Shown here: positions 1 to 64,000 of the stretch, piece after piece
How the letters are laid out: each line of letters starts with the position of its first letter
How positions within the stretch are numbered: position 1 is the first letter of the stretch
Notes under the pieces: model-generated
Seen by the model: the letters and a program-made list of their open reading frames with translations, nothing else
The model's database searches: none
Told to the model about the DNA's origin: nothing
Origin: Escherichia coli
Lineage (GTDB): Bacteria; Pseudomonadota; Gammaproteobacteria; Enterobacterales; Enterobacteriaceae
Direction: 5' to 3' (one strand)
DNA: 64,000 nucleotides
Assembly (NCBI RefSeq): GCF_048403405.1
Contig: NZ_CP183129.1
Position numbers and translations under genes: made by a program

Positions 1-1
1 G

Positions 2-235
2 GTGGCTGAGCGGATGGGAATTGCCCCACAACAGATGCTGTTTGTTGGCGACTCACGCAATGATATTCAGGCAGCAAAAGCGGCAGGTTGCCCATCAGTT
101 GGCTTAACCTACGGATATAACTACGGCGAGGCTATCGATCTCAGCCAGCCTGATGTAATTTATCAGTCTATAAATGACCTTCTGCCCGCATTAGGGCTTC
201 CGCATAGCGAAAATCAGGAATCGAAAAATGACTAA
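2..235 (+). CDS. gph: phosphoglycolate phosphatase, C-terminal part (5' end outside window)
   Basis: ORF runs to window start; HAD-type C-terminal sequence; stop overlaps trpS start as in E. coli. Confidence 0.8.
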
Positions 236-1232
236 GCCCATCGTTTTTAGTGGCGCACAGCCCTCAGGTGAATTGACCATTGGTAACTACATGGGTGCGC
301 TGCGTCAGTGGGTAAACATGCAGGATGACTACCATTGCATTTACTGTATCGTTGACCAACACGCGATCACCGTGCGCCAGGATGCACAGAAGCTGCGTAA
401 AGCGACGCTGGATACGCTGGCCTTGTATCTGGCTTGTGGTATCGATCCTGAGAAAAGCACCATTTTTGTTCAGTCCCACGTGCCGGAACATGCGCAGTTA
501 GGCTGGGCATTGAACTGCTATACCTACTTCGGCGAACTGAGCCGCATGACGCAGTTTAAAGATAAATCTGCGCGTTATGCCGAGAACATCAATGCTGGTC
601 TGTTTGACTATCCGGTGCTGATGGCTGCGGACATCCTGCTGTATCAAACTAATCTGGTACCGGTGGGTGAAGACCAGAAACAGCACCTGGAACTGAGCCG
701 CGATATCGCCCAGCGTTTCAACGCGCTGTATGGCGAGATCTTTAAAGTGCCGGAGCCGTTTATTCCGAAATCTGGCGCGCGCGTAATGTCGCTGCTGGAG
801 CCGACCAAAAAGATGTCCAAGTCTGACGATAACCGCAATAACGTTATCGGCCTGCTGGAAGATCCGAAATCGGTAGTGAAGAAAATCAAACGCGCGGTCA
901 CCGACTCCGACGAGCCGCCGGTAGTTCGCTACGACGTGCAGAACAAAGCGGGCGTTTCCAACCTGCTGGATATCCTTTCTGCTGTAACGGGCCAGAGCAT
1001 TCCGGAACTGGAAAAACAGTTCGAAGGCAAGATGTATGGTCATCTGAAAGGTGAAGTGGCTGATGCCGTTTCCGGTATGCTGACTGAATTGCAGGAACGC
1101 TATCACCGTTTCCGCAACGATGAAGCCTTCCTGCAACAGGTGATGAAAGATGGCGCGGAAAAAGCCAGCGCGCACGCTTCCCGTACGCTAAAAGCGGTGT
1201 ACGAAGCGATTGGTTTTGTGGCGAAGCCGTAA
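228..1232 (+). CDS. trpS: tryptophan--tRNA ligase
   Basis: 334 aa ORF, class I aaRS, matches E. coli TrpS length and sequence from memory. Confidence 0.95.
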
Positions 1233-1246
1233 TTTAACATTAATGC

Positions 1247-1275
1247 CAAAAACCGGGGAAACCCGGTTTTTTTAT
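1247..1275 (+). terminator. rho-independent terminator after trpS
   Basis: GC hairpin ccgggg/ccccgg followed by a T-run. Confidence 0.6.
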
Positions 1276-1392
1276 CCTCTTTTTGCAATAATCCGAAAAA
1301 ATGTGAAGCGCCTCGCCGTTTCCACATCTCGCAGTTGCCACTTATCTTCATTTTTATGAAGATATAAATATTCACTTTATTGAAAATTTACT

Positions 1393-2298
1393 ATGCGTCG
1401 AACGTTTATCAAAAAAGAAGGCGTCGTCATCACGACACTGGCCCGTTATTTGTTGGGTGAAAAGTGCGGTAATCGACTGAAAACCATAGATGAGCTGGCA
1501 ACTGAATGCCGTTCATCCGTTGGCCTGACGCAGGCCGCGTTGAAAACGCTGGAATCAAGCGGAGCGATACGGATAGAACGCCGTGGGCGTAATGGCAGTT
1601 ATCTGGTGGAAATGGATAACAAAGCGCTGCTGAGTCATGTGGATATCAACAATGTGGTGTGCGCGATGCCCTTGCCCTATACCCGTTTGTACGAAGGCCT
1701 GGCGAGCGGATTGAAAGCTCAGTTTGATGGTATTCCTTTTTACTATGCGCACATGCGCGGCGCGGATATTCGCGTGGAGTGTTTACTTAACGGCGTGTAT
1801 GACATGGCGGTTGTTTCCCGACTGGCGGCGGAAAGTTATCTCACGCAAAAAGGGTTATGCCTCGCGCTGGAGCTGGGGCCGCATACCTACGTTGGCGAGC
1901 ACCAGTTGATTTGCCGTAAAGGCGAGTCCGCAAACGTGAAGCGCGTGGGGCTGGATAACCGTTCGGCGGATCAGAAAATCATGACCGATGTCTTTTTTGG
2001 CGATAGTGATGTGGAACGTGTCGATCTCTCTTATCACGAGAGTTTACAACGCATTGTTAAAGGCGATGTTGATGCGGTGATCTGGAACGTGGTGGCGGAA
2101 AACGAACTGACCATGCTGGGATTAGAAGCGACGCCGCTCACAGACGATCCGCGATTTTTACAGGCCACCGAAGCCGTAGTTTTGACGCGAGTCGATGATT
2201 ACCCAATGCAACAATTGCTGCGTGCAGTTGTTGATAAACAGGCCCTGCTTGCCCATCAACAACGAGTGGTCAGTGGGGAACAGGAACCCAGTTATTAA
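1393..2298 (+). CDS. yhfZ: uncharacterised protein with N-terminal HTH-like region (putative regulator)
   Basis: 301 aa ORF, first gene of the yhf/php cluster. Confidence 0.8.
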   Translation: MRRTFIKKEGVVITTLARYLLGEKCGNRLKTIDELATECRSSVGLTQAALKTLESSGAIRIERRGRNGSYLVEMDNKALLSHVDINNVVCAMPLPYTRLYEGLASGLKAQFDGIPFYYAHMRGADIRVECLLNGVYDMAVVSRLAAESYLTQKGLCLALELGPHTYVGEHQLICRKGESANVKRVGLDNRSADQKIMTDVFFGDSDVERVDLSYHESLQRIVKGDVDAVIWNVVAENELTMLGLEATPLTDDPRFLQATEAVVLTRVDDYPMQQLLRAVVDKQALLAHQQRVVSGEQEPSY

Positions 2299-2314
2299 AC
2301 GAAAGGCATCTGAA

Positions 2315-2677
2315 ATGGAAACCAGACTCAACCTGCTTTGCGATGCAGGCGTTATTGATAAGGACATCTGCAAAGGCATGATGCAGGTCGTCAATGTCCT
2401 GGAAACAGAGTGCCATCTACCGGTGCGCAGTGAGCAAGGAACGATGGCGATGACACATATGGCGAGTGCACTGATGCGCAGTCGCCGTGGTGAAGAAATA
2501 GAGCCGCTGGATGACGAATTGCTGGCAGAGCTGGCGCAATCCACTCACTGGCCAGCCATTTTACAATTGCATCAGGTGTTGTTGAAGGAATTCGCGCTGG
2601 AAGTTAACCCGTGTGAAGAAGGCTATTTGCTGGCCAACCTTTATGGATTATGGATGGCTGCTAACGAAGAGGTTTGA
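2315..2677 (+). CDS. yhfY: uncharacterised protein YhfY
   Basis: Internal ATG (METRLNLL...) with upstream gaaagg RBS, 17 nt after yhfZ stop; 120 aa. Confidence 0.7.
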   Translation: METRLNLLCDAGVIDKDICKGMMQVVNVLETECHLPVRSEQGTMAMTHMASALMRSRRGEEIEPLDDELLAELAQSTHWPAILQLHQVLLKEFALEVNPCEEGYLLANLYGLWMAANEEV

Positions 2678-2760
2678 AGCTCCCGACAAATCCACGTCGC
2701 ATAATCTAAATATTCAGAAAAATGAATATTTAATTCAAGGAACAGAAACGAGGCAACAAG

Positions 2761-3924
2761 ATGTTTGTAGAAGCATTGAAACGCCAGAACCCGGCGCTAA
2801 TTTCCGCCGCACTAAGCTTGTGGCAAAAGGGCAAGATCGCCCCGGACAGCTGGGTGATCGACGTGGATCAGATACTGGAAAACGGTAAGCGGCTGATTGA
2901 GACGGCGCGGCTTTACGGCATTGAACTGTATCTGATGACTAAGCAGTTTGGTCGTAATCCGTGGCTGGCGGAAAAACTGCTGCCATTAGGCTACAGCGGC
3001 ATTGTGGCGGTGGATTACAAAGAGGCGCGAGTCATGCGCCGCGCCGGTTTGCCGGTGGCGCATCAGGGGCATCTGGTACAAATCCCTTGTCATCAGGTTG
3101 CTGACGCCGTTGCACAGGGCACCGACGTCATCACCGTGTTTACTCTCGACAAAGCGCGGGAAGTTTCTGCGGCAGCGGTGAAGGCCGGACGTGTGCAGTC
3201 TGTGCTGCTCAAAGTTTATAGCGACGATGATTTTCTTTATCCGGGGCAGGAGAGCGGTTTTGTACAGCATTCGCTGCACGAGGTGGTTGCTGATATTAAG
3301 AAACTGCCGGGGCTGCATTTAGCCGGACTAACCCATTTCCCTTGCCTGCTTTGGGATGAGGCTGCCGGGAAAGTTTTGCCGACACCGAATCTTCACACGC
3401 TGGTACAAGCACGGGATCAACTGGCGAAATCTGGTATTGCGATTGAGCAACTGAACGCGCCTTCAGCGACCAGCTGCACTTCGCTGCCATTGCTGGCGGA
3501 ATACGGTGTGACTCATGCCGAACCCGGTCATGCGCTGACGGGCACTATTCCGGCAAACCAGCAGGGCGATCAGCCTGAACGTATCGCGATGCTCTGGTTA
3601 AGTGAAATCTCCCATCATTTTCGTGGCGACAGCTACTGCTACGGCGGCGGTTACTACCGTCGTGGTCACGCGCAACATGCGCTGGTGTTTACGCCAGAAA
3701 ATCAAAAGATTACTGAAACCAATCTCAAAACTGTGGATGACAGCAGTATCGACTACACCCTGCCGCTGGCAGGCGAGTTTCCGGTAAGCAGTGCAGTAGT
3801 GCTCTGTTTTCGCACGCAGATTTTTGTCACCCGTAGCGATGTGGTGCTGGTGTCTGGTATTCATCGTGGCGAACCGGAAATCGTCGGTCGTTATGACAGC
3901 CTCGGCAACCCTCTGGAGGCGTAA
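2761..3924 (+). CDS. yhfX: alanine-racemase-like PLP-dependent enzyme (putative)
   Basis: 387 aa ORF in conserved cluster. Confidence 0.8.
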   Translation: MFVEALKRQNPALISAALSLWQKGKIAPDSWVIDVDQILENGKRLIETARLYGIELYLMTKQFGRNPWLAEKLLPLGYSGIVAVDYKEARVMRRAGLPVAHQGHLVQIPCHQVADAVAQGTDVITVFTLDKAREVSAAAVKAGRVQSVLLKVYSDDDFLYPGQESGFVQHSLHEVVADIKKLPGLHLAGLTHFPCLLWDEAAGKVLPTPNLHTLVQARDQLAKSGIAIEQLNAPSATSCTSLPLLAEYGVTHAEPGHALTGTIPANQQGDQPERIAMLWLSEISHHFRGDSYCYGGGYYRRGHAQHALVFTPENQKITETNLKTVDDSSIDYTLPLAGEFPVSSAVVLCFRTQIFVTRSDVVLVSGIHRGEPEIVGRYDSLGNPLEA

Positions 3925-5151
3925 ATGGCGCGATTTGTGGTGTTAGTGATTGATAGCTTTGGCGTAGGGGCAATGAAAGATGTCACGTTGGTGCGTCCGC
4001 AGGATGCCGGGGCGAATACCTGTGGTCACATCCTGAGCCAGTTGCCGCATTTGCAGCTATCAGCGCTGGAGAAGCTGGGGCTAATCAACGCATTGGGTTA
4101 TGCACCAGGTGATATGCAACCGTCAGATTCCGCAACCTGGGGGGTGGCAGAGCTGCAACATGAAGGTGGCGATACCTTTATGGGGCATCAGGAAATTTTA
4201 GGCACGCGCCCGTTACCGCCGCTGCGGATGCCTTTTCGCGATGTGATTGACCGTGTTGAGCAGGCATTAGTATCCGCCGGTTGGCAGGTGGAGCGCCGTG
4301 GCGATGATCTGCAATTTCTGTGGGTCAATCAGGCGGTTGCGATTGGCGATAATCTCGAGGCGGATTTAGGCCAGGTCTATAACATCACCGTCAATCTCTC
4401 TGTGATCTCTTTTGACGACGCAATCAAAATTGGTCGTATCGTGCGTGAGCAGGTACAGGTCGGTCGGGTCATTACATTTGGCGGCCTGTTAACTGACAGT
4501 CAACGCATTCTCGATGCCGCAGAAAGTAAAGAAGGGCGCTTTATTGGCATTAATGCGCCGCGTTCAGGCGCTTATGACAACGGCTTCCAGGTCGTGCATA
4601 TGGGCTACGGTGTTGATGAAAAAGTGCAGGTGCCGCAAAAACTGTATGAAGCGGGCGTGCCAACCGTGCTGGTGGGTAAGGTGGCGGATATCGTCAGCAA
4701 TCCTTATGGCGTGAGCTGGCAAAACCTGGTGGATAGCCAGCGGATTATGGATATCACCCTCGACGAATTTAACACGCATCCGACGGCGTTTATTTGCACC
4801 AATATCCAGGAAACCGACCTCGCTGGTCACGCGGAAGACGTCGCACGTTATGCCGAACGTTTGCAGGTCGTTGACCGTAACCTTGCCCGGCTTATTGAGG
4901 CGATGCAGCCAGATGATTGCCTGGTCGTGATGGCGGATCACGGTAACGATCCGACCATTGGTCACAGCCACCATACCCGCGAAGTGGTGCCAGTGCTGGT
5001 TTATCAGCAAGGGATGGTCGCTACGCAGCTCGGTGTGCGCACCACGCTTTCTGATGTGGGGGCTACCGTGTGTGAATTTTTCCGTGCGCCACCGCCACAA
5101 AATGGTCGCTCTTTTCTTTCCTCCCTCCGGTTTGCAGGAGACACCCTATGA
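3925..5151 (+). CDS. yhfW: phosphopentomutase-like metalloenzyme (putative mutase)
   Basis: 408 aa ORF; contains DHGNDPT motif typical of the phosphopentomutase family. Confidence 0.8.
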
Positions 5152-6026
5152 GTATTGATCCGACGGGTTACACCCTCGCCCATGAGCATCTGCATATTGA
5201 TCTCTCCGGCTTTAAAAACAACGTGGACTGCCGCCTTGATCAGTATGCGTTCATTTGCCAGGAGATGAACGACCTGATGGCCCAGGGCGTGCGTAATGTG
5301 ATTGAGATGACCAACCGTTACATGGGGCGAAATGCGCAATTTATGCTCGATGTGATGCACGAAACTGGCATCAACGTGGTGGCCTGTACCGGTTATTACC
5401 AGGATGCGTTTTTCCCGCAACATGTGGCGACCCGCAGCGTACAGGAACTGGCGCAGGAGATGGTCGATGAAATTGATCAGGGTATCGATGGCACGGAACT
5501 GAAAGCCGGGATCATCGCGGAGATCGGCTCCAGCGAAGGGAAGATTACGCCGCTGGAAGAGAAGGTGTTTATTGCCGCCGCGCTGGCACATAACCAGACC
5601 GGACGCCCGATCTCCACGCATACGTCGTTCAGCACGATGGGGCTGGAACAACTGGCTCTGTTGCAAGCCCACGGAGTTGATCTTTCGCGCGTCACCGTTG
5701 GTCACTGCGATCTGAAAGACAACCTCGACAACATTTTGAAGATGATCGATCTCGGCGCGTATGTGCAGTTCGACACCATCGGCAAGAACAGTTACTACCC
5801 GGACGAAAGGCGCATTGCGATGCTCCACGCGCTACGTGACCGTGGTTTGCTGAACCGCGTCATGCTGTCGATGGATATTACGCGCCGCTCCCATTTAAAA
5901 GCCAACGGTGGTTATGGCTATGACTATTTATTGACCACCTTTATTCCGCAATTGCGCCAGTCAGGATTCAGTCAGGCCGATGTGGATGTGATGTTACGTG
6001 AAACTCCCTCTCAATTTTTCCAATAA
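5148..6026 (+). CDS. php: phosphotriesterase homology protein (amidohydrolase superfamily)
   Basis: 292 aa ORF; N-terminal HEHLHID metal-binding HxH motif. Confidence 0.85.
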
Positions 6027-6036
6027 GGACAGACTC

Positions 6037-6390
6037 ATGAAAAAGATTGGTGTTGCAGGCTTACAGCGTGAGCAGATTAAAAAAACCATTGAAGCGACGG
6101 CTCCTGGCTGTTTTGAAGTTTTCATTCACAACGACATGGAAGCGGCAATGAAAGTCAAATCCGAGCAACTGGATTACTACATCGGCGCGTGTAATACCGG
6201 TGCGGGCGCGGCATTGTCGATTGCCATCGCGGTGATTGGCTATAACAAAAGTTGCACCATTGCCAAACCAGGCATTAAAGCGAAAGACGAACATATCGCC
6301 AAAATGATCGCCGAAGGGAAAGTGGCGTTTGGGCTTTCCGTTGAGCACGTCGAACACGCGATTCCGATGCTGATTAACCATCTGAAATAA
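6037..6390 (+). CDS. yhfU: small uncharacterised protein YhfU
   Basis: 117 aa from internal ATG with aaggac RBS right after php stop. Confidence 0.7.
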   Translation: MKKIGVAGLQREQIKKTIEATAPGCFEVFIHNDMEAAMKVKSEQLDYYIGACNTGAGAALSIAIAVIGYNKSCTIAKPGIKAKDEHIAKMIAEGKVAFGLSVEHVEHAIPMLINHLK

Positions 6391-6401
6391 AAGGCACGAC
6401 T

Positions 6402-7706
6402 ATGGATCTGTATATTCAGATTATCGTGGTGGCGTGCCTGACGGGTATGACATCGCTTCTGGCGCATCGCTCGGCGGCTGTTTTTCATGACGGTATCCGC
6501 CCGATCCTGCCACAACTGATTGAAGGCTATATGAACCGTCGCGAGGCGGGGAGTATCGCTTTTGGTCTGAGCATTGGTTTTGTGGCCTCGGTGGGGATCT
6601 CGTTTACCCTGAAAACCGGGCTGCTCAACGCATGGTTACTCTTTCTTCCTACCGATATCCTCGGCGTACTGGCGATAAACAGCCTGATGGCGTTTGGTCT
6701 TGGCGCTATCTGGGGCGTGTTGATCCTTACTTGCCTGTTGCCGGTAAACCAGCTGCTGACCGCGCTACCGGTGGATGTATTAGGTAGCCTGGGGGAATTA
6801 AGCTCACCGGTGGTTTCAGCTTTTGCACTGTTCCCGTTGGTGGCGATTTTCTACCAGTTTGGCTGGAAGCAAAGTCTGATCGCCGCCGTGGTGGTACTGA
6901 TGACCCGTGTGGTGGTAGTGCGCTATTTCCCGCATCTCAATCCGGAATCCATCGAAATCTTTATTGGCATGGTGATGCTGCTGGGGATCGCGATAACTCA
7001 CGACCTGCGTCATCGTGATGAAAATGATATTGATGCCAGCGGGCTTTCGGTGTTTGAAGAACGCACGTCGCGGATTATCAAAAACTTACCGTATATCGCT
7101 ATTGTCGGGGCGCTGATTGCCGCCGTTGCCAGCATGAAGATTTTTGCTGGCAGTGAAGTGTCGATCTTCACACTGGAGAAAGCATATTCCGCAGGCGTAA
7201 CGCCGGAACAATCACAAACGCTGATTAACCAGGCAGCTCTGGCGGAATTTATGCGCGGGCTGGGTTTTGTACCGTTGATTGCCACCACCGCGTTAGCCAC
7301 TGGTGTGTATGCAGTTGCGGGCTTTACCTTTGTTTATGCGGTGGGCTATCTCTCGCCGAATCCGATGGTTGCAGCGGTATTAGGCGCAGTGGTTATTTCG
7401 GCGGAAGTCCTGCTGCTTCGTTCGATCGGCAAATGGCTGGGGCGCTACCCGTCGGTGCGTAATGCGTCGGATAACATCCGTAACGCCATGAATATGCTGA
7501 TGGAAGTGGCGTTGCTGGTCGGTTCGATTTTCGCAGCAATTAAAATGGCGGGTTATACCGGATTTTCTATCGCAGTTGCCATTTACTTCCTCAACGAATC
7601 CCTGGGCCGTCCGGTACAGAAAATGGCGGCACCGGTCGTGGCAGTAATGATCACCGGTATTCTGCTGAATGTTCTTTACTGGCTTGGCCTGTTCGTTCCG
7701 GCTTAA
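6402..7706 (+). CDS. yhfT: integral membrane protein, putative transporter
   Basis: 434 aa, highly hydrophobic with many predicted TM segments. Confidence 0.8.
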   Translation: MDLYIQIIVVACLTGMTSLLAHRSAAVFHDGIRPILPQLIEGYMNRREAGSIAFGLSIGFVASVGISFTLKTGLLNAWLLFLPTDILGVLAINSLMAFGLGAIWGVLILTCLLPVNQLLTALPVDVLGSLGELSSPVVSAFALFPLVAIFYQFGWKQSLIAAVVVLMTRVVVVRYFPHLNPESIEIFIGMVMLLGIAITHDLRHRDENDIDASGLSVFEERTSRIIKNLPYIAIVGALIAAVASMKIFAGSEVSIFTLEKAYSAGVTPEQSQTLINQAALAEFMRGLGFVPLIATTALATGVYAVAGFTFVYAVGYLSPNPMVAAVLGAVVISAEVLLLRSIGKWLGRYPSVRNASDNIRNAMNMLMEVALLVGSIFAAIKMAGYTGFSIAVAIYFLNESLGRPVQKMAAPVVAVMITGILLNVLYWLGLFVPA

Positions 7707-7717
7707 GGAAGGCACCT

Positions 7718-8803
7718 ATGAAGACGTTTCCTCTGCAAAGCCTGACGATTATTGAGGCGCAGCAAAAGCAGTTTGCGCTGGTGGACACGATTTGCCGCCA
7801 TTTTCCTGGTAGCGAATTTCTTACCTGCGGTGATTTGGGATTAACGCCGGGACTGAATCAACCGCGCATTACCCAGCGTGTGGAACAGGTGCTGGCTGAT
7901 GCATTTCACGCACAGGCTGCGGCGCTGGTACAGGGCGCGGGTACTGGCGCGATCCGTGCGGCGTTGGCGGCTTTGCTCAAACCGGGGCAGCGTCTTCTGG
8001 TGCATGACGCGCCGGTTTACCCGACGACTCAGGTCATTATTGAGCAGATGGGGCTGACGCTTATCACTGCTGATTTCAATGACCTGTTGGCACTGAAGCA
8101 GGTTGTCGACGAGCAACAACCAGATGCCGCGCTGGTGCAGCATACGCGCCAGCAGCCGCAGGACGGGTACATTCTGGCAGATGTGCTGGCAACGTTGCGC
8201 TCGGCTGGCGTTCCTGCATTAACCGATGACAACTATGCGGTGATGAAGGTAGCGCGAATTGGCTGCGAATGCGGGGCAAATGTCTCGACTTTTTCCTGCT
8301 TCAAGCTGTTTGGGCCGGAGGGTGTTGGCGCGGTGGTAGGCGATGCTGATGTTATTAACCGTATTCGCGCCACGCTCTACTCCGGCGGCAGCCAGATTCA
8401 GGGCGCTCAGGCGTTGGAAGTCTTGCGTGGGCTGGTGTTTGCGCCAGTGATGCACGCGGTGCAGGCGGGGGTATCTGAACGGTTGCTGGCCTTGCTCAAC
8501 GGTGGTGCAGTTCCGGAAGTGAAAAGCGCCGTCATTGCCAATGCACAGTCGAAGGTGTTGATTGTCGAGTTTCATCAGCCGATTGCCGCCAGAGTGCTGG
8601 AAGAGGCGCAAAAGCGCGGTGCCTTGCCTTACCCGGTTGGTGCAGAGTCGAAATATGAAATTCCACCGCTCTTTTATCGACTTTCCGGAACGTTTCGCCA
8701 GGTGAATCCGCAACTCGAACATTATGCGATTCGTATTAACCCAAATCGCAGCGGTGAAGAGACGGTGCTGCGGATTTTGCGTGAGAGTATTGCCAGTATT
8801 TAA
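7718..8803 (+). CDS. yhfS: uncharacterised enzyme, putative PLP-dependent
   Basis: 361 aa ORF, last gene of the cluster. Confidence 0.8.
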   Translation: MKTFPLQSLTIIEAQQKQFALVDTICRHFPGSEFLTCGDLGLTPGLNQPRITQRVEQVLADAFHAQAAALVQGAGTGAIRAALAALLKPGQRLLVHDAPVYPTTQVIIEQMGLTLITADFNDLLALKQVVDEQQPDAALVQHTRQQPQDGYILADVLATLRSAGVPALTDDNYAVMKVARIGCECGANVSTFSCFKLFGPEGVGAVVGDADVINRIRATLYSGGSQIQGAQALEVLRGLVFAPVMHAVQAGVSERLLALLNGGAVPEVKSAVIANAQSKVLIVEFHQPIAARVLEEAQKRGALPYPVGAESKYEIPPLFYRLSGTFRQVNPQLEHYAIRINPNRSGEETVLRILRESIASI

Positions 8804-8843
8804 TCTTGTGCATGATGTTTTCGAAAAGAATGCAGAAATAAAT

Positions 8844-8869
8844 ACGCCCTCGGGTAACCCCGAGGGCGT
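8844..8869. terminator. bidirectional hairpin between convergent yhfS and yhfL
   Basis: Perfect inverted repeat acgccctcggg-taac-cccgagggcgt. Confidence 0.55.
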
Positions 8870-8909
8870 CAGGCAATTAAACCGGTGTTAGCCGATTTCT
8901 GTCAGAGAC

Positions 8910-9077
8910 TTACTGTGCAGTAGGACCGCAACCGCCAATGATTTTAGAAATAGAAATTGCCGGGTGCAGCAGGTAGTCGTAAGAGCAGTTCTTATCACGG
9001 TTTTCAATATGACCAGTACATGCAGTTAACGTAGCCAGTACTGCGCCTACCAGTGCAACTTTAATAAATTTGTTCAT
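8910..9077 (-). CDS. yhfL: small lipoprotein
   Basis: 55 aa minus-strand ORF MNKFIKVALVGAVLATLTAC... with LTAC lipobox; below ORF-track length cutoff. Confidence 0.75.
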   Translation of the reverse strand: MNKFIKVALVGAVLATLTACTGHIENRDKNCSYDYLLHPAISISKIIGGCGPTAQ

Positions 9078-9293
9078 TTACATTCCCTATGTATTATATA
9101 TTAATTAATATTCATTGATTATATGAATATAAGCAGACTGCTCATTAAGAACGATACAGGAATATTCAATTAGCGTCAGTGAGCGATTGATTTAATTTTG
9201 TAAGTCGCTGTAACGGTGAATATAACCCATTAGCAGACAATATTTATTAAGGGGGTATCTTTTTATCTGCTGAATATATAAAGAGAGTTGTAA

Positions 9294-9320
9294 ACGAAAA
9301 AGGCCAGACTTCTCTGGCCC
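9294..9320 (-). terminator. terminator after cysG
   Basis: Hairpin ggccaga/tctggcc followed by a T-run on the minus strand. Confidence 0.5.
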
Positions 9321-9328
9321 TGGTTAAA

Positions 9329-10702
9329 TTAATGGTTAGAGAACCAGTTCAATTTATCGCGCAGGCCAACAACCCGACCAATAATAATTAGCGATGGACT
9401 GTTCATTTGCTGCGCCAGTTCGCCCAGCTGCGTGAGCGTACCGTCAATCACGCGCTGCGTGACTGCCGTTCCGTTTTCGACAATTGCCACCGGCATTTCG
9501 CCAGGCATACCGTGTTCAATCAGCTTTTGCTGAATAGTCGCAGCCTGATTCAGCCCCATATAAAACACCAGCGTCTGTTTTTCTGCCGCCAGGTTTTCCC
9601 AGTCCAGTTCGCCACCGGTTTTTAAGTGTCCGGTAATTAAGCGTACGCTCTGGGCATAATCGCGATGCGTGAGCGGAATACCCGAATAGGCAGAGCAACC
9701 AGAAGCTGCGGTAATACCCGGAACCACCGAGAACGGAATACCCGCGTTGCACAGTGTTTCCAGCTCTTCGCCACCACGGCCAAAAATAAACGGATCGCCA
9801 CCTTTCAGCCGCACCACGCGTTTGCCTTTTTGCGCTTCCCGCAGCAGGATCTGGTTTATCTCTTCCTGCGGTACGCAGTGGTATCCCGCGCGTTTGCCGA
9901 CGAAAACGCGATCCGCATCGCGGCGTACCAGATTCATAATATCGTCAGAAACCAGACGGTCGTAGACCACCACATCTGCCTGCTGAATTTGTTGCAGTCC
10001 TTTTAGTGTCAGCAGCCCGGCATCGCCCGGACCTGCGCCAACCAGCACCACTTCACCGCGATGGTCGAGCGGTTCGTTGATTAACTGTTCGGTCGTTTCA
10101 GTAATGGCTTTCTGATCGTTGTTTGCCAGCGACTGCGCCAGGCGGTCATTAACGAACAGTTTTTCCCAGAAACGGCGACGCTCACCCATCGTGGCGAACT
10201 GTTGTTTCACTCGCCCGCGTAATTGCCCGGCGTATTTCGCCACCTGGCCCAGATGCAACGGCAGCAGTGATTCAAGTTTTTCGCGTAACAGGCGCGCCAG
10301 AACCGGAGAGGTGCCGCCAGAGGAGACCGCGACCATTAGCGGTGAGCGGTCAATAATCGACGGCATAATAAAGCTGGCGGCTTTCGGCGCATCGACCACG
10401 TTACAGAAGATGCGACGAGCTTCAGCGGCTTCACTGACGCGCTGGTTAAGCGCGTCATCATCCGTCGCAGCAATTGCCAGCCAGCAGGTGTCGAGAAGGC
10501 TTTCATCAAATGGCCCTTCGACGAGGGTTAACATGCCTGCATCTGCCCATGCGGTGAACTGTGGAATAAACGCTAATGCATTCACCGTTAAGCGAGCGCC
10601 TGCGTCTAACAGCAACCTTGCTTTGCGTTCCGCGACATCACCACCGCCGACAATCAGACAGTCGCGATCGCGTAATTGGCAAAATATAGGCAAATGATCC
10701 AC
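9329..10702 (-). CDS. cysG: siroheme synthase
   Basis: 457 aa ORF, matches E. coli CysG. Confidence 0.95.
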
Positions 10703-10720
10703 GTAAAAACCCCTTAGTAA

Positions 10721-11527
10721 TTAACCGGCAGCTGTTTCAGTTTGATTAAATTTGTCCGCAACCGGACGATTCGCTTTCGGCGTAGCATACCAATAACCCA
10801 ATCCCATGAATACGGCACCTGATAAAGTATTACCCAGCGTCACCCACAGCAGGTTATGACCAATACCCGCCAGCGTGTAGGCTTCGCTGTGGTTGCCAAA
10901 CCAGGAGAGGGCGAACAGCGTCATGTTAGCGATGGAGTGCTCGTAGCCGGACGCGATAAATGCCAGCAGACACCACCAGATAGCGATAAATTTCGCCGCC
11001 CCTTCAGTGCGCAGCGCCATCCAGATTGCCAGGCAAACCAGCCAGTTACACAATGCACCTTTGAAGAACAGTACCATTGCCGGTGCAGTGGTTTTTGCCA
11101 GCGCGACGGAGTGAACGATGCTGGTATCTACCGGCAGCAGGCTACCGCCACCCCAGCTATAGAGCATGGCGACAAAGACGGAACCGACCAGGTTACCCAG
11201 CCAGGTTTGCGGCAGGATTGCCCACATTTGCCCGTGGCTGATAGTGCCCGCTTTCACCCCAAAGGTGAGGAACATGGTGTGTCCGGTGAACAGTTCAGAA
11301 CCAGCAATAATGACCAACGTTAAGGCGATACCAAAGGTCGCGCCCATCACCAGAGGACGTACGGACGGGTCGAGCAAATTACCGAGCGTGAAAATCAGGA
11401 TGATCCCAAGACCCACATACGCGCCCGCCATGGCGGAGCTGACCCAGAAGCCGAGCGGGTTATTTGCCGACAGGCGTGCAATGCGCGCAGCGTTAGCCGC
11501 ACACTTATTAATAGTGTCTGTAAACAT
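10721..11527 (-). CDS. nirC: nitrite transporter
   Basis: 268 aa hydrophobic ORF, formate/nitrite transporter family. Confidence 0.95.
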   Translation of the reverse strand: MFTDTINKCAANAARIARLSANNPLGFWVSSAMAGAYVGLGIILIFTLGNLLDPSVRPLVMGATFGIALTLVIIAGSELFTGHTMFLTFGVKAGTISHGQMWAILPQTWLGNLVGSVFVAMLYSWGGGSLLPVDTSIVHSVALAKTTAPAMVLFFKGALCNWLVCLAIWMALRTEGAAKFIAIWWCLLAFIASGYEHSIANMTLFALSWFGNHSEAYTLAGIGHNLLWVTLGNTLSGAVFMGLGYWYATPKANRPVADKFNQTETAAG

Positions 11528-11652
11528 TTGATTATCCTTTAAAAAATAAAAACAAAAAATAAAACAAAAAGTTTAAAAAATGTCCTGCAATATACCGAAG
11601 GTTATTACAGGACCATGCAAAAAGGGGAGGCATTGCGCCTCCCGTTAAAACA

Positions 11653-11979
11653 TTAACCGCGTAGCTGCACCACGCCGTCTTTCACTCGCGCGTCGTAATG
11701 CTTGACGGAAAACTGTTCGTCTTCCATGCACAAGCCGTCGCTTAAGCGAAAACGCTGTTTTTTCAGCGGGCTGGCGACCCACAGCTCGCCCTGGTGTTCC
11801 GCAATCAGCCCGCGTGACAGCACGCTGGACTCGAAGAACGGATCGATGTTGCTGATCGCAAACACCTGGTCGCTGTGATACGGGCGGAAAATCGCTACCT
11901 GCTCGTCACCTAACAGCGCGCAGACGCCGGTTTCAGGCAGGATGTCATCGATTTTGCAGATGTCTTTCCACTGGCTCAT
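11653..11979 (-). CDS. nirD: nitrite reductase small subunit
   Basis: 108 aa ORF overlapping the nirB stop. Confidence 0.95.
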   Translation of the reverse strand: MSQWKDICKIDDILPETGVCALLGDEQVAIFRPYHSDQVFAISNIDPFFESSVLSRGLIAEHQGELWVASPLKKQRFRLSDGLCMEDEQFSVKHYDARVKDGVVQLRG

Positions 11980-14519
11980 GCGTTGTCCTCCACCAGAGTT
12001 ACCGGGATACGTTCATACGGCGTTGCCGGACGGTGCTGTTCGCGCTCTGGCACCATCTGCACGTTCGGGTCACGCTTGTCGCTGTTGATGAAGTGTTTGA
12101 AGCGAGTCTGCGCGGACGGTGTATTGACCGTTTCAGTCCACTCACACACTACCGCTTCACGCAGGCGCGCCATCTCTTCTTCCAGATGAGCGTTCAGCCC
12201 CAGTTTGTCGTCAATGATCACCGCTTTCAGGTAATCGATGCCGCCTTCAAGGTTTTCTAACCACGGCGCGGTACGCGTCAGTTTGTCGGCAGTACGGATG
12301 TAGAACATCATGAAGCGGTCGAGATATTTGATCAGCGTTTCGCGATCGATATCCGCCGCCAGCAGATCCGCATGACGCGGTTTCATGCCGCCGTTACCGC
12401 AAACATACAGGTTCCAGCCTTTTTCGGTGGCGATGATACCCACGTCTTTACCCTGGGCTTCTGAACATTCACGGGTACAGCCGGAGACACCGAACTTCAT
12501 TTTGTGCGGCGTACGGATGCCTTTGTAGCGGTTTTCCAGTTCCACGCCGAGGCCGACGCTGTCGCCAACGCCGTAGCGGCACCAGGTGCTACCCACGCAG
12601 GTTTTCGCCATACGCAGTGCTTTCGCATAGGCATGACCGGTTTCGAAGCCAGCTTCAATCAGCTGACGCCAGATCTCCGGCAGATCGTCTTTCTGTGCGC
12701 CAAACATCGCCAGGCGCTGGGAGCCGGTGATTTTGGTGTAGAGATTAAATTCACGCGCGATACGACCTACTGCCATCAGCCCTTCCGGGGTGATTTCACC
12801 GCCCGGAGAACGCGGGATCACCGAGTAGGTGCCGTCTTTCTGGATGTTAGCGAGGAAGTTATCGTTAGAATCCTGCAGCGGAGTATGTTCCGGTTTCAGA
12901 ATGTATTCGTTCCAGCAGGAGGCCAGCAGCGAACCGACGGTCGGTTTACAAACTTCACAACCGTAGCCTTTGCCGTGTTTCGCCAGCAGTTCTTCGAAGG
13001 TTTTAATGCCTTCAACGCGGATTAAATGGAACAGTTCCTGACGCGAATAAGCAAAGTGTTCGCACAGGTTGTTGTTAACTTCGATGCCCTGTTTCGCCAG
13101 TTCCGCGTTCAGTACCTGAGTGACCAGCGGGATACAGCCACCGCAGCCAGTACCCGCTTTGGTTTCAGCTTTCAGCGCCGCAACGGTGTGACAGCCTTTG
13201 TTGATAGCAGCAATCAGGTCGCCTTTGGTGACGTCGAAGCAGGAGCAGATTTGCGCGCTGTCCGGCAGTTTATCAACACCGATAGACGGCTTACCGCTAC
13301 CAGAGTGCGCCGGCAGAATCAGAGAATCCGGGTTTTCCGGCAGCTCGATAGCATTCAGCACCAGTTGCAGCAGGTTGCCGTAGTCGCTGGTATCGCCCAC
13401 CAGTACCGCACCGAGCAGGGTTTTGTTGTCTTCGCTGACAATAAGGCGTTTGTAGATCTCTTTGCTTTCGTCGAGGTAAACGTAGCTACGTGCGCCAGGT
13501 GTGCGACCGTGCGCATCACCAATACCGCCTACGTCTACGCCCAGCAGTTTCAGCTTGGCGCTAAGGTCAGCACCTTCAAAGGCGTTTTCGCTACCGAGAA
13601 TATGGTCAACGGCGACCTGCGCCATTTTGTAGCCTGGTGCTACCAGACCAAATACACGGTTGTTCCAGCTTGCGCATTCACCGATGGCGTAGATATCCGG
13701 ATCGGAAGTCTGGCAGGAATCATTAATGACAATACCCCCACGCGGAGCAACGTCCAGACCACACTGGGTTGCCAGCTTATCGCGCGGACGGATACCGGTA
13801 GAGAAGACGATAAAGTCGACTTCCAGTTCGCTGCCGTCGGCAAAACGCATGGTTTTACGCGCTTCAACACCTTCCTGCACAATCTCAAGGGTGTTTTTGC
13901 TGGTGTGAACGCGCACGCCCATACTTTCGATTTTGCGACGCAGCTGCTCGCCGCCCATCTGATCAAGCTGTTCCGCCATCAGCATAGGGGCAAATTCGAT
14001 AACGTGGGTTTCAATACCTAAGTTTTTCAGCGCGCCAGCGGCTTCCAGACCTAACAGGCCGCCACCAACAACGGCACCGCGTTTGCTGCGACGGGCACAG
14101 GATTCAATGGCGTTGAGGTCTTCAATGGTGCGATAGACAAAGCAGTCCTGAGTATCAGAACCTTTGATTGGCGGGATCCACGGGTAGGAACCGGTCGCCA
14201 TGATCAGCTTGTCATAAAAAACGGTGCGCCCGGCGCTGGAGTGAATCACCTTCTCCTGACGGTTGATGGTGATAGCGCGTTCGCCGACCAGAACTTTGAT
14301 GCCGTGTTTCTCGTAGAAGCCTTCGCGCACCAGCGACAGCTCTTCGGCGGTGTGGTGAGAGAAGTAAGACGAGAGGTGTACGCGGTCATAAGCGATGCGC
14401 GGTTCTTCACAGAAAACGGTAATATCAAAGTTGGCCGCATCAGATTTATCAAGAAGATCTTCGATAAAGCGATGGCCGACCATACCGTTACCGATAATTG
14501 CGAGTCTGACTTTGCTCAT
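11976..14519 (-). CDS. nirB: NADH-dependent nitrite reductase large subunit
   Basis: 847 aa ORF; N-terminal FAD/NAD Rossmann GxGxxG. Confidence 0.95.
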   Translation of the reverse strand: MSKVRLAIIGNGMVGHRFIEDLLDKSDAANFDITVFCEEPRIAYDRVHLSSYFSHHTAEELSLVREGFYEKHGIKVLVGERAITINRQEKVIHSSAGRTVFYDKLIMATGSYPWIPPIKGSDTQDCFVYRTIEDLNAIESCARRSKRGAVVGGGLLGLEAAGALKNLGIETHVIEFAPMLMAEQLDQMGGEQLRRKIESMGVRVHTSKNTLEIVQEGVEARKTMRFADGSELEVDFIVFSTGIRPRDKLATQCGLDVAPRGGIVINDSCQTSDPDIYAIGECASWNNRVFGLVAPGYKMAQVAVDHILGSENAFEGADLSAKLKLLGVDVGGIGDAHGRTPGARSYVYLDESKEIYKRLIVSEDNKTLLGAVLVGDTSDYGNLLQLVLNAIELPENPDSLILPAHSGSGKPSIGVDKLPDSAQICSCFDVTKGDLIAAINKGCHTVAALKAETKAGTGCGGCIPLVTQVLNAELAKQGIEVNNNLCEHFAYSRQELFHLIRVEGIKTFEELLAKHGKGYGCEVCKPTVGSLLASCWNEYILKPEHTPLQDSNDNFLANIQKDGTYSVIPRSPGGEITPEGLMAVGRIAREFNLYTKITGSQRLAMFGAQKDDLPEIWRQLIEAGFETGHAYAKALRMAKTCVGSTWCRYGVGDSVGLGVELENRYKGIRTPHKMKFGVSGCTRECSEAQGKDVGIIATEKGWNLYVCGNGGMKPRHADLLAADIDRETLIKYLDRFMMFYIRTADKLTRTAPWLENLEGGIDYLKAVIIDDKLGLNAHLEEEMARLREAVVCEWTETVNTPSAQTRFKHFINSDKRDPNVQMVPEREQHRPATPYERIPVTLVEDNA

Positions 14520-14577
14520 TTTTGCCTCGATTTCTTTTCTATTACCGCCTACCTTAACGATTCAGCAACCCCGCTTA

Positions 14578-14591
14578 TTGATGTAAATCAA
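14578..14591 (-). promoter_or_regulatory. FNR binding site of the nirB promoter
   Basis: Perfect TTGAT-N4-ATCAA palindrome about 65 nt upstream of nirB ATG. Confidence 0.7.
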
Positions 14592-14604
14592 ATTCACCTT
14601 TATA

Positions 14605-14620
14605 TACTCCTTAAGGGGTA
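14605..14620 (-). promoter_or_regulatory. NarL/NarP 7-2-7 heptamer pair
   Basis: TACTCCT-TA-AGGGGTA inverted heptamers just upstream of the FNR site. Confidence 0.5.
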
Positions 14621-14740
14621 TATTGCTGATTTGTATAAATTTTCTTAAGTCACGGAATTGTCTGACATTTCATGTTTGTGCAAAAAATAGACAAAATGAA
14701 CGGGTTTATAGAAATAGATGCACGTAGCGGGGTAAGAGAG

Positions 14741-14772
14741 GAAAAGGCCGGACGACGATAGTGTCGTCCGGC
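14741..14772 (-). terminator. hairpin after tsgA
   Basis: Inverted repeat gccggacgac/gtcgtccggc immediately 3' of tsgA stop. Confidence 0.5.
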
Positions 14773-14780
14773 ATGAACAA

Positions 14781-15962
14781 TTAATGAGAGGTCAGGGTGT
14801 TATGCTGACGGTGACGGCTGACGAAACCTAACAGGAAGCACATCACAAAGACGACAGCGTACAGACCGTTTGCTGTAAGCAGTGCCGCCTGCGGACCGCT
14901 ATGTTCAACAATCGGGCCGGTAACCACAAAGGTCAACATAGTACCGATGGTCCCGCAGGTCAGGACAAAGTTAACCAGTTTTGGCGATGGTACTTTGGTC
15001 TGCTGTGAACCCAAAGTGATGATGGTGGTATAGATTGCGCTGGAGAAGAAGCCCAGGGCGAGAATTGACCACGCCATATGTGCCGGTGTTCCGGTGTTAA
15101 AGACGTACATCAGAATCGCAGCCAGACCAGCCAGTACGGTCAGGATACGTTGCAAATCGAAGAAGCGAAGAATAAAGCTGAACGCCCACATGCCGACCAT
15201 ATATGACATCCAGAAGTTACTCACCAGCGTGCCCGCGTCGTTCAGGCTCATGCCCAGGCCTTTGGCATACTCCGGCACCCAGGAGATAAAACCTAACTGA
15301 CCGAGGATGTAGCACAGTGCCGCAATGGAGAGAAACAGCACGCCGATCCCCCACTTTTCTTTCTCTACCGGAGCATCCGTTTTTGGCGCATGTTTGCCCA
15401 GCGCCGGGAACTCACAGCCGAAGGTCAGAATAAAAATAGCGACATACACCAACCCGATGCAGGCATAAACCCAGTACCACTCAATGCTGCGCGCCAGTAG
15501 AAACGCGGCGATCATTGGGAAAATCATCCCAGCCATACTGAAGAAGGAGTCGGTAAATAACAGGCGGGAACCGCGCTGACGCCCTTCATACATTTGTGTT
15601 ATCAGGAATGTACCAATCGACATGGTGATGCCGCTGACCACCCCGAGAATGAACATCGCCGCCGAGAACAGCGCCAGGCTGTGGCTGAACATCAAACCGG
15701 CAACCGCCAGCACCATCAGGAGAAAGCCAAAACGTAACTGCGTTTTCAACGGGACGATTTCCATCAGCCAGGCGTTGAGGAAGATAGAGATTAAAATGCC
15801 GGCGTTGAGGAAGGTGAAGGTGTTACTCATACTGGAAACAGGCAGATTGAAATAATCGGCGATATTTCCCATCACCATCCCGGTGACAATAACCAACGCA
15901 CCGGTCAGTGCGTAGGAGAGAAAGCTAATCCATGTGAGCTTAATGCGATTGCTGTTAGTCAT
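14781..15962 (-). CDS. tsgA: MFS family membrane protein
   Basis: 393 aa hydrophobic ORF. Confidence 0.9.
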
Positions 15963-16223
15963 GATTGGCCTGCGTTCAAAAATAAAATGGCATAGCGGGC
16001 TATGCCGCGAGCGGGCGATTTTAGGTGATTTTGTGATCTGATTAAGTGTTTTATTGCAATCGGTTGCTAAATTGCATTTTAAGAGGTGATTTTGATCACA
16101 GAATAAAAAGTGATCGTCAGGTTACATATATTTCAGATACGTAAAATTAGGTAAAGGGATGGCCTTGTTCTTGAAGGCTATTTAGAATCTCTTCACTTGC
16201 TTTTTTTCTGCTCTGTTTGTTAA

Positions 16224-16805
<582 letters not shown>

Positions 16806-16812
16806 TGATTTC

Positions 16813-16840
16813 TCGCGCGGGCAATCTTGCCCGCGCTTCT
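16813..16840 (+). terminator. hairpin after ppiA
   Basis: Inverted repeat gcgcgggcaa/ttgcccgcgc. Confidence 0.5.
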
Positions 16841-16909
16841 GCTCTCCCGGCGTAACCCGGATTTGCCGCTTATACTTGTGGCAAATGGACACGTTCAGGG
16901 AGGCATCAA

Positions 16910-17077
16910 GTGAAGAAACTCACCGATAAGCAAAAGTCCCGTCTCTGGGAGCTTCAGCGTAATCGTAATTTCCAGGCCAGTCGCCGTCTTGAAGGCGTCG
17001 AGATGCCTTTAGTCACTCTTACTGCCGCAGAGGCTTTAGCGCGCCTTGAAGAGCTGAGGAGGCACTATGAGCGATAA
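16910..17077 (+). CDS. yhfG: small protein upstream of fic, antitoxin-like
   Basis: 55 aa GTG-start ORF overlapping the fic start; contains SRRLEG matching the [ST]xxxE[GN] Fic-inhibitory motif. Confidence 0.7.
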
Positions 17078-17669
17078 ATTCGGCGAAGGGCGCGATCCGT
17101 ATCTTTATCCTGGCCTTGATATCATGCGTAACCGGCTGAACATCCGCCAGCAGCAGCGGCTGGAACAGGCCGCTTACGAAATGACGGCGCTGCGTGCTGC
17201 GACCATTGAGCTTGGTCCGCTGGTGCGCGGTTTACCGCATTTGCGCACTATCCATCGCCAGCTGTATCAGGATATTTTCGACTGGGCGGGGCAATTGCGT
17301 GAAGTTGATATTTATCAGGGCGATACGCCGTTCTGCCACTTTGCCTATATCGAAAAAGAGGGCAATGCCCTGATGCAGGATCTGGAGGAAGAAGGTTATC
17401 TGGTTGGCCTGGAGAAAGAGAAGTTCGTCGAGCGGCTGGCACATTACTATTGTGAAATCAACGTGCTGCATCCCTTCCGTGTGGGAAGCGGACTGGCACA
17501 GCGGATCTTCTTCGAGCAACTGGCGATTCATGCGGGCTACCAACTGAGCTGGCAGGGTATCGAAAAAGAGGCCTGGAATCAGGCAAATCAGAGTGGGGCA
17601 ATGGGGGATCTCACCGCACTGCAGATGATATTTAGCAAAGTGGTAAGCGAAGCCGGGGAATCTGAGTAA
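17067..17669 (+). CDS. fic: Fic family protein
   Basis: 200 aa; Fic motif region reads [12 protein letters not shown]. Confidence 0.9.
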
Positions 17670-17700
17670 AATAGCGCGGTTCTTTCGTACCGGAGCCGCC

Positions 17701-18264
17701 ATGATCCTGCTTATAGATAACTACGATTCTTTTACCTGGAACCTCTACCAGTACTTTTGTGAACTGGGGGCGGATGTGCTGGTTAAGCGCAACGATGCGT
17801 TGACGCTGGCGGATATCGACGCCCTTAAACCACAAAAAATTGTCATCTCACCCGGACCCTGTACGCCAGATGAAGCCGGGATCTCGCTTGACGTTATTCG
17901 CCACTATGCCGGGCGCTTGCCGATTCTTGGCGTTTGCCTCGGTCATCAGGCAATGGCACAGGCATTTGGCGGCAAAGTTGTGCGCGCAGCAAAGGTCATG
18001 CACGGCAAAACCTCGCCGATTACACATAGCGGTGAGGGCGTATTTCGGGGGCTGGCAAATCCACTTACCGTGACACGCTACCATTCGCTGGTGGTGGAAC
18101 CTGACTCATTACCAGCGTGCTTTGAAGTGACGGCCTGGAGCGAAACCCGCGAGATTATGGGGATTCGCCATCGCCAGTGGGATCTGGAAGGTGTGCAGTT
18201 CCACCCGGAAAGTATTCTCAGCGAACAAGGACATCAACTGCTGGCTAATTTCCTGCATCGCTGA
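17701..18264 (+). CDS. pabA: aminodeoxychorismate synthase glutamine amidotransferase subunit
   Basis: 187 aa class I glutamine amidotransferase. Confidence 0.95.
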
Positions 18265-18334
18265 TTTCTGATTGCTATTAAGTGATTTTTTATGCATATT
18301 TTGTGATTATAATTTCACATTGGTTTATGCGTAA

Positions 18335-19573
<1,239 letters not shown>

Positions 19574-19630
19574 GACGCATCAGGCCAAAGATGTCGGATG
19601 CGGCGTGAACGCTGTATCCGATGGTTTAGC
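19574..19630. repeat. REP-like extragenic palindromic element
   Basis: gtcggatgcggcgtgaacgctgtatccg resembles the REP consensus; sits between convergent argD and yhfK. Confidence 0.4.
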
Positions 19631-19635
19631 CTGCA

Positions 19636-21726
19636 TTACGCCTTCGAATCCCGCAACTTGCGACTCAGCCAAATCCCGTGATGCGGTCGCTGACGCCATG
19701 CCATCGACGAAATGGTGTGCATGGTGTTCAGATGACCAATAACCCGCTGTAAATGCTGTTCCAGCGTACCTGCCGCGCCTTCGTGCGGCTGCATCTCCGG
19801 CGCATCCATGATATTGGCATCGCCAGAACTACCCGGTTCGTCATACTCTAGTCGCTGCTGACAACGCTGAATGGCGATTTCACAAGACTGTAAATACTCT
19901 TGTGCCAGTTCAGGTGGCAATGCCCGGTGTTCCCGCGCCAGCGTGGTCATGGCATTAATATGCTCAACAATAAACTGGCTGTGCGTTACCCACAGTTTCA
20001 TATCTGCCAGATAATGGCTGTTAAACGCCGGTTCCTGCATCGCCTGATTCAATGAGTTATACAGAGTGTTATGCGCTTGATTCACCCGCATTCGCTGCCA
20101 GGCCAGTGGCGTAGGTTGCGGATCCTCGCTCAGAATCAAGCGAATCGCTTCCTGATAGGCTTCTAAAGCGTCATGGGCGTTCTTACGCAATAACCCGCTC
20201 TGCCACTGCGGCCACAGCCAGACAGTACCGCCGAAAGCAATTAAACAACCAATAATGGTATCGATAAGACGTGGAAGGATGTACTGCTCACCGTTCAACC
20301 ACAATAGTTGCAGGGTATACACTGCGGTAATGGTAAAACCGACCGTCGCCCAGCCGTAGTTTTTGCGCAATATCAGGTAGCTGGCGAGGGTGGTAATCAG
20401 CATCAGGGTCAGGGTGTAACCTTCGGGAATTTTAAAGTGCAGGGCAACGCCCGCAATGATTAACCCGACCACGGTTCCCACGGAGCGATTCACAATCCTC
20501 AGACGGGTTGCGCCATAGCCATTTTGCGTCACCAGCAATACCGTCATCAGGATCCAGTACGACTTCGGCAGATGCAGTGCGGTGCCCATCAGGCTGGCAA
20601 CGCTTAACATCACACTGAGTCGTCCGGCATTGCGTAGCGCTGGAGACTTTAGTGACAGATAACTTTTCAGCGCCGGAAGTAACGGCATTCGCCGCTGTTT
20701 ATCGGCCAGTAAGTCACGGGCATAGAGCGGTTTTTGGGTGCGCAGCACGCGGGCGATGCGGCTGAAATGCCAGTAGCAGAATTGCCCAACCGGATTATCC
20801 GGATGCTGGCGGGCGATTTTTTCCAGTGCGCCAATTTGCTTCTCCATCGTAAAACGCGTCGGCAGGCGATGGTAAAGAATGTCATCAGCCAGCACGCGCA
20901 GGCGAGCGGCGACGGTTTGCGCATTCCAGCGGATAACTTCTTCCGCATGGCTACGCTCGACCAGTTTTTGCACCTCTTCCGGCTGATGCAAACTGACCGA
21001 AATATGTTCCTGTAAATCCAGCGCCTCCTGGAAAATACGCAGCATCCGCTTGTAATCGGTATTATTTTGCGCGGAAAGCATATGCATTTGCTGATAGCAC
21101 TGGGTAATTAGATCGACCGCTTTTTGCTGGCGCACCAGCAGCGGCGGCAGCGCTTTTTCAGGGTCGGTGTGCTGGGTAAGCAGGCTGTATTTGGCTTCAC
21201 AATAATCTGCCAGTTCGCGGTACAGCAGACTTAGTGACTCGCGCAGCGGTTGTTCGCGCCAGATCCAGAACCAAAACCAGTTAAACAATCCGTACCAGAG
21301 AGTGCCCAACGCATAGATGAGCAACGGTTCCCAGACCGGCATGTATCCTGCCAGACTGAGGGTAAAAATGGCGGCGAGCAGCGATGCGGGAAGCAATTTT
21401 GCGTGCAATGGCCCCAGCTCAGCAGTGACGCCAAGTACCAGCGTTAATCCGGTCAGCAAAAAGGGCAGAGGAACATCTTTTGCCAGTAGTAGCTGTGTCA
21501 GCAAGCTACAGGTGGCAAACAGCGACGCACCAATGATTAAGCGTTTGAAAAAACGTTTATGAGGCGTATCAAGGCCCGCAATATTGCAACAGGCAGGAAC
21601 GAGGGAGAAGAGCAGACCGAATCGTAATTCGCCAAGCATTAACCCAACGGCCACGGGCAAACATAGCACCAGCGTTTGTCGAAGTGCATAGTTGATATCG
21701 GGGTGATAAATCAGTCTGCGCCACAT
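19636..21726 (-). CDS. yhfK: inner membrane protein YhfK
   Basis: About 696 aa from MWRRL start; hydrophobic N-terminal half. Confidence 0.85.
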   Translation of the reverse strand: MWRRLIYHPDINYALRQTLVLCLPVAVGLMLGELRFGLLFSLVPACCNIAGLDTPHKRFFKRLIIGASLFATCSLLTQLLLAKDVPLPFLLTGLTLVLGVTAELGPLHAKLLPASLLAAIFTLSLAGYMPVWEPLLIYALGTLWYGLFNWFWFWIWREQPLRESLSLLYRELADYCEAKYSLLTQHTDPEKALPPLLVRQQKAVDLITQCYQQMHMLSAQNNTDYKRMLRIFQEALDLQEHISVSLHQPEEVQKLVERSHAEEVIRWNAQTVAARLRVLADDILYHRLPTRFTMEKQIGALEKIARQHPDNPVGQFCYWHFSRIARVLRTQKPLYARDLLADKQRRMPLLPALKSYLSLKSPALRNAGRLSVMLSVASLMGTALHLPKSYWILMTVLLVTQNGYGATRLRIVNRSVGTVVGLIIAGVALHFKIPEGYTLTLMLITTLASYLILRKNYGWATVGFTITAVYTLQLLWLNGEQYILPRLIDTIIGCLIAFGGTVWLWPQWQSGLLRKNAHDALEAYQEAIRLILSEDPQPTPLAWQRMRVNQAHNTLYNSLNQAMQEPAFNSHYLADMKLWVTHSQFIVEHINAMTTLAREHRALPPELAQEYLQSCEIAIQRCQQRLEYDEPGSSGDANIMDAPEMQPHEGAAGTLEQHLQRVIGHLNTMHTISSMAWRQRPHHGIWLSRKLRDSKA

Positions 21727-21730
21727 CGGG

Positions 21731-21765
21731 GGAAACAAAATGGCGCGCTACCAGGTAACGCGCCA
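21731..21765 (-). terminator. terminator after crp
   Basis: Hairpin gcgcg-ttacctggta-gcgcg followed by a T-rich run on the minus strand. Confidence 0.6.
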
Positions 21766-21776
21766 CTCCGACGGGA

Positions 21777-22409
21777 TTAACGAGTGCCGTAAACGACGAT
21801 GGTTTTACCGTGTGCGGAGATCAGGTTCTGATCTTCCAGCATCTTCAGAATGCGTCCCACGGTTTCACGAGAACAGCCGACAATCTGACCGATTTCCTGA
21901 CGGGTAATTTTGATTTGCATACCGTCCGGGTGAGTCATAGCATCCGGTTGTTTTGCCAGGTTCAGCAGAGTCTGTGCAATGCGGCCCGTCACGTCGAGGA
22001 ACGCCAGGTTGCCCACTTTCTCTGAAGTGACTTGCAGGCGACGCGCCATCTGTGCAGACAGACGCATCAGAATGTCCGGGTTTACCTGAATCAATTGGCG
22101 AAATTTTTTGTACGAAATTTCAGCCACTTCACAGGCGGTTTTCGCACGTACCCATGCGCTACGTTCCTGGCCCTCTTCAAACAGGCCCAGTTCGCCAATA
22201 AAATCACCCTGATTCAGATAGGAGAGGATCATTTCTTTACCCTCTTCGTCTTTGATCAGCACTGCCACAGAGCCTTTAACGATGTAGTACAGCGTTTCCG
22301 CTTTTTCACCCTGGTGAATAAGCGTGCTCTTGGATGGGTACTTATGAATGTGGCAATGAGACAAGAACCATTCGAGAGTCGGGTCTGTTTGCGGTTTGCC
22401 AAGCACCAT
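21777..22409 (-). CDS. crp: cAMP receptor protein
   Basis: 210 aa, identical to E. coli CRP as recalled. Confidence 0.97.
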
Positions 22410-22710
22410 GCGCGGTTATCCTCTGTTATAAGCTTTCTCCAGAGCCAGATAACGCCGCTGTCTCTGGATTGCCGAAATATGCTTCCCGCTACCTGGGAAG
22501 GGGCTATCAACTGTACTGCACGGTAATGTGACGTCCTTTGCATACATGCAGTACATCAATGTATTACTGTAGCATCCTGACTGTTTTAGCATAGCTTTCG
22601 CTTTGTGTCTCCTGGTGTCTCGCTTCAGCATGACCCAGGTCGCCTTCCGTTGCGCGATTTGGTTAGTACGCGTACTCTGTCAGGAAAATTGACGCAGTGG
22701 AGTAGCAAAA
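22410..22710. promoter_or_regulatory. crp / yhfA divergent promoter region
   Basis: 300 bp divergent intergenic region; individual sites not resolved. Confidence 0.45.
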
Positions 22711-23115
22711 ATGCAAGCGCGAGTGAAGTGGGTCGAAGGGTTAACTTTTCTGGGCGAATCCGCCTCTGGTCTCCAGATTTTAATGGACGGCAACTCAGGC
22801 GATAAAGCACCAAGTCCGATGGAAATGGTGTTGATGGCGGCGGGGGGTTGCAGTGCCATCGATGTGGTTTCTATTCTGCAAAAAGGGCGTCAGGATGTGG
22901 TCGATTGTGAAGTAAAATTGACCTCTGAACGCCGCGAAGAGGCACCACGCCTGTTTACGCACATTAATCTGCATTTTATCGTCACCGGTCGCGACCTGAA
23001 AGACGCAGCGGTTGCGCGTGCGGTTGATCTCTCTGCCGAGAAATATTGTTCAGTAGCGTTGATGCTGGAAAAAGCGGTGAATATTACTCACTCGTATGAA
23101 GTGGTTGCCGCGTGA
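22711..23115 (+). CDS. yhfA: OsmC-family protein YhfA
   Basis: 134 aa ORF. Confidence 0.85.
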   Translation: MQARVKWVEGLTFLGESASGLQILMDGNSGDKAPSPMEMVLMAAGGCSAIDVVSILQKGRQDVVDCEVKLTSERREEAPRLFTHINLHFIVTGRDLKDAAVARAVDLSAEKYCSVALMLEKAVNITHSYEVVAA

Positions 23116-23169
23116 TTTAACTATCCCGTTGTGAAGCCGGATAGTATTTTATCCGGCGTAATAGCAGAG

Positions 23170-24039
23170 TTACTCGATTTTCTTTCCCTCCATCAATCGT
23201 TGCACCAGTGGCAGCATAATTAATTCCATTGCCAGACCCATTTTGCCGCCCGGTACCACTAACGTATTGATGTGGGAAATGAATGAGCCTTGCAACATCG
23301 CCAGCAGCCAGGGGAAATCGATCCCTTCCAGATTACGAAAATGGATCACCACAAAGCTTTCATCCAGCGACGGGATAGCTTTTGCCGCGAACGGGTTTGA
23401 AGTGTCGACGGTGGGAACGCGCTGGAAGTTAAGATGGGTGCGGGAAAACTGCGGTGTGATGTAGTTGATATAGTCTTCCATTGAGCGCACTACCGAGTCC
23501 ATCACTGCTTCTCGTGAGTGCCCGCGCTCGCTGGTGTCGCGGATCAGTTTTTGAATCCACTCAAGGTTAACGATAGGCACCACGCCGACCAGTAAGTCCA
23601 CATGCTGCGCAACGTTATGCTGTGGCGTGACTACGCCGCCGTGTAAACCTTCATAAAACAGTACATCAGTGGGTTCCGGTAAAGGTTGCCAGGGGGTGAA
23701 TGTCCCCGGTACCTGATTCCACGGTACGGCTTCATCGTAGGTATGCAGATATTTGCGAGATTTCCCTTTGCCGCTCTGACCGTATTCAATGAAGGTTTGT
23801 TCCAGCAGGCCGAAGTCGTTCGCTTCGGGGCCGAAGTAGCTGATATGCCGCCCGGCGTCGCGTGCTTTGCGGATCGCCATGTCCATTTCCGGGCGGGTGT
23901 AACGGTGAAAACTGTCGCCTTCCACCTCAGCTGCATGCAGATTTAACTGCGCGAATATTTTACGAAACGCGAGGCTGGTGGTGGTGGTCCCCGCGCCGCT
24001 GGATCCTGTTACCGCAATGACCGGATGTTTGGCAGACAT
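23170..24039 (-). CDS. prkB: phosphoribulokinase homolog
   Basis: 289 aa with P-loop GSSGAGTTT. Confidence 0.9.
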   Translation of the reverse strand: MSAKHPVIAVTGSSGAGTTTTSLAFRKIFAQLNLHAAEVEGDSFHRYTRPEMDMAIRKARDAGRHISYFGPEANDFGLLEQTFIEYGQSGKGKSRKYLHTYDEAVPWNQVPGTFTPWQPLPEPTDVLFYEGLHGGVVTPQHNVAQHVDLLVGVVPIVNLEWIQKLIRDTSERGHSREAVMDSVVRSMEDYINYITPQFSRTHLNFQRVPTVDTSNPFAAKAIPSLDESFVVIHFRNLEGIDFPWLLAMLQGSFISHINTLVVPGGKMGLAMELIMLPLVQRLMEGKKIE

Positions 24040-24092
24040 AGTAACTCCATGACTTAGCTATCATTATTATCTCGTCCGCCGACGGTTGCAGG

Positions 24093-24311
24093 CTATTCGC
24101 GAAACTGACTGCGCGGCATGATATTGACCGTTTCGTGCAGCTCCGACCATACCAGCACCGCTTCTCCGCACTGTAGCTGGCGTTTGACGTCGGCGACTTT
24201 CTGTTCAAGTGTACGCTCATGTTCACCATAATCGGTGCCTTCACGTAACACAAAGCTTTCAATTAAATTTTCCAGCGTTTCGGGGGAGAGGTCTTGCCAC
24301 GGAATCAACAT
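24093..24311 (-). CDS. yheU: small protein YheU
   Basis: 72 aa ORF overlapping yheT start. Confidence 0.8.
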
Positions 24312-25327
24312 GATTTCGCCTCCAGATACGTTGTTAACCAGTCAGGAATGCGTGACTCCAGCCACATTTGCGGATGAAGTAATGTACCGCCAATAAAGCC
24401 AACATGACCGCCATGTTCAGTCAGTTGATACTCCACCTGCGGGGGGAGACTTTCCGGTTTCGGGATCACCTGATGATCCATAAACGGATCGTCTTTGGCG
24501 TGAATAATCAGCGTCGGTTTGGCGATCCGGTTCAGCATCGGCATGGCGCTACACTGACGATAATAGTCGATAGCGTCAGCGTAGCCGTGAATCCTGGCGG
24601 TGATTAGATCGTCAAATTCACGGATGCGACGTACCGATTTTAATTGCGCGAGATTTATCGGCAGCGTTCCGGGGTAGGCAGCCAGCTTGCGTGTGGCATT
24701 GGCTTTTAACAGGTTCAGCAAGTAACGCTGATAAACGCGGGAAAAGCCCTTTTCCATATGGTAACTACAGGCTTCCAGCATAAACGGCGCAGAGACAATC
24801 ACCGCCGCATCAACCGGGAGATCATTGCCTTCTTTTGCCAGCAAACAGGCCAGCATATTACCGCCGAGCGAATAGCCGACGGCAGCCGTTGGCGCATGAC
24901 CAAACTCGCGTTGCAGCCAGCGTAAAAACCAACTGGCGTCTTCGGTTTCGCCCGAATGGTAAATGCGGTGCATACGGTTTGGTTCACCGCTGCATCCGCG
25001 AAAATGCATCACCACGCCCAGCCAGCCGCGCTTTTGCGCCGCCTCAACCAGACCGTGGGCGTAAGGGCTATTGAGACTGCCTTCGAGCCCGTGAAACACG
25101 ACTAAACGCGGTTTATGCCGCGCCTGTGCAGGATCTTCACTCCACGCGAGATCGACAAAATCGCCGTCGGGCAACTCCAGTCGCTGCCAGTGCGGGGTGA
25201 ATTTCACCTTGCGACGAAACAGACGCGGCAGCATGGTTTGTAGATGACAATTGCTAAAGCCGCGCATAGGGGTGAATTCAGCACTGCTGCTGAATTCATT
25301 GGCATCGGTCGTCGTTATCTGCGCCAT
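24305..25327 (-). CDS. yheT: alpha/beta hydrolase YheT
   Basis: 340 aa with GYSLGG nucleophile elbow. Confidence 0.85.
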
Positions 25328-27240
25328 CAGTTGCTTTGGCCTTCCAGCAGCATCTGCTCAAGCTGCTCCTGGGCTTCCAGCCACGCCATTTCGCACTCTT
25401 CCAGGCCGGATTTGGCGCTGGCTTGCTGTTGCAGGCAGGCGGTCAGTTCTGCTTTACGGCTTTGATCGTACAGTTCGCTGTCGCCGAGTTTCTCTTCCGC
25501 CTGCGCCAGCTGTGCGTTCAGCTTTTCCATCTCTTTTTCCAGACGGGCGATCTCTTTACGCAGCGGTTGGGTTTGCGCACGCAGCTCCGCTTCCCGACGC
25601 TTCTGATCTTTACGTGCCTGGGCGCTGTTTGCGTTCTCTTTTGGCGCTTCGGCGGTCTGGTTTTCCTGCTTTTGTACGTCGCTCAACCACTGTTGATAAT
25701 CTTCCAGATCGCCGTCGAACGGTTCGACTTTACGATCGTGAACCAGGTAGAGATCGTCAGTGGTGGAACGCAGCAAATGACGGTCGTGCGAGACGACAAC
25801 CAGCGCGCCTTCGAACTCGATTAATGCTTCAGTCAGTGCCTGACGCATGTCGAGGTCAAGGTGGTTAGTCGGTTCGTCGAGCAGCAGCAGATTCGGACGC
25901 TGCCAGACAATTAATGCCAGCACCAGGCGGGCTTTTTCCCCACCGGAGAAGCGGCGCGTTTCTTCCGTCACTTTATCGCCCTGGAAACCAAAGCCGCCGA
26001 GGTAGTCACGCAGTTTTTGCTCCAGTTCCTGCGGCGCTAAACGTGCCAGATGTTGAATAGGCGATTCGTCGGCGCGCAGGTATTCCAGTTGATGCTGGGC
26101 GAAGTAGCCGAGCTTGATCCCTTTCGCCAGACCAATTTCACCGCTGACTGGCTCAAGTTCACCGGCTAACAGTTTGATTAATGTCGATTTACCCGCGCCA
26201 TTGCGGCCTAACAGACCAATGCGCGAGCCGGGCACCAGGTTCAGTTTAATCGAGTCGAGAATAATGCGATCGCCATAGCCTGCGCTGACCTTTTCCATCT
26301 TCAGTAACGGATTTGGCAGGCTTTCCGGCGCGCGGAAGCTAAAACGGAACGGGTTGTCGACGTGCGCGGGGGCAATCAGCTCCATACGCTCCAGCATCTT
26401 AATGCGGCTCTGGGCCTGCTTCGCTTTGGTGGCTTTGGCACGGAAACGGTCGATATAACTTTGCAGATGCGCCACGCGTTCCTGCTGGCTTTCGTACATC
26501 GCTTGTTGCTGCGCCAGACGGGTGGCGCGCTGCACTTCAAACGAACTGTAGTTGCCGGTGTACTCGAACATGCTTTGTTGTTCGATATGAATAATTTTAT
26601 CAACGATCGGATCGAGGAAGTCGCGGTCGTGAGAGATCAGGATCAGCGTGCCCTGATAGCTCTTCAGCCATTTTTCCAGCCAGATAACGGCATCGAGATC
26701 GAGGTGGTTAGTCGGTTCGTCGAGCAGCAGCAAGTCTGAACGGCAAATCAGCGCCTGGGCAAGGTTAAGACGCATACGCCAGCCACCGGAGAAATCACTC
26801 ACCGGGCGCTCCAGTTGTTCATTGCTGAAACCGAGGCCGTGCAGCAGGCTGGCGGCACGGGAGCGAATACTCCATGCGTCGATAGCATCCAGCTTGCCAT
26901 GAATGGTGGCGATGGCGTGCCCGTCGTTACGTTCGTTGGCGTCGTGTAGCTGCGCTTCCAGTTGACGATATTCACGGTCGCCGTCAATGACATATTCCAG
27001 CGCCGCTTGCGGTAACGCCGGCGTTTCCTGATTCACCCACGCCAGTTGCCAGCTTCCCGGAAAGGTGTAGCTGCCGCCGTCGGCGCTGATTTCATTTTTC
27101 AGCAATGCCAGCAGGGTAGATTTACCACAGCCGTTTTTACCCACCAGGCCGACTTTCTGCCCGGGGTTGATGGTGGCGGTGGCATTATCCAGCAGGACGC
27201 GCACGCCGCGACGAATTTGTAACGAGGAGAAAACAATCAT
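25327..27240 (-). CDS. yheS: ABC-F family ATPase
   Basis: 637 aa with two ABC cassettes (GKNGCGKST, GRNGAGKST). Confidence 0.9.
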   Translation of the reverse strand: MIVFSSLQIRRGVRVLLDNATATINPGQKVGLVGKNGCGKSTLLALLKNEISADGGSYTFPGSWQLAWVNQETPALPQAALEYVIDGDREYRQLEAQLHDANERNDGHAIATIHGKLDAIDAWSIRSRAASLLHGLGFSNEQLERPVSDFSGGWRMRLNLAQALICRSDLLLLDEPTNHLDLDAVIWLEKWLKSYQGTLILISHDRDFLDPIVDKIIHIEQQSMFEYTGNYSSFEVQRATRLAQQQAMYESQQERVAHLQSYIDRFRAKATKAKQAQSRIKMLERMELIAPAHVDNPFRFSFRAPESLPNPLLKMEKVSAGYGDRIILDSIKLNLVPGSRIGLLGRNGAGKSTLIKLLAGELEPVSGEIGLAKGIKLGYFAQHQLEYLRADESPIQHLARLAPQELEQKLRDYLGGFGFQGDKVTEETRRFSGGEKARLVLALIVWQRPNLLLLDEPTNHLDLDMRQALTEALIEFEGALVVVSHDRHLLRSTTDDLYLVHDRKVEPFDGDLEDYQQWLSDVQKQENQTAEAPKENANSAQARKDQKRREAELRAQTQPLRKEIARLEKEMEKLNAQLAQAEEKLGDSELYDQSRKAELTACLQQQASAKSGLEECEMAWLEAQEQLEQMLLEGQSN

Positions 27241-27367
27241 AAGGTGCCGTATGTTCAGACTATGTTAACTTATCATTATGATAATGTAATGTATGGGCGA
27301 GCTGCCGCACCGGGCGCAATGGTAGCCCAAAACAGCGACTATACACAAAAACCATACCGGGAGGGGG

Positions 27368-27922
27368 ATGATGTCTCAGCCAGCGAAAGTTTTGCTGCTG
27401 TATGCCCATCCGGAATCTCAGGACTCGGTGGCAAACCGGGTACTGCTTAAACCGGCCACGCAGCTCAGCAATGTTACCGTGCACGACCTTTACGCGCACT
27501 ATCCCGATTTTTTTATTGATATCCCCCGTGAGCAGGCATTACTGCGCGAGCACGAGGTGATTGTCTTTCAGCATCCTCTTTATACCTATAGCTGCCCGGC
27601 GCTACTGAAAGAGTGGCTGGACCGGGTATTAAGCCGTGGTTTTGCCAGCGGGCCGGGAGGAAACCAACTGGCGGGAAAGTACTGGCGTAGCGTGATTACC
27701 ACCGGCGAGCCGGAAAGTGCTTACCGTTATGACGCCTTGAATCGCTACCCGATGAGCGATGTTCTGCGCCCCTTTGAACTAGCGGCGGGCATGTGCCGGA
27801 TGCATTGGTTGAGTCCCATCATTATTTACTGGGCGAGACGGCAAAGCGCACAGGAGCTGGCGAGTCACGCCAGAGCCTACGGTGACTGGCTGGCAAATCC
27901 GCTGTCTCCAGGAGGCCGCTGA
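27368..27922 (+). CDS. kefG: KefB ancillary flavodoxin-like protein
   Basis: 184 aa; stop overlaps kefB start (tgATGg). Confidence 0.9.
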
Positions 27923-29727
27923 TGGAAGGTTCCGATTTTTTACTCGCAGGAGTGTTGTTTCTCTTCGCGGCGGTGGCTGCGGTGCCGCTGGCATCGCGGC
28001 TGGGTATTGGCGCTGTGTTGGGATATTTGCTGGCAGGGATTGCAATTGGCCCGTGGGGGCTGGGTTTTATTAGCGACGTCGATGAGATCCTCCACTTTTC
28101 GGAACTCGGCGTGGTGTTCCTGATGTTTATCATCGGCCTGGAGTTGAATCCCTCCAAGCTTTGGCAATTGCGGCGTTCGATTTTTGGCGTAGGTGCGGCA
28201 CAGGTGCTGTTAAGCGCGGCGTTGCTGGCGGGATTATTGATGCTGACGGATTTCGCCTGGCAGGCGGCGGTGGTCGGTGGCATTGGCCTTGCGATGTCTT
28301 CAACTGCAATGGCGTTGCAATTGATGCGTGAGAAAGGGATGAATCGCAGCGAATCCGGGCAGTTAGGTTTCTCGGTACTGCTGTTTCAGGATCTGGCGGT
28401 GATCCCGGCACTGGCGTTAGTGCCGTTGTTGGCGGGTTCGGCAGACGAACATTTCGACTGGATGAAGATCGGCATGAAGGTGCTGGCGTTTGTCGGCATG
28501 CTGATTGGCGGGCGCTATTTACTGCGTCCGGTATTCCGTTTTATTGCAGCTTCTGGTGTGCGGGAAGTGTTCACCGCCGCGACGCTGCTGCTGGTGTTGG
28601 GTTCCGCATTGTTTATGGATGCGCTGGGGCTGTCGATGGCGCTCGGTACGTTTATTGCGGGCGTGCTGCTGGCGGAAAGTGAATATCGTCATGAACTGGA
28701 AACGGCTATCGATCCCTTCAAAGGCTTGCTGCTCGGTTTGTTCTTTATCTCTGTCGGCATGTCACTCAACCTCGGGGTGCTTTATACCCATCTGTTGTGG
28801 GTAGTGATAGCTGTGGTTGTGCTGGTGGCGGTGAAAATTCTCGTGCTGTATCTGCTGGCGCGATTGTATGGCGTGCGTAGCTCAGAGCGGATGCAGTTTG
28901 CTGGCGTGTTGAGTCAGGGCGGTGAGTTTGCCTTTGTGCTCTTTTCTACCGCTTCTTCACAACGCTTATTCCATGGCGACCAGATGGCGCTGTTACTGGT
29001 GACGGTGACGCTTTCCATGATGACCACGCCGCTGCTGATGAAGCTGGTAGATAAATGGCTATCCCGCCAGTTTAACGGACCGGAAGAAGAAGTCGAAAAA
29101 CCGTGGGTCAACGATGATAAACCGCAGGTCATTGTCGTGGGCTTTGGGCGTTTTGGTCAGGTGATTGGTCGCTTGCTGATGGCAAATAAAATGCGCATTA
29201 CTGTGCTGGAGCGGGATATCAGCGCCGTTAACCTGATGCGCAAATATGGCTACAAAGTTTATTACGGCGACGCCACGCAGGTCGATCTGTTACGTTCTGC
29301 GGGTGCAGAGGCCGCTGAGTCTATCGTCATTACCTGTAACGAGCCGGAAGACACCATGAAACTGGTGGAAATATGCCAGCAGCACTTTCCGCATTTGCAT
29401 ATTCTTGCGCGAGCGCGCGGACGTGTGGAAGCGCATGAGTTATTACAGGCAGGGGTGACGCAGTTTTCCCGTGAAACATTCTCCAGTGCGTTAGAGCTGG
29501 GGCGCAAGACGCTGGTCACGCTTGGCATGCATCCGCATCAGGCACAGCGGGCGCAACTGCATTTTCGCCGCCTGGATATGCGGATGCTGCGAGAGCTCAT
29601 CCCAATGCATGCCGATACCGTACAAATTTCTCGCGCCAGGGAAGCCCGACGCGAACTGGAAGAGATTTTCCAGCGTGAAATGCAACAAGAACGACGCCAG
29701 CTGGACGGCTGGGATGAATTTGAGTAG
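27922..29727 (+). CDS. kefB: glutathione-regulated K+ efflux system protein
   Basis: 601 aa; membrane domain plus C-terminal Rossmann-like regulatory domain. Confidence 0.95.
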
Positions 29728-29736
29728 AGGGTAAAG

Positions 29737-29937
29737 ATGGCAATCCGAAAACGTTTTATTGCGGGCGCAAAATGCCCGGCCTGTCAGGCGCAGGATTCAA
29801 TGGCGATGTGGCGCGAAAATAATATTGATATTGTTGAATGTGTTAAGTGCGGACATCAGATGCGAGAAGCGGACAAAGAAGCCCGCGATCACGTTCGCAA
29901 AGATGAGCAAGTGATCGGGATTTTTCATCCGGACTAG
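29737..29937 (+). CDS. yheV: zinc-ribbon protein YheV
   Basis: 66 aa with CPAC...CVKCGH motif. Confidence 0.8.
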   Translation: MAIRKRFIAGAKCPACQAQDSMAMWRENNIDIVECVKCGHQMREADKEARDHVRKDEQVIGIFHPD

Positions 29938-30031
29938 CGATATGCGCCGAGTTTTTTTAAGCTAGTGAGTACACGGCTGCAGAATTCCGCTACAATCTGC
30001 GCCACTATTCTTCCCATGCTCAGGAGATATC

Positions 30032-30622
30032 ATGAAAGTAGCAAAAGACCTGGTGGTCAGCCTGGCCTATCAGGTACGTACAGAAGACGGTGTGTTGGTT
30101 GATGAGTCTCCGGTGAGTGCGCCGCTGGACTACCTGCATGGTCACGGTTCCCTGATCTCTGGCCTGGAAACGGCGCTGGAAGGTCACGAAGTTGGCGACA
30201 AATTTGATGTCGCTGTTGGCGCGAACGACGCTTACGGTCAGTACGACGAAAACCTGGTGCAACGCGTTCCTAAAGACGTATTTATGGGCGTTGATGAACT
30301 GCAGGTAGGTATGCGTTTCCTGGCTGAAACTGACCAGGGTCCGGTACCGGTTGAAATCACTGCGGTTGAAGACGATCACGTCGTGGTTGATGGTAACCAC
30401 ATGCTGGCCGGTCAGAACCTGAAATTCAACGTTGAAGTTGTGGCGATTCGCGAAGCGACTGAAGAAGAACTGGCTCATGGCCACGTTCACGGTGCGCACG
30501 ATCATCACCACGATCACGACCACGACGGTTGCTGCGGTGGTCATGGCCACGATCACGGTCATGAACACGGTGGCGAAGGCTGCTGCGGCGGTAAAGGTAA
30601 CGGCGGTTGCGGTTGCCACTAA
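30032..30622 (+). CDS. slyD: FKBP-type peptidyl-prolyl isomerase / metallochaperone
   Basis: 196 aa with His/Cys-rich C-terminal tail. Confidence 0.95.
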   Translation: MKVAKDLVVSLAYQVRTEDGVLVDESPVSAPLDYLHGHGSLISGLETALEGHEVGDKFDVAVGANDAYGQYDENLVQRVPKDVFMGVDELQVGMRFLAETDQGPVPVEITAVEDDHVVVDGNHMLAGQNLKFNVEVVAIREATEEELAHGHVHGAHDHHHDHDHDGCCGGHGHDHGHEHGGEGCCGGKGNGGCGCH

Positions 30623-30639
30623 TACCGAAAAAGTGACAA

Positions 30640-30667
30640 AAAAGCGGGGGAATCCCCGCTTTTTTTA
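30640..30667. terminator. bidirectional terminator between slyD and slyX
   Basis: Hairpin aaaagcgggg-aat-ccccgcttttt flanked by A- and T-runs. Confidence 0.55.
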
Positions 30668-30671
30668 CGCC

Positions 30672-30890
30672 TCAATAATGTGGCGGTGGCGTTTCTTCAG
30701 CCTGCGACGCGATGTTCGACGGCTGGCTGGCTTTTAGCTTCTCGGTCAGCAGACGCAGATGATCGCGCAGTTTCGCCATCTCCATTTCATGAGCGGTCAC
30801 CGTGACGTTCAGTTCTTCAATGGTGATTTCCTGAAAAGCCAGTCGGCTCTCCAGCTCTGCCAGGCGTGCTTCCAATGATAAATCCTGCAT
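30672..30890 (-). CDS. slyX: SlyX protein
   Basis: 72 aa coiled-coil-like ORF. Confidence 0.85.
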
Positions 30891-31110
30891 GATTCACCTC
30901 TTTTGTCGAATGGTCGCCGCGGATTCTACTTAACTTTGCTGCCCGAGACAGCACTCATTTCGCGGTCATCGAAACTAATTTAAACAAAAAGAGTCTGAAA
31001 ATAGATGATAATAGGGCGTGTCTGTATGTAGATTTGTTCGACAACGCTTTATAGTACCCTTCTGATAATAGTTAACCCTGGGGTGAGATGCCCCGATCCT
31101 GGAGATATGG

Positions 31111-31925
31111 ATGAAATCACTGTTTAAAGTAACGCTGCTGGGGCGACCACAATGGCCGTTGCCCTGCATGCACCGATCACTTTTGCTGCTGAAGCTGCAA
31201 AACCTGCTACAACTGCTGACAGCAAAGCAGCGTTCAAAAATGACGATCAGAAATCAGCTTATGCACTGGGTGCTTCGCTGGGTCGTTACATGGAAAACTC
31301 TCTTAAAGAACAAGAAAAACTGGGCATCAAACTGGATAAAGATCAGCTGATCGCTGGTGTTCAGGATGCATTTGCTGATAAGAGCAAACTCTCCGACCAA
31401 GAGATCGAACAGACACTGCAAGCATTCGAAGCTCGCGTGAAGTCTTCTGCTCAGGCGAAGATGGAAAAAGACGCGGCAGATAACGAAGCGAAAGGTAAAG
31501 AGTACCGCGAGAAATTTGCCAAAGAGAAAGGTGTGAAAACCTCTTCAACTGGTCTGGTTTATCAGGTAGTCGAAGCCGGTAAAGGCGAAGCACCGAAAGA
31601 CAGCGATACTGTTGTCGTGAACTACAAAGGTACGCTGATCGACGGTAAAGAGTTCGACAACTCTTACACCCGTGGTGAACCGCTCTCTTTCCGTCTGGAC
31701 GGTGTTATTCCGGGTTGGACAGAAGGTCTGAAGAACATCAAGAAAGGCGGTAAGATCAAACTGGTTATTCCACCAGAACTGGCTTACGGCAAAGCGGGTG
31801 TTCCGGGGATCCCACCGAATTCTACCCTGGTGTTTGACGTAGAGCTGCTGGATGTGAAACCAGCGCCGAAGGCTGATGCAAAGCCGGAAGCTGATGCGAA
31901 AGCCGCAGATTCTGCTAAAAAATAA
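31111..31925 (+). pseudogene. fkpA: periplasmic FKBP-type PPIase FkpA, reading frame broken in the signal-peptide region
   Basis: MKSLFKVTLL in frame 1 from 31111; rest of protein (MAVALHAPITFAAEAAK..., 257 aa) in another frame from 31152; junction is GGGG run 31140-31143. Confidence 0.7.
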
Positions 31926-31932
31926 GCATTAA

Positions 31933-31966
31933 GAACCGCCGCCTGACCAGGCGGCGGTTTTTTTAT
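31933..31966 (+). terminator. rho-independent terminator after fkpA
   Basis: Hairpin ccgccgcc-tgaccag-gcggcgg followed by T7. Confidence 0.65.
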
Positions 31967-32091
31967 TACAGGCCGGATATAATTAGTGCTGGAAAGCGGA
32001 ACCTCCGCTGTATTAATTTAGTTACCCGCATCATTAATGAGCCTGCCCTGAAAAGTTAACGACAGGCTCCTGAAAAGGAGTGTTTTTTTTC

Positions 32092-33199
<1,108 letters not shown>

Positions 33200-33200
<1 letters not shown>

Positions 33201-33559
33201 TGAAACGAATTGCGTTTGTTTTTTCTACTGCGCCTCATGGTACAGCTGCAGGCCGGGAAGGTTTAGATGCTTTACTGGCAACTTCCGCATTAACTGACGA
33301 TCTGGCTGTCTTCTTTATAGCTGATGGCGTTTTTCAGCTGCTGCCAGGACAAAAGCCCGATGCAGTGCTGGCGCGTGATTACATTGCTACTTTTAAATTG
33401 TTGGGTCTGTACGACATTGAACAGTGCTGGGTTTGTGCGGCTTCACTGCGCGAACGCGGGTTAGATCCGCAGACACCCTTTGTTGTCGAAGCCACGCCGC
33501 TCGAAGCAGATGCCTTACGCCGCGAACTCGCCAACTACGATGTTATTTTGAGGTTTTGA
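33200..33559 (+). CDS. tusC: sulfurtransferase complex subunit TusC
   Basis: 119 aa, translationally coupled to tusD. Confidence 0.9.
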
Positions 33560-33566
33560 GGCGTTT

Positions 33567-33854
33567 ATGTTGCACACATTACATCGTTCACCCTGGCTGA
33601 CGGATTTTGCTGCGCTGCTGCGTCTGCTCAGTGAAGGCGACGAACTGCTGTTATTGCAAGATGGTGTAACTGCCGCAGTTGACGGTAACCGCTACCTTGA
33701 AAGTCTGCGTAATGCCCCCATTAAGGTCTATGCCCTGAACGAAGACCTTATTGCCCGCGGTTTGACTGGTCAAATTTCGAACGATATCATTCTCATTGAC
33801 TATACTGATTTCGTCAGACTTACGGTTAAGCACTCCAGCCAGATGGCCTGGTGA
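33567..33854 (+). CDS. tusB: sulfurtransferase complex subunit TusB
   Basis: 95 aa. Confidence 0.9.
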
Positions 33855-33876
33855 TGGCGGGATCGTTGTATATTTC

Positions 33877-34354
<478 letters not shown>

Positions 34355-34435
34355 TGGTTCTCCGTTAAGTAAGGCCAAACGTTTTAACTTAAATGTCAAA
34401 CTAAACTCGTAGAGTTTTGGACAATCCTGAATTAA

Positions 34436-34921
<486 letters not shown>

Positions 34922-35005
34922 TCCCTTCGGAGTTTTAGTCACCAGGCGGGCGCTTCCAGTAAGCAGCCCGCTTTGGGCTACTTAAATTGAACGCCTAAAA
35001 GATAA

Positions 35006-37132
<2,127 letters not shown>

Positions 37133-37145
37133 GCCTAAGGGTTAA

Positions 37146-38387
<1,242 letters not shown>

Positions 38388-38411
38388 TTACACGTTAATT
38401 AGTTTCGAATT

Positions 38412-38439
38412 AAAAAGGGCGCTTCGGCGCCCTTTTTGC
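38412..38439 (+). terminator. terminator after tufA
   Basis: Hairpin aaaagggcgc-ttcg-gcgccctttttg. Confidence 0.65.
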
Positions 38440-38569
38440 TGCCCGTAATTTGAGCTCGAAATATTTAGTCGTAATTTCACTCGCTGAACTATGGCGCAAA
38501 TAAAACTGTGCTATTGTAATCATAACCATTCTCATTTACACTTTGCGCAGAATTTGAACGGGAGCAATC

Positions 38570-38764
38570 ATGTACGTTTGTTTGTGTAATGGTGTAAGTG
38601 ACAAAAAAATTCGCCAGGCAGTCCGTCAGTTTCATCCGCAATCTTTCCAACAATTGCGTAAGTTTATTCCTGTGGGAAATCAATGCGGTAAGTGCATTCG
38701 CGCCGCGCGCGAAGTGATGCAGGACGAGTTGATGCAGATGCCAGAATTTAAAGAGATTGCCTGA
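38570..38764 (+). CDS. bfd: bacterioferritin-associated ferredoxin
   Basis: 64 aa with CxC...CGKC [2Fe-2S] ligands. Confidence 0.9.
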   Translation: MYVCLCNGVSDKKIRQAVRQFHPQSFQQLRKFIPVGNQCGKCIRAAREVMQDELMQMPEFKEIA

Positions 38765-38836
38765 AGCCCACGCTTATTTTTTGACATCCCGCTAGCCCCA
38801 TCTACGCTCTAATAGTGGAAGCGGAGGGACTATAAA

Positions 38837-39313
38837 ATGAAAGGTGATGTTAAAATCATAAATTATCTCAATAAACTATTGGGAAATGAGCTTGTCGCAA
38901 TCAATCAGTATTTTCTCCATGCCCGGATGTTTAAAAACTGGGGCCTGATGCGTCTCAATGACGTCGAATACCATGAATCTATCGATGAGATGAAACACGC
39001 TGATAAATATATCGAGCGTATTTTGTTTTTAGAAGGAATCCCCAACTTACAGGATTTAGGCAAACTGGGGATTGGTGAAGATGTCGAGGAGATGCTGCAA
39101 TCCGACCTGCGATTAGAACTGGAAGGCGCTAAGGATCTCCGTGAGGCTATCGCGTATGCCGACAGCGTTCATGACTATGTTAGCCGTGATATGATGATCG
39201 AGATCCTTGCCGATGAAGAAGGTCATATTGACTGGCTCGAAACTGAGCTGGATCTCATCGGTAAAATCGGTCTACAAAATTACCTGCAATCACAAATAAA
39301 AGTTAAAGATTAA
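38837..39313 (+). CDS. bfr: bacterioferritin
   Basis: 158 aa ferritin-like. Confidence 0.95.
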
Positions 39314-39777
39314 CGGCCTGCCAGCAAACTATCCCAGCCTACAACGAAACCCGCAGCCGCCAGAAATGGCCCAAACGGCAGCGGGTTTTTTAATGACTCT
39401 TTTCCTCTCATGAGCAGACCAATAACTACGGCTCCGCAAGCGAATGAGGCAGCAAGGAAAACCAGTCGTGGCAAGAAGGTCCATGTATGCCAGGCACCAA
39501 GGGCGGCGAGAAACTTCACATCACCATAGCCTAATCCTTCTTTATGACGCAGTATGCGATACCCCCAGTAAATGACAGCGAATGTGCCGTAACCAATAAT
39601 CGCCCCCCATAACGCATCGGCTAAACCGTCAGGATTACAAACCTGATAGAACAAAAGACCTGACCAGAGTAACGGGCACGTAAATCTGTCAGGTAACAAG
39701 CCATGCTTTGCATCCCAGAAAAAAAGTAGGGCTGATAAACAAGCGTACAAAATCAGAAAGGGAAGGGTAGCGTCCAT
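39310..39777 (-). CDS. short prepilin (leader) peptidase, A24 family
   Basis: 155 aa hydrophobic ORF with [14 protein letters not shown] motif; 3' end overlaps bfr stop; corresponds to the position of gspO/hopD. Confidence 0.7.
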
Positions 39778-39950
39778 AAAACATCCTCTGTAATTGGAGT
39801 ATCACCATCGAATAACTCCGGATGCTCAGCAACAGAGAAATCGCTGATTTGTTAACCTGGTTCCGGTGAAAAACGCTATCTTCACAACTTTACAAATTTC
39901 GTGGAATACAGCTCGCAATCTGCGCGTTGCGATTAATTTCTACCCGATGC

Positions 39951-39978
39951 TTGCGTCAGGCTCAGATTTGCGTATAAT
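39951..39978 (+). promoter_or_regulatory. S10 operon promoter
   Basis: TTGCGT (39951-39956), 16 bp spacer, TATAAT (39973-39978), GC-rich discriminator. Confidence 0.55.
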
Positions 39979-40467
<489 letters not shown>

Positions 40468-40487
40468 TCAGGTCATTGAGCGATTGA

Positions 40488-42883
<2,396 letters not shown>

Positions 42884-42896
42884 TTTTAGAGGATAA

Positions 42897-43178
<282 letters not shown>

Positions 43179-43183
43179 GGTAG

Positions 43184-45112
<1,929 letters not shown>

Positions 45113-45136
45113 TACAGTACGCTCTCTCGATACGAA

Positions 45137-45168
45137 TAAACGGCTCAGAAATGAGCCGTTTATTTTTC
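45137..45168 (+). terminator. S10 operon terminator
   Basis: Hairpin aacggctca-gaaa-tgagccgtt followed by a T-run. Confidence 0.65.
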
Positions 45169-46526
<1,358 letters not shown>

Positions 46527-46537
46527 GGTAGGGTTAC

Positions 46538-46846
<309 letters not shown>

Positions 46847-46873
46847 TTGTCACCAATTGAATCACGGGAGTAA

Positions 46874-48181
<1,308 letters not shown>

Positions 48182-48186
48182 GGTAG

Positions 48187-49320
<1,134 letters not shown>

Positions 49321-49327
49321 GTAGCAG

Positions 49328-51310
<1,983 letters not shown>

Positions 51311-51323
51311 TCGGGGTGATTGA

Positions 51324-52370
<1,047 letters not shown>

Positions 52371-52395
52371 AGCTTAGTACCAAAGAGAGGACACA

Positions 52396-53385
52396 ATGCA
52401 GGGTTCTGTGACAGAGTTTCTAAAACCGCGCCTGGTTGATATCGAGCAAGTGAGTTCGACGCACGCCAAGGTGACCCTTGAGCCTTTAGAGCGTGGCTTT
52501 GGCCATACTCTGGGTAACGCACTGCGCCGTATTCTGCTCTCATCGATGCCGGGTTGCGCGGTGACCGAGGTTGAGATTGATGGTGTACTACATGAGTACA
52601 GCACCAAAGAAGGCGTTCAGGAAGATATCCTGGAAATCCTGCTCAACCTGAAAGGGCTGGCGGTGAGAGTTCAGGGCAAAGATGAAGTTATTCTTACCTT
52701 GAATAAATCTGGCATTGGCCCTGTGACTGCAGCCGATATCACCCACGACGGTGATGTCGAAATCGTCAAGCCGCAGCACGTGATCTGCCACCTGACCGAT
52801 GAGAACGCGTCTATTAGCATGCGTATCAAAGTTCAGCGCGGTCGTGGTTATGTGCCGGCTTCTACCCGAATTCATTCGGAAGAAGATGAGCGCCCAATCG
52901 GCCGTCTGCTGGTCGACGCATGCTACAGCCCTGTGGAGCGTATTGCCTACAATGTTGAAGCAGCGCGTGTAGAACAGCGTACCGACCTGGACAAGCTGGT
53001 CATCGAAATGGAAACCAACGGCACAATCGATCCTGAAGAGGCGATTCGTCGTGCGGCAACCATTCTGGCTGAACAACTGGAAGCTTTCGTTGATTTACGT
53101 GATGTACGTCAGCCTGAAGTGAAAGAAGAGAAACCAGAGTTCGATCCGATCCTGCTGCGCCCTGTTGACGATCTGGAATTGACTGTCCGCTCTGCTAACT
53201 GCCTTAAAGCAGAAGCTATCCACTATATCGGTGATCTGGTACAGCGTACCGAGGTTGAGCTCCTTAAAACGCCTAACCTTGGTAAAAAATCTCTTACTGA
53301 GATTAAAGACGTGCTGGCTTCCCGTGGACTGTCTCTGGGCATGCGCCTGGAAAACTGGCCACCGGCAAGCATCGCTGACGAGTAA
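52396..53385 (+). CDS. rpoA: DNA-directed RNA polymerase subunit alpha
   Basis: 329 aa. Confidence 0.98.
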
Positions 53386-53401
53386 CCGGATCACAGGTTA
53401 A

Positions 53402-53809
<408 letters not shown>

Positions 53810-53822
53810 TCTGAAGCAACGT

Positions 53823-53850
53823 AAAAAAACCCGCCCCGGCGGGTTTTTTT
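53823..53850 (+). terminator. terminator after rplQ (alpha operon)
   Basis: Hairpin aaacccgcc-ccggcgggttttttt. Confidence 0.7.
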
Positions 53851-53915
53851 ATACCCGTAGTATCCCCACTTATCTACAATAGCTGTACTCTTTTTGTTCA
53901 TCCCCTGGAGTATTT

Positions 53916-54284
53916 ATGTGGTTACTTGACCAGTGGGCAGAGCGTCATATTACTGAGGCACAATCCAAAGGTGAGTTTGATAATCTTCCGGGAAGTGGCG
54001 AGCCATTGATTCTGGATGATGATTCACACGTGCCACCGGAATTACGTGCGGGGTATCGCTTGCTGAAGAATGCCGGTTGCTTACCGCCAGAACTTGAGCA
54101 GCGGAGGGAAGCAATACAGCTTCTGGATATCCTCAAAGGTATCCGTCATGATGATCCGCAATATAAAGAGGTTAGTCGTCGATTGTCATTACTGGAATTG
54201 AAGCTGCGACAAGCTGGATTGAGTACCGATTTTTTACGCGGCGATTATGCTGACAAGTTGTTGGACAAAATCAACGATAACTAG
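53916..54284 (+). CDS. yhdN: DUF1992-family protein YhdN
   Basis: 122 aa ORF. Confidence 0.8.
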   Translation: MWLLDQWAERHITEAQSKGEFDNLPGSGEPLILDDDSHVPPELRAGYRLLKNAGCLPPELEQRREAIQLLDILKGIRHDDPQYKEVSRRLSLLELKLRQAGLSTDFLRGDYADKLLDKINDN

Positions 54285-54294
54285 TGGAGTATGT

Positions 54295-54720
54295 ATGTAT
54301 CGCATTGGTGAGCTGGCAAAAATGGCAGAAGTAACACCCGACACGATTCGTTATTACGAAAAGCAGCAGATGATGGAGCATGAAGTGCGCACCGAAGGTG
54401 GGTTTCGCCTGTATACCGAAAGCGCTCTCCAGCGATTGAAATTTATCCGCCATGCCAGACAACTTGGTTTTAGTCTGGAGTCGATCCGCGAGTTGCTGTC
54501 GATCCGTATCGATCCTGAACACCATACTTGTCAGGAGTCAAAAGGCATTGTGCAGGAAAGATTGCAGGAAGTCGAAGCACGGATAGCCGAGTTGCAGAGT
54601 ATGCAGCGTTCCTTGCAACGCCTTAACGATGCCTGTTGTGGGACCGCCCATAGCAGTGTTTATTGCTCGATTCTTGAAGCTCTTGAACAAGGAGCGAGTG
54701 GCGTTAAGAGTGGCTGTTGA
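54295..54720 (+). CDS. zntR: MerR-family Zn(II)-responsive regulator
   Basis: 141 aa from MYRIGELAK (MerR HTH); C-terminal Cys cluster. Confidence 0.9.
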   Translation: MYRIGELAKMAEVTPDTIRYYEKQQMMEHEVRTEGGFRLYTESALQRLKFIRHARQLGFSLESIRELLSIRIDPEHHTCQESKGIVQERLQEVEARIAELQSMQRSLQRLNDACCGTAHSSVYCSILEALEQGASGVKSGC

Positions 54721-54775
54721 TTTTTTGCACTGACAGGATTACACTCGCGCCGTTAAATAACCAACTGGAGTTTTT

Positions 54776-54994
54776 ATGAGCCGATATCAGCATACTAAAG
54801 GGCAGATAAGGGATAATGCGATAGAAGCATTACTACATGATCCCTTATTCCGACAGCGAGTAGAGAAAAATAAGAAAGGGAAAGGCAGTTACATGCGAAA
54901 AGGAAAACATGGCAATCGGGGGAACTGGGAGGCCAGTGGCAAGAAAGTAAATCACTTTTTTACCACTGGCCTTCTGCTTTCAGGCGTTTGTTAA
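54776..54994 (+). CDS. arfA: alternative ribosome-rescue factor A
   Basis: 72 aa, [10 protein letters not shown]...; 3' stem-loop within the coding region. Confidence 0.85.
54931..54971 (+). promoter_or_regulatory. stem-loop in the arfA 3' coding region (candidate RNase III processing site)
   Basis: Inverted repeat ggccagtgg (54931-54939) / ccactggcc (54963-54971). Confidence 0.55.
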
Positions 54995-55401
54995 GAGCGG
55001 TTATTCTGCTCTTTCAGCAAATCACGAATTTCTGTCAGTAATACTTCTTCTTTAGTTGGTGCTGGTGCGGCTGCTGGTTCTTCTTTTTTCCGATTCAGTT
55101 TGTTGATTAGCTTAATCGCCATAAAGATGGCAAAGGCCACAATCAGAAAATCAAAGACGTTTTGAATGAAGACACCGTAATGCATCACAACAGCAGGGAT
55201 ATCCCCCTGCGCATCGCGTAGCGTGACAGCAAACTGTTTAAAGTCGATCCCGCCAATTAATAAGCCCAGAGGTGGCATGATGATATCGGCAACCAGTGAA
55301 GATACAATCTTCCCGAATGCCGCACCGATAATGACACCCACCGCCAAATCCACCACGTTCCCGCGCATCGCAAATTCGCGAAATTCTTTAATAATGCTCA
55401 T
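54991..55401 (-). CDS. mscL: large-conductance mechanosensitive channel
   Basis: 136 aa, matches MscL. Confidence 0.96.
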
Positions 55402-55530
55402 GTTATTCTCCCTATGAAGCCGACAACCATAAGTCTAACAAATGTTAAGCCATTTTCCTGCCAGGAATGAATTTAATTAATCCTTGATAATCAAAGGGAA
55501 ATAATAAGGCGTCATTAGACGCCTTATTAA

Positions 55531-56907
55531 TTACAAGAAGAAAGGGCTTGGCTGGAAGAGTCTTTCGACGTCGGTAATAAACTTTTTATCTGTGAGGAAC
55601 ATAATTACGTGATCGCCTTGCTCAATGCGCAGATTGTCATTGGCAATCATCACGTCGTTTCCACGTACCACCGCTCCAATAATCGTTCCTGGCGGTAGCT
55701 TGATTTCATCAATGACTCTGCCGACAACGCGTGAGGTACTTTCATCACCGTGAGCAACGGCTTCAATAGCTTCTGCTACGCCGCGGCGCAATGAGGAAAC
55801 ACCAACAATATCTGCTTTTCGCACATGGCTAAGCAACGCGGAAATCGTTGCTTGTTGCGGTGAAATCGCAATATCGATCACGCTCCCCTGAACCAGATCC
55901 ACATAAGCGCGACGCTGGATCAATACCATCACCTTTTTCGCACCCATACGTTTGGCGAGCATGGCTGACATGATATTGGCCTCGTCATCGTTGGTGACGG
56001 CAATAAACAGATCAACTTGATCGATATGTTCTTCGGCCAGCAGTTCTTGATCCGACGCATCACCAAAAAAGACGATCGTATTCTGCAACTTTTCCGCCAG
56101 TTCGGCAGCGCGTTGCTGATTACGTTCGATGAGTTTAACGCTGTAATCTTTTTCCAGACGACGCGCCAGCCCTGCACCGATATTACCGCCACCAACCAGC
56201 ATGATCCGCTTATACGGTTTTTCCAGTCGCTGTAATTCACTCATCACCGCGCGGATATGCTGTGAAGCGGCAATAAAGAACACTTCATCACCAGCTTCAA
56301 CAATGGTCGAACCTTGCGGACGAATGGGGCGATCGTGGCGGAAAATTGCTGCCACACGAGTATCGATATGTGGCATATGTTCGCGCATGGTCGAAAGTGC
56401 ATTACCAATCAGCGGGCCGCCATAATAGGCTTTAACCACAGCGAGGCTGACTTTACCCTCAGCGAAGTTCACCACCTGCAATGCGCCGGGATACTCAATC
56501 AGTCGGTAAATATTATCGATAACCAACTGCTCTGGTGCGATCAGATGATCAATCGGTACAGCATCTGAATGAAATAGCTTATCGGCATCGCGCACGTAGT
56601 CTGGTGAGCGGATACGAGCGATGCGATTAGGGGTGTTGAAAAGTGAGTAGGCTACCTGGCAGGCAACCATATTGGTTTCATCTGAACTGGTTACAGCAAC
56701 CAGCATATCGGCGTCGTCGGCACCTGCCTCCCGCAATACGCGTGGATGAGAGCCATGCCCCTGCACGACTCGCAGGTCAAATTTATCCTGCAAGGTCCGC
56801 AGACGCTCACCGTTGGTATCGACAACAGTAATATCGTTGTTCTCGCCAACCAGGTTTTCCGCCAGTGTGCCGCCAACCTGGCCGGCACCCAGAATGATAA
56901 TTTTCAT
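55531..56907 (-). CDS. trkA: Trk K+ uptake system NAD-binding protein
   Basis: 458 aa with two Rossmann GxGxxG motifs. Confidence 0.96.
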
Positions 56908-56928
56908 CAGTCGCGACCCGTTATCTCA

Positions 56929-58218
56929 TCACTTTTTGATTAGCTTAGCGTAAAAGAAGCCGTCGCCCTCTTCGGCACCAGGCAGATTTTGCTTACCCGG
57001 TTGTTCTGGTGTTCCTGTTTCGCAAAGTTCGGCATCAGCGGTACGTTGCAAAAAGGCTTTAATCTGCAGGCTATTCTCTTCCGGTAACACCGAACAGGTG
57101 GCATAGACCAGGGTTCCACCGGATTTTAAATGCGGCCAAATGGCGTCGAGAATTTCAGACTGCAATTGCGCGAGTTCCGGGATATCGCGATCGCGACGTA
57201 ACCATTTAATATCCGGATGGCGACGAATCACACCGGTTGCTGAACAAGGCGCATCTAATAAAATGCGATCAAACTGTTGCTCGCCACACCATTGGGAAGG
57301 GTAGCGGCCATCACCTTGTTTCACGGTCGCCTTCATACCAAGGCGTTTTAAATTGTCGTAAACGCGAGAGAGGCGCTGTTCGTCAATATCAACCGCAACA
57401 ACCTGCGCTTCTGGTGCCACCTCAAGGATATGCGTTGTTTTACCGCCGGGGGCGGCACAAAGATCCAAAATGTGTTCACCGTTTTGTGGCGCAAGCCAGC
57501 TCATGCAACCTTGTGCTGATGCATCCTGAACGGTAACCCATCCGTCTTCAAAACCAGGTAGCGCATGAACAGGTGCAGGTGTTTCCAGCCGTACAGCATC
57601 AGGGTAATCCGCATGCGGGAAACCTTTCATTCCTGCTTCATCCAGCAATGCAAGCCAGCTGTCGCGGGAATGATGCGTACGATTAACGCGCAGCCACATT
57701 GGCGGACGCTGGTTATTGGCTTCGACGATGGATTGCCACTGCTCTGGATACGCTTTTTGCAGACGCTTCAGCAACCAGGAAGGATGCAGATAACGTGCAT
57801 CACTGGCATTAAACTCGGCTAATAACTCTTCTTGCTGACGCTGGAACTGGCGTAATACACCGTTTATCAACCCTTTAAGTTGCGGGCGCTTAATTGCGAT
57901 AGCGCCTTCAACCGTTTCAGCCAGCGCAGCATGAGGTGGTATGCGGGTATAAAGCAGTTGATACAAACCAACCATAATCAGGTAATGCACAGTGCGCTGT
58001 TTGCCGGTCATCGGACGGGCCATTAACTTATTAATCAGCCAGTCTAACTGTGAAAGCGTACGCAGTACGCCAAAGCACAACTCTTGAAGAAGTGCTTTGT
58101 CTTTATCGGAAACTTTTTGCTGGAGCGGTGGCAGAATGTTGCTTAATGATTGCCCTTGCTCGACGACTTGTTCAACGGCCTGGGCCGCCATGCTACGTAA
58201 ATTACGTTGTTTTTTCAT
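56929..58218 (-). CDS. rsmB: 16S rRNA m5C967 methyltransferase
   Basis: About 429 aa from MKKQRNL start; SAM-dependent MTase motifs. Confidence 0.93.
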
Positions 58219-58263
58219 AAGTATAAAAATGCCCGGCAAGACCGGGCTTAGAAGAGTGGACTA

Positions 58264-59211
58264 TCAGACCAGACGGTTGCCCGGAACAAACCATTCCCGA
58301 CGAGAGTTCAGGAGGTCTTGCGCGCTCATCGCTTTCTTACCCGCAGGTTGTAACGAGAGCAGGTTCAGGATGCCATCACCAGTCGCAACCTGAATGCCTT
58401 GTTTGTTGGCTTCAAGGATCGTTCCTGGTGCAGCGTTGGTTGTCGTATCAATGACCGATGCTTTCCAGACTTTAACCGGCTGTCCTTCAATTTCCAGCCA
58501 GCTCATTGGCCATGGATTGAAAGCGCGAATGCAGCGTTCAAGCTGTGCTGCCGAAAGTGACCAGTCAATACGCGCTTCTTCTTTACTCAACTTTTCGGCG
58601 TAAGTGACAAGAGTTTCGTCCTGAACTTCTGGTTTCGCCGTGCCGTCTGCCAATTGTTTCAACGTGGTGATAAGCCCTTGTGGGCCAAGCTCTGCCAGCT
58701 TGTCGTACAGCGTACCACTGGTATCTTCTGCAGTAATCGGGCAGGAGAGCTTATAGAGCATGTCACCGGTGTCTAAACCAACATCCATTTGCATAATGGT
58801 CACACCAGTTTCTGCATCACCCGCCCATAGTGAGCGTTGGATTGGTGCAGCACCGCGCCAGCGTGGCAGCAGTGAACCATGAACGTTGATACAGCCAAGA
58901 CGCGGCATCTCCAGCACTGCTTTAGGCAGAATTAAGCCATAGGCGACGACAACCATAACATCAGCCTGTAGATCGGCGACCAGTTGCTGGTTTTCTTGTG
59001 GACGCAGGGAAACCGGTTGAAAAACGGGCAGACCTTTTTCCTCAGCCAGAACTTTAACCGGGCTGGGCATCAGTTTTTTACCGCGTCCTGCTGGTCGGTC
59101 TGGCTGGGTGAACACGCCAACGACGTTATGACCAGAAGACAACAGCGCGTCGAGATGACGCGCTGCAAAGTCAGGTGTACCCGCAAAAATAATACGTAGT
59201 GATTCTGACAC
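58264..59211 (-). CDS. fmt: methionyl-tRNA formyltransferase
   Basis: 315 aa. Confidence 0.96.
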
Positions 59212-59225
59212 GTTAGTTCTTATCC

Positions 59226-59735
59226 TTAAGCCCGGGCTTTCAGACGATCCAGTTTTTCAACTTTCTGACGAATACGTTGTTGTTTCAGCGGTGACAGATA
59301 ATCCATAAACAGTTTGCCGACCAGGTGATCCATCTCATGCTGAATACAGATGGCTAACAGACCGTCTGCTTCCAGTTCAAATGGTTTACCGTCGCGGTCC
59401 AGGGCGCGAATTTTAACTTTCTCTGCGCGTGGCACTAAAGCACGTTGTTCAGGGATCGACAGGCAACCTTCTTCAATGCCTGTTTCGCCGCTTTTTTCTA
59501 AAAGCTCCGGATTGATTAACACCAGCCGTTCGTCACGGTTTTCCGAAACATCAATAACAATGATACGTTGATGGATATCAACCTGGGTTGCCGCCAGGCC
59601 AATACCTTCTTCTGCGTACATCGTCTCGAACATATCATCGACGATACGCTGAATTTCTGCATTCACTTCTTCTACCGGTTTAGCAACTTTGCGAAGCCGC
59701 TCGTCCGGAATATGTAACACTTGCAAAACTGACAT
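59226..59735 (-). CDS. def: peptide deformylase
   Basis: 169 aa with EGCLS and HEMDH motifs. Confidence 0.97.
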
Positions 59736-59864
59736 AAATCTCCAGAGATGTGTTCAGGAGTTAGAAAGATTATTTCTTCTATTCTAGACAAATCCCCCTC
59801 TGATTGACAGCATCACTGACCAATCGCAAAGATTGCTAAGGCTGCTTATGGCAGGGAGATAAGG

Positions 59865-60989
59865 ATGGTCGATACAGAAATTTGGCTGCGTTTAATGAGC
59901 ATCAGCAGCTTGTACGGCGATGATATGGTCCGTATAGCTCACTGGCTGGCAAAACAGTCGTATATTGATGCGGTTGTATTGCAGCAAACAGGGCTTACAT
60001 TGCGGCAGGCACAACGCTTTCTTTCATTTCCGCGAAAGAGTATCGAAAGCTCACTTTGTTGGTTGGAGCAACCCAACCATCATTTAATCCCTGCGGACAG
60101 CGAATTTTATCCTCCTCAACTTCTTGCGACGACAGATTACCCCGGCGCACTGTTTGTTGAAGGAGAACTGCACGCGCTGCATTCATTTCAGCTTGCCGTA
60201 GTGGGGAGTCGGGCGCATTCATGGTATGGCGAGCGATGGGGACGATTATTTTGCGAAACTCTGGCGACGCGTGGAGTGACAATTACGAGTGGACTGGCGC
60301 GTGGAATCGATGGTGTGGCGCATAAAGCGGCCTTACAGGTAAATGGCGTCAGCATTGCTGTATTAGGGAATGGACTTAATACCATTCATCCGCGTCGCCA
60401 TGCCCGACTGGCTACCAGTTTGCTTGAACATGGTGGGGCTCTTGTCTCGGAATTTCCCCTCGATGTTCCTCCCCTTGCTTACAATTTCCCACGAAGAAAT
60501 CGCATTATCAGTGGTCTAAGTAAAGGTGTACTGGTGGTGGAAGCGGCTTTGCGCAGTGGTTCGCTGGTGACAGCACGTTGTGCGCTTGAGCAGGGACGTG
60601 AAGTTTTTGCCTTGCCGGGTCCATTAGGGAATCCGGGAAGCGAAGGGCCTCACTGGTTAATAAAACAAGGTGCGATTCTTGTGACGGAACCGGAAGAAAT
60701 TCTGGAAAACTTGCAATTTGGATTGCACTGGTTGCCAGACGCCCCTGAAAATTCATTTTATTCACCAGATCAGGAAGACGTGGCATTGCCATTTCCTGAG
60801 CTCCTGGCTAACGTAGGAGATGAGGTAACACCTGTTGACGTCGTCGCTGAACGTGCCGGCCAACCTGTGCCAGAGGTAGTAACTCAACTACTCGAACTGG
60901 AGTTAGCAGGATGGATCGCAGCTGTACCCGGCGGCTATGTCCGATTGAGGAGGGCATGCCATGTTCGACGTACTAATGTATTTGTTTGA
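59865..60989 (+). CDS. dprA: DNA-protecting protein DprA (Smf)
   Basis: 374 aa, divergent from def. Confidence 0.9.
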
Positions 60990-61434
60990 AACCTATATTC
61001 ACACAGAAGCTGAGTTGCGTGTGGATCAAGACAAACTTGAACAGGATCTTACCGACGCAGGATTTGATCGAGAAGATATCTACAATGCCCTGCTTTGGCT
61101 GGAAAAGCTTGCGGATTATCAGGAAGGACTGGCAGAACCGATGCAACTGGCCTCTGATCCACTCTCCATGCGTATTTATACCCCTGAAGAGTGTGAAAGG
61201 CTGGATGCCAGCTGTCGTGGTTTTCTGCTTTTCCTTGAGCAAATTCAGGTGCTTAACCTTGAAACCCGTGAAATGGTGATAGAGCGAGTGCTCGCGCTGG
61301 ATACCGCAGAGTTCGACCTGGAAGACCTGAAATGGGTAATCCTGATGGTGTTGTTCAATATTCCGGGCTGCGAAAATGCGTACCAGCAAATGGAAGAATT
61401 ACTCTTTGAAGTGAATGAAGGTATGCTGCATTAA
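60961..61434 (+). CDS. smg: Smg protein
   Basis: 157 aa overlapping dprA 3' end. Confidence 0.88.
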
Positions 61435-61462
61435 TCATTTCTTTAATTCAGCATAAGTTGTT

Positions 61463-62005
61463 ATGGCAAAATCAGCACTGTTCACGGTGCGTAATAATGA
61501 GTCCTGCCCAAAGTGCGGGGCTGAACTGGTTATTCGATCCGGGAAACACGGTCCGTTTCTTGGATGCTCACAGTATCCGGCGTGTGACTACGTCCGTCCT
61601 CTGAAATCTTCAGCGGATGGACATATCGTCAAAGTTCTGGAGGGGCAGGTTTGCCCTGCATGTGGCGCAAATCTGGTATTACGCCAGGGACGCTTTGGTA
61701 TGTTTATTGGTTGCAGTAACTACCCTGAATGCGAACATACCGAACTTATCGATAAACCGGACGAAACAGCAATTACATGCCCCCAATGCCGGACGGGCCA
61801 TCTGGTCCAGCGCCGCTCCCGTTATGGCAAAACGTTTCACTCCTGTGATCGCTACCCGGAGTGTCAATTTGCCATTAACTTCAAACCCATAGCTGGAGAA
61901 TGCCCTGAGTGTCATTATCCGCTACTCATCGAAAAGAAAACCGCGCAGGGTGTAAAACACTTTTGTGCCAGTAAACAATGTGGAAAGCCGGTTTCGGCGG
62001 AATAA
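61463..62005 (+). CDS. yrdD: topoisomerase-I-type zinc-ribbon protein
   Basis: 180 aa with four tandem C4 zinc-ribbon repeats. Confidence 0.88.
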
Positions 62006-62009
62006 TAAC

Positions 62010-62528
62010 GTGAATAATAACCTGCAAGGAGACGCTATCGCAGCTGCGATAGATGTTCTCAATGAAGAACGTGTCATCGCCTATCCAACGGAAGCCGTTT
62101 TCGGTGTTGGGTGTGATCCTGATAGCGAAATAGCAGTGATGAGACTGTTGGAGTTAAAACAGCGTCCGGTTGATAAGGGGCTGATTTTAATCGCAGCAAA
62201 TTACGAGCAGCTTAAACCCTATATTGATGACACCATGCTGACTGATGCGCAGCGTGAAACCATTTTTTCCCGCTGGCCAGGTCCTGTCACCTTTGTCTTT
62301 CCCGCGCCTGCGACAACACCGCGCTGGTTGACGGGCCGCTTTGATTCGCTTGCTGTACGAGTCACCGACCATCCGTTGGTGGTTGCTTTGTGCCAGGCTT
62401 ATGGTAAACCGCTGGTTTCTACCAGTGCCAACTTGAGTGGATTGCCACCTTGTCGAACAGTAGACGAAGTTCGCGCACAATTTGGCGCGGCGTTCCCGGT
62501 TGTGCCTGGTGAAACGGGGGGCGTTTAA
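62010..62528 (+). CDS. tsaC: threonylcarbamoyl-AMP synthase TsaC, apparently C-terminally truncated by a -1 frameshift
   Basis: GTG start, YrdC-family; frame ends at 62528 after a G6 run, the +1-shifted frame continues 17 codons to a TAA at 62579-62581 just before the aroE ATG. Confidence 0.8.
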
Positions 62529-62585
62529 ATCCTTCAGAAATCCGCGATGCCCTGACGGGTGAACTGTTTCGACAGGGGTAACATA

Positions 62586-63404
62586 ATGGAAACCTATGCT
62601 GTTTTTGGTAATCCGATAGCCCACAGCAAATCGCCATTCATTCATCAGCAATTTGCTCAGCAACTGAATATTGAACATCCCTATGGGCGCGTGTTGGCAC
62701 CCATCAATGATTTCATCAACACACTGAACGCTTTCTTTAGTGCTGGTGGTAAAGGTGCGAATGTGACGGTACCTTTTAAAGAAGAGGCTTTTGCCAGAGC
62801 GGATGAGCTTACTGAACGGGCAGCGTTGGCTGGTGCTGTTAATACCCTCAAGCGGTTAGAAGATGGACGCCTGCTGGGTGACAATACCGATGGTATAGGT
62901 TTGTTAAGCGATCTGGAACGTCTGTCTTTTATCCGTCCTGGTTTACGTATTCTGCTCATTGGCGCTGGTGGAGCATCTCGCGGCGTACTACTGCCACTCC
63001 TTTCCCTGGACTGTGCGGTGACAATCACTAATCGGACGGTATCTCGCGCAGAAGAGTTGACTAAATTGTTTGCGCACACTGGCAGTATTCAGGCGTTGGG
63101 TATGGACGAACTGGAAGGTCATGAGTTTGATCTCATTATTAATGCAACATCCAGTGGCATCAGTGGTGATATTCCGGCGATCCCGTCATCGCTCATTCAT
63201 CCTGGCATTTATTGCTATGACATGTTCTATCAGAAAGGAAAAACTCCTTTTCTGGCATGGTGTGAGCAGCGAGGCTCAAAGCGTAATGCTGATGGTTTAG
63301 GAATGCTGGTGGCACAGGCGGCTCATGCCTTCCTTCTTTGGCATGGCGTTCTGCCTGATGTAGAACCGGTCATCAAACTATTGCAACAGGAGTTGTCAGC
63401 GTGA
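62586..63404 (+). CDS. aroE: shikimate dehydrogenase
   Basis: 272 aa from [17 protein letters not shown]. Confidence 0.95.
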
Positions 63405-63658
63405 ATCAGGCCATCCAGTTTCCGGATAGGGAAGAGTGGGACGAGAATAAAAAATGTGTATGTTTTCCCGCTCTCGTGAATGGTATGCAACTGACATGCG
63501 CGATCTCTGGCGAGAGTCTGGCGTATCGCTTTACTGGAGATACGCCAGAACAGTGGTTAGCGAGTTTTCGTCAGCATCGCTGGGACCTGGAAGAAGAAGC
63601 GGAAAACTTAATTCAGGAACAAAGTGAAGATGATCAAGGCTGGGTCTGGTTACTCTGA
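63401..63658 (+). CDS. yrdB: small protein YrdB
   Basis: 85 aa, GTG start overlapping aroE stop. Confidence 0.8.
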
Positions 63659-64000
63659 TCCAGATATTCGTCCTTCCATTTCACGTAATTATTCGCGGAA
63701 TAGCGTAACCCAGCCTTCTCTTCATCACTTAACGGGCGGATCTGTTTGACGGGGCTACCGAGATACAGATATCCGCTCTCCAGCCGTTTATTTTGTGGGA
63801 CCAAGCTACCCGCACCAATCATCACATCATCTTCTACTATTGCGCCATCAAGTAAAATTGAGCCCATCCCAACCAAAACTCGATTGCCAATGGTGCAGCC
63901 GTGGAGCATCACCTTGTGACCAACAGTGACATCTTCGCCAATGGTTAATGGGTTGCCATCTGGGTTGTACGAGGATTTATGAGTGACATGCAACATACTG
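63634..64000 (-). CDS. yrdA: hexapeptide-repeat (gamma-carbonic-anhydrase-like) protein, C-terminal part (5' end outside window)
   Basis: Minus-strand ORF running off the window end. Confidence 0.8.
   Translation of the reverse strand, partial: SMLHVTHKSSYNPDGNPLTIGEDVTVGHKVMLHGCTIGNRVLVGMGSILLDGAIVEDDVMIGAGSLVPQNKRLESGYLYLGSPVKQIRPLSDEEKAGLRYSANNYVKWKDEYLDQSNQTQP

Follow-up and report, generated by a model that had tools for sequence, protein, structure and literature searches.

A conserved eight-gene yhf cluster of Escherichia coli with a possible role in the inducible breakdown of a phosphorylated sugar derivative that bears an amino group

Within the 64 kb stretch of Escherichia coli DNA analysed here (the window), eight open reading frames, all on the + strand, occupy exactly positions 1393–8803 and correspond to yhfZ, yhfY, yhfX, yhfW, php, yhfU, yhfT and yhfS. 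The region is 100% identical to that of E. coli MS 69-1 (NZ_CP146675.1), from which the RefSeq gene names were taken, and these agree with the co-directional eight-gene cluster described in a first-pass annotation. The genes and their orphan status were previously known; four of the proteins have solved structures labelled 'uncharacterized' and, as had been stated before, no substrate for the cluster is named in the literature searched (full text). The inferences new here concern the probable two-unit control, with its boxes and CRP-like site, the age of the module, the fold of YhfU and its adjacency to YhfT, the rarity of the YhfT family, the motifs of YhfW, the pocket of Php and the purifying selection on all eight genes. 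The features are as follows.

1248..1271, + strand: trpS intrinsic terminator, a 10-bp GC stem with 100% complementary arms (inverted repeat I3) followed by TTTTTTT
1302..1317, + strand: CRP-like site TGTGA-N6-TCGCC, upstream of yhfZ
1343..1364, + strand: O1, operator-like palindrome TATCTTCAT-N4-ATGAAGATA with core TTCA-N6-TGAA, conserved across genera
1366..1389, + strand: O2, operator-like box AAATATTCA-N6-TGAAAATTT, ending 4 nt 5' of the yhfZ ATG
1393..2298, + strand: yhfZ, GntR-type helix-turn-helix regulator with a YhfZ_C effector domain (NCBIfam YhfZ_full)
2315..2677, + strand: yhfY, stand-alone PRD-domain protein of 120 aa (TIGR03582, Pfam PRD)
2707..2732, + strand: O3, operator-like palindrome TAAATATTCA-N6-TGAATATTTA in the yhfY–yhfX spacer, arms 100% complementary
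2761..3924, + strand: yhfX, alanine-racemase-like PLP enzyme of fold type III, forming a separate family (Ala_racemase_N plus YhfX-like_C; PDB 4KBX)
3925..5151, + strand: yhfW, phosphopentomutase-like phosphotransferase of the alkaline-phosphatase superfamily (PRK12383, 735 bits)
5148..6026, + strand: php, PTE-family binuclear-metal hydrolase (PRK09875; PDB 1BF6, 4LEF)
6037..6390, + strand: yhfU, DUF2620, RpiB/LacAB-fold protein with a Cys52-x-Thr54-Gly55-x-Gly57 loop
6402..7706, + strand: yhfT, polytopic membrane protein of a rare family (own Pfam family)
7718..8803, + strand: yhfS, fold-type I PLP enzyme of the YhfS family (YhfS-like_C; PDB 4J8L)
8844..8869, no strand assigned: perfect 11-bp GC-rich hairpin between convergent yhfS and yhfL (terminator scan and sequence)

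From yhfX to yhfS the intergenic distances range from −4 to 11 nt. Read directly from the sequence, yhfX abuts yhfW (0 nt, TAA immediately followed by ATG), yhfW overlaps php by 4 nt (ATGA), and the php/yhfU, yhfU/yhfT and yhfT/yhfS junctions measure 10, 11 and 11 nt; a Shine–Dalgarno-like motif precedes the start codon at all five. At the 5' end, yhfZ and yhfY are separated by 16 nt and yhfY and yhfX by 83 nt, the sole long gap in the cluster. The yhfW/php overlap had been described correctly, but the 1 nt said to separate yhfX from yhfW is 0 nt here; in K-12-like strains these two genes overlap by 1 nt. The trpS terminator insulates the cluster from upstream transcription. The hairpin at 8844..8869, which has a T-rich tail on the minus-strand (yhfL) side only, likely marks the end of the transcription unit.

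O3 is a perfect 10+10 palindrome whose core recurs twice immediately 5' of yhfZ, and three of the four TTCA-N6-TGAA matches in the window fall in these two control regions, compared with 1.2 expected per whole 64 kb. All three boxes are conserved among 12–13 aligned enterobacterial loci, O3 being nearly invariant in 13 loci within a spacer that is otherwise not conserved. A box of the same type lies 29–91 nt upstream of yhfZ in distant loci and travels with this gene into distant lineages. O3 is likely the control point of the yhfX–yhfS unit. The 83-nt spacer containing it, together with an operon table reproduced in PMC4448311 that groups php, yhfS, yhfT, yhfU, yhfW and yhfX in a single operon and leaves out yhfZ and yhfY, indicates that there are probably two regulated units, yhfZY and yhfXW-php-yhfUTS, rather than the single operon first proposed. 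The TGTGA half-site upstream of yhfZ is invariant in 12 enterobacterial loci, and comparison with the CRP consensus TGTGA-N6-TCACA suggests that 1302..1317 is a CRP site.

The helix-turn-helix-like N-terminus previously noticed in YhfZ is consistent with its score of 374 bits against the curated GntR-family model YhfZ_full (cut-off 260). PDB entry 2OZZ covers residues 74–301, and yhfZ has a dN/dS of 0.028 relative to a K-12-like strain. YhfY matches TIGR03582 with a score short of the model cut-off (E 6.8e-6) and Pfam PRD with an E value of 0.022; His48, Ala52 and Arg55 do not vary among 12 homologues with identities down to 21%. YhfZ would bind the TTCA-N6-TGAA boxes O1, O2 and O3 and be released from them by the substrate or an intermediate bound at its C-terminal domain. 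Through its invariant His48, the single-PRD YhfY might make this switch respond to whether the sugar phosphotransferase system is phosphorylated, with activation by CRP through the conserved TGTGA site.

The cluster combines two paired regulators with an unusual membrane transporter and five enzymes; it is real, conserved and under selection. The neighbourhood analysis suggested in the first-pass annotation covered about 40 enterobacterial loci from some 15 named genera, most of which have the order seen here between trpS and cysG. In distant lineages the genes are clustered with their order shuffled, giving three gene orders across unrelated bacteria; the module is ancient and its arrangement far beyond chance. 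All eight genes show dN/dS values of 0.008–0.20 relative to a K-12-like strain and are under purifying selection, and at least 80% of the 8.2-kb stretch is held by 5057 of 5426 complete E. coli genomes. The yhfS gene is a facultative member: it is present in distant Z-Y-U-T-php-S-X-W clusters, and in several lineages it is missing or secreted phosphatases stand in its place.

The HEHLHID motif of Php and the DHGNDPT motif of YhfW, both reported earlier, are present. The closest non-self solved structure to the C-terminal half of Php is the lactonase Lmo2620 (3PNZ; E 3.7e-22). Phospho-sugar lactonases of the same Pfam family as Php, namely Lmo2620/Bh0225 (3PNZ) and MS53_0025/Mag6390 (3MSR, 3OVG), hydrolyse pentono-1,4-lactone-5-phosphates. 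YhfX, YhfW, YhfU and YhfT are not known to be partners in those systems. Lys242 and Arg275 of Lmo2620, which are said in work by Xiang and colleagues from 2012 to bind the substrate phosphate, align with Lys213 and Arg246 of Php, whereas the other two of the four pocket residues are not shared, Php having Ser215 in place of Lys244 and His249 in place of Tyr278. Part of the Php pocket resembles a phospho-sugar lactonase pocket, although Php scores only 96.5 bits against the curated phospho-furanose lactonase model, which has a cut-off of 630. The lactonase activity of the Mycoplasma enzymes MS53_0025/Mag6390 is cited in PMC10971088.

It is very improbable that the cluster serves organophosphate detoxification or phosphonate degradation with Php acting as a phosphotriesterase. 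Php does belong to the phosphotriesterase Pfam family, and YhfW, a member of the alkaline-phosphatase superfamily, has a weak match to PhpG, an enzyme of phosphonate natural-product biosynthesis (E 1.3e-5). However, the score of Php against the OPH model (99.7 bits) is far under the cut-off of 500, the genes conserved alongside it encode sugar- and amino-type enzymes, and the control region resembles that of a catabolic sugar operon. Genes for C–P lyase, phosphonatase or phosphonate transporters are absent from every related locus. Neither phosphonates, which had been put forward as candidate substrates, nor organophosphates are favoured.

The catalytic motifs of YhfW, HTRE among them, align with those of Bacillus cereus phosphopentomutase (PPM), which upholds its description as phosphopentomutase-like, whereas approximately residues 100–235, between the motifs, align weakly. 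The matching segment of PPM forms the substrate-binding cap. YhfW also falls under the cut-offs of the DeoB models (142 versus 341 and 179 versus 256).

YhfU, for which the first-pass annotation offered no interpretation, has the fold of ribose-5-phosphate isomerase B (RpiB) and keeps its Cys-x-Thr-Gly-x-Gly loop, with Cys52 and Thr54 aligning with RpiB Cys66 and Thr68. The loop residues show little or no variation among 15 homologues with identities down to 35%. Taken alone, the sequence similarity to RpiB falls short of significance (E 0.012 with hhalign, 0.4–0.9 with HMM), and there is no Pfam LacAB_rpiB match. YhfU is also shorter (117 versus 149 residues) and lacks Asp9-His10 and the C-terminal helix of RpiB. 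Its gene, unlike those of RpiB/LacAB, adjoins a membrane-protein gene, yhfT, in nearly every locus, distant lineages included.

Nucleoside or pentose salvage would account for this pair of enzymes, yet it is an unlikely explanation of the cluster. Extracellular nucleotides would be dephosphorylated and a nucleoside-like compound taken up through YhfT, after which YhfW, as a phosphopentomutase, would convert the liberated pentose-1-phosphate to the 5-phosphate and YhfU, as an RpiB-type isomerase, would yield a ketose phosphate. These two steps are consecutive in known metabolism, an NCBI model names YhfW phosphopentomutase and all its catalytic motifs are kept, and both the fold and the catalytic loop of RpiB are found in YhfU. 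In three genera, genes for secreted acid phosphatases, the e(P4)-type 5'-nucleotidase and PhoC, lie 28–40 nt downstream of yhfT on the same strand, and in locus L051 an Rbs/Ara-type ABC transporter is found beside YhfT. Against salvage, no nucleoside phosphorylase, hydrolase or kinase occurs in any locus examined, Php and the two PLP enzymes are left unexplained, YhfW departs from PPM and DeoB as described, YhfU is without the RpiB phosphate-binding residues, and E. coli already has deoB and rpiA/rpiB.

YhfT forms its own Pfam family and has no relatives among solved structures; its model consists almost entirely of helices, in line with the polytopic membrane protein recognized earlier, and it is presumed to be a permease. 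Since a second transporter lies beside it in some loci, YhfT need not be the importer. The cluster encodes no kinase, which leaves the source of a phosphate unaccounted for unless it is already on the substrate at entry or comes from a phosphotransferase system (PTS). YhfT and YhfU could together form a new group-translocating uptake system, with YhfU as an EIIB-like phospho-cysteine carrier and YhfT as an EIIC-like channel, which would provide the phosphate that lacks a source and account for the PRD protein with its invariant His. The invariant Cys of YhfU in a glycine-rich loop and the presence of PTS EIIB domains among its weaker fold matches are compatible with this arrangement. It is nevertheless quite unlikely, as the cluster contains no EIIA and the Cys ends strand 3 (residues 47–52), as in RpiB, whereas in EIIB and low-molecular-weight phosphatases the Cys comes after strand 1.

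The earlier assignment of YhfX and YhfS as PLP enzymes is supported by domain matches: YhfX combines Pfam Ala_racemase_N (3.3e-21) with a YhfX-like_C domain, and YhfS matches YhfS-like_C, Aminotran_1_2, Aminotran_5 and Cys_Met_Meta_PP. Lys61 of YhfX is invariant; its structure (4KBX) is labelled 'uncharacterized' and its nearest characterized structures reach E values of about 1e-3 only. Since both proteins are remote from every characterized PLP enzyme, their chemistry is guessed.

The alanine-racemase fold of YhfX and the aminotransferase-like fold of YhfS would suit a cluster that handles an amide or peptide from the cell wall, or else a derivative of a D-amino acid, a reading that is rather doubtful overall. 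Here, a secreted or periplasmic hydrolase would free a fragment for uptake, Php, as an N-acyl amidohydrolase like mammalian PTER, would cut amide bonds with a compact amidase where one is present, and YhfX and YhfS would racemize and transaminate the freed amino acid. A compact amidase-signature protein that retains the invariant Lys and Ser of the signature is indeed encoded between yhfT and php in four loci (L114, L121, L124 and L126) and, in L129, a short way upstream of yhfZ. A 768-residue 'Amidase domain-containing protein' of Clostridium citroniae in AlphaFold DB shows a match to YhfT across roughly half its length, suggesting a YhfT–amidase fusion. Two clusters contain secreted PBP4B/class-C beta-lactamase-fold proteins, the PepT tripeptidase adjoins one cluster, and in one case a gene of the Orn/Lys/Arg-decarboxylase family comes after the YhfT gene. 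Mammalian PTER, an N-acetyltaurine/N-acetyl-beta-alanine amidohydrolase, is in the same Pfam family as Php. It hydrolyses N-acetyltaurine, which shows that amides of small anionic amines can be cleaved by members of the family, and like Php it has a Glu among its metal residues, E169 being listed as a metal contact (PMC11374699). Eukaryotic PTER carries a helical insertion that bacterial phosphotriesterases commonly lack (PMC12873775). However, the PTER-like structures 3K2G (E 1.8e-15) and 9EFA (E 1.3e-14) are more distant from the C-terminal half of Php than is the lactonase 3PNZ. Neither the amidase nor the secreted hydrolases occur in the clusters of enterobacteria and Vibrio, and no role is left for two sugar-phosphate-type members of the invariant core, YhfW with its intact mutase motifs and the RpiB-fold YhfU.

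The reading that we favour, tentatively, is that the yhf locus is a catabolite-controlled, substrate-inducible scavenging pathway for a phosphorylated, amino-bearing sugar derivative, into which import and stepwise catabolism of a phosphorylated or amino-sugar-like compound, as first suggested, would fit. The substrate most likely has a sugar-like skeleton, probably pentose- or aldonate-like, to which a phosphate ester and an amino or N-acyl group are attached. A phosphate ester is a recurring theme in the related loci, with phosphatases after yhfT in three genera and a Cof-type HAD phosphatase after yhfW in L048. A sugar or amino-sugar context is provided in relatives by a cellobiose-type PTS EIIC that adjoins the cluster and in L046 has a YhfZ box ahead of it, by the Rbs/Ara-type transporter and by a NagB glucosamine-6-phosphate deaminase encoded after yhfW. 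In the favoured pathway YhfT would act as the permease, judging from its helical model, rarity and context, with the adjacently encoded YhfU as its obligate cytoplasmic partner, perhaps in physical contact. From its fold and loop, YhfU would probably perform an aldose–ketose type proton transfer on the incoming molecule. Php might then open a lactone or strip an acyl group from a substrate held in its phosphate-type anion pocket, and YhfW would shift the phosphate between two hydroxyls via a phospho-threonine enzyme, like phosphopentomutase. YhfX, plus YhfS where present, could epimerize, eliminate or transfer the amino group by PLP chemistry, and the products would enter pentose-phosphate or glycolytic metabolism. 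Several observations weigh against the favoured reading, among them the lack of a kinase, the non-significant sequence similarity of YhfU to RpiB, the remoteness of YhfX and YhfS from characterized PLP enzymes and the second transporter beside YhfT in some loci. The RpiB N-terminal Asp-His and C-terminal arginine helix, which have roles in sugar phosphate binding, are absent from YhfU, which cannot bind a sugar phosphate in the RpiB manner. The amidase, PBP4B-like secreted hydrolases and tripeptidase of variant loci speak for a substrate with an amide or peptide part and not simply a sugar.

In K-12-like strains the frlABCDR fructoselysine operon directly adjoins yhfS, but a connection of the cluster to glycated amino acids, earlier named among candidate substrates, is not supported by this neighbour. 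The present strain, E. albertii and the other genera lack frl and have yhfL or cysG immediately after yhfS, so that the adjacency reflects a strain-level insertion without functional meaning. The EF_0829–EF_0839/AHA_3910–3917 cluster defined by TIGRFAMs contains a PRD protein, a small glycine-rich SFCGS protein, two membrane proteins, a SelA-like PLP enzyme, an amidohydrolase and an aldolase. YhfU and YhfT do not match its models even at E values up to 10, and the yhf cluster differs in having no aldolase. The model for its PRD protein, TIGR03582, is the sole family match of YhfY (score under the cut-off). In composition the two clusters are parallel: each combines a PRD-only protein and a protein of about 120 residues whose loop is Cys-Gly-rich with a membrane component, an amidohydrolase and a PLP enzyme.

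The eight genes yhfZ, yhfY, yhfX, yhfW, php, yhfU, yhfT and yhfS form the cluster described in the first-pass annotation: the open reading frames have the same coordinates, and RefSeq gives the same genes in the order trpS, yhfZ, yhfY, yhfX, yhfW, php, yhfU, yhfT and yhfS, followed by yhfL and cysG on the opposite strand. Of the two junctions singled out in that annotation, the overlap of yhfW and php is as claimed, whereas yhfX and yhfW are not 1 nt apart but directly adjoining. A Shine–Dalgarno-like motif is present at all five of the junctions that were read directly (yhfX/yhfW through yhfT/yhfS).

1248-1271: clean trpS terminator, preceding the cluster
1393-8803, + strand: the yhfZ-yhfS cluster
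yhfZ/yhfY junction: 16 nt gap
yhfY/yhfX junction: 83 nt gap
yhfX/yhfW junction: 0 nt, TAA followed by ATG, read directly
yhfW/php junction: 4-nt overlap, read directly
php/yhfU junction: 10 nt gap, read directly
yhfU/yhfT junction: 11 nt gap, read directly
yhfT/yhfS junction: 11 nt gap, read directly
8844-8869: perfect GC-rich hairpin, after the cluster

The 1200-9400 stretch is 100% identical to NZ_CP146675.1 (the E. coli MS 69-1 chromosome), and at least 80% of it is present in 5057 of 5426 complete E. coli genomes. Between trpS and cysG, most of the approximately 40 enterobacterial loci (about 15 named genera) have this gene set in unchanged order, and dN/dS relative to a K-12-like strain ranges over the eight genes from 0.008 (yhfT) to 0.20 (yhfX). 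This retained order and the low dN/dS indicate that the cluster genes are functional.

Two of the gene products resemble regulators. YhfZ passes the curated full-length GntR-type model NF041241 (374 bits against a cut-off of 260) and its homologues combine HTH_41 and YhfZ_C domains, which bears out the HTH-like N-terminus proposed earlier; its C-terminal domain is that of PDB entry 2OZZ. YhfY is probably a stand-alone PRD domain; its family matches are weak (Pfam PRD, E 0.022; TIGR03582, below its cut-off), but homologues as distant as 21% identity all share its His48, Ala52 and Arg55. Enterobacteria have an asparagine in place of the second canonical PRD histidine, which is retained in two comparison loci, L048 and L051. 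The 64-kb window contains four copies of a TTCA-N6-TGAA core (the 'box'), where 1.2 would be expected, and three of these are inside two control regions, the leader before yhfZ and the yhfY-yhfX spacer.

1302-1317: TGTGA-N6-TCGCC site
1347-1360: first box core before yhfZ (O1)
1371-1384: second box core before yhfZ (O2)
2713-2726: box core in the yhfY-yhfX spacer (O3), within a perfect 10+10 palindrome

The boxes and the TGTGA-N6-TCGCC site are conserved across 12–13 enterobacterial loci, while the surrounding spacer shows no conservation. The same box lies 29–91 nt upstream of yhfZ in the distant loci L044, L104, L122 and L123; in L035 it precedes yhfZ by 44 nt and in L033 it precedes yhfY by 70 nt. 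L033, L035 and L123 also have it in the spacer before yhfX. From these sequences we infer that the box is a candidate YhfZ operator and that the locus may comprise two regulated units, yhfZY and yhfXW-php-yhfUTS. This division agrees with a published operon table that lists php, yhfS, yhfT, yhfU, yhfW and yhfX together, without yhfZ and yhfY (PMC4448311). The earlier proposal of a single operon thus holds for the tightly packed yhfX-yhfS unit, but yhfZY is probably separate, given the boxes in both control regions and the published table. In one further locus, L046, a PTS EIIC gene of the cellobiose/lactose family adjoins the cluster, and a YhfZ-type box (ATTCA-N6-TGAAT, 5529-5542) separates it from yhfW, suggesting that this transporter could belong to the same regulon in that organism.

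A scan for sigma-70 promoters gave fewer sites than shuffled controls and none on the + strand in the two control regions; the promoters are therefore weak or activator-dependent. An Rfam search of window positions 1-10000 at E up to 0.1 gave no match, so a riboswitch or similar RNA in either control region was rejected; in the riboswitch-candidate tables of PMC4448311 the operon appears only as a distant neighbour of candidates. The fourth match to the box core (22305-22318, TTCACCCTGGTGAA) differs from the three yhf boxes in its GC-rich spacer and is probably fortuitous. The trpS-yhfZ gap (1233-1392 in the window; 9034-9322 in L002, a K-12-like E. coli locus) is about 130 nt longer in K-12-like strains. 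An element upstream of yhfZ has been classed as a BIME/REP repeat with a possible attenuator function (PMC2965389); we assume that it corresponds to this extra stretch of about 130 nt. The repeat is missing from the window.

The PLP-enzyme assignments of YhfX and YhfS given in the first pass are supported for both proteins. YhfX (PDB entry 4KBX) combines an alanine-racemase N-terminal domain (Pfam Ala_racemase_N, 3.3e-21) with a family-specific C-terminal domain, and its Lys61, the PLP lysine of fold-type III, is invariant. Every characterized fold-type III enzyme is nevertheless remote: the Orr model gives 31 bits against a cut-off of 480, and a profile search of the PDB reached alanine racemase at E 7.5e-4 and D-threonine aldolase at E 2.6e-3. 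YhfS (PDB entry 4J8L) is a fold-type I PLP enzyme with weak links to Cys/Met and class V families, and a search for its homologues returned only close enterobacterial sequences and nothing on function.

Php has the PTE fold with an HxH motif at its N-terminus (HEHLH), consistent with the metal-dependent hydrolase recognized from HEHLHID in the first pass; PDB entries 1BF6 and 4LEF are essentially identical to it in sequence. The closest other structure to its C-terminal half is a Listeria phospho-sugar lactonase, Lmo2620 (PDB entry 3PNZ). Lys213 and Arg246 of Php align with Lys242 and Arg275 of Lmo2620, so that two of the four pocket residues K242, K244, R275 and Y278, which we take to bind phosphate, are kept, the others being S215 and H249. 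Php is well below the cut-off for phospho-furanose lactonases (NF045706, 96.5 bits against 630). The breakdown of an organophosphate or phosphonate, another conceivable role for a cluster with a PTE-fold enzyme, is considered very improbable.

YhfW had been described as phosphopentomutase-like. In an alignment to the Bacillus cereus phosphopentomutase (PDB entry 3M8W) it keeps the N-terminal metal-ligand Asp, the Thr nucleophile, DHGNDP and HTRE, so the description is sound at the level of the catalytic motifs; the segment between the motifs aligns weakly, and the protein falls under the DeoB equivalog cut-offs (TIGR01696, 142 bits against 341; PRK05362, 179 against 256), passing only its own model, PRK12383 (735 against 254). 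Salvage of nucleosides or pentoses, in which YhfW would act as a phosphopentomutase, seems an improbable role for the cluster.

YhfU matches a single Pfam family, DUF2620. Its AlphaFold model, built from a 15-sequence alignment, has a pLDDT of 94.7 and an RpiB fold. At the sequence level the match to RpiB is weak (HMM E 0.4–0.9), but in these weak HMM/profile alignments Cys52-x-Thr54-Gly55-x-Gly57 of YhfU, in the loop after strand 3, is in register with Cys66-x-Thr68-Gly69-x-Gly71 of E. coli RpiB, whose sequence was verified against PDB entries 1NN4 and 2VVR. Cys52, Gly55 and Gly57 are invariant in 15 homologues and Thr54 is nearly so. In contrast to RpiB, YhfU has neither the N-terminal Asp-His (it starts MKKIGVAGLQ, compared with MKKIAFGCDH) nor the C-terminal Arg/His helix (it ends at residue 117), elements that bind the sugar phosphate in RpiB. 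The cysteine position, which in EIIB is at the end of strand 1, and the fold ranking led to rejection of YhfU as a PTS EIIB phospho-carrier, and a PTS-like role for this protein is considered highly unlikely.

YhfT belongs to a rare family, with 305 cluster representatives among 1.84 billion proteins. Its model (pLDDT 95.9) resembles no characterized transporter in fold or in sequence, and the AFDB50 matches listed appear to belong to YhfT's own family. With E values up to 10 allowed, neither YhfU nor YhfT shows a sequence link to the EF_0830-0832 families. The gene yhfU is immediately upstream of yhfT in almost all loci examined, also where no other cluster gene is present. A doubtful proposal is that the pair could form a new uptake device, in which a permease would work with an obligate cytoplasmic RpiB-fold subunit that traps the cargo by isomerization, whereas the PTS does so by phosphorylation. 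The device would feed an undescribed pathway of Php, YhfW and YhfX, to which YhfS or an amidase may be added, and its substrate would be a phosphorylated compound that is amino-sugar-like or derived from the cell envelope. If so, this compound would be scavenged by many gut and environmental bacteria.

A scan of a genome collection with YhfT as a single-protein query returned only enterobacterial relatives, and an alignment of YhfU served as the query in a metagenome scan. Three architectures recur among the loci.

Z-Y-X-W-php-U-T-S: enterobacteria
Z-Y-php-U-T-X-W: a Vibrio and other contigs
Z-Y-U-T-(compact amidase)-php-S-X-W: contigs of Firmicute-like appearance

The core therefore consists of YhfY, Php, YhfU, YhfT, YhfX and YhfW, usually with YhfZ, and YhfS is a frequent but dispensable member. 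Because the Z-Y-U-T-php-S-X-W clusters also contain yhfS orthologues, the gene is not confined to the Enterobacteriaceae. Pluralibacter, Shimwellia and an Enterobacter-like strain have, in place of yhfS and immediately behind yhfT, genes for secreted acid phosphatases of class C (e(P4)) and class A (PhoC), with an OmpL-like porin next in L033; a Cof-type phosphatase follows yhfW in L048. Five loci contain an unusually short (320–346 aa) amidase-signature protein with an intact Lys/Ser/Ser signature, a family that occurs within the Firmicute-like forms of the cluster.

L033, 11339-12968: phosphatases after yhfT
L035, 11341-13044: phosphatases after yhfT
L037, 2803-3648: phosphatases after yhfT
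L121, 1822-2862: compact amidase
L124, 11648-12661: compact amidase
L126, 3728-4687: compact amidase
L114, 2543-3583: compact amidase
L129, 7517-8491: compact amidase

A 768-aa Clostridium citroniae protein named amidase-domain-containing (AlphaFold DB G5HJH7) matches YhfT over about half its length, suggesting a YhfT–amidase fusion. PBP4B-like secreted hydrolases are present in two loci, and NagB and PepT in a single locus each. In three loci YhfT has a sugar ABC transporter or a PTS EIIC gene as its neighbour.

K-12-like E. coli have the fructoselysine operon frlABCDR inserted after yhfS and before yhfL. The strain studied here lacks it, and megablast alignments to genomes with frl stop precisely where yhfS ends (window 8804-9328; L002 16733-22465). 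E. albertii and some other Escherichia loci pass straight from yhfS to yhfL, as do other genera to yhfL or cysG. Thus, frl is a variable insertion, and a functional link with the cluster was rejected on its absence here and in other genera.

Among the core enzymes, those with informative closest relatives (PTE lactonases, phosphopentomutase and RpiB) consistently indicate phosphorylated furanose-type sugars. For the two PLP enzymes the substrate must carry an amino group, and the accessory genes are repeatedly phosphatases and amide or peptide hydrolases; no kinase is present in the cluster. Our tentative preference is for an inducible pathway that scavenges a sugar-phosphate derivative bearing an amino or N-acyl group, which would enter through the YhfT-YhfU module. 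The main competing explanation, itself unlikely, is that the cluster degrades a cell-wall-type amide or a derivative of a D-amino acid and that Php works in the manner of PTER; it leaves YhfW and YhfU unexplained. The probability not taken up by the sugar-phosphate pathway and the alternatives discussed here belongs to other chemistry.

The genes, their order and the orphan status of the cluster are already on record. A full-text literature search found no substrate named for the cluster, in line with the earlier statement that none is established, and no dedicated study; mentions of yhfW, yhfS, yhfZ and yhfV in screens are incidental. Five inferential points are undocumented to our knowledge: that YhfU resembles RpiB, that no solved structure is related to YhfT, that the box is a candidate YhfZ operator, that core and accessory genes can be told apart, and that the cluster is independent of frl. 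The cluster is among the larger E. coli gene blocks that are conserved, selected and structurally characterized yet functionless on record, crystal structures of four of its proteins having been available for more than ten years. It is a well-defined and long-standing gap rather than a surprise in the sequence, and it has become more tractable: a candidate pair of regulator and operator could serve in an inducer reporter, core genes are distinguished from accessory genes, a candidate catalytic residue of YhfU can be mutated and the cluster is dissociated from the neighbouring frl. Solving it would assign eight genes together, giving the YhfT, DUF2620, YhfX and YhfS families a first function, and would probably bring to light a nutrient, or a product of cell-envelope turnover, on which enteric, marine and Firmicute-like bacteria draw.

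Several smaller features of the locus were also observed. Relative to L002, dS is raised inside the cluster (0.29 for yhfS and 0.21 for yhfZ, compared with 0.083 for trpS and 0.094 for cysG in the flanks), and an identity of 99% or more across the region is reached by only six of about 5400 genomes, which suggests old alleles or recombination at the locus. Many E. coli assemblies contain a 292-aa YhfS product, covering 62% of the protein, with one such sequence on 63 contigs, so that in some lineages the gene may have been truncated repeatedly or its start called differently. Low G+C content (0.40) marks window positions 9001-9500, between yhfL and the end of cysG, a patch that includes a very AT-rich segment (9080-9140) upstream of the small lipoprotein gene yhfL.

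Follow-up and report, generated by a model that had tools for sequence, protein, structure and literature searches.

A probably ancestral empty frl site between yhfS and yhfL in Escherichia coli, beside the predicted terminator of yhfL

Does an Escherichia coli chromosome in which yhfS and yhfL adjoin one another, with none of the frl genes that lie between them in K-12, preserve a site that the frl operon never entered, or did it once carry the operon and lose it? We address this question for one E. coli sequence of 64,000 nucleotides, here called the window; its features around the junction are collected in Table 1. The first 25 kb of the window are 100% identical to the strains MS 69-1, TUM1226 and TUM14771 and to three others. 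The two genes are convergent and directly adjacent, with no gene between them, and the initial annotation was right in placing them only 106 bp apart. The gene yhfS is the final member of the yhfZYXW-php-yhfUTS cluster; its product shares 96.4% of its amino acids with K-12 YhfS, and the gene carries the name yhfS in the annotation of a genome with an identical junction region. The YhfL protein is 100% identical to that of K-12. A search of the spacer and the region upstream of yhfL for Rfam matches at E <= 1 returned none, and positions 8600-9400 contain no promoter-like sites, against 2.1 expected by chance.

Table 1. Features at the yhfS-yhfL junction, in window coordinates
Feature	Position	Strand	Description	Basis
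yhfS	7718..8803	+	PLP-dependent aminotransferase-fold enzyme	ORF; Pfam YhfS-like_C, E = 4.7e-45
yhfS-yhfL spacer	8804..8909		106 bp, yhfS stop to yhfL stop; frl-less ("empty") site	
Empty-site-specific stretch	8805..8833		29 bp; replaced in K-12 by the 5,242-bp frl segment	blastn
Predicted rho-independent terminator hairpin of yhfL	8844..8869	-	11-bp stem, 4-nt loop	terminator scan and fold
Second, weaker hairpin	8879..8898	-	7 bp, in the yhfL 3' untranslated region	minimum-energy and centroid structures
yhfL	8910..9077	-	predicted small lipoprotein, 55 aa	Pfam DUF4223, E = 5e-38
cysG	9329..10702	-	siroheme synthase; conserved right-hand flank	

The initial annotation had placed frlABCDR of K-12 between yhfL and yhfS, and the annotated order in the K-12 derivative DH5a agrees: yhfS, frlR, frlD, frlC, frlB, frlA, yhfL, cysG, with a gap of 5,319 bp between yhfS and yhfL. 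In blastn the homology between the window and K-12 ends at 8804, one base past the yhfS stop codon, and resumes at 8834, K-12 having 5,242 bp in the place of the 29 bp at 8805-8833. The right breakpoint is uncertain by about 12 bp, as a weak similarity to K-12 just left of the hairpin (AAGAAGGACATAGAAAC versus AAAGAATGCAGAAAT) may reach back to about 8822. We looked for the 29-bp stretch at both K-12 junctions and found no convincing match. Read from the yhfS side, the K-12 segment consists of about 40 bp of unique sequence, a boxC-type repeat, a REP element, the genes frlR to frlA and, upstream of frlA, a further 220 bp or so. According to Wiame et al., the K-12 frlABCDR genes reportedly serve the utilisation of fructoselysine and psicoselysine. 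The two loci agree in their flanking genes and in the terminator hairpin beside yhfL, but K-12 has the 5,242 extra bp and is without the 29-bp stretch, and its hairpin, unlike that of the window, is imperfect, with 8 outer pairs and an interrupted inner part. Nucleotide identity between the two is 92.8% over yhfS and 94.9% over yhfL-cysG, which bears out the earlier statement that the strain is not K-12-like at this locus.

Both states of the locus are widespread. The contiguous yhfS-yhfL junction is present in 2,105 of 5,426 complete E. coli genomes, and 80% or more of the frl segment of K-12 in 3,297 of them, confirming that frl is variably present; the two counts add up to 5,402, consistent with two disjoint sets. 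In the frl-less genomes sampled among the matches listed, the frl query matched only at the boxC/REP repeats, about 1% of its length. The frl-less set includes the B2 strains Nissle 1917 (EcN) and UTI89 and also strain 118UI, which belongs to ST69/phylogroup D (PMC8900328). The junction of the window is 100% identical to that of 118UI over 1.1 kb, and therefore the frl-less state is not confined to B2. The locus of the frl-less B2/ExPEC strains (EcN, UTI89 and clone D i14) has the same order as the window (trpS, yhfZ...yhfS, yhfL, cysG) and a homologous spacer of 106-107 bp that includes both the 29-bp stretch and the terminator hairpin; these strains, like the window, have no frlB elsewhere. 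The window allele is nevertheless different from those of EcN and UTI89, with an identity to them of about 94% across the junction and of 92% in yhfS. A separate case is E. coli A30, isolated from a horse (NZ_CP092500.1, 4.45 Mb), in which the junction query matched only from within cysG onward. A30 thus appears to be without yhfL and yhfS, which points to a larger deletion at this locus in a reduced genome.

The explanation that we consider highly probable as a whole is that the empty site is ancestral and the K-12 insertion derived, that the hairpin terminates yhfL, and that the strain would not grow on fructoselysine or psicoselysine. An ancestral site that had never been occupied would have received the 5.2-kb segment in the lineage leading to K-12-type E. 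coli, and the incoming segment would have comprised frlABCDR, for fructoselysine and psicoselysine catabolism, together with the boxC and REP pair and the frlA promoter region. The direction of this change, an insertion rather than a deletion, we infer from the distribution of the spacer. Over its full length, the 29 bp included, the spacer can be aligned with those of EcN (B2), of 24A16CRGN010, which carries a divergent empty-site E. coli allele, of E. albertii, and of SCPM-O-B-8794, a divergent Escherichia whose cysG and nirC are 93.5-95.5% identical to those of K-12. Deleting frl could not have restored a spacer that is also present in E. albertii, and for this reason the empty site appears to be the ancestral one.

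The same arrangement extends beyond the genus. We scanned for outgroups with a YhfL query and one genome per prokaryotic species, which gave 39 loci; E. fergusonii and Salmonella are not among them. The yhfS...yhfZ-trpS block directly follows yhfL, with no frl in between, in E. albertii, Citrobacter werkmanii, Citrobacter sp. FP75, Superficieibacter electus, Buttiauxella agrestis and Enterobacter sp. ENT03; in about 18 further loci of Enterobacterales (Enterobacter, Citrobacter, Leclercia, Lelliottia and Hafnia) yhfL and trpS adjoin directly. The frl genes occur at only one of the 39 loci, that of the Escherichia genome E69.

Secondary loss, in which an ancestor that carried frl deleted the 5.2-kb segment and left the 106-bp spacer as a deletion scar, has two points in its favor: the frl+ haplotype appears to be old and is also present in the divergent E69, so that frl could predate the lineage of the strain, and the published wording describes the genes of B2 strains as "missing" (PMC5996543). 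However, the 29 bp are absent from every frl+ haplotype examined (K-12, O157:H7 and E69), yet they are kept in both E. albertii and a further divergent Escherichia. When the frl segment was compared with the window in blastn, nothing of boxC, REP, frlR or the frlA promoter was found. The empty-site alleles differ from one another by 5-8% across the junction, which marks them as old alleles and not as recent independent deletions, and the adjacency of yhfL and yhfS in the outgroup genera also speaks against a loss. We therefore regard secondary loss as very unlikely.

An ancestral empty site at this locus could be combined with a copy of frl at another chromosomal or plasmid site, and the direct search of the source genome covered the 64-kb window. 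The initial annotation had proposed a search for frl elsewhere. In neither the spacer nor the whole window did tblastn and blastn find Frl proteins or frl DNA (no homologue at E <= 1e-3). For other genomes we used a chimeric query that joined the window junction (a 2-kb part) to K-12 frlB in reverse orientation, at megablast sensitivity. All 23 sampled empty-site chromosomes gave one matching place, and hence have no frlB, while K-12-like genomes gave three places and O157-like genomes two. In the top match, TUM14771, whose identity to the window is 100% both over the 2-kb junction part and over window positions 1-25000, the chromosome is without frlB. Only 3 of the 11,694 matching places in the whole collection are borne on plasmids, and the near-complete sum of the two sets of genomes also argues against frl copies that accompany an empty site. 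The absence of frl from the strain would thus rest on the 64-kb window together with near-identical proxy genomes, and a relocated operon seems even less probable than a loss. That the junction is an assembly collapse or misjoin can be dismissed almost with certainty, since 2,105 complete genomes of independent projects have the same junction in unbroken form, as do E. albertii and other genera, each of the two flanking genes is intact, and a conserved predicted terminator lies in the spacer.

The hairpin in the spacer had been described as perfect, and 11 perfect pairs are indeed seen at 8844-8869: the structure reads ACGCCCTCGGG-TAAC-CCCGAGGGCGT, and 9 of the 11 pairs are G-C. Folding of the whole spacer gives -35.2 kcal/mol, compared with -21.7 +/- 3.1 for shuffled sequences (z = -4.3), and none of 200 shuffles was as stable. 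The stem begins 40 nt past the yhfL stop codon and is followed on the - strand by the tail ATTTATTTCT, while the tail that follows it on the + strand is CAGGCAATTA; the terminator scan reports a hairpin with a T-rich tail on the - strand only. A G+C-rich stem-loop followed by a U-rich tract, downstream of yhfL and on the same strand, has the form of an intrinsic terminator. Because of these two tails we read the hairpin as the intrinsic terminator of yhfL, a function predicted from its structure, and not as a scar of the junction; the latter idea is rejected since the same hairpin is present in strains that carry frl. A bidirectional terminator that also serves yhfS is rejected as the main reading because the + strand has no T-tract after the stem, and with the tail CAGGCAATTA the hairpin should be a poor terminator for yhfS. 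In the strain of the window, yhfS and yhfL would simply converge, with the hairpin and its U-rich tail ending the transcription of yhfL, and the hairpin would do the same job in frl-carrying strains.

The hairpin is kept beside yhfL in K-12, O157:H7, E69, EcN and E. albertii. Its outer 8 pairs are invariant across Escherichia and its inner pairs variable: the K-12 and EcN hairpins have single mismatches in the inner pairs, and E. albertii has one two-sided compensatory change from G-C to A-U. In other genera this position is taken by a different terminator hairpin, composed of an A-tract, a stem and a T-tract. The second hairpin in the window (8879-8898) contains one G-U wobble pair, which forms on the - strand only, and is also predicted in most other Escherichia sequences.

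Is the segment that occupies this site in K-12 a mobile island? The junction was at first described as the empty site of a variably present metabolic island. The description of the site as empty and variable stands, but "island" is a loose term here because there are no direct repeats or scar, no tRNA or integrase, and the G+C content is typical. The initial annotation had proposed looking for short direct repeats or scars at the K-12 boundaries, and only chance-level matches were found: the two boundaries have only direct 6-mers in common, where shuffled sequences give 7-mers by chance in 36% of cases, and the inverted repeats at the insertion boundaries are likewise 6-7-mers at chance level. 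We found no integrase, transposase or adjacent tRNA at the K-12 segment, whose annotation consists of frlR, frlD, frlC, frlB and frlA only, and its neighbours are yhfS and yhfL, with no tRNA. The frl segment has 53.8% G+C, compared with 53.8% in the yhf flank and 51.5% in the right flank; this likeness to its surroundings leads us to reject a compositional signature of horizontal transfer. The K-12 segment is a variable operon without signs of mobility and not a classical genomic island.

The genome E69 (CP089930.1), which is labelled E. coli, is 94.5-97.1% identical to K-12 in cysG and nirC. Its locus (3921-9249) has frlABCDR at the exact K-12 junctions, the boxC/REP repeats included, with about 93% identity between its frl DNA and that of K-12. 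The presence of frl at identical junctions in so divergent a genome, and with this degree of divergence, marks the frl+ haplotype as old and as one that cuts across deep lineages of Escherichia. The haplotype is found in E. coli A/B1/E and in E69, and the frl-less state in E. coli B2 and D, in another divergent Escherichia lineage and in E. albertii. These sequences do not establish a single recent gain in an ancestor of A/B1/C/E, and the distribution of frl is probably due to recombination or lineage sorting rather than to one recent gain. More tentatively, and with clearly less confidence, one could imagine that the presence and absence of frl form an ancient cross-lineage polymorphism, both states of which are kept by diet- or niche-dependent selection and exchanged by homologous recombination.

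The gene yhfS (7718-8803), and more generally the region 7000-9500, is a local hot spot of diversity. In yhfS, the window, K-12 and EcN are 91-92.5% identical to one another at the nucleotide level, but the YhfS proteins are about 96% identical, so that most of the changes in yhfS are synonymous; the nearby cysG and nirC are 97-98% identical. The idea that linkage to the frl polymorphism generates this diversity is not supported, since the window and EcN, both of which are frl-less, share 92.0% identity and are thus as far apart as frl+ and frl-less alleles.

A third arrangement occurs in O157:H7. It has the same yhfL-cysG flank and the same terminator hairpin as the window but is otherwise its opposite: frl is present and the whole yhfZYXW-php-yhfUTS cluster is absent. 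In O157:H7 strain ECP19-598 the interval 6776-12077, which corresponds to window positions 1233-8909, reads trpS, boxC and REP, frlRDCBA, yhfL; its frlD, which has an internal stop, is annotated as a pseudogene. Given this third arrangement, the interval between trpS and yhfL is composed of two independently variable modules. Arithmetic on the counts of matching places suggests that about 340-370 of the 5,426 genomes have the O157:H7-type arrangement.

Another part of the window invites a similar comparison. The annotation of MS 69-1, which is 99.98% identical to the window, places bfd and bfr directly after tuf and has a prepilin peptidase gene as the only gene from bfr to rpsJ (window about 37200-40470). 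K-12 presumably has chiA between tufA and bfd, and a gspA-O type II secretion cluster that separates bfr from rpsJ. If it does, then the tuf-rpsJ region would be a second difference in gene content between K-12 and the window.

The absence of frl is a common and already documented gene-content polymorphism of E. coli. The frl operon and its transporter are missing from B2 strains, and genome-scale metabolic models predict growth on fructoselysine for 0-3% of B2 strains versus 69-91% of other groups (PMC5996543); the absence of fructoselysine and psicoselysine degradation has been called "a hallmark of B2 strains" (bioRxiv 10.1101/2025.09.14.675865). In metabolic models the frl trait already sets strains of the B2/ExPEC type apart from those of the K-12 type and from most intestinal pathogens. 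What we add is the polarity of the change, the empty site being probably the ancestral one, together with the exact position of the breakpoints, the absence of signatures of mobility, the predicted role of the hairpin and the third arrangement in O157:H7, and also that the frl-less state reaches an ST69/phylogroup D allele. Neither the polarity nor the extension to ST69/phylogroup D changes the current understanding.

In the mouse gut, an evolving phylogroup A E. coli is reported to adapt in parallel through the yhfL/frlA intergenic region, frlR, frlA and frlC (bioRxiv 10.64898/2026.05.27.728231). The intergenic stretch of K-12 that separates yhfL from frlA (8783-9076 of the K-12 locus) has no counterpart in the window left of 8834. 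Strains without frl, that of the window included, cannot take this adaptive route. With the entire pathway absent, the strain should not grow on either fructoselysine or psicoselysine. The absence of frl is in this sense a strain marker, which places the strain among the approximately 39% of sequenced E. coli that would not be expected to use these dietary Amadori compounds.

Follow-up and report, generated by a model that had tools for sequence, protein, structure and literature searches.

The DNA analysed here is a window of 64,000 nucleotides from Escherichia coli (the whole stretch that was presented), and the stretch under study is the intergenic spacer between cysG and yhfL, with yhfL read from the minus strand. 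The genes and terminators of the locus are arranged as follows:

10721-11527, minus strand: nirC
9329-10702, minus strand: cysG
9300-9321, minus strand: intrinsic terminator of nirBDC-cysG, a 9-bp stem followed by a T run
9078-9328, minus strand: cysG-yhfL spacer, 251 bp with 68% A+T, its proximal ~115 bp kept across Escherichia and its distal part varying
8910-9077, minus strand: yhfL, encoding a 55-aa DUF4223 (Pfam) lipoprotein that has a signal peptide with the lipobox LTAC
8844-8869, minus strand: second terminator, after yhfL

The YhfL protein (WP_001031834.1) is identical in every E. coli record examined, and a 601-bp query around the region is 100% identical to strain 118UI and finds matches in 5425 of 5426 complete E. 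coli genomes. A small-ORF reading of the spacer was set aside; the only small frame found there, a 24-aa TTG ORF (9166-9240), is unsupported and lies in the poorly conserved, variable distal part.

The surroundings of yhfL are plastic. The frlABCDR genes are not present between yhfL and yhfS in the strain studied (window 8804-8909), K-12 carries both the frl and the yhf operons, and in O157:H7 frl is present and the whole yhfZ-yhfS operon is missing, so that trpS adjoins frlR. Since yhfL directly faces yhfS in the loci of Citrobacter and E. albertii, frl looks like an insertion; the ancestral gene order is cysG-(bigA)-yhfL facing yhfS...yhfZ. In Citrobacter (L055-L057, 4059-9803) a gene for a BigA-type autotransporter of ~1900 aa sits between cysG and yhfL, and at this position Escherichia has only the 250-bp spacer.

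The 216 bp directly upstream of yhfL (9078-9293) had been picked out as strongly AT-rich by the sequence-only reading, correctly in both coordinates and content. Their A+T content is 70.8%, against 48.8% for the window; they are the most AT-rich 216 bp of the 64 kb, at a level that only 0.05% of all windows of this length reach, and the AT-richness is clearly beyond chance. An A+T content well above average over at least 100 bp, as is characteristic of H-NS-type DNA, is thus present. The high-affinity H-NS nucleation motif, TCGATAAATT, has no match with up to two mismatches in 9078-9293; the nearest similar sites lie at 9061-9070 and 9321-9330 (two mismatches each) and at 9351-9360 (one mismatch, within cysG). 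H-NS binding does not require this motif. In the genomic SELEX tables for K-12 the cysG>yhfL spacer is marked HNS, a result obtained in vitro (Shimada et al., 2014, PMC3946193).

Within and beside this AT-rich DNA the following elements can be placed:

9083-9089, minus strand: ribosome-binding region TAGGGAA, invariant across Escherichia
9093-9098, minus strand: another exact TATAAT, 15 nt before the yhfL start codon
9108-9130, unstranded: perfect palindrome ATATTCAT-N7-ATGAATAT, with arms at 9108-9115 and 9123-9130 and a 7-nt spacer
9111-9113, minus strand: predicted transcription start, 5-7 nt past the -10 and in the downstream palindrome arm, giving a 5' UTR of ~34-36 nt
9118-9123, minus strand: -10 hexamer TATAAT (6 of 6 positions), inside the palindrome and the same as the -10 of the promoter predicted from K-12 genomic SELEX
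9143-9148, minus strand: weak -35 hexamer TTAATG (3 of 6 positions; K-12 has TTAACG), separated from the -10 by 19 nt and not kept in divergent Escherichia
9151-9166, minus strand: conserved block ATATTCCTGTATCGT, lying some 80-95 nt before the yhfL start codon
9217-9223, plus strand: extra heptamer TGAATAT, kept in E. coli and reading as the -10-like TATATT on the minus strand
9271-9277, plus strand: extra heptamer TGAATAT, kept in E. coli

The -10 is identical to the consensus TATAAT, and no -35 close to TTGACA is found at 16-18 nt, the best being TTAATG with 3 of 6 positions at 19 nt. A sigma-70 promoter scan returned no site above threshold here, which is explained by the poor -35 and its 19-nt distance from the -10. 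A perfect -10 can serve together with a poor -35, which lowers the predicted strength and does not exclude a promoter. As for the second TATAAT (9093-9098), a start directed by it would land in the ribosome-binding site, and the hexamer reads TATTTT in divergent Escherichia (L009, L023).

The promoter has a counterpart in the K-12 literature. The RpoD holoenzyme binds the cysG>yhfL spacer of K-12, with a predicted promoter TTAACG-19-TATAAT (genomic SELEX; Shimada et al., 2014, PMC3946193), and an RpoS holoenzyme peak lies in the same spacer (K-12 genomic SELEX, in vitro, 2017; PMC5493296). A 47-bp core (9096-9142) is 100% identical between the strain studied and K-12 MG1655, the -35 differing by one base, and because of this identity the K-12 holoenzyme and H-NS binding data transfer to the strain studied. 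The binding of the yhfL promoter region by RpoD and RpoS holoenzymes and by H-NS is therefore already part of the K-12 literature. A mapped yhfL transcription start was not found in the accessible papers and supplements (the Kim 2012 supplements hold no entry for yhfL or b3369), so the promoter assignment rests on SELEX and sequence.

We consider it probable, with moderate confidence, that 9078-9293 is the promoter and 5' leader of yhfL and that the palindrome within it is incidental. RNA polymerase carrying sigma-70 or sigma-S would recognise TATAAT at 9118-9123 on the minus strand, in spite of the weak TTAATG -35 and the 19-nt spacer, and transcription would start near 9111-9113, giving a leader of ~35 nt that contains the ribosome-binding site TAGGGAA. 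H-NS would bind the strongly AT-rich DNA around and upstream of this promoter and silence or dampen it; that such silencing takes place in vivo is what we infer. Taken by itself the result is small, the promoter of a tiny lipoprotein gene located in H-NS-type AT-rich DNA.

Conservation is unevenly distributed over the spacer. The 47-bp core was found at 5414 places in 5412 of the 5426 E. coli genomes (median one per genome, highest two), with 100% identity in 4057 of the 5414 matching records and at least 95% in 5391. A repeat or mobile element (REP, MITE or IS end) was considered for this DNA and rejected, the core occurring as a rule at one place per genome. The 601-bp query has 90-95% identity in most genomes, while the core is identical in about 75% of them; the lower figure for the longer query arises because the distal spacer (9200-9300) falls into divergent E. 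coli haplotypes with 3-4 nt indels and clustered substitutions. The proximal ~115 bp can still be aligned in divergent Escherichia, out to E. albertii, and the -10 remains recognisable throughout the genus as TATAAT, CATAAT or CATTAT. The block ATATTCCTGTATCGT hardly changes between E. coli and E. albertii, which is more than can be said of the -35 region, and it could be an activator site. By eye, 9-10 of the 14 positions of the RcsAB box fit in this block, which lies outside the palindrome. A comparison by eye with the consensus sites of Fur, ArgR, FNR, CRP, IHF, LexA, MetR, PhoP and RcsAB gave no convincing match.

The palindrome itself had been quoted in the sequence-only reading as attcattgattatatgaatat, a string that is indeed present at 9110-9130, and had been called an imperfect inverted repeat. 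An inverted repeat it is; the imperfection disappears once two more bases on the left are included, which make the repeat perfect. On the yhfL strand it reads ATATTCA-TATAAT-CAATGAATAT and encloses the -10 hexamer: the first T of the -10 is the last base of the upstream arm, the 7-nt centre contains the rest of the hexamer, and the downstream arm covers the predicted start. Of 2000 shuffles of 9078-9293 that preserve dinucleotides, 10.9% have a perfect inverted repeat of their own (arms of 8 bp or longer, spacer 0-12 nt), and the symmetry by itself is not beyond chance for this base composition. The heptamer TGAATAT/ATATTCA occurs in five copies in the region (9108, 9124, 9162, 9217 and 9271) against 0.18 expected; the word was chosen post hoc, however, and five copies of one 7-mer or another are found in 4.5% of shuffles. 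Three of the five copies also read TATATT, a -10-like hexamer, on the yhfL strand. A nested symmetry of four 8-mers (9107/9161 and 9217/9271, 54-bp spacing, centre 9192.5) was rejected as a constrained feature, because the copy at 9161 is missing from K-12 and O157 and indels shift the spacings of the 8-mers among lineages.

In eight E. coli lineages picked across the identity range, the arms of the palindrome are invariant and the central spacer varies at two positions. Beyond these the dyad symmetry decays from 8 of 8 pairs (L009) to 7 of 8 (L023) and 6 of 8 in E. albertii, whose site reads ATATTCAC-ATTATCG-ATGGATAT, with no compensating changes. The regions upstream of yhfL at 36 further loci from other genera are not homologous and hold no such palindrome. 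Conservation had been named beforehand as the test on which the palindrome would stand or fall, and the outcome is divided: the palindrome is conserved within E. coli, and degenerate or absent beyond the species (E. albertii, other genera). Judged from these alignments, the pattern fits the constraint on a promoter core better than that on a symmetric site, and the palindrome appears to be kept within E. coli on account of its overlap with the -10 and the predicted start, and not for the sake of its symmetry. It would then be a by-product of the promoter core and not a separate element, and we infer that no dedicated factor reads it. The earlier proposal of a promoter with nucleoid-protein or regulator binding thus holds for the promoter and for H-NS (K-12 SELEX, 47-bp core identical), and does not carry over to the palindrome as a regulator site, its symmetry being within chance and lost in E. 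albertii.

A different palindrome, (A/G)TGGA-N5-TCC(A/C)T (for example AAATGGAtttcaTCCATTT), precedes yhfL in 14 of 39 loci (L011, L012, L014-L016, L019, L024, L029-L031 and L033-L036), 46-67 nt upstream of the ATG. These loci belong to Citrobacter, Enterobacter, Lelliottia and Superficieibacter, and apart from the palindrome their spacers diverge; Escherichia is without it. Its recurrence suggests a conserved putative regulator of yhfL in the four genera.

A further family of palindromes bears directly on the alternatives to the reading given above. With one mismatch allowed, the pattern ATNTTCA-N6-TGAANAT has just three matches in the window, against 0.22 expected, and all three are exact:

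1344-1363: ATNTTCA-N6-TGAANAT, in tandem with the next, immediately upstream of yhfZ
1368-1387: ATNTTCA-N6-TGAANAT, in tandem with the preceding, immediately upstream of yhfZ
2710-2729: ATNTTCA-N6-TGAANAT, between yhfY and yhfX

Each of them sits in a control region of the nearby yhfZYXW-php-yhfUTS operon, whose product YhfZ is a GntR-family regulator (HTH_41 and YhfZ_C; NCBIfam equivalog). Among E. coli lineages, in Citrobacter and, but for a single mismatch at one site, in E. albertii, their half-sites are invariant and their 6-nt spacers vary, and it is because of conserved half-sites around variable spacers that they look like real operators. From this pattern and their position they are probably the operators of the uncharacterised regulator YhfZ. 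No description of them was found in the searchable literature, and they offer a concrete operator motif for YhfZ and the orphan yhf operon, which is of more practical value than the yhfL promoter. Upstream of yhfZ, E. coli strain C2 (L049 25-150) has an insert of ~110 bp between the trpS stop codon and the hairpin; this GC-rich, REP/BIME-like insert occurs in some E. coli lineages and is absent from the strain studied. It fits the grouping of yhfZ with BIME-associated 'attenuators' (PMC2965389).

Could the yhfL palindrome be an operator as well? A dimeric repressor on ATATTCA-N9-TGAATAT (YhfZ, Nac or another factor) would cover the -10 and the start and so block RNA polymerase, which we regard as possible though somewhat unlikely. 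The inverted half-sites ATATTCA/TGAATAT match those of the yhfZ operon exactly, and the pattern ATNTTCA-N(0-12)-TGAANAT has exactly four exact occurrences in the 64 kb, the three N6 sites and the yhfL palindrome; when sequences are shuffled with their local composition kept, an exact occurrence turns up 4.4% of the time for the window and 0.16% of the time for the yhfL spacer alone. The invariant arms and variable centre within E. coli are also what an operator would show, and yhfL adjoins the yhf operon in the ancestral gene order. The geometry speaks against it, however: all three operon sites have a 6-nt spacer in E. coli, E. albertii and Citrobacter, whereas that at yhfL is 9 nt, and the 3 bp of difference turn the half-sites by about 100 degrees relative to each other, which a rigid dimer should not tolerate. 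Phylogeny also speaks against it. E. albertii keeps the yhf operon with two of the three N6 operators intact and the third with one mismatch, yet its yhfL palindrome is degenerate (ATATTCA-N9-TGGATAT, where the TGAA core is interrupted); in Citrobacter the three N6 operators are all present, yet its yhfL is preceded by an unrelated palindrome and its upstream region holds no YhfZ-type motif; and O157:H7 has lost yhfZ through yhfS, yet its yhfL palindrome is intact. A search in other genera for co-evolution of the yhfL palindrome with the yhfZ operators was negative.

For YhfZ in particular, the operator proposal can be given a historical form, in which YhfZ co-regulates yhfL with the yhfZYXW-php-yhfUTS pathway through a variant operator, ATATTCA-N9-TGAATAT, that was acquired when the promoter was rebuilt after the rearrangement of the locus in the E. 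coli lineage. We hold this to be improbable; if true, it would mean that a GntR-type regulator ties the small lipoprotein YhfL to the yhf pathway.

Nac has a claim of its own. On Nac induction yhfL is the most strongly Nac-repressed gene, at 0.008-fold, and a Nac ChIP-seq peak at 3497156 (U00096.2) is assigned to it (PMC5217608). The spacer's only copy of the Nac minimal consensus, ATA-N9-TAT, lies at 9108-9122 within the palindrome, which together with the strong repression favours Nac as the binding protein. Against this stands the position of the peak, which was converted by way of NC_000913.3 (cysG 3497828-3499201; yhfL 3499448-3499615) with an offset of 1978 between the two versions: on that basis it would fall within the 3' end of cysG, some 270 bp away from the palindrome. 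The consensus is moreover at chance frequency in the window, with 9 copies found and 7.3 expected. Given the distance of the peak and this chance frequency, an action of Nac through the yhfL palindrome appears unsupported. In the 3' end of cysG, ATAATAATTAGCGAT (window 9381-9395) is a one-mismatch ATA-N9-TAT within about 15 bp of where the peak would map.

Two further explanations dispense with a regulator altogether. The spacer might be AT-rich filler left by the rearrangement of the locus, with spurious hexamers and with yhfL expressed only by read-through from cysG. It is specific to Escherichia: the E. coli spacer has no detectable homology to the cysG-bigA or bigA-yhfL spacers of Citrobacter, alignment being confined to the coding parts. 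Its distal half differs strongly from one E. coli lineage to the next, and many -10-like hexamers occur in AT-rich DNA. Nonetheless a strong terminator (9-bp stem, T run) parts cysG from yhfL, the proximal ~115 bp are far better conserved than the distal part, out to E. albertii, and both the RpoD and the RpoS holoenzymes bind the spacer in vitro (PMC3946193, PMC5493296), which leaves this explanation very unlikely. Most improbable of all is a role of the palindrome as an RNA hairpin in cysG read-through or in the yhfL leader that affects termination, stability or translation: an 8-bp stem with a 7-nt loop is possible, and with the cysG terminator just upstream some read-through RNA would hold both arms, but 9060-9135 folds at -6.5 kcal/mol, which is the shuffle mean (z = 0.00; 97 of 200 shuffles at least as good), the stem has one G-C pair and no T run after it, a start past the internal -10 leaves just one arm transcribed, the substitutions of E. 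albertii and L023 do not restore pairing, and an Rfam search of 8600-9600 (E <= 1) returned no family.

The reading of the region as promoter and leader of yhfL, with an incidental palindrome, can lastly be set beside known systems. Operators that lie over the -10 and the start, such as those of LexA and of LacI at O1, repress by blocking RNA polymerase. The yhfL palindrome resembles them in being a 23-bp dyad centred between -10 and +1, whose arms are conserved within the species while its centre varies more; it differs in that E. albertii, the sister species, does not keep the symmetry, which is not beyond chance for this base composition, and in that its binding protein is only hypothetical. 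With the presumed YhfZ operators, found at a distance of 6.4-7.8 kb in the same gene neighbourhood, it shares the inverted 7-bp half-sites and a position 30-50 bp before a start codon; it departs from them in its 9-nt rather than 6-nt spacer and in its restriction to E. coli, the N6 sites being kept as far as Citrobacter. The likeness to sites of the LysR-type Nac consists of an exact ATA-N9-TAT over the -10 and the reported strong repression (PMC5217608), set against a ChIP-seq summit about 270 bp away in cysG and a minimal consensus that is very low in information. Shimada et al. (2014, PMC3946193) defined a set of 'constitutive' sigma-70 promoters of K-12 that H-NS overlaps: although the -35 is TTAATG here and TTAACG there, and that paper is silent on the palindrome and the start site, the same locus is listed among them and its 47-bp core is identical to that of K-12.

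Follow-up and report, generated by a model that had tools for sequence, protein, structure and literature searches.

The 261-bp region that separates tsgA from nirB in the window, as we call the whole 64,000-nucleotide stretch of DNA analysed, is almost certainly the promoter of the Escherichia coli nirBDC-cysG operon (pnir), placed on the minus strand. The nirB promoter is already known, and the finding is correct but ordinary. Sequences, spacing, identity to K-12 and conservation were computed here; the proteins that bind the region, and the roles assigned to them, are taken from the literature on K-12.

The window belongs to the E. coli chromosome and is 100% identical to, and colinear with, the corresponding region of strain TUM14771. 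A further 24 kb (window 40000-64000) was also 100% identical to this strain, at exactly the coordinates that colinearity predicts. With tsgA upstream of it and the first gene of nirBDC-cysG, nirB, immediately downstream, the intergenic region has the position of pnir, and the annotation of TUM14771 lists ppiA, tsgA, nirB, nirD, nirC and cysG as the flanking genes. Pfam domains Pyr_redox_2, Fer2_BFD, NIR_SIR and NIR_SIR_ferr, the domain set of NirB, were found in the 847-aa product. Because nirB is encoded on the minus strand, the promoter reads from right to left and fires leftward; in this direction, the tsgA stop codon comes first, followed by a terminator hairpin, an AT-rich stretch, TACCCCT-TA-AGGAGTA, 13 bp, TTGATTTACATCAA, 58 bp and the nirB ATG (Table 1). 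Upstream, the nirB control region is bounded by the tsgA terminator.

Table 1. Genes, binding sites and promoter elements of the tsgA-nirB region. Positions are those of the window; distances are counted from the inferred transcription start.
Feature	Window position	Strand	Distance from start	Sequence and basis
tsgA	14781-15962	minus		ORF of 393 aa, upstream of nirB; MFS transporter by Pfam
tsgA intrinsic terminator hairpin	14747-14772	minus		10-bp stem, 6-nt loop, then CTTTTCCTCT; terminator scan
Fis-type 15-mer (candidate)	14678-14692	minus	centre -142	GTCTATTTTTTGCAC; full match to GNNYAWWWWWTRNNC
IHF-like core, IHF II (candidate)	14655-14667	minus	-124 to -112	TGTCAG-ACAA-TTC; K-12 reads TATCAG
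IHF-like core, IHF I (candidate)	14619-14631	minus	about -88	AATCAG-CAAT-ATA (AATCAGCAATATA); 2 mismatches; overlaps distal heptamer by 2 bp
NarL/NarP 7-2-7 site	14605-14620	minus	centre -69.5 (14612.5)	TACCCCT-TA-AGGAGTA
FNR site	14578-14591	minus	-48 to -35, centre -41.5 (14584.5)	TTGATTTACATCAA; perfect consensus; base-for-base the K-12 nirB site
Cra/FruR-like sequence (candidate)	14553-14566	minus	-23 to -10	GCTGAATCGTTAAG; 1 mismatch to RSTGAAWCSNTHHW; overlaps the -10 element
-10 hexamer	14551-14556	minus	-13 to -8	TAAGGT; 3/6 match to TATAAT
Transcription start (inferred)	14543	minus	+1	A; carried over from the K-12 FNR position
Leader	14520-14543	minus		24 nt, AATAGAAAAGAAATCGAGGCAAAA; Shine-Dalgarno GAGG at 14525-14528, six bases before ATG
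nirB, nitrite reductase large subunit, first gene of the operon	11976-14519	minus		ORF of 847 aa; annotated nirB in the identical TUM14771 region
nirD	11653-11979	minus		ORF of 108 aa; TUM14771 annotation
nirC	10721-11527	minus		ORF of 268 aa; TUM14771 annotation
cysG	9329-10702	minus		Coordinates converted from the TUM14771 record

Of 5426 complete E. coli genomes, 5425 have a match to the region; that in TUM14771 is 100% identical, and an identity of at least 99% was reached in only 23 of the 5426. This rarity of the whole intergenic haplotype is probably explained by a single base in the tsgA terminator stem, at window position 14764, where an A turns a G-U pair into A-U and gives a perfect 10-bp stem. 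Among ten E. coli sequences compared, only the window and TUM14771 carry this A, and eight of the nine sequences other than the window have G. An Rfam scan of the whole window detected no RNA family in the tsgA-nirB region; its sole match in the window was the alpha-operon ribosome binding site (RF00140, 50875-50986, plus strand, 102.7 bits), as expected in a ribosomal protein gene region.

The first-pass annotation had described this region as a nirB promoter with a perfect FNR palindrome and adjacent NarL/NarP heptamers at the expected spacing, and all of these elements were recovered. On the strand as given, the palindrome TTGAT-GTAA-ATCAA (TTGATGTAAATCAA) agrees with the consensus TTGAT-N4-ATCAA at 10 of 10 positions, and the heptamers (TACTCCT-TA-AGGGGTA, TACTCCTTAAGGGGTA) form an inverted pair in 7-2-7 arrangement, both fitting TACYYMT. 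The centres of the two sites are 28 bp apart, which is the distance between the published positions -69.5 and -41.5. The promoter assignment itself is borne out by alignment with K-12 MG1655, to which the region is identical at 255 of 261 positions, by nirB downstream and by an FNR 14-mer that is the same as in K-12. Both sites occupy the same positions in the two strains, with one base differing in the distal heptamer. The annotation had also proposed that the region is regulated as in E. coli; this is supported, but the window is E. coli itself, and the relationship is therefore one of identity, not of analogy.

Published data on K-12 place FNR at -41.5 for nirBDC-cysG, which is ChIP-bound and FNR-activated (PMC3688515). 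Table S6 of that genome-wide study scores the identical nirB 14-mer, which coincides with an FNR ChIP-seq peak, at 17.06 with the FNR matrix (ln p -16.52); of the sites in part 1 of 2 of the table, only yfiD (17.25) ranks higher, and narK has the same score. This provides the position-weight-matrix check that the first-pass annotation had proposed for FNR. In the supplement of the study, the nirB transcript ratio of fnr mutant to wild type appears to be 0.03 in K-12, which has the same core sequence (PMC3688515). NarL is located at -69.5 in the nir promoter (PMC10853779).

We compared the frequency of both patterns in the window with that in dinucleotide-preserving shuffles. The FNR pattern TTGATNNNNATCAA occurs twice (0.12 expected) and the 7-2-7 pattern TACYYMTNNAKRRGTA once (0.00 expected in shuffles). 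Lone TACYYMT heptamers were not enriched in the window (36 as against 29.4 expected), indicating that it is the inverted pair that carries the signal. The second perfect FNR palindrome, TTGATGGATATCAA, is found at 59568-59581, inside the def coding sequence and about 155-170 bp from the def start; its counterpart in Table S6 is the 'smf/def' site TTGATATCCATCAA, which has a score of 15.06 and an FNR ChIP-seq peak (PMC3688515). The table also lists GTGATCAAAATCAC, present at 16086-16099 between ppiA and tsgA, among its predicted FNR sites, with a ChIP-seq peak and a score of 12.33 (PMC3688515); its GTGA/TCAC half-sites look at least as CRP-like as FNR-like.

The inferred start site follows from placing the centre of the FNR site at the published -41.5 (PMC3688515). 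With this register, the activator site overlaps a -35 region that is unusable (AATAAG at -36 to -31), and the -10 element is recognisable, as in class II promoters of the CRP/FNR type; on these features, the nirB promoter is a predicted class II activator-dependent promoter. A generic sigma-70 consensus scan of 14400-14900 returned no promoter, which is expected for a promoter that depends on an activator, and the scan gives no positive support either. The leader is identical in all ten E. coli sequences compared and highly conserved across genera. Upstream of it, overlapping the -10 element, is a sequence resembling a Cra/FruR site. We take the Cra/FruR consensus to be RSTGAAWCSNTHHW, which has no exact match in the promoter; since GCTGAATCGTTAAG misses it by one base, it is reported here only as Cra-like. 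The nirB gene has been listed as repressed by FruR ('FruR-'; PMC3686733).

All six single-base differences from K-12 lie at or upstream of -72 (-72, -123, -157, -190, -221 and -234), and the sequence is identical from -71 to +44, which takes in the first 20 nt of nirB. Only one of them falls within the FNR or NarL/NarP binding sites: at -72 (window 14615), in the distal heptamer, the window reads TACCCCT and K-12 TACCCAT, both of which fit TACYYMT. Alleles were counted with 41-mers that have this base in the middle, a design that keeps either allele from seeding a megablast match to the other; C, as in the window, was present in 3842 genomes and A, as in K-12, in 1208, indicating that the window carries the majority allele (approximately 71% of complete E. 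coli genomes). The ten E. coli sequences, sampled across the range of identity, contained 19 variable positions, none of them downstream of -72; the stretch from -71 to +44 was invariant. Inside the 7-2-7 site, the positions that varied among the ten were -72 (C/A) and -74 (C/T), which are the degenerate positions of TACYYMT. Natural E. coli variation in the nir control region is thus confined to its modulatory part, at and upstream of -72. The G at -123, which breaks the TATCAG of K-12, was considered as a possible oddity and rejected as such, being present in seven of the ten sequences.

Larger differences from K-12 were noted elsewhere in the window. The cryptic type II secretion cluster gspB-gspO is missing between rpsJ and bfr, where only a 155-aa prepilin-peptidase remnant is left, and chiA is missing between bfd and tuf. 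Together, these absences (window 39308-40153 and 38386-38567) account for approximately 15 kb, and the nirB and def FNR sites are 44,990 bp apart in the window as compared with 60,095 bp in K-12. The fructoselysine operon frlABCDR, located between yhfL and yhfS in K-12, is also absent (window 8804-8909), leaving yhfL and yhfS adjacent, as in TUM14771.

To examine conservation beyond E. coli, we searched GTDB r220, with each species represented by one genome, for TTGATN4ATCAA-N12-14-TACYYMTNNAKRRGTA. This two-site pattern occurs at 115 loci, where a rough hand calculation with uniform base composition gives a chance expectation of well under one match in the collection. At 82 of the 115 loci, a NirB homologue starts 54-60 nt past the FNR site, its N-terminal part being 66-100% identical to that of the window's NirB. 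The layout of 7-2-7 site, 13 bp, FNR site, 58 bp and nirB ATG is found again in the genomes of 82 other Enterobacterales species, from genera that include Citrobacter, Enterobacter, Kluyvera, Buttiauxella, Cedecea, Pantoea, Erwinia, Pectobacterium, Raoultella, Kosakonia, Atlantibacter and Franconibacter, as well as from Salmonella arizonae. No Escherichia, Klebsiella or Salmonella enterica was among the 115 loci, even though either E. coli allele is an exact fit to the pattern; since the region is present in all but one of the complete E. coli genomes, the missing Escherichia records appear to point to a gap in the collection or in the scan.

Per-column information content was calculated for the 63 loci with an identical start-codon offset, which represent 61 distinct sequences. 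It was high at several features outside the search pattern, namely the -10 element, the Cra-like stretch, the leader with its Shine-Dalgarno sequence, AAATCA at -89 to -84 and ACTTA at -107 to -103, and the spacers between sites varied. The pattern did not require these features, and their conservation is therefore independent evidence of function. Both -72 alleles are widespread in other genera.

The two-site module also precedes other genes. In Rheinheimera, Arsukibacterium, Alishewanella and Alkalimonas (loci L007, L008, L021, L026, L029, L044, L062, L098 and L101), the same 7-2-7 site and an FNR-type palindrome, with a gap of 14 bp instead of 13, are located approximately 47-76 nt upstream of a gene of about 122-132 aa with a DGC domain (PF08859; for example, L062 1004-1497). 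The neighbours at L062 are NnrS, a NorR-like sigma-54 activator and a ScdA/hemerythrin gene. This arrangement suggests that the PF08859 gene, which is uncharacterised, may be under anaerobic control combined with control by nitrate or NO. By eye, the proteins downstream of the module at loci L010, L041, L031, L066, L079 and L011 resemble NapF (ferredoxin-type proteins in two gammaproteobacterial MAGs), OmpW (Shewanella and Moritella) and NrdG (a Cellvibrio MAG).

Upstream of the NarL/NarP site, we found candidate sites for IHF and Fis. The Fis-type 15-mer is centred exactly at -142, where Browning et al. (2000/2008) reportedly place Fis I, a repressing site; the consensus GNNYAWWWWWTRNNC matches four times in the window, as against 1.87 expected. 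The two IHF-like cores agree only approximately with the consensus, and both Fis and IHF sites are known here as motifs. That at -124 to -112 is near -115, presumably the location of the activating site IHF II. The other, at about -88, includes the AAATCA stretch at -89 to -84 that is invariant in the 61 distinct Enterobacterales promoters, and its overlap with the distal heptamer fits the published clash of NarL at -69.5 with IHF at -88, by which repression by IHF and Fis is relieved (PMC10853779, PMC3688515). Fis is reported to repress the nir promoter (PMC10853779, PMC3688515).

These elements can be assembled into the mechanism described for K-12. In the absence of oxygen, an FNR dimer would occupy the perfect TTGAT-N4-ATCAA at -41.5, replacing the missing -35 element and recruiting RNA polymerase to the weak TAAGGT -10 element, with FNR activation held down by IHF and Fis from their upstream sites at about -88 and about -142, respectively. 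When nitrate or nitrite is available, phosphorylated NarL or NarP would bind the 7-2-7 site at -69.5, displace IHF and lift this repression, and transcription would proceed leftward from around 14543, through the 24-nt leader, into nirB. Anaerobic induction by FNR and a NarL/NarP response to nitrite and nitrate are expected in this strain by analogy with K-12.

We gave virtually no credence to the possibility that the two motifs co-occur by chance and have no regulatory role. Lone heptamers do appear in the window at chance frequency, and the palindrome inside def indicates that perfect FNR sites can occur outside promoters; however, the expected counts of 0.12 and 0.00 and the exact spacing between the two sites and from them to the nirB ATG speak against coincidence, which was rejected on the conservation of the layout in 82 other species genomes and the ChIP-seq occupancy of the identical K-12 site (PMC3688515). 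That the palindrome is instead a CRP site, in a promoter under catabolite control, is just as improbable, even though CRP and FNR are paralogues with related 5-4-5 / 5-6-5 palindromes and the crp gene is nearby in the window (21777-22409). CRP half-sites are TGTGA/TCACA and FNR half-sites TTGAT/ATCAA, and the half-sites here are those of FNR. Moreover, the identical sequence has one of the top FNR matrix scores, at an FNR ChIP-seq peak, in part 1 of 2 of Table S6 of the genome-wide study (PMC3688515), and a CRP site was rejected on both counts.

A less radical alternative accepts the same promoter and proposes that its output is quantitatively unlike that of K-12, the C/A difference at -72 and upstream differences such as that at -123 changing its affinity for NarL/NarP or IHF. 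We consider this unlikely. The 7-2-7 site and an IHF-like core do each contain one of the six differences from K-12, E. coli variation is restricted to the upstream modulatory region, and Browning et al. (2008) reportedly found that differences in upstream IHF and Fis sites among enteric bacteria set the level of nir expression. Nevertheless, both -72 alleles fit TACYYMT and are widespread in other genera, and it is the window that has the E. coli majority allele at -72 (3842 to 1208), with the G at -123 likewise shared by seven of the ten sequences. The converse consequence concerns K-12, whose A at -72 is the minority allele: if this base altered NarL/NarP affinity, nitrate and nitrite induction in K-12 would be unrepresentative of most E. 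coli, and upstream variation would be tuning nir between lineages, a scenario that we regard as rather improbable.

Returning to the nir promoter itself, the region is orthologous to K-12 pnir (FNR at -41.5, NarL/NarP at -69.5, IHF at -88 and Fis at -142), with which it shares the FNR 14-mer, the -10 element, the leader, the spacing and the flanking tsgA and nirBDC-cysG, and from which it differs by the six single bases, including those at -72 (TACCCCT for TACCCAT) and -123 (TGTCAG for TATCAG). The other nitrite reductase promoter under the joint control of FNR, NarL/NarP, IHF and Fis is the nrfA promoter (pnrf), outside the window, which serves the operon for the periplasmic cytochrome c nitrite reductase. 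In pnrf, the 7-2-7 element lies at -74.5 instead of -69.5, and high nitrate represses the promoter. Like pnir, it is a class II FNR-dependent promoter with FNR at -41.5 (PMC3688515), and the abstract of PMC5434802 likewise describes a NarL/NarP 7-2-7 site upstream and modulation by nucleoid proteins. The yeaR and ogt promoters use the same 7-2-7 element for NarL but in a different way: NarL, at -43.5 or at -44.5/-77.5, contacts RNA polymerase directly and without FNR, whereas at nir it is located at -69.5 and acts by anti-repression (PMC10853779).

The result serves mainly as a sanity check, in which a textbook promoter in an ordinary E. coli chromosome was placed correctly from its sequence. 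It adds little new biology, but it is mildly useful in that it limits variation to positions at and upstream of -72, identifies the -72 allele of K-12 as that of a minority of E. coli and extends the layout to at least 82 other species of Enterobacterales.

Follow-up and report, generated by a model that had tools for sequence, protein, structure and literature searches.

The yhfG-fic pair of an Escherichia coli chromosome is the described EcFicA/EcFicT module, with a Fic loop that departs from the AMP-transferase signature

[quoted passage not shown] YhfG and Fic were predicted to be a toxin-antitoxin pair already in 2009, and co-crystals of the two E. coli proteins (5JFF and 5JFZ) were described by Stanger, Harms, Dehio and Schirmer in PLoS One in 2016, who renamed the pair EcFicT/EcFicA (PMC5033356). 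EcFicT and EcFicA were found to form a stable 1:1 complex in solution by SEC-MALLS, with a mostly hydrophobic interface of 1641 Å2 and a Tm of 63 °C, which was 10 °C lower with the E28G antitoxin (PMC5033356). In the crystals, S24 and E28 of YhfG clamp R146 of Fic, the final arginine (R2) in the signature loop (PMC5033356). Neither auto-adenylylation nor target adenylylation by EcFicT was detected, even when the inhibition motif was mutated, for example with the E28G antitoxin, and the missing AMPylation and ATP binding were put down mainly to L143 in place of the first loop arginine (R1) and to a hydrophobic residue in place of D/E (PMC5033356). The EcFicT pocket was described as reshaped for another substrate, in a conserved and vertically inherited subgroup in the Enterobacteriaceae, and the protein was termed "toxin-like", without reported activity (PMC5033356). 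A fic deletion strain was as viable as the wild type, and the sole known fic phenotype is that of G55R, an allele with no apparent change in structure (PMC5033356). In the Enterobacteriaceae, fic homologs always lie between ppiA and pabA (PMC5033356, S4 Fig), and a ficA homolog lies 5' of every homolog shown except that of Escherichia albertii TW07627, where a point mutation has produced a stop codon (PMC5033356). A paper from 2026 still calls the biochemical mechanism of EcFicT elusive (PMC13327609).

We analyzed the yhfG-fic locus in a 64-kb stretch of an E. coli chromosome, referred to here as the window. The gene order in this part of the window is nirB-tsgA-ppiA-yhfG-fic-pabA-argD-yhfK. 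The features considered below are the following.

16815..16836, + strand: stem-loop GCGCGGGCAA/TTGCCCGCGC at the 3' end of ppiA, just past the ppiA stop codon (from folding and conservation)
16863..16884, + strand: promoter block TTGCCGCTTATACTTGTGGCAA (22 nt), with TATACT at 16871-16876 (from conservation and published primers)
16910..17077, + strand: yhfG (= ficA, encoding EcFicA), GTG start, 55 aa, class I Fic inhibitor ("antitoxin") (from the ORF list)
16979..16996, + strand: codons of SRRLEG, YhfG residues 24-29, the [S/T]xxxE[G/N] inhibitory-helix motif (from the raw sequence)
17067..17669, + strand: fic (encoding EcFicT), ATG start, 200 aa, FIC-domain protein (from the ORF list)
17067..17077, + strand: overlap of yhfG and fic, 11 nt, with the yhfG stop lying over the fic start in a different frame
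17469..17504, + strand: codons of the Fic signature loop, residues 135-146 (from the raw sequence)
17701..18264, + strand: pabA (aminodeoxychorismate synthase component 2), starting 31 nt 3' of fic (from the ORF list and RefSeq)

Both products were readily assigned. YhfG matched PF10832 with 85.9 bits (cut-off 22.6), and Fic matched PF02661 over residues 58-152, with H135 present, at 53.1 bits (cut-off 24), placing the protein in the FIC/Fido domain family. The NCBIfam equivalogs PRK10204 and PRK10347 matched YhfG and Fic end to end, the latter with 430.8 bits against a cut-off of 181 bits. A RefSeq genome that is 100% identical over 16800-17700 carries ficA and fic at identical coordinates, labeled "FicA/YhfG family antitoxin" and "putative adenosine monophosphate-protein transferase". 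Searching PDB sequences returned 5JFZ_A for Fic (E = 2e-133) and both 5JFF_B and 5JFZ_B for YhfG (E = 4e-30); the structure of this near-identical E. coli Fic has the FIC fold with seven helices (PMC5033356). The locus is therefore E. coli's chromosomal EcFicA/EcFicT (YhfG/Fic) module, in which a class I FicTA pair is inherited vertically.

Compared with EcFicT/EcFicA of K-12 (UniProt P20605; 5JFF, 5JFZ), the window has the same locus, with identical motifs, overlap, neighbors and promoter. The protein chains differ from those in 5JFF and 5JFZ at 3-4 of 200 positions in Fic and 1-2 of 55 in YhfG. Window Fic has Ser2, Arg27 and Glu118 where the crystallized chains have Gly, His and Ala, and window YhfG has Arg51 where EcFicA has Ser. 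The engineered changes of the crystals, G55R of Fic in 5JFF and E28G of YhfG in 5JFZ, are absent from the window; residue 55 of Fic is Gly (codon 17229-17231), so that this is the wild-type allele and not fic-1 (G55R). The substitutions are strain-level only, and none falls in the Fic loop, in SRRLEG or in the listed pocket residues. The window comes from a minority E. coli lineage: its allele is in the minority, with 227 of the 5425 genomes at least 99% identical over the region and 5195 in the 95-99% band.

An earlier note on this DNA had read the 55-aa YhfG as overlapping the fic start and as carrying an SRRLEG that fits [ST]xxxE[GN], and the Fic motif as departing from the canonical one at three positions. 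We found the same. The ORF list and the raw sequence both give the 11-nt overlap at 17067-17077, and SRRLEG occupies residues 24-29 of YhfG. Relative to HxFx[D/E]GNGRxxR, exactly three specified positions of the Fic loop are changed, D/E to V139, N to S141 and R1 to L143, while H135, G140, G142 and R146 are kept. The canonical AMP-transferase signature, which calls for an Mg-binding acid, a central Asn and two arginines, is thus absent from window Fic. The alignment to VbhT and other Fic proteins that had been suggested was run, and the loop aligned gaplessly both to that of Fic-1 from Pseudomonas bijieensis 2P24 (HPFREGNGRAQR) and to that of VbhT from Bartonella schoenbuchensis (HPFREGNGRTLR).

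By rough estimate, a few percent of proteins of 55 aa would contain [ST]xxxE[GN] at random, so the significance of SRRLEG rests on its conservation and on the crystal structures. S24, L27, E28 and G29 were invariant in a motif alignment of five YhfG-type partners, one of which is just 28% identical. The locus has both marks of a class I Fic, namely a small 5' gene in the operon encoding a helix with [S/T]xxxE[G/N], and a salt bridge of the inhibitory Glu to R2, the latter through the sequence match to 5JFF/5JFZ and the published contacts. With YhfG as the query, phmmer retrieved only its own entries from the PDB at E <= 10; AntF and VbhA, the partners of Fic-1 and VbhT, are too diverged to be reached by a single 55-aa query. 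The kinship of YhfG to other partners therefore rests on PF10832 in the partner encoded on contig L006 (described below), on the motif alignment and on the structures.

The earlier note had also taken the pair for a class I inhibitor/Fic module and had doubted that Fic is an active AMP-transferase. The first point is settled by the co-crystals 5JFF and 5JFZ, which hold both chains, and the second agrees with the published failure to detect adenylylation (PMC5033356). Two findings that would have spoken against the module can be set aside, since YhfG does bind Fic in the published 1:1 complex (PMC5033356) and the loop deviations are typical of a conserved subfamily with a partner and not of a dead subfamily without one. 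The question of what this Fic does was posed, and for the most part dealt with, ten years ago; the reading is correct and not new, and nothing in it goes past what the 2016 paper already reported (PMC5033356).

To characterize the conservation of the module, we searched for the 901-bp region in complete E. coli genomes and found it in 5425 of 5426, essentially single-copy and chromosomal. The order ppiA-yhfG-fic-pabA-argD and the same 11-nt overlap were also found on contigs of Fic homologs named Leclercia, Klebsiella and Salmonella. The patchy, horizontal and mobile-element-linked distribution typical of type II TA systems was not observed; the module occupies a single chromosomal site that is syntenic across genera. 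All 120 of the closest cluster representatives (at least 80% identity) carry a degenerate loop. Among the 113 of these that are full-length, H135, P136, F137, G140, G142, Q145 and R146 of the loop are invariant in every sequence, as are T40, Y67, F71, D10, Y12 and G55. Of the three changed sites, position 139 is filled by L, I, V or F in every case, position 143 by L, M or I, and position 141 by S (70) or N (43), and R1 and the Mg-binding acid are lacking throughout this EcFicT-like subgroup. Subgroup 3 of the enterobacterial FicT proteins was described by hydrophobic residues in place of R1 and of D/E, a pocket of A36, T40, Y67 and F71, a DPY segment (10-12) with R138, and the ppiA-pabA site (PMC5033356). 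All of its residues are present in window Fic and are invariant or nearly so in the 113 homologs.

Searching 1.8 billion representatives exhaustively with HMMER gave 2554 relatives of Fic at E <= 1e-10. A recognizable loop was present in 128 of the best 149 of these 2554 (50%-identity cluster representatives), and it was fully canonical in 113 of the 128. The 15 non-canonical loops comprised 7 from fragments or members of the EcFicT lineage, 7 that differ at the last residue alone, and one with a variant of its own (P0263). In the sampled canonical relatives, a Glu is aligned with A36. Because canonical loops dominate the nearest representatives and a Glu aligns with A36, the loop state in the window is derived. 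Values of dN/dS between genera were low, at 0.04-0.10 for fic, 0.05-0.20 for yhfG, 0.05-0.08 for pabA and 0.02-0.04 for ppiA, and are approximate since intergenus dS is saturated (>1). Even so, they place fic and yhfG clearly under purifying selection, at a level similar to that of pabA. Near-universal presence, synteny, invariant residues and low dN/dS indicate that both genes are maintained and that Fic is no decaying remnant.

A few relatives had unusual structures. One homolog at a ppiA-pabA site (P0129; 48% identity, loop YFFCFGNGLIQC, no yhfG called) was considered as a sign of a decaying lineage and rejected as an artefact, because its contig (L005, Logan SRR18107612) has a GC skew of ~0.99 and contains almost no C. 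This contig was probably assembled from C-to-T converted reads of the bisulfite type. Its "proteins", among them P0129, which shows H->Y and R->C changes, sit in protein databases as apparent divergent homologs. Another contig (L007:270-1028) encodes a 252-aa single-chain YhfG-Fic fusion with both PF10832 and PF02661 (P0001), from a cluster of 15 sequences of which one contig was found. Comparison with window positions 17030-17100 traced this fusion to a 1-nt deletion in the GAGG run 5' of the fic start (CTGAGGAGT to CTGAGAGT), so that the junction reads ...LEELR-VT-MSDKF. As the two genes overlap by 11 nt, the loss of a single base makes one class II-like protein, its inhibitor in cis, out of the class I pair; the fusion may be a real variant or a read or assembly error. 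A second YhfG-Fic fusion (P0005, 233 aa) has an internal deletion. At the ppiA-pabA site of an enterobacterium, a single 2.7-kb contig (L009:1011-1613) encodes a 200-aa product (P0122, 68% identity) that joins YhfG residues 1 to ~29 to Fic from ~33. Its YhfG part ends in ...QASSRLD, so that E28 is replaced by D, and its loop HPFFVGSGRAQR keeps R1, has F for R138 and lacks the DPY segment. This product could be a transitional form in which the motif is decaying and the inhibitor is fused, or it could have arisen in assembly.

We then analyzed the expression signals. Across E. coli, Leclercia, Klebsiella and Salmonella, the 22-nt block TTGCCGCTTATACTTGTGGCAA showed no variation despite saturated synonymous sites in the flanking genes. 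It coincides with the classical "fic promoter", which has been reported to be strictly Eσ38-dependent (PMC3089606). The fic-promoter primers of that study map to 16704-16721 and 16962-16980 in the window, and a BanI site (GGTGCC) at 16724-16729 reproduces the stated 256-bp fragment (-157 to +99). The transcription start would lie at ~16882, 28 nt 5' of the yhfG GTG, as the fragment coordinates place +1 there. The model σ38 "fic promoter" actually drives yhfG first. A σ70 promoter scan found no consensus 5' of yhfG, which fits the σS promoter recognized by conservation and the published primers. Both genes have a strong Shine-Dalgarno sequence, GGGAGG at 16898-16903, 6 nt 5' of the yhfG GTG, and GAGGAGG at 17056-17062, within yhfG and 4 nt 5' of the fic ATG. 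Translational coupling from yhfG to fic would fit the 11-nt overlap and the GAGGAGG inside yhfG.

The stem-loop 3' of ppiA is a 9-bp GC-rich hairpin of -20 kcal/mol (z = -3.7 against shuffles), and its CGCGGG...CCGCG arms are conserved in four genera. It was not reported by the terminator scan, and its T tract is weak. This stem-loop is probably the ppiA terminator, which would separate ppiA from the yhfG-fic unit. On the other side of the unit, the terminator scan found no terminator-like site on the + strand in the fic-pabA gap, and pabA is probably co-transcribed in part with fic. Such co-transcription has reportedly been described in older literature. Komano and coworkers reportedly proposed in 1991 that Fic affects PAB/folate synthesis; a literature search gave nothing usable on a link between fic, pabA and folate. 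An Rfam scan of the 64-kb window gave no match in or near yhfG-fic. The only Rfam match in the window was the unrelated Alpha operon ribosome-binding-site element (RF00140) at 50875-50986 on the + strand, with 102.7 bits.

Based on these observations, we consider it moderately likely that Fic is still an enzyme, acting on a substrate other than ATP and gated by YhfG. The argument is that the His, the anion hole, R146, the lineage-specific pocket and the partner's Glu have all been held invariant under purifying selection; from this conservation we infer an enzyme with another substrate. The first helix of YhfG pushes SRRLEG into the Fic active site, where S24 and E28 bind R146 (PMC5033356). 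Fic keeps the FIC fold, the catalytic His135, the anion-hole glycines and R146, and has lost three ATP/Mg-binding determinants (changed to V139, S141 and L143), with co-varying changes close by such as A36. On our reading it would not be an AMP-transferase and may instead be a functional enzyme derived from canonical FicT toxins and reshaped. A hydrophobic groove, with A36, F71 and V139 along it and Y67 and T40 at its border, may accept a different substrate, probably one that contains a phosphate or diphosphate. By blocking R146, YhfG would restrain this activity, which may matter in stationary phase or under stress, when σS drives the operon.

The viability of the fic deletion strain, and the fact that the sole phenotype belongs to G55R with its unchanged-looking structure (PMC5033356), count against an enzyme gated by YhfG. 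The absence of a growth phenotype and the position of the G55R gain-of-function site far from the active site (PMC5033356) agree with a different explanation, in which Fic is a catalytically dead pseudoenzyme and the complex acts by binding alone, as a scaffold or regulator (for example in cell division or for pabA/folate) with no chemistry at the loop. The lack of activity despite directed attempts (PMC5033356), the loss of three ATP/Mg-binding residues and the strictly conserved linkage to pabA also point this way. However, a dead enzyme does not readily explain why His135, both anion-hole glycines, R146 and the pocket residues T40, Y67 and F71 are invariant in 113 of 113 homologs, or why the partner has kept the active-site-directed S24 and E28 in every genus examined; an inhibitor aimed at a dead site is not expected under purifying selection. 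This conservation could partly reflect what the loop and the interface require structurally. Overall, we regard a purely binding role as unlikely.

A still less probable explanation, drawn by analogy with Fic-1-AntF, is that the YhfG-Fic complex is a de-modifying enzyme, such as a deAMPylase, and that Glu28 of YhfG would be catalytic in it and not just a plug. YhfG would then be a catalytic subunit of a permanently assembled core-genome complex that has lost the "writer" reaction and would work solely as a hydrolase, taking AMP, or a nucleotidyl or phospho group related to it, off GyrB/ParE or some other target. Between residues 1 and 196, Fic-1 and window Fic align without a gap (E = 1e-48), H135 and R146 have identical numbers in both, and AntF has S24 and E28. 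Fic-1-AntF deAMPylates GyrB and requires H135, E28 and complex formation to do so (PMC13327609). EcFicT/EcFicA retains all three requirements, its missing residues are the ones to which ATP binding is assigned, and it is a very stable complex encoded by a core-genome module. On the other hand, deAMPylation by Fic-1-AntF needs a divalent metal, whereas the Mg2+-coordinating acid of canonical Fic is V, L or I here, and the hydrophobic groove suggests a new ligand rather than AMP-tyrosine. If such an eraser did exist, it could shield enterobacteria from canonical FicT toxins arriving via plasmids or secretion systems.

That Fic is an ordinary FicT toxin which, on release from YhfG, AMPylates DNA gyrase and topoisomerase IV is very improbable: reviews do group "E. 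coli FicT" with the gyrase/topoisomerase IV AMPylators (PMC10886550, PMC7758455, PMC11869752), one of them stating that ectopic expression inhibits growth, the fold and antitoxin geometry are close to those of VbhT/VbhA, and fic-1 cells filament as with gyrase-targeting FicTs, but the published AMPylation assays were negative (PMC5033356), the whole subgroup has hydrophobic residues in place of R1 and the Mg-binding acid, and the mechanism was still called elusive in 2026 (PMC13327609). The RefSeq name "putative adenosine monophosphate-protein transferase" is thus probably a misnomer, and the review tables listing E. coli FicT as a gyrase AMPylator are probably wrong. Set against the structure paper (PMC5033356), the RefSeq name and these reviews look like a case of annotation and review drift. 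The substrate and target of EcFicT are a recognized problem and not a new finding; our reading of the locus restates the known puzzle of the chemistry of the founding Fic and opens no new one.

Of the systems with described biochemistry, Fic-1/AntF of P. bijieensis 2P24 (PDB 8WT0; PMC13327609) is the closest relative of window Fic. Like the window pair, it is of class I, with a small inhibitor gene immediately upstream, and its structure has an RMSD of 0.9 Å to 5JFF (PMC13327609). It differs in the canonical HPFREGNGRAQR loop and Glu36, where window Fic has V139, S141, L143 and A36. Fic-1 is toxic and AMPylates GyrB at Tyr111, and its complex with AntF is a deAMPylase (PMC13327609), whereas AMPylation by EcFicT was not detected. 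Canonical-loop Fic proteins were also found on two contigs, L006:2831-3600 (HPFREGNGRAQR) and L008:2788-3579 (HPFREGNGRTQR), with small 5' partners carrying SLRLEG and SFALEG, respectively. They adjoin HigB/HTH and AbiEii/primase-like genes and are ordinary FicTA pairs in non-syntenic contexts, in contrast to the fixed module of E. coli.

The next relative after Fic-1/AntF is the prototype class I FicTA, VbhT/VbhA of B. schoenbuchensis (3SHG, 3ZC7, 3ZCB). VbhT matches window Fic with E = 4e-33 and ~33% identity, at an RMSD of 1.36 Å (PMC5033356), and VbhT/VbhA has the same salt bridge of the inhibitory Glu to the last loop Arg as YhfG-Fic. Unlike window Fic, VbhT is encoded on a plasmid, ends in a BID secretion domain at its C terminus, and has the canonical loop HPFREGNGRTLR together with AMPylation activity on GyrB and ParE. 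The helices of VbhA are three and run antiparallel; in YhfG there are two, connected by a loop, along with an 8-residue deletion (PMC5033356). Finally, the Doc kinase of phage P1 and the phosphocholine transferase AnkX of Legionella are FIC folds with diverged loops that perform other chemistry and keep the catalytic His, and were drawn on as analogies in the structure paper (PMC5033356). They are not close relatives of window Fic, and they differ from it in their loop changes and in their partners, Doc being paired with Phd and AnkX having none. The reactions of Doc and AnkX are known, unlike that of window Fic.

Follow-up and report, generated by a model that had tools for sequence, protein, structure and literature searches.

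A degenerate REP-like palindrome, apparently left by a single BIME-2-type unit, in the spacer between the convergent genes argD and yhfK of Escherichia coli

REPs and BIMEs are the most abundant and the longest-studied repeats of E. coli. REP325 is a multi-copy tandem BIME-2 array, composed in K-12 of five 100-bp-spaced repeats and terminal copies, and yields processed RNAs. BIME-2 is defined as a pair of inversely oriented REPs, one y and one z2, with a short linker between them (Ton-Hoang et al., PMC3333891), and the tetranucleotide GTAG as well as the stem mismatch is needed for binding and cleavage by TnpAREP (PMC3333891). About 60% of REPs are located between convergent genes, and a REP is found in 207 of 704 convergent pairs, where it goes together with higher expression of both genes; for terminal REPs, no general influence on mRNA half-life was seen (bioRxiv 10.64898/2026.03.23.713779). 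In the passages of PMC12306157 that deal with REP hairpins in 3'UTRs, these are described as blocking 3'-5' exonucleases, stabilising the upstream mRNA and being able to attenuate transcription. Stable stem-loops devoid of a U tract mark the trimmed ends of Rho-dependent transcripts, and 24% of these are REPs (PMC6061677). The genes argD and yhfK appear in the supplement of the above preprint in the expression table only (bioRxiv 10.64898/2026.03.23.713779), and a literature search for yhfK, argD and REP mentioned together returned nothing.

The window, i.e. the whole stretch of DNA analysed here, is 64,000 nt of E. coli chromosome. The 462 nt around the element are 100% identical to strain 4621, whose RefSeq record gives the flanking genes as argD (+) and yhfK (-), followed by crp, and they are found in 5,425 of 5,426 complete genomes. 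The spacer measures 62 nt, exactly 19574-19635, and is bounded by the stop codons of both genes. The features of the locus are the following.

18350-19573, + strand: argD, convergent with yhfK
19571-19573, + strand: argD stop codon, followed by the outer stem after 7 nt and by the core stem after 18 nt
19574-19635: argD-yhfK spacer, by its sequence one vestigial BIME-2-type unit made of z2 remnant, short linker, y palindrome and flank
19570-19585, + strand: z2 REP remnant, ATAAGACGC^ATCAGGC, assigned by positional homology, overlapping the argD stop codon
19586-19591: S-type short linker, caaaga in the window and AAAAGA in K-12, joining the non-GTAG ends of both REPs
19592-19623, + strand: y-type REP palindrome in iREP orientation, recognised by a match to the model R1 (see below), 24/26 core identity, an inverted repeat and an RNA stem
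19624-19635: right flank gtttagcctgca, contributing the 3' side of the outer stem
19636-19638, - strand: yhfK stop codon, followed in yhfK sense by the outer stem after 2 nt and by the core stem after 12 nt
19636-21738, - strand: yhfK, convergent with argD

The first-pass annotation had placed a palindromic element between convergent argD and yhfK, and this is borne out by the spacer 19574-19635, which holds both an inverted repeat, with arms at 19594-19606 and 19609-19621, and a stem; the string it quoted, gtcggatgcggcgtgaacgctgtatccg, is located at 19593-19620. Its reading of the spacer as a REP element holds, while it missed that this element is the y half of a decayed two-REP BIME filling the whole spacer, that GTAG/CTAC is gone from it and that its score is well under that of intact REPs. 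The further statement that the element abuts the yhfK stop codon is right for the interval 19574-19635, the core palindrome itself ending 12 nt short of it. The y REP is thus extragenic and situated at the 3' ends of two convergent genes.

The window also differs from K-12 in gene content. The K-12 frlABCD-frlR block (about 5.2 kb; L003 35692-40935) is absent at about 8804-8834 of the window, and so is the REP that K-12 has between frlR and yhfS, to which R1 gives 37.7 bits. At 38439-39294 the K-12 chiA gene (about 3.1 kb) has no counterpart; the bfr/bfd side adjoining this site is 78.7% identical to K-12, which suggests that gene content beyond it differs.

The identity of the palindrome was addressed by model searches. 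The RefSeq table of K-12 has no REP entry at argD-yhfK, nor anywhere in K-12, and omits also the yaaX-yaaA REPs, which score about 60 and 33 bits with the models built here. Its silence on REPs is therefore uninformative, and the family was derived from the data by counting 11-mers in 175 kb of K-12 (four loci). The commonest repeated 11-mers of this sequence assemble into TGCCGGATGCGGCGTAAACGCCTTATCCGGCCTAC (y) and TGCCTGATGCGACGCT...GCGTCTTATCAGGCCTAC (z2); REP 11-mers are its most repeated words, the family being present in many dispersed copies, and the variant TGTCGGATGCG, which is the one carried by the argD-yhfK element, occurs 8 times. A covariance model, R1, was trained on 15 y REPs taken from ten K-12 loci elsewhere, and the whole window was scanned with filters off. 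The scan gave a match at 19594-19621 (+) with 27.4 bits and E = 3.2e-6, covering model positions 3-30 of 35, followed by a next-best match of 11.4 bits (E = 0.37), and the argD-yhfK element is the only copy with a significant R1 score in the 64-kb window. A search of the window with the 26-nt y core consensus returned it as the sole match, at 2 mismatches and with 0.00 expected by chance, and nhmmer with the de novo y consensus recovered the K-12 copy at E = 0.006 over consensus positions 2-28. The likeness to the REP consensus claimed in the first-pass annotation, for which a formal search with REP models had been proposed, is confirmed by this single significant R1 match and by the 24/26 identity of the core.

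The score itself is low for a REP. The K-12 allele of the element reaches 34.4 bits, intact y REPs give 50-65 bits, about twice the window's score, and z-type REPs are cross-matched by R1 at 31-44 bits. What R1 leaves unmatched in the argD-yhfK y REP is the outermost foot pair and the CCTAC tail; as the match stops at position 30 of 35, the CTAC tail is missing. The palindrome has no GTAG/CTAC tetranucleotide at its foot; CCGATGGTTTAG takes the place of the CCGACCTAC that canonical copies and the sister species have. The palindrome has the foot variant GTC...GAT and the loop TGAA at 19606-19609, and its CTAC tail is deleted; its stem bubble, GC/TT in K-12 and GC/TC in ST131, is GC/GT in the window, with one mismatch closed. 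Given the results of R1, nhmmer and the consensus search, the element is, as judged from its sequence, a genuine but truncated and degenerate y REP. The wording "REP-like" is the right one for it, because it is only the y half of a decayed BIME, has no GTAG/CTAC and scores well below intact REPs.

Two further palindromes of the window are weakly REP-like, 14743-14773 (-), UGCCGGAC...GUCCGGCCUUU, just downstream of tsgA as judged from the K-12 counterpart, and 42041-42088 (-), UGUCGG...CCGACUUAC. With the y and z2 models they score 10.6-12.1 bits (E = 0.3-0.7), which is not significant.

The reading that the palindrome is due to chance, or is an ordinary intrinsic bidirectional terminator unrelated to REPs, could appeal to the missing entry in the K-12 RefSeq table and to Rfam, where the results were confined to sub-threshold hits to naRNA4 (19.0 bits on the - strand and 16.6 bits on the + strand, E = 1.2 and 4.1, against a gathering score of 59.5) and unrelated noise. 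However, the RefSeq table omits all REP features; Rfam holds no REP family, its only relative being naRNA4, derived from REP325. The R1 E-value of 3.2e-6 and the 0.00 consensus matches expected by chance speak against this reading, as do the homology of the spacer to intact BIMEs and the lack of a U tract on either strand. It is already refuted, and we give it practically no credence.

The remainder of the spacer can be read by alignment to known BIMEs. It aligns end to end with the z2-S-y units of K-12 at gltP-yjcO, yjcH-acs, yjdN-yjdM and gmhA-yafJ, and its linker has the same position as, and a length similar to, the short linkers of the gltP-yjcO and yjcH-acs BIMEs. The z2 remnant is 16 nt long and has neither the GTAG foot nor 11 nt of the apex. 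The window was scanned with R2, the covariance model for z2, and no match was obtained at the remnant, so that the z2 identity of 19570-19585 in the window is a matter of positional homology only. The allele of strain SCU-484 keeps the 11-nt apex; its reverse strand, TGCCTGATGCGACGCTGACGCGTCTTAT, equals the z2 consensus over 28 nt and then runs into the argD stop, and R2 scores it at 30.4 bits (E = 6e-7). On E. albertii and on locus L011 the same model gives 52.8 and 49.5 bits. By homology, the order y plus z2, the inverse orientation and the short linker of a BIME-2 are all present at argD-yhfK; the tandem multicopy feature is not, there being a single unit. Assignment of the left remnant to z1 was considered and rejected: it has the long form, which is called z2 at yafL-rayT in PMC3333891.

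The left end of the spacer touches the coding sequence of argD. At 19562-19573 the window carries a 1-nt deletion just before the stop (GGGGCG to GGGGG), and therefore ArgD ends in ...VIGGK (407 aa), as compared to ...VVGA (406 aa) in K-12. Translation now stops at a TAA that is part of the z2 REP remnant. A locus span of 119 nt, matching this deletion, is found in about 5 of 60 evenly sampled genomes.

For the y REPs within BIME-2 a role at the DNA level is described, gyrase cleavage sites being over-represented in BIME-2 and located for the most part at the loops and stem mismatches of y REPs (PMC6379681). The y palindrome is kept at argD-yhfK and by analogy could act as a DNA gyrase site. 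We hold this to be highly unlikely, as the enrichment is reported for a subset of multi-copy BIME-2 arrays, whereas argD-yhfK has a single decayed unit, and as the stem bubble is partly closed in the window allele.

The history of the spacer was addressed by comparison with other species, the YhfK C-terminus being used to retrieve 80 of their loci. In Enterobacter, Kosakonia, Phytobacter, Cedecea, Trabulsiella, Franconibacter and others the two stops overlap or are 0-2 nt apart. E. albertii, E. whittamii and two further Escherichia lineages have a spacer of 93-115 nt with a full BIME, and Citrobacter and Salmonella show other REP arrangements at the argD-yhfK junction. The y REPs of the sister Escherichia end in a CCTAC or TCTAC tail and score 46-62 bits with R1 over the full model, and their z2 REPs score 27.6-52.8 bits with R2; after y, they have CCTAC and about 23-28 nt of flank unlike that of E. 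coli. Three stretches are gone from E. coli proper: 16 nt with the z2 GTAG foot, a loss common to E. whittamii; the 11-nt apex of z2, in most strains; and about 15 nt with the CCTAC of y. From the y stem to the yhfK stop there are about 28-33 nt in the sister species versus 12 nt in the E. coli window. MAFFT drew the right end as an 8-nt insertion (TGGTTTAG) splitting the y foot from a CCTGC tail; this was rejected in favour of a deleted tetranucleotide, because the sister species have GGTTTGC... as their native flank after CCTAC.

Several details of the junction in other genera are worth recording. The frames of argD and yhfK overlap by 4-11 nt in many Enterobacteriaceae (L035, L033, L045 and others, near 2390-2400), and in Enterobacter sichuanensis the two genes share a palindromic TTAA. 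In the Citrobacter and Salmonella loci (L013-L032, about 2400-2500) several Citrobacter carry tail-to-tail REP pairs, while Salmonella arizonae and diarizonae have a single REP without GTAG at the junction. An apparent Enterobacter-type repeat (GCCCGGCGGCGCTGCG...) is present at the junction in L052, L056 and L059. The argD-yhfK junction seems to be a recurrent landing site.

The spread of the element within the species was determined by blastn against 5,426 complete E. coli genomes, using as query the 131-nt locus of SCU-484; this replaced a 51-nt megablast count of the undeleted allele, which was confounded by z2 copies elsewhere in the genome. The locus is held by 5,425 of the 5,426 genomes, which settles the strain comparison proposed in the first-pass annotation. 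Even sampling along the ranked list of the 5,425 genomes gave 59 chromosomal rows, and in every one of these the locus spans 119-131 nt. About 198 records are at least 95% identical to the query, which corresponds to a kept z2 apex; the remaining records are 80-95% identical, and all such rows among the 60 sampled span 119-120 nt, which corresponds to the 11-nt deletion. The apex is thus lost in about 96% of the 5,425 genomes, and the indel is polymorphic within E. coli. The exact 87-nt allele of the window is found in 169 genomes. Elsewhere in each genome the query has further matches, with a median of 27, and it therefore belongs to a dispersed repeat family.

In the ST131 strain 5506 (L005 3264-5900) yhfK is disrupted by ISEc23, an element of the IS66 family, at a point about 100 nt upstream of the yhfK stop. 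An IS insertion into the REP of this strain was considered and rejected, since the IS66 element is inside the yhfK coding sequence and the REP spacer is intact.

The series of species shows the following course of events. A z2 plus y unit of BIME-2 type, in inverse orientation and with a short linker, was inserted between argD and yhfK in an Escherichia ancestor. In E. coli proper, small deletions then took away the foot of z2 with its GTAG, the apex of z2 (in most strains) and the y tail CTAC, leaving the 32-nt y palindrome as the only REP still recognisable in the spacer. The spacer is a fixed, single-copy fossil of one BIME-2-type unit with no GTAG/CTAC. Given the loss of the z2 GTAG foot, the z2 apex and the y CTAC tail, it is taken as immobile, and the element should no longer be a substrate of the REP-associated transposase. 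An active mobile REP or REPIN, bound and cut by RAYT/TnpAREP, would be consistent with the kept y core and with the rayT gene encoded by K-12. It is nevertheless extremely improbable: the GTAG/CTAC of y and the GTAG foot of z2 are both deleted, so that by sequence reading the GTAG needed by TnpAREP is absent from y and from the z2 remnant alike, the bubble is altered in the window allele, and the element is a single copy at a fixed position in 5,425 of 5,426 genomes.

As RNA, the y palindrome folds into a 14-bp stem (19592-19605 with 19610-19623) closed by the loop TGAA, and outer pairs between 19581-19589 and 19625-19633 lengthen this stem, ttt (19625-19627) pairing with aaa (19587-19589) and gcctg (19629-19633) with caggc (19581-19585). 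The outer stem is present in the folds of all four E. coli alleles considered (window, K-12, ST131 and SCU-484). In argD sense the 62-nt spacer folds with a dG of -30.4 kcal/mol (z = -4.45; 0 of 200 shuffles as good), and in yhfK sense with a dG of -24.2 kcal/mol (z = -3.74); on both strands of all four alleles z ranges from -3.0 to -5.0. The core hairpin of the window allele has -21.6 kcal/mol in argD sense versus -11.3 kcal/mol in yhfK sense, and that of canonical y REPs about -19 to -21 kcal/mol in either sense. No terminator-like site was found on either strand of the window or the K-12 allele, nor a promoter-like motif in either allele of the spacer. As the stem lacks a U tract after it, the hairpin does not qualify as a classical intrinsic terminator.

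From the literature on REP hairpins, the hairpin is therefore taken as a passive 3'-end barrier and attenuator. Both convergent transcripts would read through the argD-yhfK spacer, and the y hairpin with its outer CAGGC/GCCUG stem would form at the 3' end of each; once transcription has ended further downstream, by Rho or diffusely, it would halt trimming by PNPase and RNase II, and it may dampen transcription running on into the opposing gene. By analogy with other REPs, both 3'UTRs probably still contain the folded y hairpin, which would hold up exonucleases or attenuate transcription. We consider it likely that the spacer is best explained as a BIME fossil whose y hairpin would serve as 3'-end barrier or attenuator in both convergent transcripts; that the hairpin has a measurable effect on argD or yhfK, which would follow by the same analogy, stands at roughly even odds.

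A neutral fossil, transcribed without measurable effect on argD or yhfK and persisting as nothing removes it, is a possible reading which in our view falls somewhat short of probable. Pairwise divergence of the spacer among the four E. coli alleles is 8.1-9.7%, compared to 5.8-8.3% at four-fold sites of argD and yhfK; as it equals or exceeds the synonymous rate, the spacer taken in its entirety gives no indication of purifying selection. The erosion by three independent deletions, the polymorphism of the 11-nt indel within the species and the many genera with overlapping stops and no spacer point the same way. Within the y REP, the E. coli alleles differ from one another only at six bases of the 3' upper arm and bubble (window 19610-19615), where the ancestral CGCCTT has become CGCTGT in the window, TGCCTT in K-12 and CACCTC in ST131. 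With a constant 5' arm and no compensatory substitutions, the stem has no covariation support, which again fits neutrality. The same alignment also argues against it, since the eight Escherichia sequences compared show no variation in the lower stem or anywhere in the 5' arm, with the exception of the E. albertii foot. The four alleles all keep folds at z of -3.0 to -5.0 on both strands, and genome-wide REPs in convergent pairs go with higher expression (bioRxiv 10.64898/2026.03.23.713779). Two of the changes in the y palindrome, from a small sample, close the canonical bubble and make the palindrome more perfect, as a template-switch correction would.

The position of the hairpin in yhfK sense raises another reading, compatible with the barrier/attenuator explanation, in which a hairpin less than 16 nt past the stop codon stalls the terminating ribosome and less YhfK is made. 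In the passages of PMC12306157 citing Liang, Rudd and Deutscher 2015, REPs whose distance to the stop is below 16 nt are reported to lower translation. The core stem begins 12 nt and the outer stem 2 nt past the yhfK stop. A deletion of roughly 15 nt, peculiar to E. coli, moved the hairpin closer than the about 28-33 nt of the sister species. We regard such a brake as unlikely, the yhfK-sense core hairpin being weak (-11.3 kcal/mol versus about -19 to -21 kcal/mol in canonical y REPs). In a stronger version, the E. coli deletions joined the z2 3' foot CAGGC with a new GCCTG into a composite hairpin, which was selected as a compact bidirectional 3'-end element and YhfK brake. Only 2 nt separate this hairpin from the yhfK stop, and 7 nt from that of argD; its selection in that role appears distinctly unlikely to us.

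The barrier/attenuator explanation is the preferred one. The element is of a known kind, an ordinary member of the REP family, degenerate and immobile. One more degenerate REP at such a place is to be expected, because about 30% of convergent gene pairs have one. Its teaching value is modest and resides in the series from overlapping stops (many genera) over an intact BIME (sister Escherichia) to a GTAG-less BIME (E. coli), in which a mobile repeat is seen becoming a fixed piece of 3'UTR. The argD allele of the window adds that a repeat-derived sequence can supply the stop codon of a gene.

Compared to the y-type REPs of E. coli, the argD-yhfK copy has the same imperfect palindrome, GC-rich and 32 nt long, its core agreeing with the consensus at 24 of 26 bases, the same GTC...GA foot variant as is found in the gltP-yjcO array, and the same extragenic location at convergent 3' ends. 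It differs in having neither CTAC/GTAG nor the outermost foot pair, in its GC/GT bubble instead of GC/TT, and in a score of 27 versus 50-65 bits. With BIME-2 it shares the inverse orientation of y and z2, with the non-GTAG ends joined by a linker of 5-7 nt, and it matches the gltP-yjcO, yjcH-acs, yjdN-yjdM and gmhA-yafJ units column for column; in contrast to BIME-2 arrays it is a single unit without tandem repetition, its z2 is 16 nt long, and both GTAG-side ends are missing. REP325/naRNA4 (RF02564, yjdM-yjdN), also composed of y and z2 units, is the sole Rfam family to match weakly, on both strands, and differs from the one decayed unit of argD-yhfK, which scores 19 bits versus the threshold of 59.5. 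Finally, the spacer resembles the protective non-U-tract 3' stem-loops of Dar and Sorek 2018, which belong to Rho-dependent transcripts, in having a predicted stable hairpin just past the stop, no U tract and convergent genes.

Follow-up and report, generated by a model that had tools for sequence, protein, structure and literature searches.

The intact His/Cys-rich metal-binding tail at the 3′ end of a chromosomal slyD gene of Escherichia coli

Main Finding

SlyD is a chaperone and FKBP-type prolyl isomerase of the cytoplasm. We are almost certain that the feature analyzed here corresponds to the 3′ end of slyD on the E. coli chromosome and encodes the intact and canonical 51-residue C-terminal tail of this protein. 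The feature lies within a 64-kb stretch of E. coli DNA, the whole of which is called the window in the following. The gene is intact and its product identical to the reference protein, the composition of the tail is extreme, the tail peptide is under purifying selection and its motifs are conserved across genera. As such, the slyD tail in the window is an ordinary and already known one. Its relevance comes from the nickel supply to [NiFe]-hydrogenase maturation (PMC7055735) and from its role in the contamination of IMAC preparations. The positions of all features are collected in Table 1.

Table 1. Features in and around slyD, with positions counted from the first letter of the window
Feature	Position	Strand	Basis
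kefB	27922-29727		neighbour of slyD
yheV, DUF2387 zinc ribbon, 66 aa	29737-29937	+	Pfam
slyD coding sequence, 196 codons and TAA stop	30032..30622	+	ORF list, PDB, NCBIfam
Folded part of SlyD, residues 1-145: FKBP prolyl-isomerase and inserted-in-flap (IF) chaperone domain	30032..30466	+	Pfam, tail-less structures
C-terminal metal-binding tail, residues 146-196	30467..30619	+	composition, binomial test, literature
HGHVH motif (His149, His151, His153), conserved single high-affinity metal site at tail start	30476..30490	+	alignment, PMC7055735
Imperfect 12/6-bp tandem array (CACGATCACCAC) encoding HDHHHDHDHD	30497..30526	+	Tandem Repeats Finder
11-bp direct repeat pair CCACGATCACG, 39 bp apart	30508-30518 and 30547-30557	+	repeat list, pairwise alignment
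First Cys-Cys pair (C167, C168), within DGCCGGHGHD	30530..30535	+	translation
Second Cys-Cys pair (C184, C185)	30581..30586	+	translation
GGCGCH C-terminal motif (C193, C195, H196)	30603..30619	+	repeat list, alignment
Spurious antisense ORF, 199 aa, in phase with slyD codons	30020..30619	-	ORF list
Spurious +1-frame ORF, 101 aa, Thr/Ala/Val-rich, overlapping tail and terminator	30432..30737	+	ORF list
Intrinsic terminator hairpin, flanked by A-run and T-run, between convergent slyD (+) and slyX (-)	30638..30665		terminator scan
slyX, convergent with slyD	30672-30890	-	Pfam SlyX
fkpA	31152-31925		beyond slyX

Identity and Integrity of slyD

The original prediction assigned the gene to slyD and described its His/Cys-rich metal-binding tail as intact, and both statements hold. 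The ORF translates into a protein of 196 aa with the C-terminal end ...ELAHGHVHGAHDHHHDHDHDGCCGGHGHDHGHEHGGEGCCGGKGNGGCGCH*, and a comparison with full-length E. coli SlyD from PDB entry 2KFW_A revealed identity at 196 of 196 positions (E = 3.5e-131). Identity to the window protein also extends to two truncated constructs, 2K8I (residues 1-166) and 8G01_D (residues 1-154). The NCBIfam equivalog model for SlyD (NF008008) is matched from end to end, all 196 profile positions being covered by residues 1-196, with a score of 426.8 bits at a cut-off of 174, and an exact-sequence look-up in a collection of 15 billion proteins returned SLYD_ECOLI, which occurs on at least 1000 contigs. At the level of annotation, RefSeq labels the same stretch slyD in 5,425 E. 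coli genomes, and strain 7/2 (NZ_CP023820.1) carries an allele that is nucleotide-identical to that of the window over the 669-bp query.

The domain assignment of SlyD into FKBP, IF and tail follows the literature (PMC7055735, PMC11198818). A Pfam FKBP_C match (PF00254) covers residues 4-78 with 35.6 bits (cut-off 21.1), and its end at residue 78 is what would be expected of an FKBP domain interrupted by the IF domain. The presence of the IF chaperone domain itself is evident from the 100% identity to 2K8I (1-166) and 8G01_D (1-154), both of which contain it.

With regard to the borders of the tail, the proposed span of 30445-30622 includes the TAA stop codon (30620-30622), of which position 30622 is the last base. 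The start was placed too early: position 30445, the third base in codon 138, precedes the metal-rich stretch by about 8-11 codons. The span thereby takes in IREATEEELA, residues from the end of the folded FKBP domain and from the linker, and the peptide quoted as evidence for the tail begins at His149 (30476). This peptide, ...EEELAHGHVHGAHDHHHDHDHDGCCGGHGHDHGHEHGGEGCCGGKGNGGCGCH, is indeed the C-terminal sequence of the SlyD product, and its presence in the plus-strand ORF confirms the translation.

We found nothing that contradicts the reading as intact SlyD, the region 30032-30622 being without frameshift, premature stop or any amino acid that differs from SLYD_ECOLI. A pseudogene or a truncated slyD is ruled out by the full identity to the reference protein.

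The allele of the window was also compared with those of four other lineages, and slyD of the K-12-derived strain Origami2 differs from it at 9 nucleotides, BL21 at 10, Nissle 1917 at 12 and ST540 at 14. All four encode a protein with one common accession, WP_000861334.1.

Composition and Motifs of the Tail

Of the 51 residues of the tail, 16 are Gly, 15 His, 6 Cys, 5 Asp and 3 Glu. The prediction that about the last 50 residues are dominated by H, D, G and C was therefore borne out: these four account for 42 of 51 positions (82%), whereas their share in 30 further long ORFs from the window is 16.4%. The binomial P for this difference is 6.7e-25, and for His and Cys taken singly it is 2.3e-12 and 2.2e-5, respectively. 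In addition, the sum of His and Cys is 21, and a search in all six frames of the 64-kb window identified the tail as the sole stop-free stretch of 51 residues with more than 14 of them.

Within this composition several motifs stand out. H149, G150, H151, V152, H153 and G154 (HGHVHG) are invariant in 22 of 22 aligned Enterobacterales sequences, the motif DGCCGGH around the first Cys-Cys pair is common to most of the aligned genera, and GGCGCH at the C-terminus is also kept in most genera of the alignment. The 8-mer TGCTGCGG occurs at both 30530 and 30581. A tail rich in His, Cys, Asp and Glu in combination with HGHxH is a trait of the SlyD subtype of gamma- and epsilonproteobacteria, and it is present in the SlyD of the window.

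Tail Length Within Escherichia coli

Tail length was predicted to vary between strains, and an alignment of slyD 3′ ends was proposed as a check. This turned out to be correct only insofar as rare alleles change the length in frame to 183, 194 or 201 aa; within E. coli the 3′ end is nearly invariant, and substantial variation in length is found between genera. In detail, slyD was found in 5,425 of 5,426 complete E. coli genomes, and we surveyed the length with a 220-nt query across the tail in 60 records taken at even steps down the ranking of these 5,425. The span of the query was exactly 220 bp in 59 of the 60 sampled genomes, the exception being NZ_LR536431.1. Over the tail just 36 of the 5,425 records fall below 95% identity, into the band of 90-95%, and 668 complete genomes show an identity to the window of at least 99%. 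As side observations of the survey, one of the 5,426 complete genomes is without a slyD match and one match is located on a plasmid-labelled record.

The three length alleles could be traced to defined changes. The 183-aa allele, which among complete genomes is restricted to NZ_LR536431.1 (slyD of 552 bp), arises by an in-frame deletion of 39 bp between the two copies of the 11-bp repeat and lacks D163-H175 including the first Cys-Cys pair. The 201-aa allele carries a tandem duplication of 15 bp (30506-30520, encoding HHDHD) within the tandem array, for which Tandem Repeats Finder reported a period of 12, 2.4 copies and 88% matches. A constructed sequence with this duplication matches strain MB10, whose slyD is annotated with 606 bp, at 235 of 235 bases; at most 6 complete genomes have this allele, so that it accounts for at most 6 of the 36 records under 95% tail identity. 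In the 194-aa allele (P0124, ending in ...GNGGCH) one copy of the tandem GCGGTT at 30603 and 30609 (30603-30614) is lost by a deletion of 6 bp; with a query deleted in this way, a 194-aa allele on a K-12-like background would score 97.3%, the same as an undeleted window-like allele. In the collection of 15 billion proteins the numbers of contigs are 174 for the 183-aa, 103 for the 201-aa and 34 for the 194-aa form, compared with at least 1000 for the canonical one.

Because each of the length variants sits at a short direct repeat, we assume that the in-frame alleles originate from replication slippage at these repeats and stay rare. An adaptive role, in which the 183-, 194- and 201-aa alleles would tune nickel storage or the release of nickel from HypB in certain lineages or niches, seems quite unlikely to us. 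We also consider it very improbable that the tail represents a hypervariable locus of the contingency type, with a length that differs routinely among E. coli strains. Such an interpretation could draw on the tandem array and on direct repeats of 8-11 bp in the tail DNA, as well as on the fact that each of the three in-frame alleles is found at one such repeat, but the repeats are short and imperfect and unlike true contingency tracts. Frequent length polymorphism within the species was not found, as 59 of the 60 evenly sampled genomes have the canonical span, the 39-bp deletion is confined to one and the 15-bp duplication to at most 6 complete genomes, and so few of the 5,425 records fall below 95% tail identity. 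Furthermore, strains as distant as K-12, BL21, Nissle, ST540 and that of the window share an identical protein of 196 aa. Rare slippage in an otherwise stable tail is the reading we prefer.

Open Reading Frames in Other Frames

The low-complexity coding sequence of the tail had also been held responsible for a long spurious ORF on the opposite strand. We agree that this ORF is spurious, but the tail is not its cause, as the ORF covers all 196 codons of slyD and depends on codon bias. The antisense frame is open because the whole of slyD is free of TTA, CTA and TCA, the sole sense codons that give stops in this antisense phase. All Leu codons of slyD are CTG (13) or TTG (1), and 13 of the 14 Leu codons together with all five Ser codons are located in the folded part, residues 1-145. 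Tail composition explains just its own quarter of the antisense ORF, and the rest is due to the strong codon bias of the gene. We infer that the in-phase antisense ORF as a whole is a by-product of slyD codon usage.

That the 199-aa ORF is a genuine overlapping gene appears extremely improbable to us. Its length could be taken as an argument in favor, as could the fact that the same frame is also open in Salmonella and in a Klebsiella-type slyD, and the chance of an open antisense frame, given the amino-acid sequence of SlyD and the average codon usage of the window, is about 0.08. However, TTA, CTA and TCA are likewise absent from 5 of 51 long ORFs of the window, and 13 antisense ORFs of 107-351 aa are found on the minus strand opposite the plus-strand ribosomal-protein operons (40400-48800). 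The latter served as a control and show that genes with biased codon usage commonly face long antisense ORFs in this window. Four of the 13 were tested (41990-43045, 45222-45761, 46862-47419 and 47504-48127) and none has a Pfam match. The antisense peptide of slyD is itself without a match in Pfam or NCBIfam, and its predicted sequence is of low complexity and rich in Val, Thr, Ala and Phe. Further evidence comes from the lineage differences, all of which are silent in SlyD: the antisense peptide is altered by 9 of 9, 14 of 14, 11 of 12 and 10 of 10 of them, or 44 of 45 in sum, whereas purifying selection acting on this frame would have led to the reverse pattern. Finally, a Yersinia-type slyD carries TTA as codon 22, which interrupts the frame. 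A real antisense gene was rejected on the basis of the substitution pattern, the missing family match and this interruption, and we retain the by-product of codon usage as explanation.

The ORF in the +1 frame yielded a Pfam hit to TAF1C_beta-prop, which we dismissed as chance, since it reached 22 bits and stayed below the gathering threshold of 27.1 on low-complexity sequence. A database entry of 214 aa labelled "SlyD" from E. coli (P0012) is frameshifted and reads into this same frame. Through the low-complexity DNA of its tail and its codon bias, slyD gives rise to spurious ORFs in other frames, and these can lead gene callers astray.

Selection on the Tail Peptide

Within the 51 codons of the tail, each of the four lineages has 5-7 of its nucleotide differences from the window, and all of them are synonymous. 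Together with the motif conservation across Enterobacterales, this substitution pattern shows that the peptide is constrained and not junk low-complexity sequence. The notion that the stretch rich in His, Gly and Cys is an unselected low-complexity accident at the end of the gene with no specific function has practically no chance of being right: low-complexity disordered tails are often poorly conserved, sequence and length of the tail vary among genera and many SlyD orthologues have no tail at all (PMC11198818), but none of the 5-7 tail differences among E. coli lineages alters an amino acid, HGHVHG shows no variation across Enterobacterales while DGCCGGH and GGCGCH are found widely among them, and the tail-deficient SlyD155 fails to activate [NiFe]-hydrogenase in vivo (PMC7055735).

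As a separate observation, relative to K-12 and BL21 the 51 tail codons carry 6-7 synonymous differences, a higher density than that of the 3 in the 145 codons of the folded part, and the differences behind this contrast between 30467-30619 and 30032-30466 are all C/T exchanges at third positions. It is possible that relaxed codon selection, a mutational bias or a recombination tract led to this accumulation.

Gene Neighborhood and Terminator

The gene order kefB-yheV-slyD-slyX(-)-fkpA of the window is the same in RefSeq E. coli and is also found in Klebsiella-type, Yersinia-type and Salmonella loci. Directly upstream of slyD, yheV encodes two Cys pairs (CPAC...CVKC) and is kept beside slyD in these three loci outside E. 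coli as well, so that a second small putative metal-binding protein adjoins the gene of the metallochaperone.

For the G+C-rich hairpin downstream of slyD the terminator scan reported a stem of 12 pairs with 6 G-C pairs, and the RNA fold of the region 30623-30675 has an energy of -21 kcal/mol (z = -4.26 versus shuffled sequences). Because the A and T runs on both sides are symmetric, the hairpin probably serves as a shared bidirectional terminator for slyD and slyX. A promoter scan returned sites no more numerous than in shuffled sequence and none upstream of slyD. An Rfam scan of the whole window found nothing at or near slyD, and no tRNA genes were found in the window. The only Rfam match in the window is Alpha_RBS (RF00140, 50875-50986 on the plus strand, 102.7 bits), the known translational operator of the alpha ribosomal-protein operon.

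Function of the Tail

The discovery of slyD goes back to its role as a host factor in phiX174 E-mediated lysis, and zinc and other transition metals are bound by E. coli SlyD in addition to nickel. Because the protein is identical, the published biochemistry should transfer to the SlyD of the window, and metal binding and the role in hydrogenase activation are presumed here from work on the identical 196-aa protein. According to these studies the C-terminal tail of E. coli SlyD is unstructured and binds nickel (PMC7055735, PMC11198818). It chelates several Ni(II) ions via the side chains of His, Cys, Asp and Glu, with up to 7 Ni(II) per protein bound at sub-micromolar affinity in sites of mixed geometry, and metal binding reversibly inhibits the prolyl isomerase (PMC7055735). 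The binding of Ni(II) by residues 146-196 is documented in ITC, XAS and MS studies. SlyD forms a complex with HypB, and both the stimulated release of nickel from HypB and the activation of [NiFe]-hydrogenase in vivo depend on the tail (PMC7055735). In line with this, the variant SlyD155, which keeps only His149, His151 and His153 of the tail, binds one Ni and does not activate hydrogenase (PMC7055735). According to the published work, the tail acts as a reservoir and source of nickel and stimulates its release from HypB while nickel is inserted into the large subunits of [NiFe]-hydrogenases.

The same tail makes SlyD a notorious contaminant in IMAC purification of His-tagged proteins, which is why strains such as LOBSTR have a mutated SlyD (PMC13397214).

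Comparison With Known Systems

The closest relative is E. coli SlyD as already described (SLYD_ECOLI; PDB 2KFW, 2K8I and 8G01/8G02, the latter comprising residues 1-154), which is the same protein encoded in the same gene order. The slyD of K-12 shows synonymous differences only, 9 in 588 nt, with 6 of them in tail codons. Among the matches listed, the length of SlyD in Enterobacterales ranges from about 171 to 210 aa, with 196 aa in Salmonella, 198 in Citrobacter, 192-197 in Klebsiella, 190-202 in Serratia, 193-197 in Yersinia and 182-184 in Erwinia. The folded parts of these proteins are 84-97% identical. As in E. coli, their tails retain HGHVHG at the start and, in most cases, a central DGCCGGHGHD and the terminal GGCGCH, whereas the numbers of His-Asp or His-Glu repeats and of CC pairs and the overall length differ. 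The tail has been described as variable among SlyD proteins (PMC7055735), which agrees with the variation between genera found here.

At larger distance, SlyD of Thermus thermophilus (PDB 3CGM and related entries, E = 7.4e-36) and of Helicobacter pylori (PDB 2KR7, E = 5.5e-21) show the same architecture of FKBP and IF domains. The T. thermophilus protein has the HGHxH site in common with E. coli and binds Ni or Zn with its HGHXaaH, but it has no extended His/Cys tail and takes up one metal ion (PMC7055735). The tail of H. pylori SlyD binds about 2.4 Ni or 3.3 Zn, compared with up to 7 Ni in E. coli (PMC7055735).

The His-stretches of HypB from Bradyrhizobium and Rhizobium, the tail of UreE from Klebsiella aerogenes and Hpn of H. 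pylori are analogous to the SlyD tail but belong to unrelated proteins. These segments are also His-rich and disordered, bind multiple Ni and feed the maturation of Ni enzymes (PMC7055735). There is, however, a functional difference between two of these systems, since urease can mature without the tail of UreE, whereas the activation of hydrogenase requires that of SlyD (PMC7055735).

Follow-up and report, generated by a model that had tools for sequence, protein, structure and literature searches.

The fkpA locus in the assembled sequence

We analysed a 64 kb window of the Escherichia coli chromosome, which extends from gph/trpS through aroE and the yrdB/yrdA overlap and contains fkpA between slyX and yheO. 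The gene order slyD-slyX-fkpA-yheO-tusDCB is found in TUM14771, 4621, OX030728, MS 69-1 and MG1655, and the window is collinear with all of them. Translation of the open reading frames in the window reveals that fkpA is split by two extra G residues in the assembled sequence. The native start codon (ATG 31111, plus strand) opens a frame of 79 amino acids (31111–31350; MKSLFKVTLLGRPQW...) that encodes MKSLFKVTLL, is out of frame past codon 10 (continuing GRPQWPLPC...), and ends at a stop at 31350. Codons 1–10 align with, and are the same as, those of the relatives. A second open reading frame of 257 amino acids, also on the plus strand but in another frame (31152–31925; MAVALHAPITFAAEAAK..., with its stop at 31925), comprises FkpA residues 14–270. 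It begins at the internal Met14 without the n-region of the signal peptide, and its product carries the Pfam domains PF01346 (FKBP_N, for dimerisation and chaperone activity) and PF00254 (FKBP_C, the PPIase domain), as read from an identical product. The Sec signal peptide is thus not in frame with the mature protein, since codons 1–10 and 14–270 lie in different frames.

Between ATG 31111 and ATG 31152 there is a single run of four G residues (GGGG, 31140–31143, plus strand) where the relatives have GG, and this run is the source of the frame break. The original prediction, made from the sequence of the window alone, had two frames opening at these two ATG codons and meeting at this run, and translation and alignment show this to be exact. 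It had also placed the break within the signal peptide, leaving an internal ATG with no export signal, which is the arrangement seen in the Met14 open reading frame. Its further proposal, that removal of two G residues would restore one FkpA reading frame, agrees with our computed result: the edited sequence encodes a 270-amino acid protein (MKSLFKVTLLATTMAVALHAP...) that matches WP_000838261.1, the protein annotated as fkpA in close relatives.

Base-by-base comparison of fkpA with TUM14771 and three further close genomes gave a sole difference, the additional GG at 31140–31141 (relatives CTGCTGGCGACC; window CTGCTGGGGCGACC). Alignment against close relatives had been suggested as a check on the prediction; the four closest genomes (TUM14771, 4621, OX030728 and MS 69-1) all have GG at the site, none has four G residues, and all encode an intact 270-amino acid FkpA.

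The gene is followed by an intrinsic terminator (31936–31964, plus strand) consisting of CCGCCGCC, a loop, GGCGGCGG and T7, which is unchanged with respect to TUM14771, 4621 and OX030728. Its T run (31958–31964) has seven T residues in the window and in these three relatives, and eight in the MS 69-1 assembly, a further difference in homopolymer length that may or may not be real.

The window differs from its closest relatives at four sites

The syntenic 64 kb was rebuilt for TUM14771, 4621, OX030728 and MS 69-1 and aligned base by base with the window, and private differences were polarised using the four relatives. Exactly four were found, three indels and one SNP: an A-to-T change at 22772 (YhfA H21L), the GG insertion at 31140–31141 that breaks the fkpA frame, the loss of one T at 45163 (6T to 5T) in the terminator between rpsQ and rplN, and the loss of one G at 62516 (7G to 6G) that ends TsaC 17 residues early. 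These four sites are the only differences from OX030728 in 64,000 bases, and all three indels sit in mononucleotide runs. In this interval each relative has between zero and three private SNPs, and the differences between relatives and window are mostly SNPs, with a 1-base indel in MS 69-1 as the one exception. Judged from these alignments, three private indels against one private SNP is the reverse of natural E. coli divergence.

Compared with K-12 MG1655, the interval between bfr and rpsJ (window positions ~38800–40150) is missing chiA and the gspA-M cryptic type II secretion cluster, and retains only a prepilin-peptidase gene.

Two of the indels coincide with recurrent assembly errors

The tsaC run (62516–62521, plus strand) has six G residues in the window and seven in the relatives, truncating the protein at GETGGV*, while alignment with the relatives shows that the T run in the rpsQ-rplN terminator (45163–45167, plus strand) has five T residues instead of six. 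Neither allele is confined to the window. Of 5,423 complete genomes, 51 have the 6-G allele; for the 5-T allele the count is 79 of 5,425. At least 28 genomes carry both, against 0.74 expected if the two were independent (hypergeometric P ~3e-40). The carriers are scattered in the phylogeny (O145, APEC, ETEC, bovine, canine and K-12 laboratory strains) and cluster by submission batch. RefSeq labels the tsaC gene of the 6-G genomes 'frameshifted'. As yrdC/tsaC is essential in E. coli (PMC2685093), it is very unlikely that this frameshift is real in the cell.

As a control, 48 kb of the K-12 C600 assembly (CM181231) was compared with MG1655. Only two indels were found, at the same tsaC G-run and T-run sites, and there were no indel errors outside these two hot spots in the 48 kb of the control. 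On the evidence of these comparisons, the 7G-to-6G change in tsaC and the 6T-to-5T change are systematic long-read errors. Their exact match to natural error hot spots rules out planted or random edits as the origin of the two deletions. Since both systematic errors are present, the assembly of the window is demonstrably of the unpolished long-read class: at least two errors per 64 kb were left uncorrected, one of them predicted to inactivate an essential gene, and the prior probability that the window contains another error is therefore substantial. The original prediction had noted that the tsaC anomaly, too, lies in a G-run, as is the case, and had reasoned that this raises the odds of an artefact in fkpA; that reasoning is strengthened by the recurrence of the tsaC and T-run alleles in dozens of unrelated assemblies. 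About 1% of RefSeq 'complete' E. coli genomes carry the same two errors, including a 'frameshifted' essential gene.

The four-G fkpA allele is found only in the window

Queries of 301 and 76 bases across the fkpA site each matched ~5,423 of 5,426 complete E. coli genomes, with best identities of 299/301 and 74/76, i.e. a two-base gap every time. The four-G allele therefore occurs in none of 5,423 complete E. coli genomes, including those which carry the tsaC 6-G or the 5-T allele; neither near-identical genomes nor the wider species have it. A 32-mer over the site had no exact match among JGI metagenome contigs or GTDB representative genomes, and an exact look-up of the 79-amino acid frameshift peptide in a protein collection gave no matches, although overlapping open reading frames of this kind are rarely called. 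The same change is thus not seen at the same site in other error-prone assemblies and, given this lack of recurrence, the fkpA insertion is not a generic basecaller error.

The fkpA insertion and the yhfA SNP share a sequence context

The single private SNP (A to T at 22772, plus-strand coordinate) changes codon 21 of yhfA, which encodes an OsmC family protein, and occurs in none of 5,410 complete genomes. The H21L variant of YhfA is also present on one unrelated 1.5-kb metagenome contig, which is of a different lineage and differs at 13 of 1,466 bases (99.1% identical).

The fkpA insertion and the yhfA SNP occupy the same position in a near-identical 10-mer, CTGG^YGACCA, with 9 of 10 bases matching. 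On the minus strand yhfA reads CTGG[T>A]GACCA, and fkpA reads CTGG[+GG]CGACCA. The window contains three copies of CTGGYGACCA (22767–22776 on the minus strand, 31138–31149 and 42396–42405), of which the third, in rplB, carries no change. When pairs of positions are drawn at random, only 0.8% share at least 9 of 10 bases in a block over both positions, the likeness of the two sites being a post-hoc observation. Inspection by eye showed that the fkpA position lacks Dam (GATC), Dcm (CCWGG) and EcoKI (AACN6GTGC) sites, so a basecalling error there is not accounted for by the standard methylation motifs of E. coli. The shared 10-mer hints at a consensus error that depends on sequence context and possibly on modification; strain-specific modification, a k-mer error or simple coincidence could each account for it. 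More speculatively, a strain-specific DNA modification or a site-specific damage process might target CTGGYGACCA. The argument from the motif is weakened because one private SNP per 64 kb is expected to be real in this group, in which the relatives have zero to three.

Predicted expression from the internal start codon

We computed the Shine-Dalgarno/anti-Shine-Dalgarno duplex at Met14 to be -4.7 kcal/mol, compared with -6.4 kcal/mol at the native start and -1.9 kcal/mol in the wild-type context. The weak Shine-Dalgarno-like GGGG before Met14 is made by the insertion itself, and the start is overlapped by the open reading frame translated from the native ATG. Expression from Met14 would probably be negligible on these features. 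The new N-terminus contains no Lys or Arg; because Lys2 and Lys6 are lost along with half of the signal peptide's hydrophobic core, any Met14 product would stay in the cytoplasm. At the level of sequence, the lesion would be expected to abolish exported FkpA.

Engineered constructs for cytoplasmic expression of FkpA lacking its signal sequence exist, and translation from Met14 would resemble these in yielding FkpA with no functional export signal. The arrangement here differs in the weak Shine-Dalgarno sequence (-4.7 kcal/mol) and in the overlap of the start with the frame opened at the native ATG.

Origin of the insertion

Taken together, these observations make it likely that the GG insertion in fkpA is a residual consensus error of an unpolished long-read assembly, or an equivalent artefact. 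We suggest that it would belong to the same error burden as the two homopolymer under-calls, and that the error may reflect a context of sequence or modification, CTGG^YGACCA, which is peculiar to the strain and which the yhfA SNP shares. Like known residual long-read indel errors, it is a tiny indel in a mononucleotide run that fragments a conserved gene; it is also absent from near-identical genomes and stands beside two recurrent error sites. By comparison, a real private gene-breaking 2-bp insertion would be expected in a few percent of cases in a given 64 kb of such a clone, a figure derived from the SNP and indel counts for a clone approximately one SNP from its nearest relatives.

The counterpoint is that the fkpA change adds two bases to a run of only two G residues, whereas the usual error is the loss of one base from a long homopolymer, and in being non-recurrent it differs further from the known class. 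Insertion errors at runs of length two have nonetheless been described (PMC12007338). The original prediction had left the choice between artefact and knock-out open. Our analysis favours the artefact, with the qualification that it would not be a classical long-homopolymer miscall and that a real private mutation has an appreciable probability.

The main alternative is that a 2-bp GG duplication has produced a genuine null or near-null fkpA allele private to this isolate, which we consider unlikely but deserving of serious attention. Ribosomes starting at the native ATG would then stop at 31350 after 79 amino acids, in the wrong frame; initiation at Met14 is predicted to yield cytoplasmic FkpA with no functional signal peptide; and the cell would have no periplasmic FkpA, with colicin M tolerance as the predicted phenotype. 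In keeping with a real mutation, the insertion is not among the recurrent systematic errors, the C600 control contained no other indel errors in 48 kb, and members of this clade normally have one real private mutation in 64 kb. Loss of the gene can also be borne: strains whose fkpA is deleted, truncated, interrupted by IS1 or ended by a nonsense codon survive and show specific insensitivity to colicin M, and the tolM mutations that give spontaneous tolerance of this colicin are stop or IS1 alleles of fkpA (PMC2615193). The allele described here would be like these tolM/fkpA alleles (Hullmann et al. 2008, PMC2615193) in being a small lesion in a dispensable gene with loss of periplasmic FkpA. 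It would differ in kind, the published alleles being IS1 insertions, a stop codon or missense changes in the mature domains, and this one a putative signal-peptide frameshift.

Genuine 5' lesions of fkpA are, moreover, present in other isolates. An exact look-up of the 257-amino acid Met14 product, in a collection of ~15 billion proteins, found it on 34 contigs across 60 index blocks. We inspected 10 of these places; all had other lesions or contig ends, and none had the GG insertion. The lesions in the first 13 codons comprised a change of the start codon from ATG to ACG, a change of Ser3 from TCA to TAA, a +T frameshift, a -A frameshift (in two assemblies), a small insertion, a Mu-like transposable prophage inserted at about codon 7–8, and a junction with foreign sequence. 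The ATG-to-ACG and TCA-to-TAA changes and the Mu-like insertion are independent of one another and cannot be explained as homopolymer artefacts. These public lesions may reflect recurrent selection for loss of FkpA (e.g. by colicin M), or may be laboratory mutants.

In the ENA metagenome contig NODE_53 (ERZ783432), positions 1–24 are an Illumina adapter-like sequence, CCCTACACGACGCTCTTCCGATCT, fused to fkpA codon 6; the start of this contig is adapter contamination in the deposited assembly.

Several observations count against a genuine null. Uncorrected indel errors can be demonstrated in the same assembly, and the four-G allele is seen in no second genome, contig or metagenome. Real lesions in the first 13 codons are themselves rare, as is evident from the 34 contigs in that collection that carry the 257-amino acid product. 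The coincidence with the yhfA SNP in one 10-mer would also be unexpected for two independent real mutations.

Readings other than an artefact or a genuine null have, all together, a very small share of the probability. In the first of these the four-G allele would be genuine but leaky, or programmed: if tRNA-Gly slipped by -1 on G GGG (31140–31143), before CGA, the frame would be restored and FkpA made at full length, its signal peptide longer by one Gly (MKSLFKVTLLGATTMAVAL...; junction peptide ...VTLLGATTMAVALH...). We regard this as highly improbable. The G GGG sequence permits perfect re-pairing after a -1 shift, CGA is a slowly decoded codon, and the signal peptide of the predicted product would retain its two Lys residues and its hydrophobic core. 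Against this, the site occurs in 0 of 5,423 genomes, the others having an uninterrupted reading frame; slippage of a single tRNA with no stimulation is inefficient, and no stimulatory structure is implied. Slippage at G GGG would be at best a side effect of a real mutation and not a designed mechanism, and programmed frameshifting was rejected because the slippery site lacks any conservation.

The least credible reading, in which a mismatch-repair-deficient mutator generated all three indels as real slippage mutations, draws on their common location in mononucleotide runs, but it was rejected on the lack of private transitions in the 64 kb (transitions dominate mismatch repair-deficient spectra, and the only SNP is an A-to-T transversion), and is further opposed by the identity of the two -1 indels with those of dozens of unrelated assemblies, including K-12, and by the disruption of an essential gene (tsaC) by one of them.

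Implications

Whichever reading holds, fkpA is a well-known gene and the events considered are of known kinds. If the insertion were real, which seems doubtful, a member of a clinical-type E. coli lineage would have lost periplasmic FkpA and would be expected to tolerate colicin M, possibly with a trace of the glycine-extended protein. The isolate would then join the natural fkpA knock-outs already on record, a matter of modest ecological interest that would reveal no new mechanism. If the insertion is an artefact, the finding has value for quality control only: the assembly, in common with the roughly 1% of RefSeq 'complete' E. coli genomes that have the tsaC and T-run errors, requires polishing, and no biological meaning should be read into its pseudogene calls, that of fkpA among them. 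The frame break is present in the given sequence but probably absent in the organism, and the cell would then possess an ordinary, intact 270-amino acid FkpA, a periplasmic FKBP-type PPIase and chaperone with its Sec signal peptide.

Follow-up and report, generated by a model that had tools for sequence, protein, structure and literature searches.

The 64,000-nt stretch of Escherichia coli contig NZ_CP183129.1 analysed here (the window) contains, at 54776-54994 on the plus strand, a short open reading frame with an inverted repeat close to its 3' end. The question raised by this locus is whether the repeat is the regulatory stem-loop known from arfA, and whether it is kept for arfA, for the convergent mscL gene, as a transcription terminator or for no RNA-level function at all. 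The locus is very probably E. coli arfA with its known autoregulatory 3'-coding hairpin. The hairpin is an already known element that has been described and annotated, and nothing new in itself. What is added here is a quantitative account, from 81 Enterobacteriaceae sequences, of nucleotide-level selection on the stem, the finding that distant arfA genes (most without a detected mscL) share this architecture, and a C195 allele with a slightly stronger stem than in K-12.

The arfA gene and its hairpin

[quoted passage not shown] The 351 nt at 54700-55050 are 100% identical to six E. coli chromosomes among the matches listed, and since the gene is annotated as arfA there, it is judged from this identity to be E. 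coli arfA and no mere homologue, as the first-pass annotation had named it. The region is present in 5425/5426 complete E. coli genomes, with arfA, mscL and zntR annotated. Relative to K-12, arfA in the window has 6 nt and 2 aa differences (K12R and A71V), and the two amino acid changes lie outside or after the stem. A GGAG at 54767-54770 (+), 5 nt 5' of the ATG, is the likely Shine-Dalgarno sequence by reading of the sequence.

The upstream neighbours of arfA are rplQ, yhdN (DUF1992/DJC28_CD) and zntR (MerR family). Downstream, mscL lies convergently at 54991-55401 on the minus strand (open reading frame list; Pfam MscL, E=2.4e-47), followed by trkA. The stop codons of the two genes overlap within TTAA at 54991-54994 (TAA at 54992-54994 on the plus strand for arfA and at 54993-54991 on the minus strand for mscL), and the overlap of the two coding sequences ranges from 0 to 65 nt among 80 relatives. 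A candidate arfA promoter was read by eye at 54717-54745 (TTGATT, 17-nt spacer, TACACT), overlapping the end of zntR. It matches at 8/12 positions, which is below what the promoter scan reports, and no arfA promoter was called in the terminator and promoter scan. One of the 5434 places at which the arfA region was found in E. coli is on a plasmid record, and one Enterobacter hormaechei ArfA cluster carries the label '(plasmid)'; such entries may reflect rare mobilisation of the gene or a replicon that was assigned wrongly.

The inverted repeat had been described as a perfect 9-bp one in the last codons of arfA. The two 9-mers, GGCCAGTGG (54931-54939) and CCACTGGCC (54963-54971), are indeed exact reverse complements, but the perfect run is 10 bp long (54930-54939/54963-54972) and is the core of a 26-pair hairpin. 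The location within the arfA 3' coding region holds, although 'last codons' is a loose description, as the 9-bp arms cover codons 52-55 and 63-66 of 72 and the hairpin as a whole covers codons 49-69. Folding of 54900-55000 using RNAfold, which had been proposed as a check, gave a stable hairpin (dG -40.1 kcal/mol, z=-5.31, 0/200 shuffles as stable). It is the single dominant one in this fold and extends over 54921-54981 (+), which is arfA nt 146-206 in the published coordinates, with its 26 pairs arranged as 4+14+8, two 1x1 mismatches and a 5-nt loop. The conserved lower stem has its 5' arm at 54927-54939 (+; alignment columns 17-29) and its 3' arm at 54963-54975 (+; columns 53-65), each containing one of the 9-mers. 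The apical part at 54941-54961 (+) is formed by a helix (54941-54948/54954-54961) and the loop (54949-54953). A U-rich tract, TTCTGCTTT, borders the G+C-rich stem on its 3' side at 54972-54980 (+), and the tract's columns 62, 63, 69 and 70 are invariant or nearly so in the Enterobacteriaceae alignment. By translation, a hydrophobic C-terminal tail is encoded from the 3' arm onward; its destabilising role is taken from the literature.

The stability of this structure was compared with chance and with the constraint imposed by the protein. When loops of 3-40 nt were allowed, 25 perfect 9-bp inverted repeats were counted in the window, while dinucleotide-shuffled sequences gave 7.8 +/- 2.7. A 9-bp inverted repeat alone is not unusual; the complete hairpin is far beyond chance. 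Its 63-nt core (-34.0 kcal/mol) is stabler than all 18,268 63-nt stretches sampled on both strands of the 64-kb window. The informative control was the synonymous recoding of codons 49-69, in which 0/3000 uniform and 2/3000 usage-weighted recodings folded as well; the structure is therefore not dictated by the encoded protein. Permutation of codons within each amino acid gave 107/3000 sequences as stable and is a weak control because the stem-forming codons are retained.

The hairpin occurs once in the window and at a median of one place per E. coli genome. A repeated extragenic palindrome or other dispersed repeat was ruled out, the element being single-copy and inside a coding sequence. An Rfam scan of 53000-57000 with E values up to 1 placed no family on the hairpin (54900-55000).

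Comparison with the K-12 element

The stem-loop of K-12 arfA (yhdL, b4550), with its regulation by RNase III and tmRNA, was described by Garza-Sanchez et al. 2011 and Chadani et al. 2011 (summarised in PMC3989581 and PMC8012679). The hairpin in the window is in the same gene, at the same locus and at the same position (nt 146-206; PMC10070815). It is identical to that of K-12 at 62/63 bases, with the same fold and the same hydrophobic tail, and the statement in the first-pass annotation that the architecture is preserved was confirmed. The one differing base is nt 195, which is C here and T in K-12 and turns a G.U pair (54932-54970) into G-C, so that the 63-nt fold is about 2.7 kcal/mol stabler here (-34.0 vs -31.3 kcal/mol). 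Among complete E. coli genomes, the 61-nt hairpin was found in 2753 at an identity of at least 99% and in 2672 at 95-99% (5425/5426 in total).

In K-12, RNase III cuts within the arfA stem to give a non-stop mRNA, and as long as trans-translation is not saturated, the ArfA product receives an SsrA tag and is degraded (PMC3989581, PMC8012679), which agrees with the earlier claim that RNase III cleavage leaves a non-stop arfA mRNA and that ArfA is made mainly when tmRNA rescue is limiting. The level of arfA mRNA rises strongly when rnc is disrupted or when the stem is broken by synonymous mutations, and both tagged and untagged ArfA have C-termini that agree with the RNase III site (PMC3989581). 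Two further points of the K-12 mechanism were absent from the first-pass annotation, namely premature termination at the hairpin and an antisense action of the 3' fragment on the mscL 3' UTR. Without RNase III, a truncated arfA mRNA ends just 3' of the repeat, and this was attributed to premature termination; full-length ArfA is unstable owing to its hydrophobic tail (PMC3989581, PMC8012679). Cleavage was mapped to arfA nt 165/166 and 189/190, with products of nt 166-189 and nt 190-stop (approximate sizes ~24 and ~30 nt), and the 3' fragment released in this way works as an antisense RNA against the mscL 3' UTR (PMC10070815).

When transferred to the window, the first published cut lies between 54940 and 54941, so that codons 1-55 remain. 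The segment at 54776-54940 (+), which ends at Gly55, is thus the putative coding part of the RNase III-truncated non-stop mRNA according to PMC10070815 and the K-12 annotation of yrdG. On the present fold, the two quoted cuts have a 3-nt stagger and not the canonical 2-nt one, the published fragment sizes being approximate. In the K-12 RefSeq record, the final 54 nt of arfA are annotated as an ncRNA, yrdG (b4846), 'arfA-derived small regulatory RNA'. The yrdG segment (Morra et al. 2023, PMC10070815) corresponds exactly to 54941-54994 (+) here, where an equivalent 54-nt RNA would be antisense to the mscL 3' UTR; mscL is likewise convergent with overlapping stops, and there is no structural difference.

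For this strain, we infer cleavage, termination and tagging from the near-identity to K-12 and the published experiments. RNase III would cut the stem after arfA nt 165, some transcripts would also terminate just 3' of the stem, and by either route the arfA mRNA would be left without a stop codon. Ribosomes would stall at the non-stop end, and rescue by tmRNA-SmpB with addition of a proteolysis tag would leave little ArfA. With trans-translation saturated or absent, untagged and C-terminally truncated active ArfA (~55 aa) would be released and would rescue stalled ribosomes together with RF2. The loss of codons 56-72 is not expected to be inactivating because ArfA truncated at Asn47 stays functional (PMC5378476); the hairpin, at codons 49-69, lies beyond the residues required for activity. 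The rare full-length ArfA, with its hydrophobic tail, would be unstable. The excised fragment (54941-54994) would pair with the overlapping mscL 3' UTR and lower mscL mRNA. Read in this way, arfA is a textbook example of deliberate expression from an mRNA without a stop codon, by which a backup factor is made only when tmRNA fails.

Conservation in Enterobacteriaceae and in distant arfA genes

A scan with one genome per species gave 80 Enterobacteriaceae loci, which together with the window make 81 sequences, 79 of them distinct. All 80 loci were aligned over the hairpin region without indels. The 14 bases GAGGCCAGTGGCAA (54929-54942, columns 19-32) are invariant in 81/81 sequences, including four synonymous sites. 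The consensus structure keeps 13+3+4 pairs; scored against the complete E. coli structure, 91.8% of cells are paired over the 79 distinct sequences, and pairing drops to 43-64% on shifting the 3' partners by 1-3 columns. Within the 13-pair core, each substitution changes G-C to G-U and preserves pairing. The apical closing pair (54948-54954) is C-G in 44 and U-A in 30 distinct sequences, a compensatory switch.

Codon usage gave the same picture at the level of synonymous sites. Over most of codons 2-49, the third position has an entropy of 0.5-1.9 bits; the value falls to zero at codons 52-55, and to zero or nearly so at codons 60 and 62-66. The four-fold sites of Ala53 (GCC, 81/81), Gly55 (GGC, 81/81), Thr63 (ACC) and Thr64 (ACT) are fixed in 79-81/81 sequences, whereas at the other Ala, Gly and Thr codons of arfA every synonym is used (all four for Ala and Gly). 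The alignment thus shows selection at the nucleotide level on the hairpin stem throughout Enterobacteriaceae. The scarcity of variation in the core leaves little covariation to support its pairs, and could also stem from constraints other than the arfA hairpin, such as the mscL 3' UTR on the other strand.

On the 3' side of the hairpin, the open reading frame ends at 68-93 codons and the sequence is unrelated among relatives; this variable end fits a rarely translated region. In several genera (L018, L027 (Salmonella), L038, L040, L076, L077 and others), the annotated open reading frame continues to 80-93 codons with the stop displaced after the hairpin, and such extended arfA frames overlap mscL by up to 65 nt. 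One arfA copy (L033) is on a 383-bp contig, NZ_CACSJJ010000125.1, labelled Arthrobacter sp. 18067. The C-terminal half of its ArfA differs at a single residue from the Raoultella terrigena counterpart (L034), and the copy is almost certainly a contamination of the Arthrobacter assembly.

At 80/80 Enterobacteriaceae loci, mscL is convergent and its stop codon lies at a distance of 4-19 nt from the base of the stem, so this set cannot separate a role in arfA from one in mscL. [quoted passage not shown] All seven arfA genes have a strong 3'-coding hairpin (z -2.5 to -6.6), which begins a short distance 3' of the conserved KGKGSY...K region and precedes the stop, and the hairpin sequences are unrelated to the enterobacterial one. 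An MscL neighbour was detectable at 1/7 of these loci; at the other six, no MscL match was found in the DNA recovered, in which the downstream flank was ~100 nt for L088 and ~725 nt for L087. The hairpin thus belongs to arfA itself, since it is present at the seven distant loci, six of them without detected MscL; in enterobacteria, mscL has it in common with arfA.

In four of the distant genes (L084, L085, L086 and L087), the hairpin is followed by U runs, like an intrinsic terminator. Schaub et al. 2012 reportedly found that the arfA hairpins of other proteobacteria act as intrinsic terminators. Like those, the hairpins at the seven distant loci lie in the 3' coding region, where such a structure strips the stop codon from the mRNA. 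The four that carry clean U runs are shorter; the E. coli hairpin, by contrast, is a long substrate of RNase III with interruptions in its U tract.

Alternative explanations for the hairpin

The terminator-like hairpins of the distant genes bear on a reading of the E. coli hairpin as mainly an intrinsic terminator inside the open reading frame, with RNase III secondary and the non-stop arfA mRNA produced chiefly by termination. A G+C-rich stem followed by a conserved U-rich tract would suit such a role, as would the clear U runs in the four distant genes and the truncated mRNA that ends just 3' of the repeat even in the rnc mutant (PMC3989581; reviewed in PMC8012679). The E. coli U tract, however, is interrupted (6 U of 9) and is itself paired in the lower stem, and the hairpin was not among the calls of the consensus terminator scan. 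The stem of 22-26 bp is long, as is typical of an RNase III substrate, and unnecessary for termination. The increase of arfA mRNA on rnc or stem mutation and the match of the protein C-termini to the RNase III site (PMC3989581) also point to cleavage, and termination as the chief route is considered unlikely.

The palindrome could instead serve primarily mscL, by stabilising its 3' UTR, terminating its transcription or providing an RNase III site, and be incidental in arfA. Read on the minus strand (54930-54972), it forms an mscL 3'-UTR stem-loop that starts 19 nt after the mscL stop and folds nearly as well in RNAfold (-32.2, z -4.95). The constant convergent position of mscL close to the stem base and the extreme invariance of the core, which fits a constraint from both strands, are in keeping with such a function, and in vitro the mscL 3' UTR is an RNase III substrate, a small RNA derived from it having been reported (PMC10070815). 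Yet no U tract follows the minus-strand stem, the distant arfA genes have their hairpin mostly without a detected MscL, and the published phenotypes of stem mutations directly concern arfA mRNA and ArfA protein (PMC3989581), which makes a primary role in mscL very improbable. A chance palindrome, or a by-product of the amino acids encoded (ASG ... TTG) with no RNA-level function, could draw on the 25 perfect 9-bp repeats of the window and on the conserved residues EASGK and FTTGL encoded by the arms. It is refuted by the recoding control and by the frozen synonymous sites, against which comparable codons elsewhere in arfA are free; this part of the protein is, moreover, dispensable, as the activity of the Asn47 truncation indicates (PMC5378476). 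Its probability is close to nil.

With the autoregulatory arfA hairpin as the preferred reading, the frozen core may point to something further. The core GAGGCCAGTGGCAA is invariant without compensatory change while distant arfA genes use unrelated hairpin sequences, which suggests, tentatively and with more doubt than conviction, a sequence-specific constraint beyond hairpin stability. Plausible candidate causes are RNase III recognition determinants, or the duty of both strands as arfA hairpin, mscL 3'-UTR hairpin and antisense pairing partner. If true, the arfA-mscL overlap would be one co-evolved bidirectional module and not two independent signals, a view partly anticipated by Morra et al. 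2023 (PMC10070815).

Other palindromes were noted around the gene. A second inverted repeat is located in the 5' half of arfA (54806-54818/54836-54848, 13 nt, 92% complementary, codons 11-25), with 12/13 positions paired here, 11/13 in K-12 and typically ~7/13 across the 81 Enterobacteriaceae sequences. It is not conserved, being poorly paired in relatives, and was set aside as probably due to chance or lineage-specific. Directly 3' of the trkA stop and upstream of mscL, a terminator-like hairpin at 55502-55529 (-) with 12 pairs (TAATAAGGCGTC...) and a T-rich tail is probably the trkA terminator. A palindromic, A/T-flanked region at 53787-53895, just 3' of rplQ, had Rfam matches on both strands (STnc370, isrK, istR and Leu_leader), all below the gathering score, and is most likely a bidirectional terminator ending the rplQ operon.
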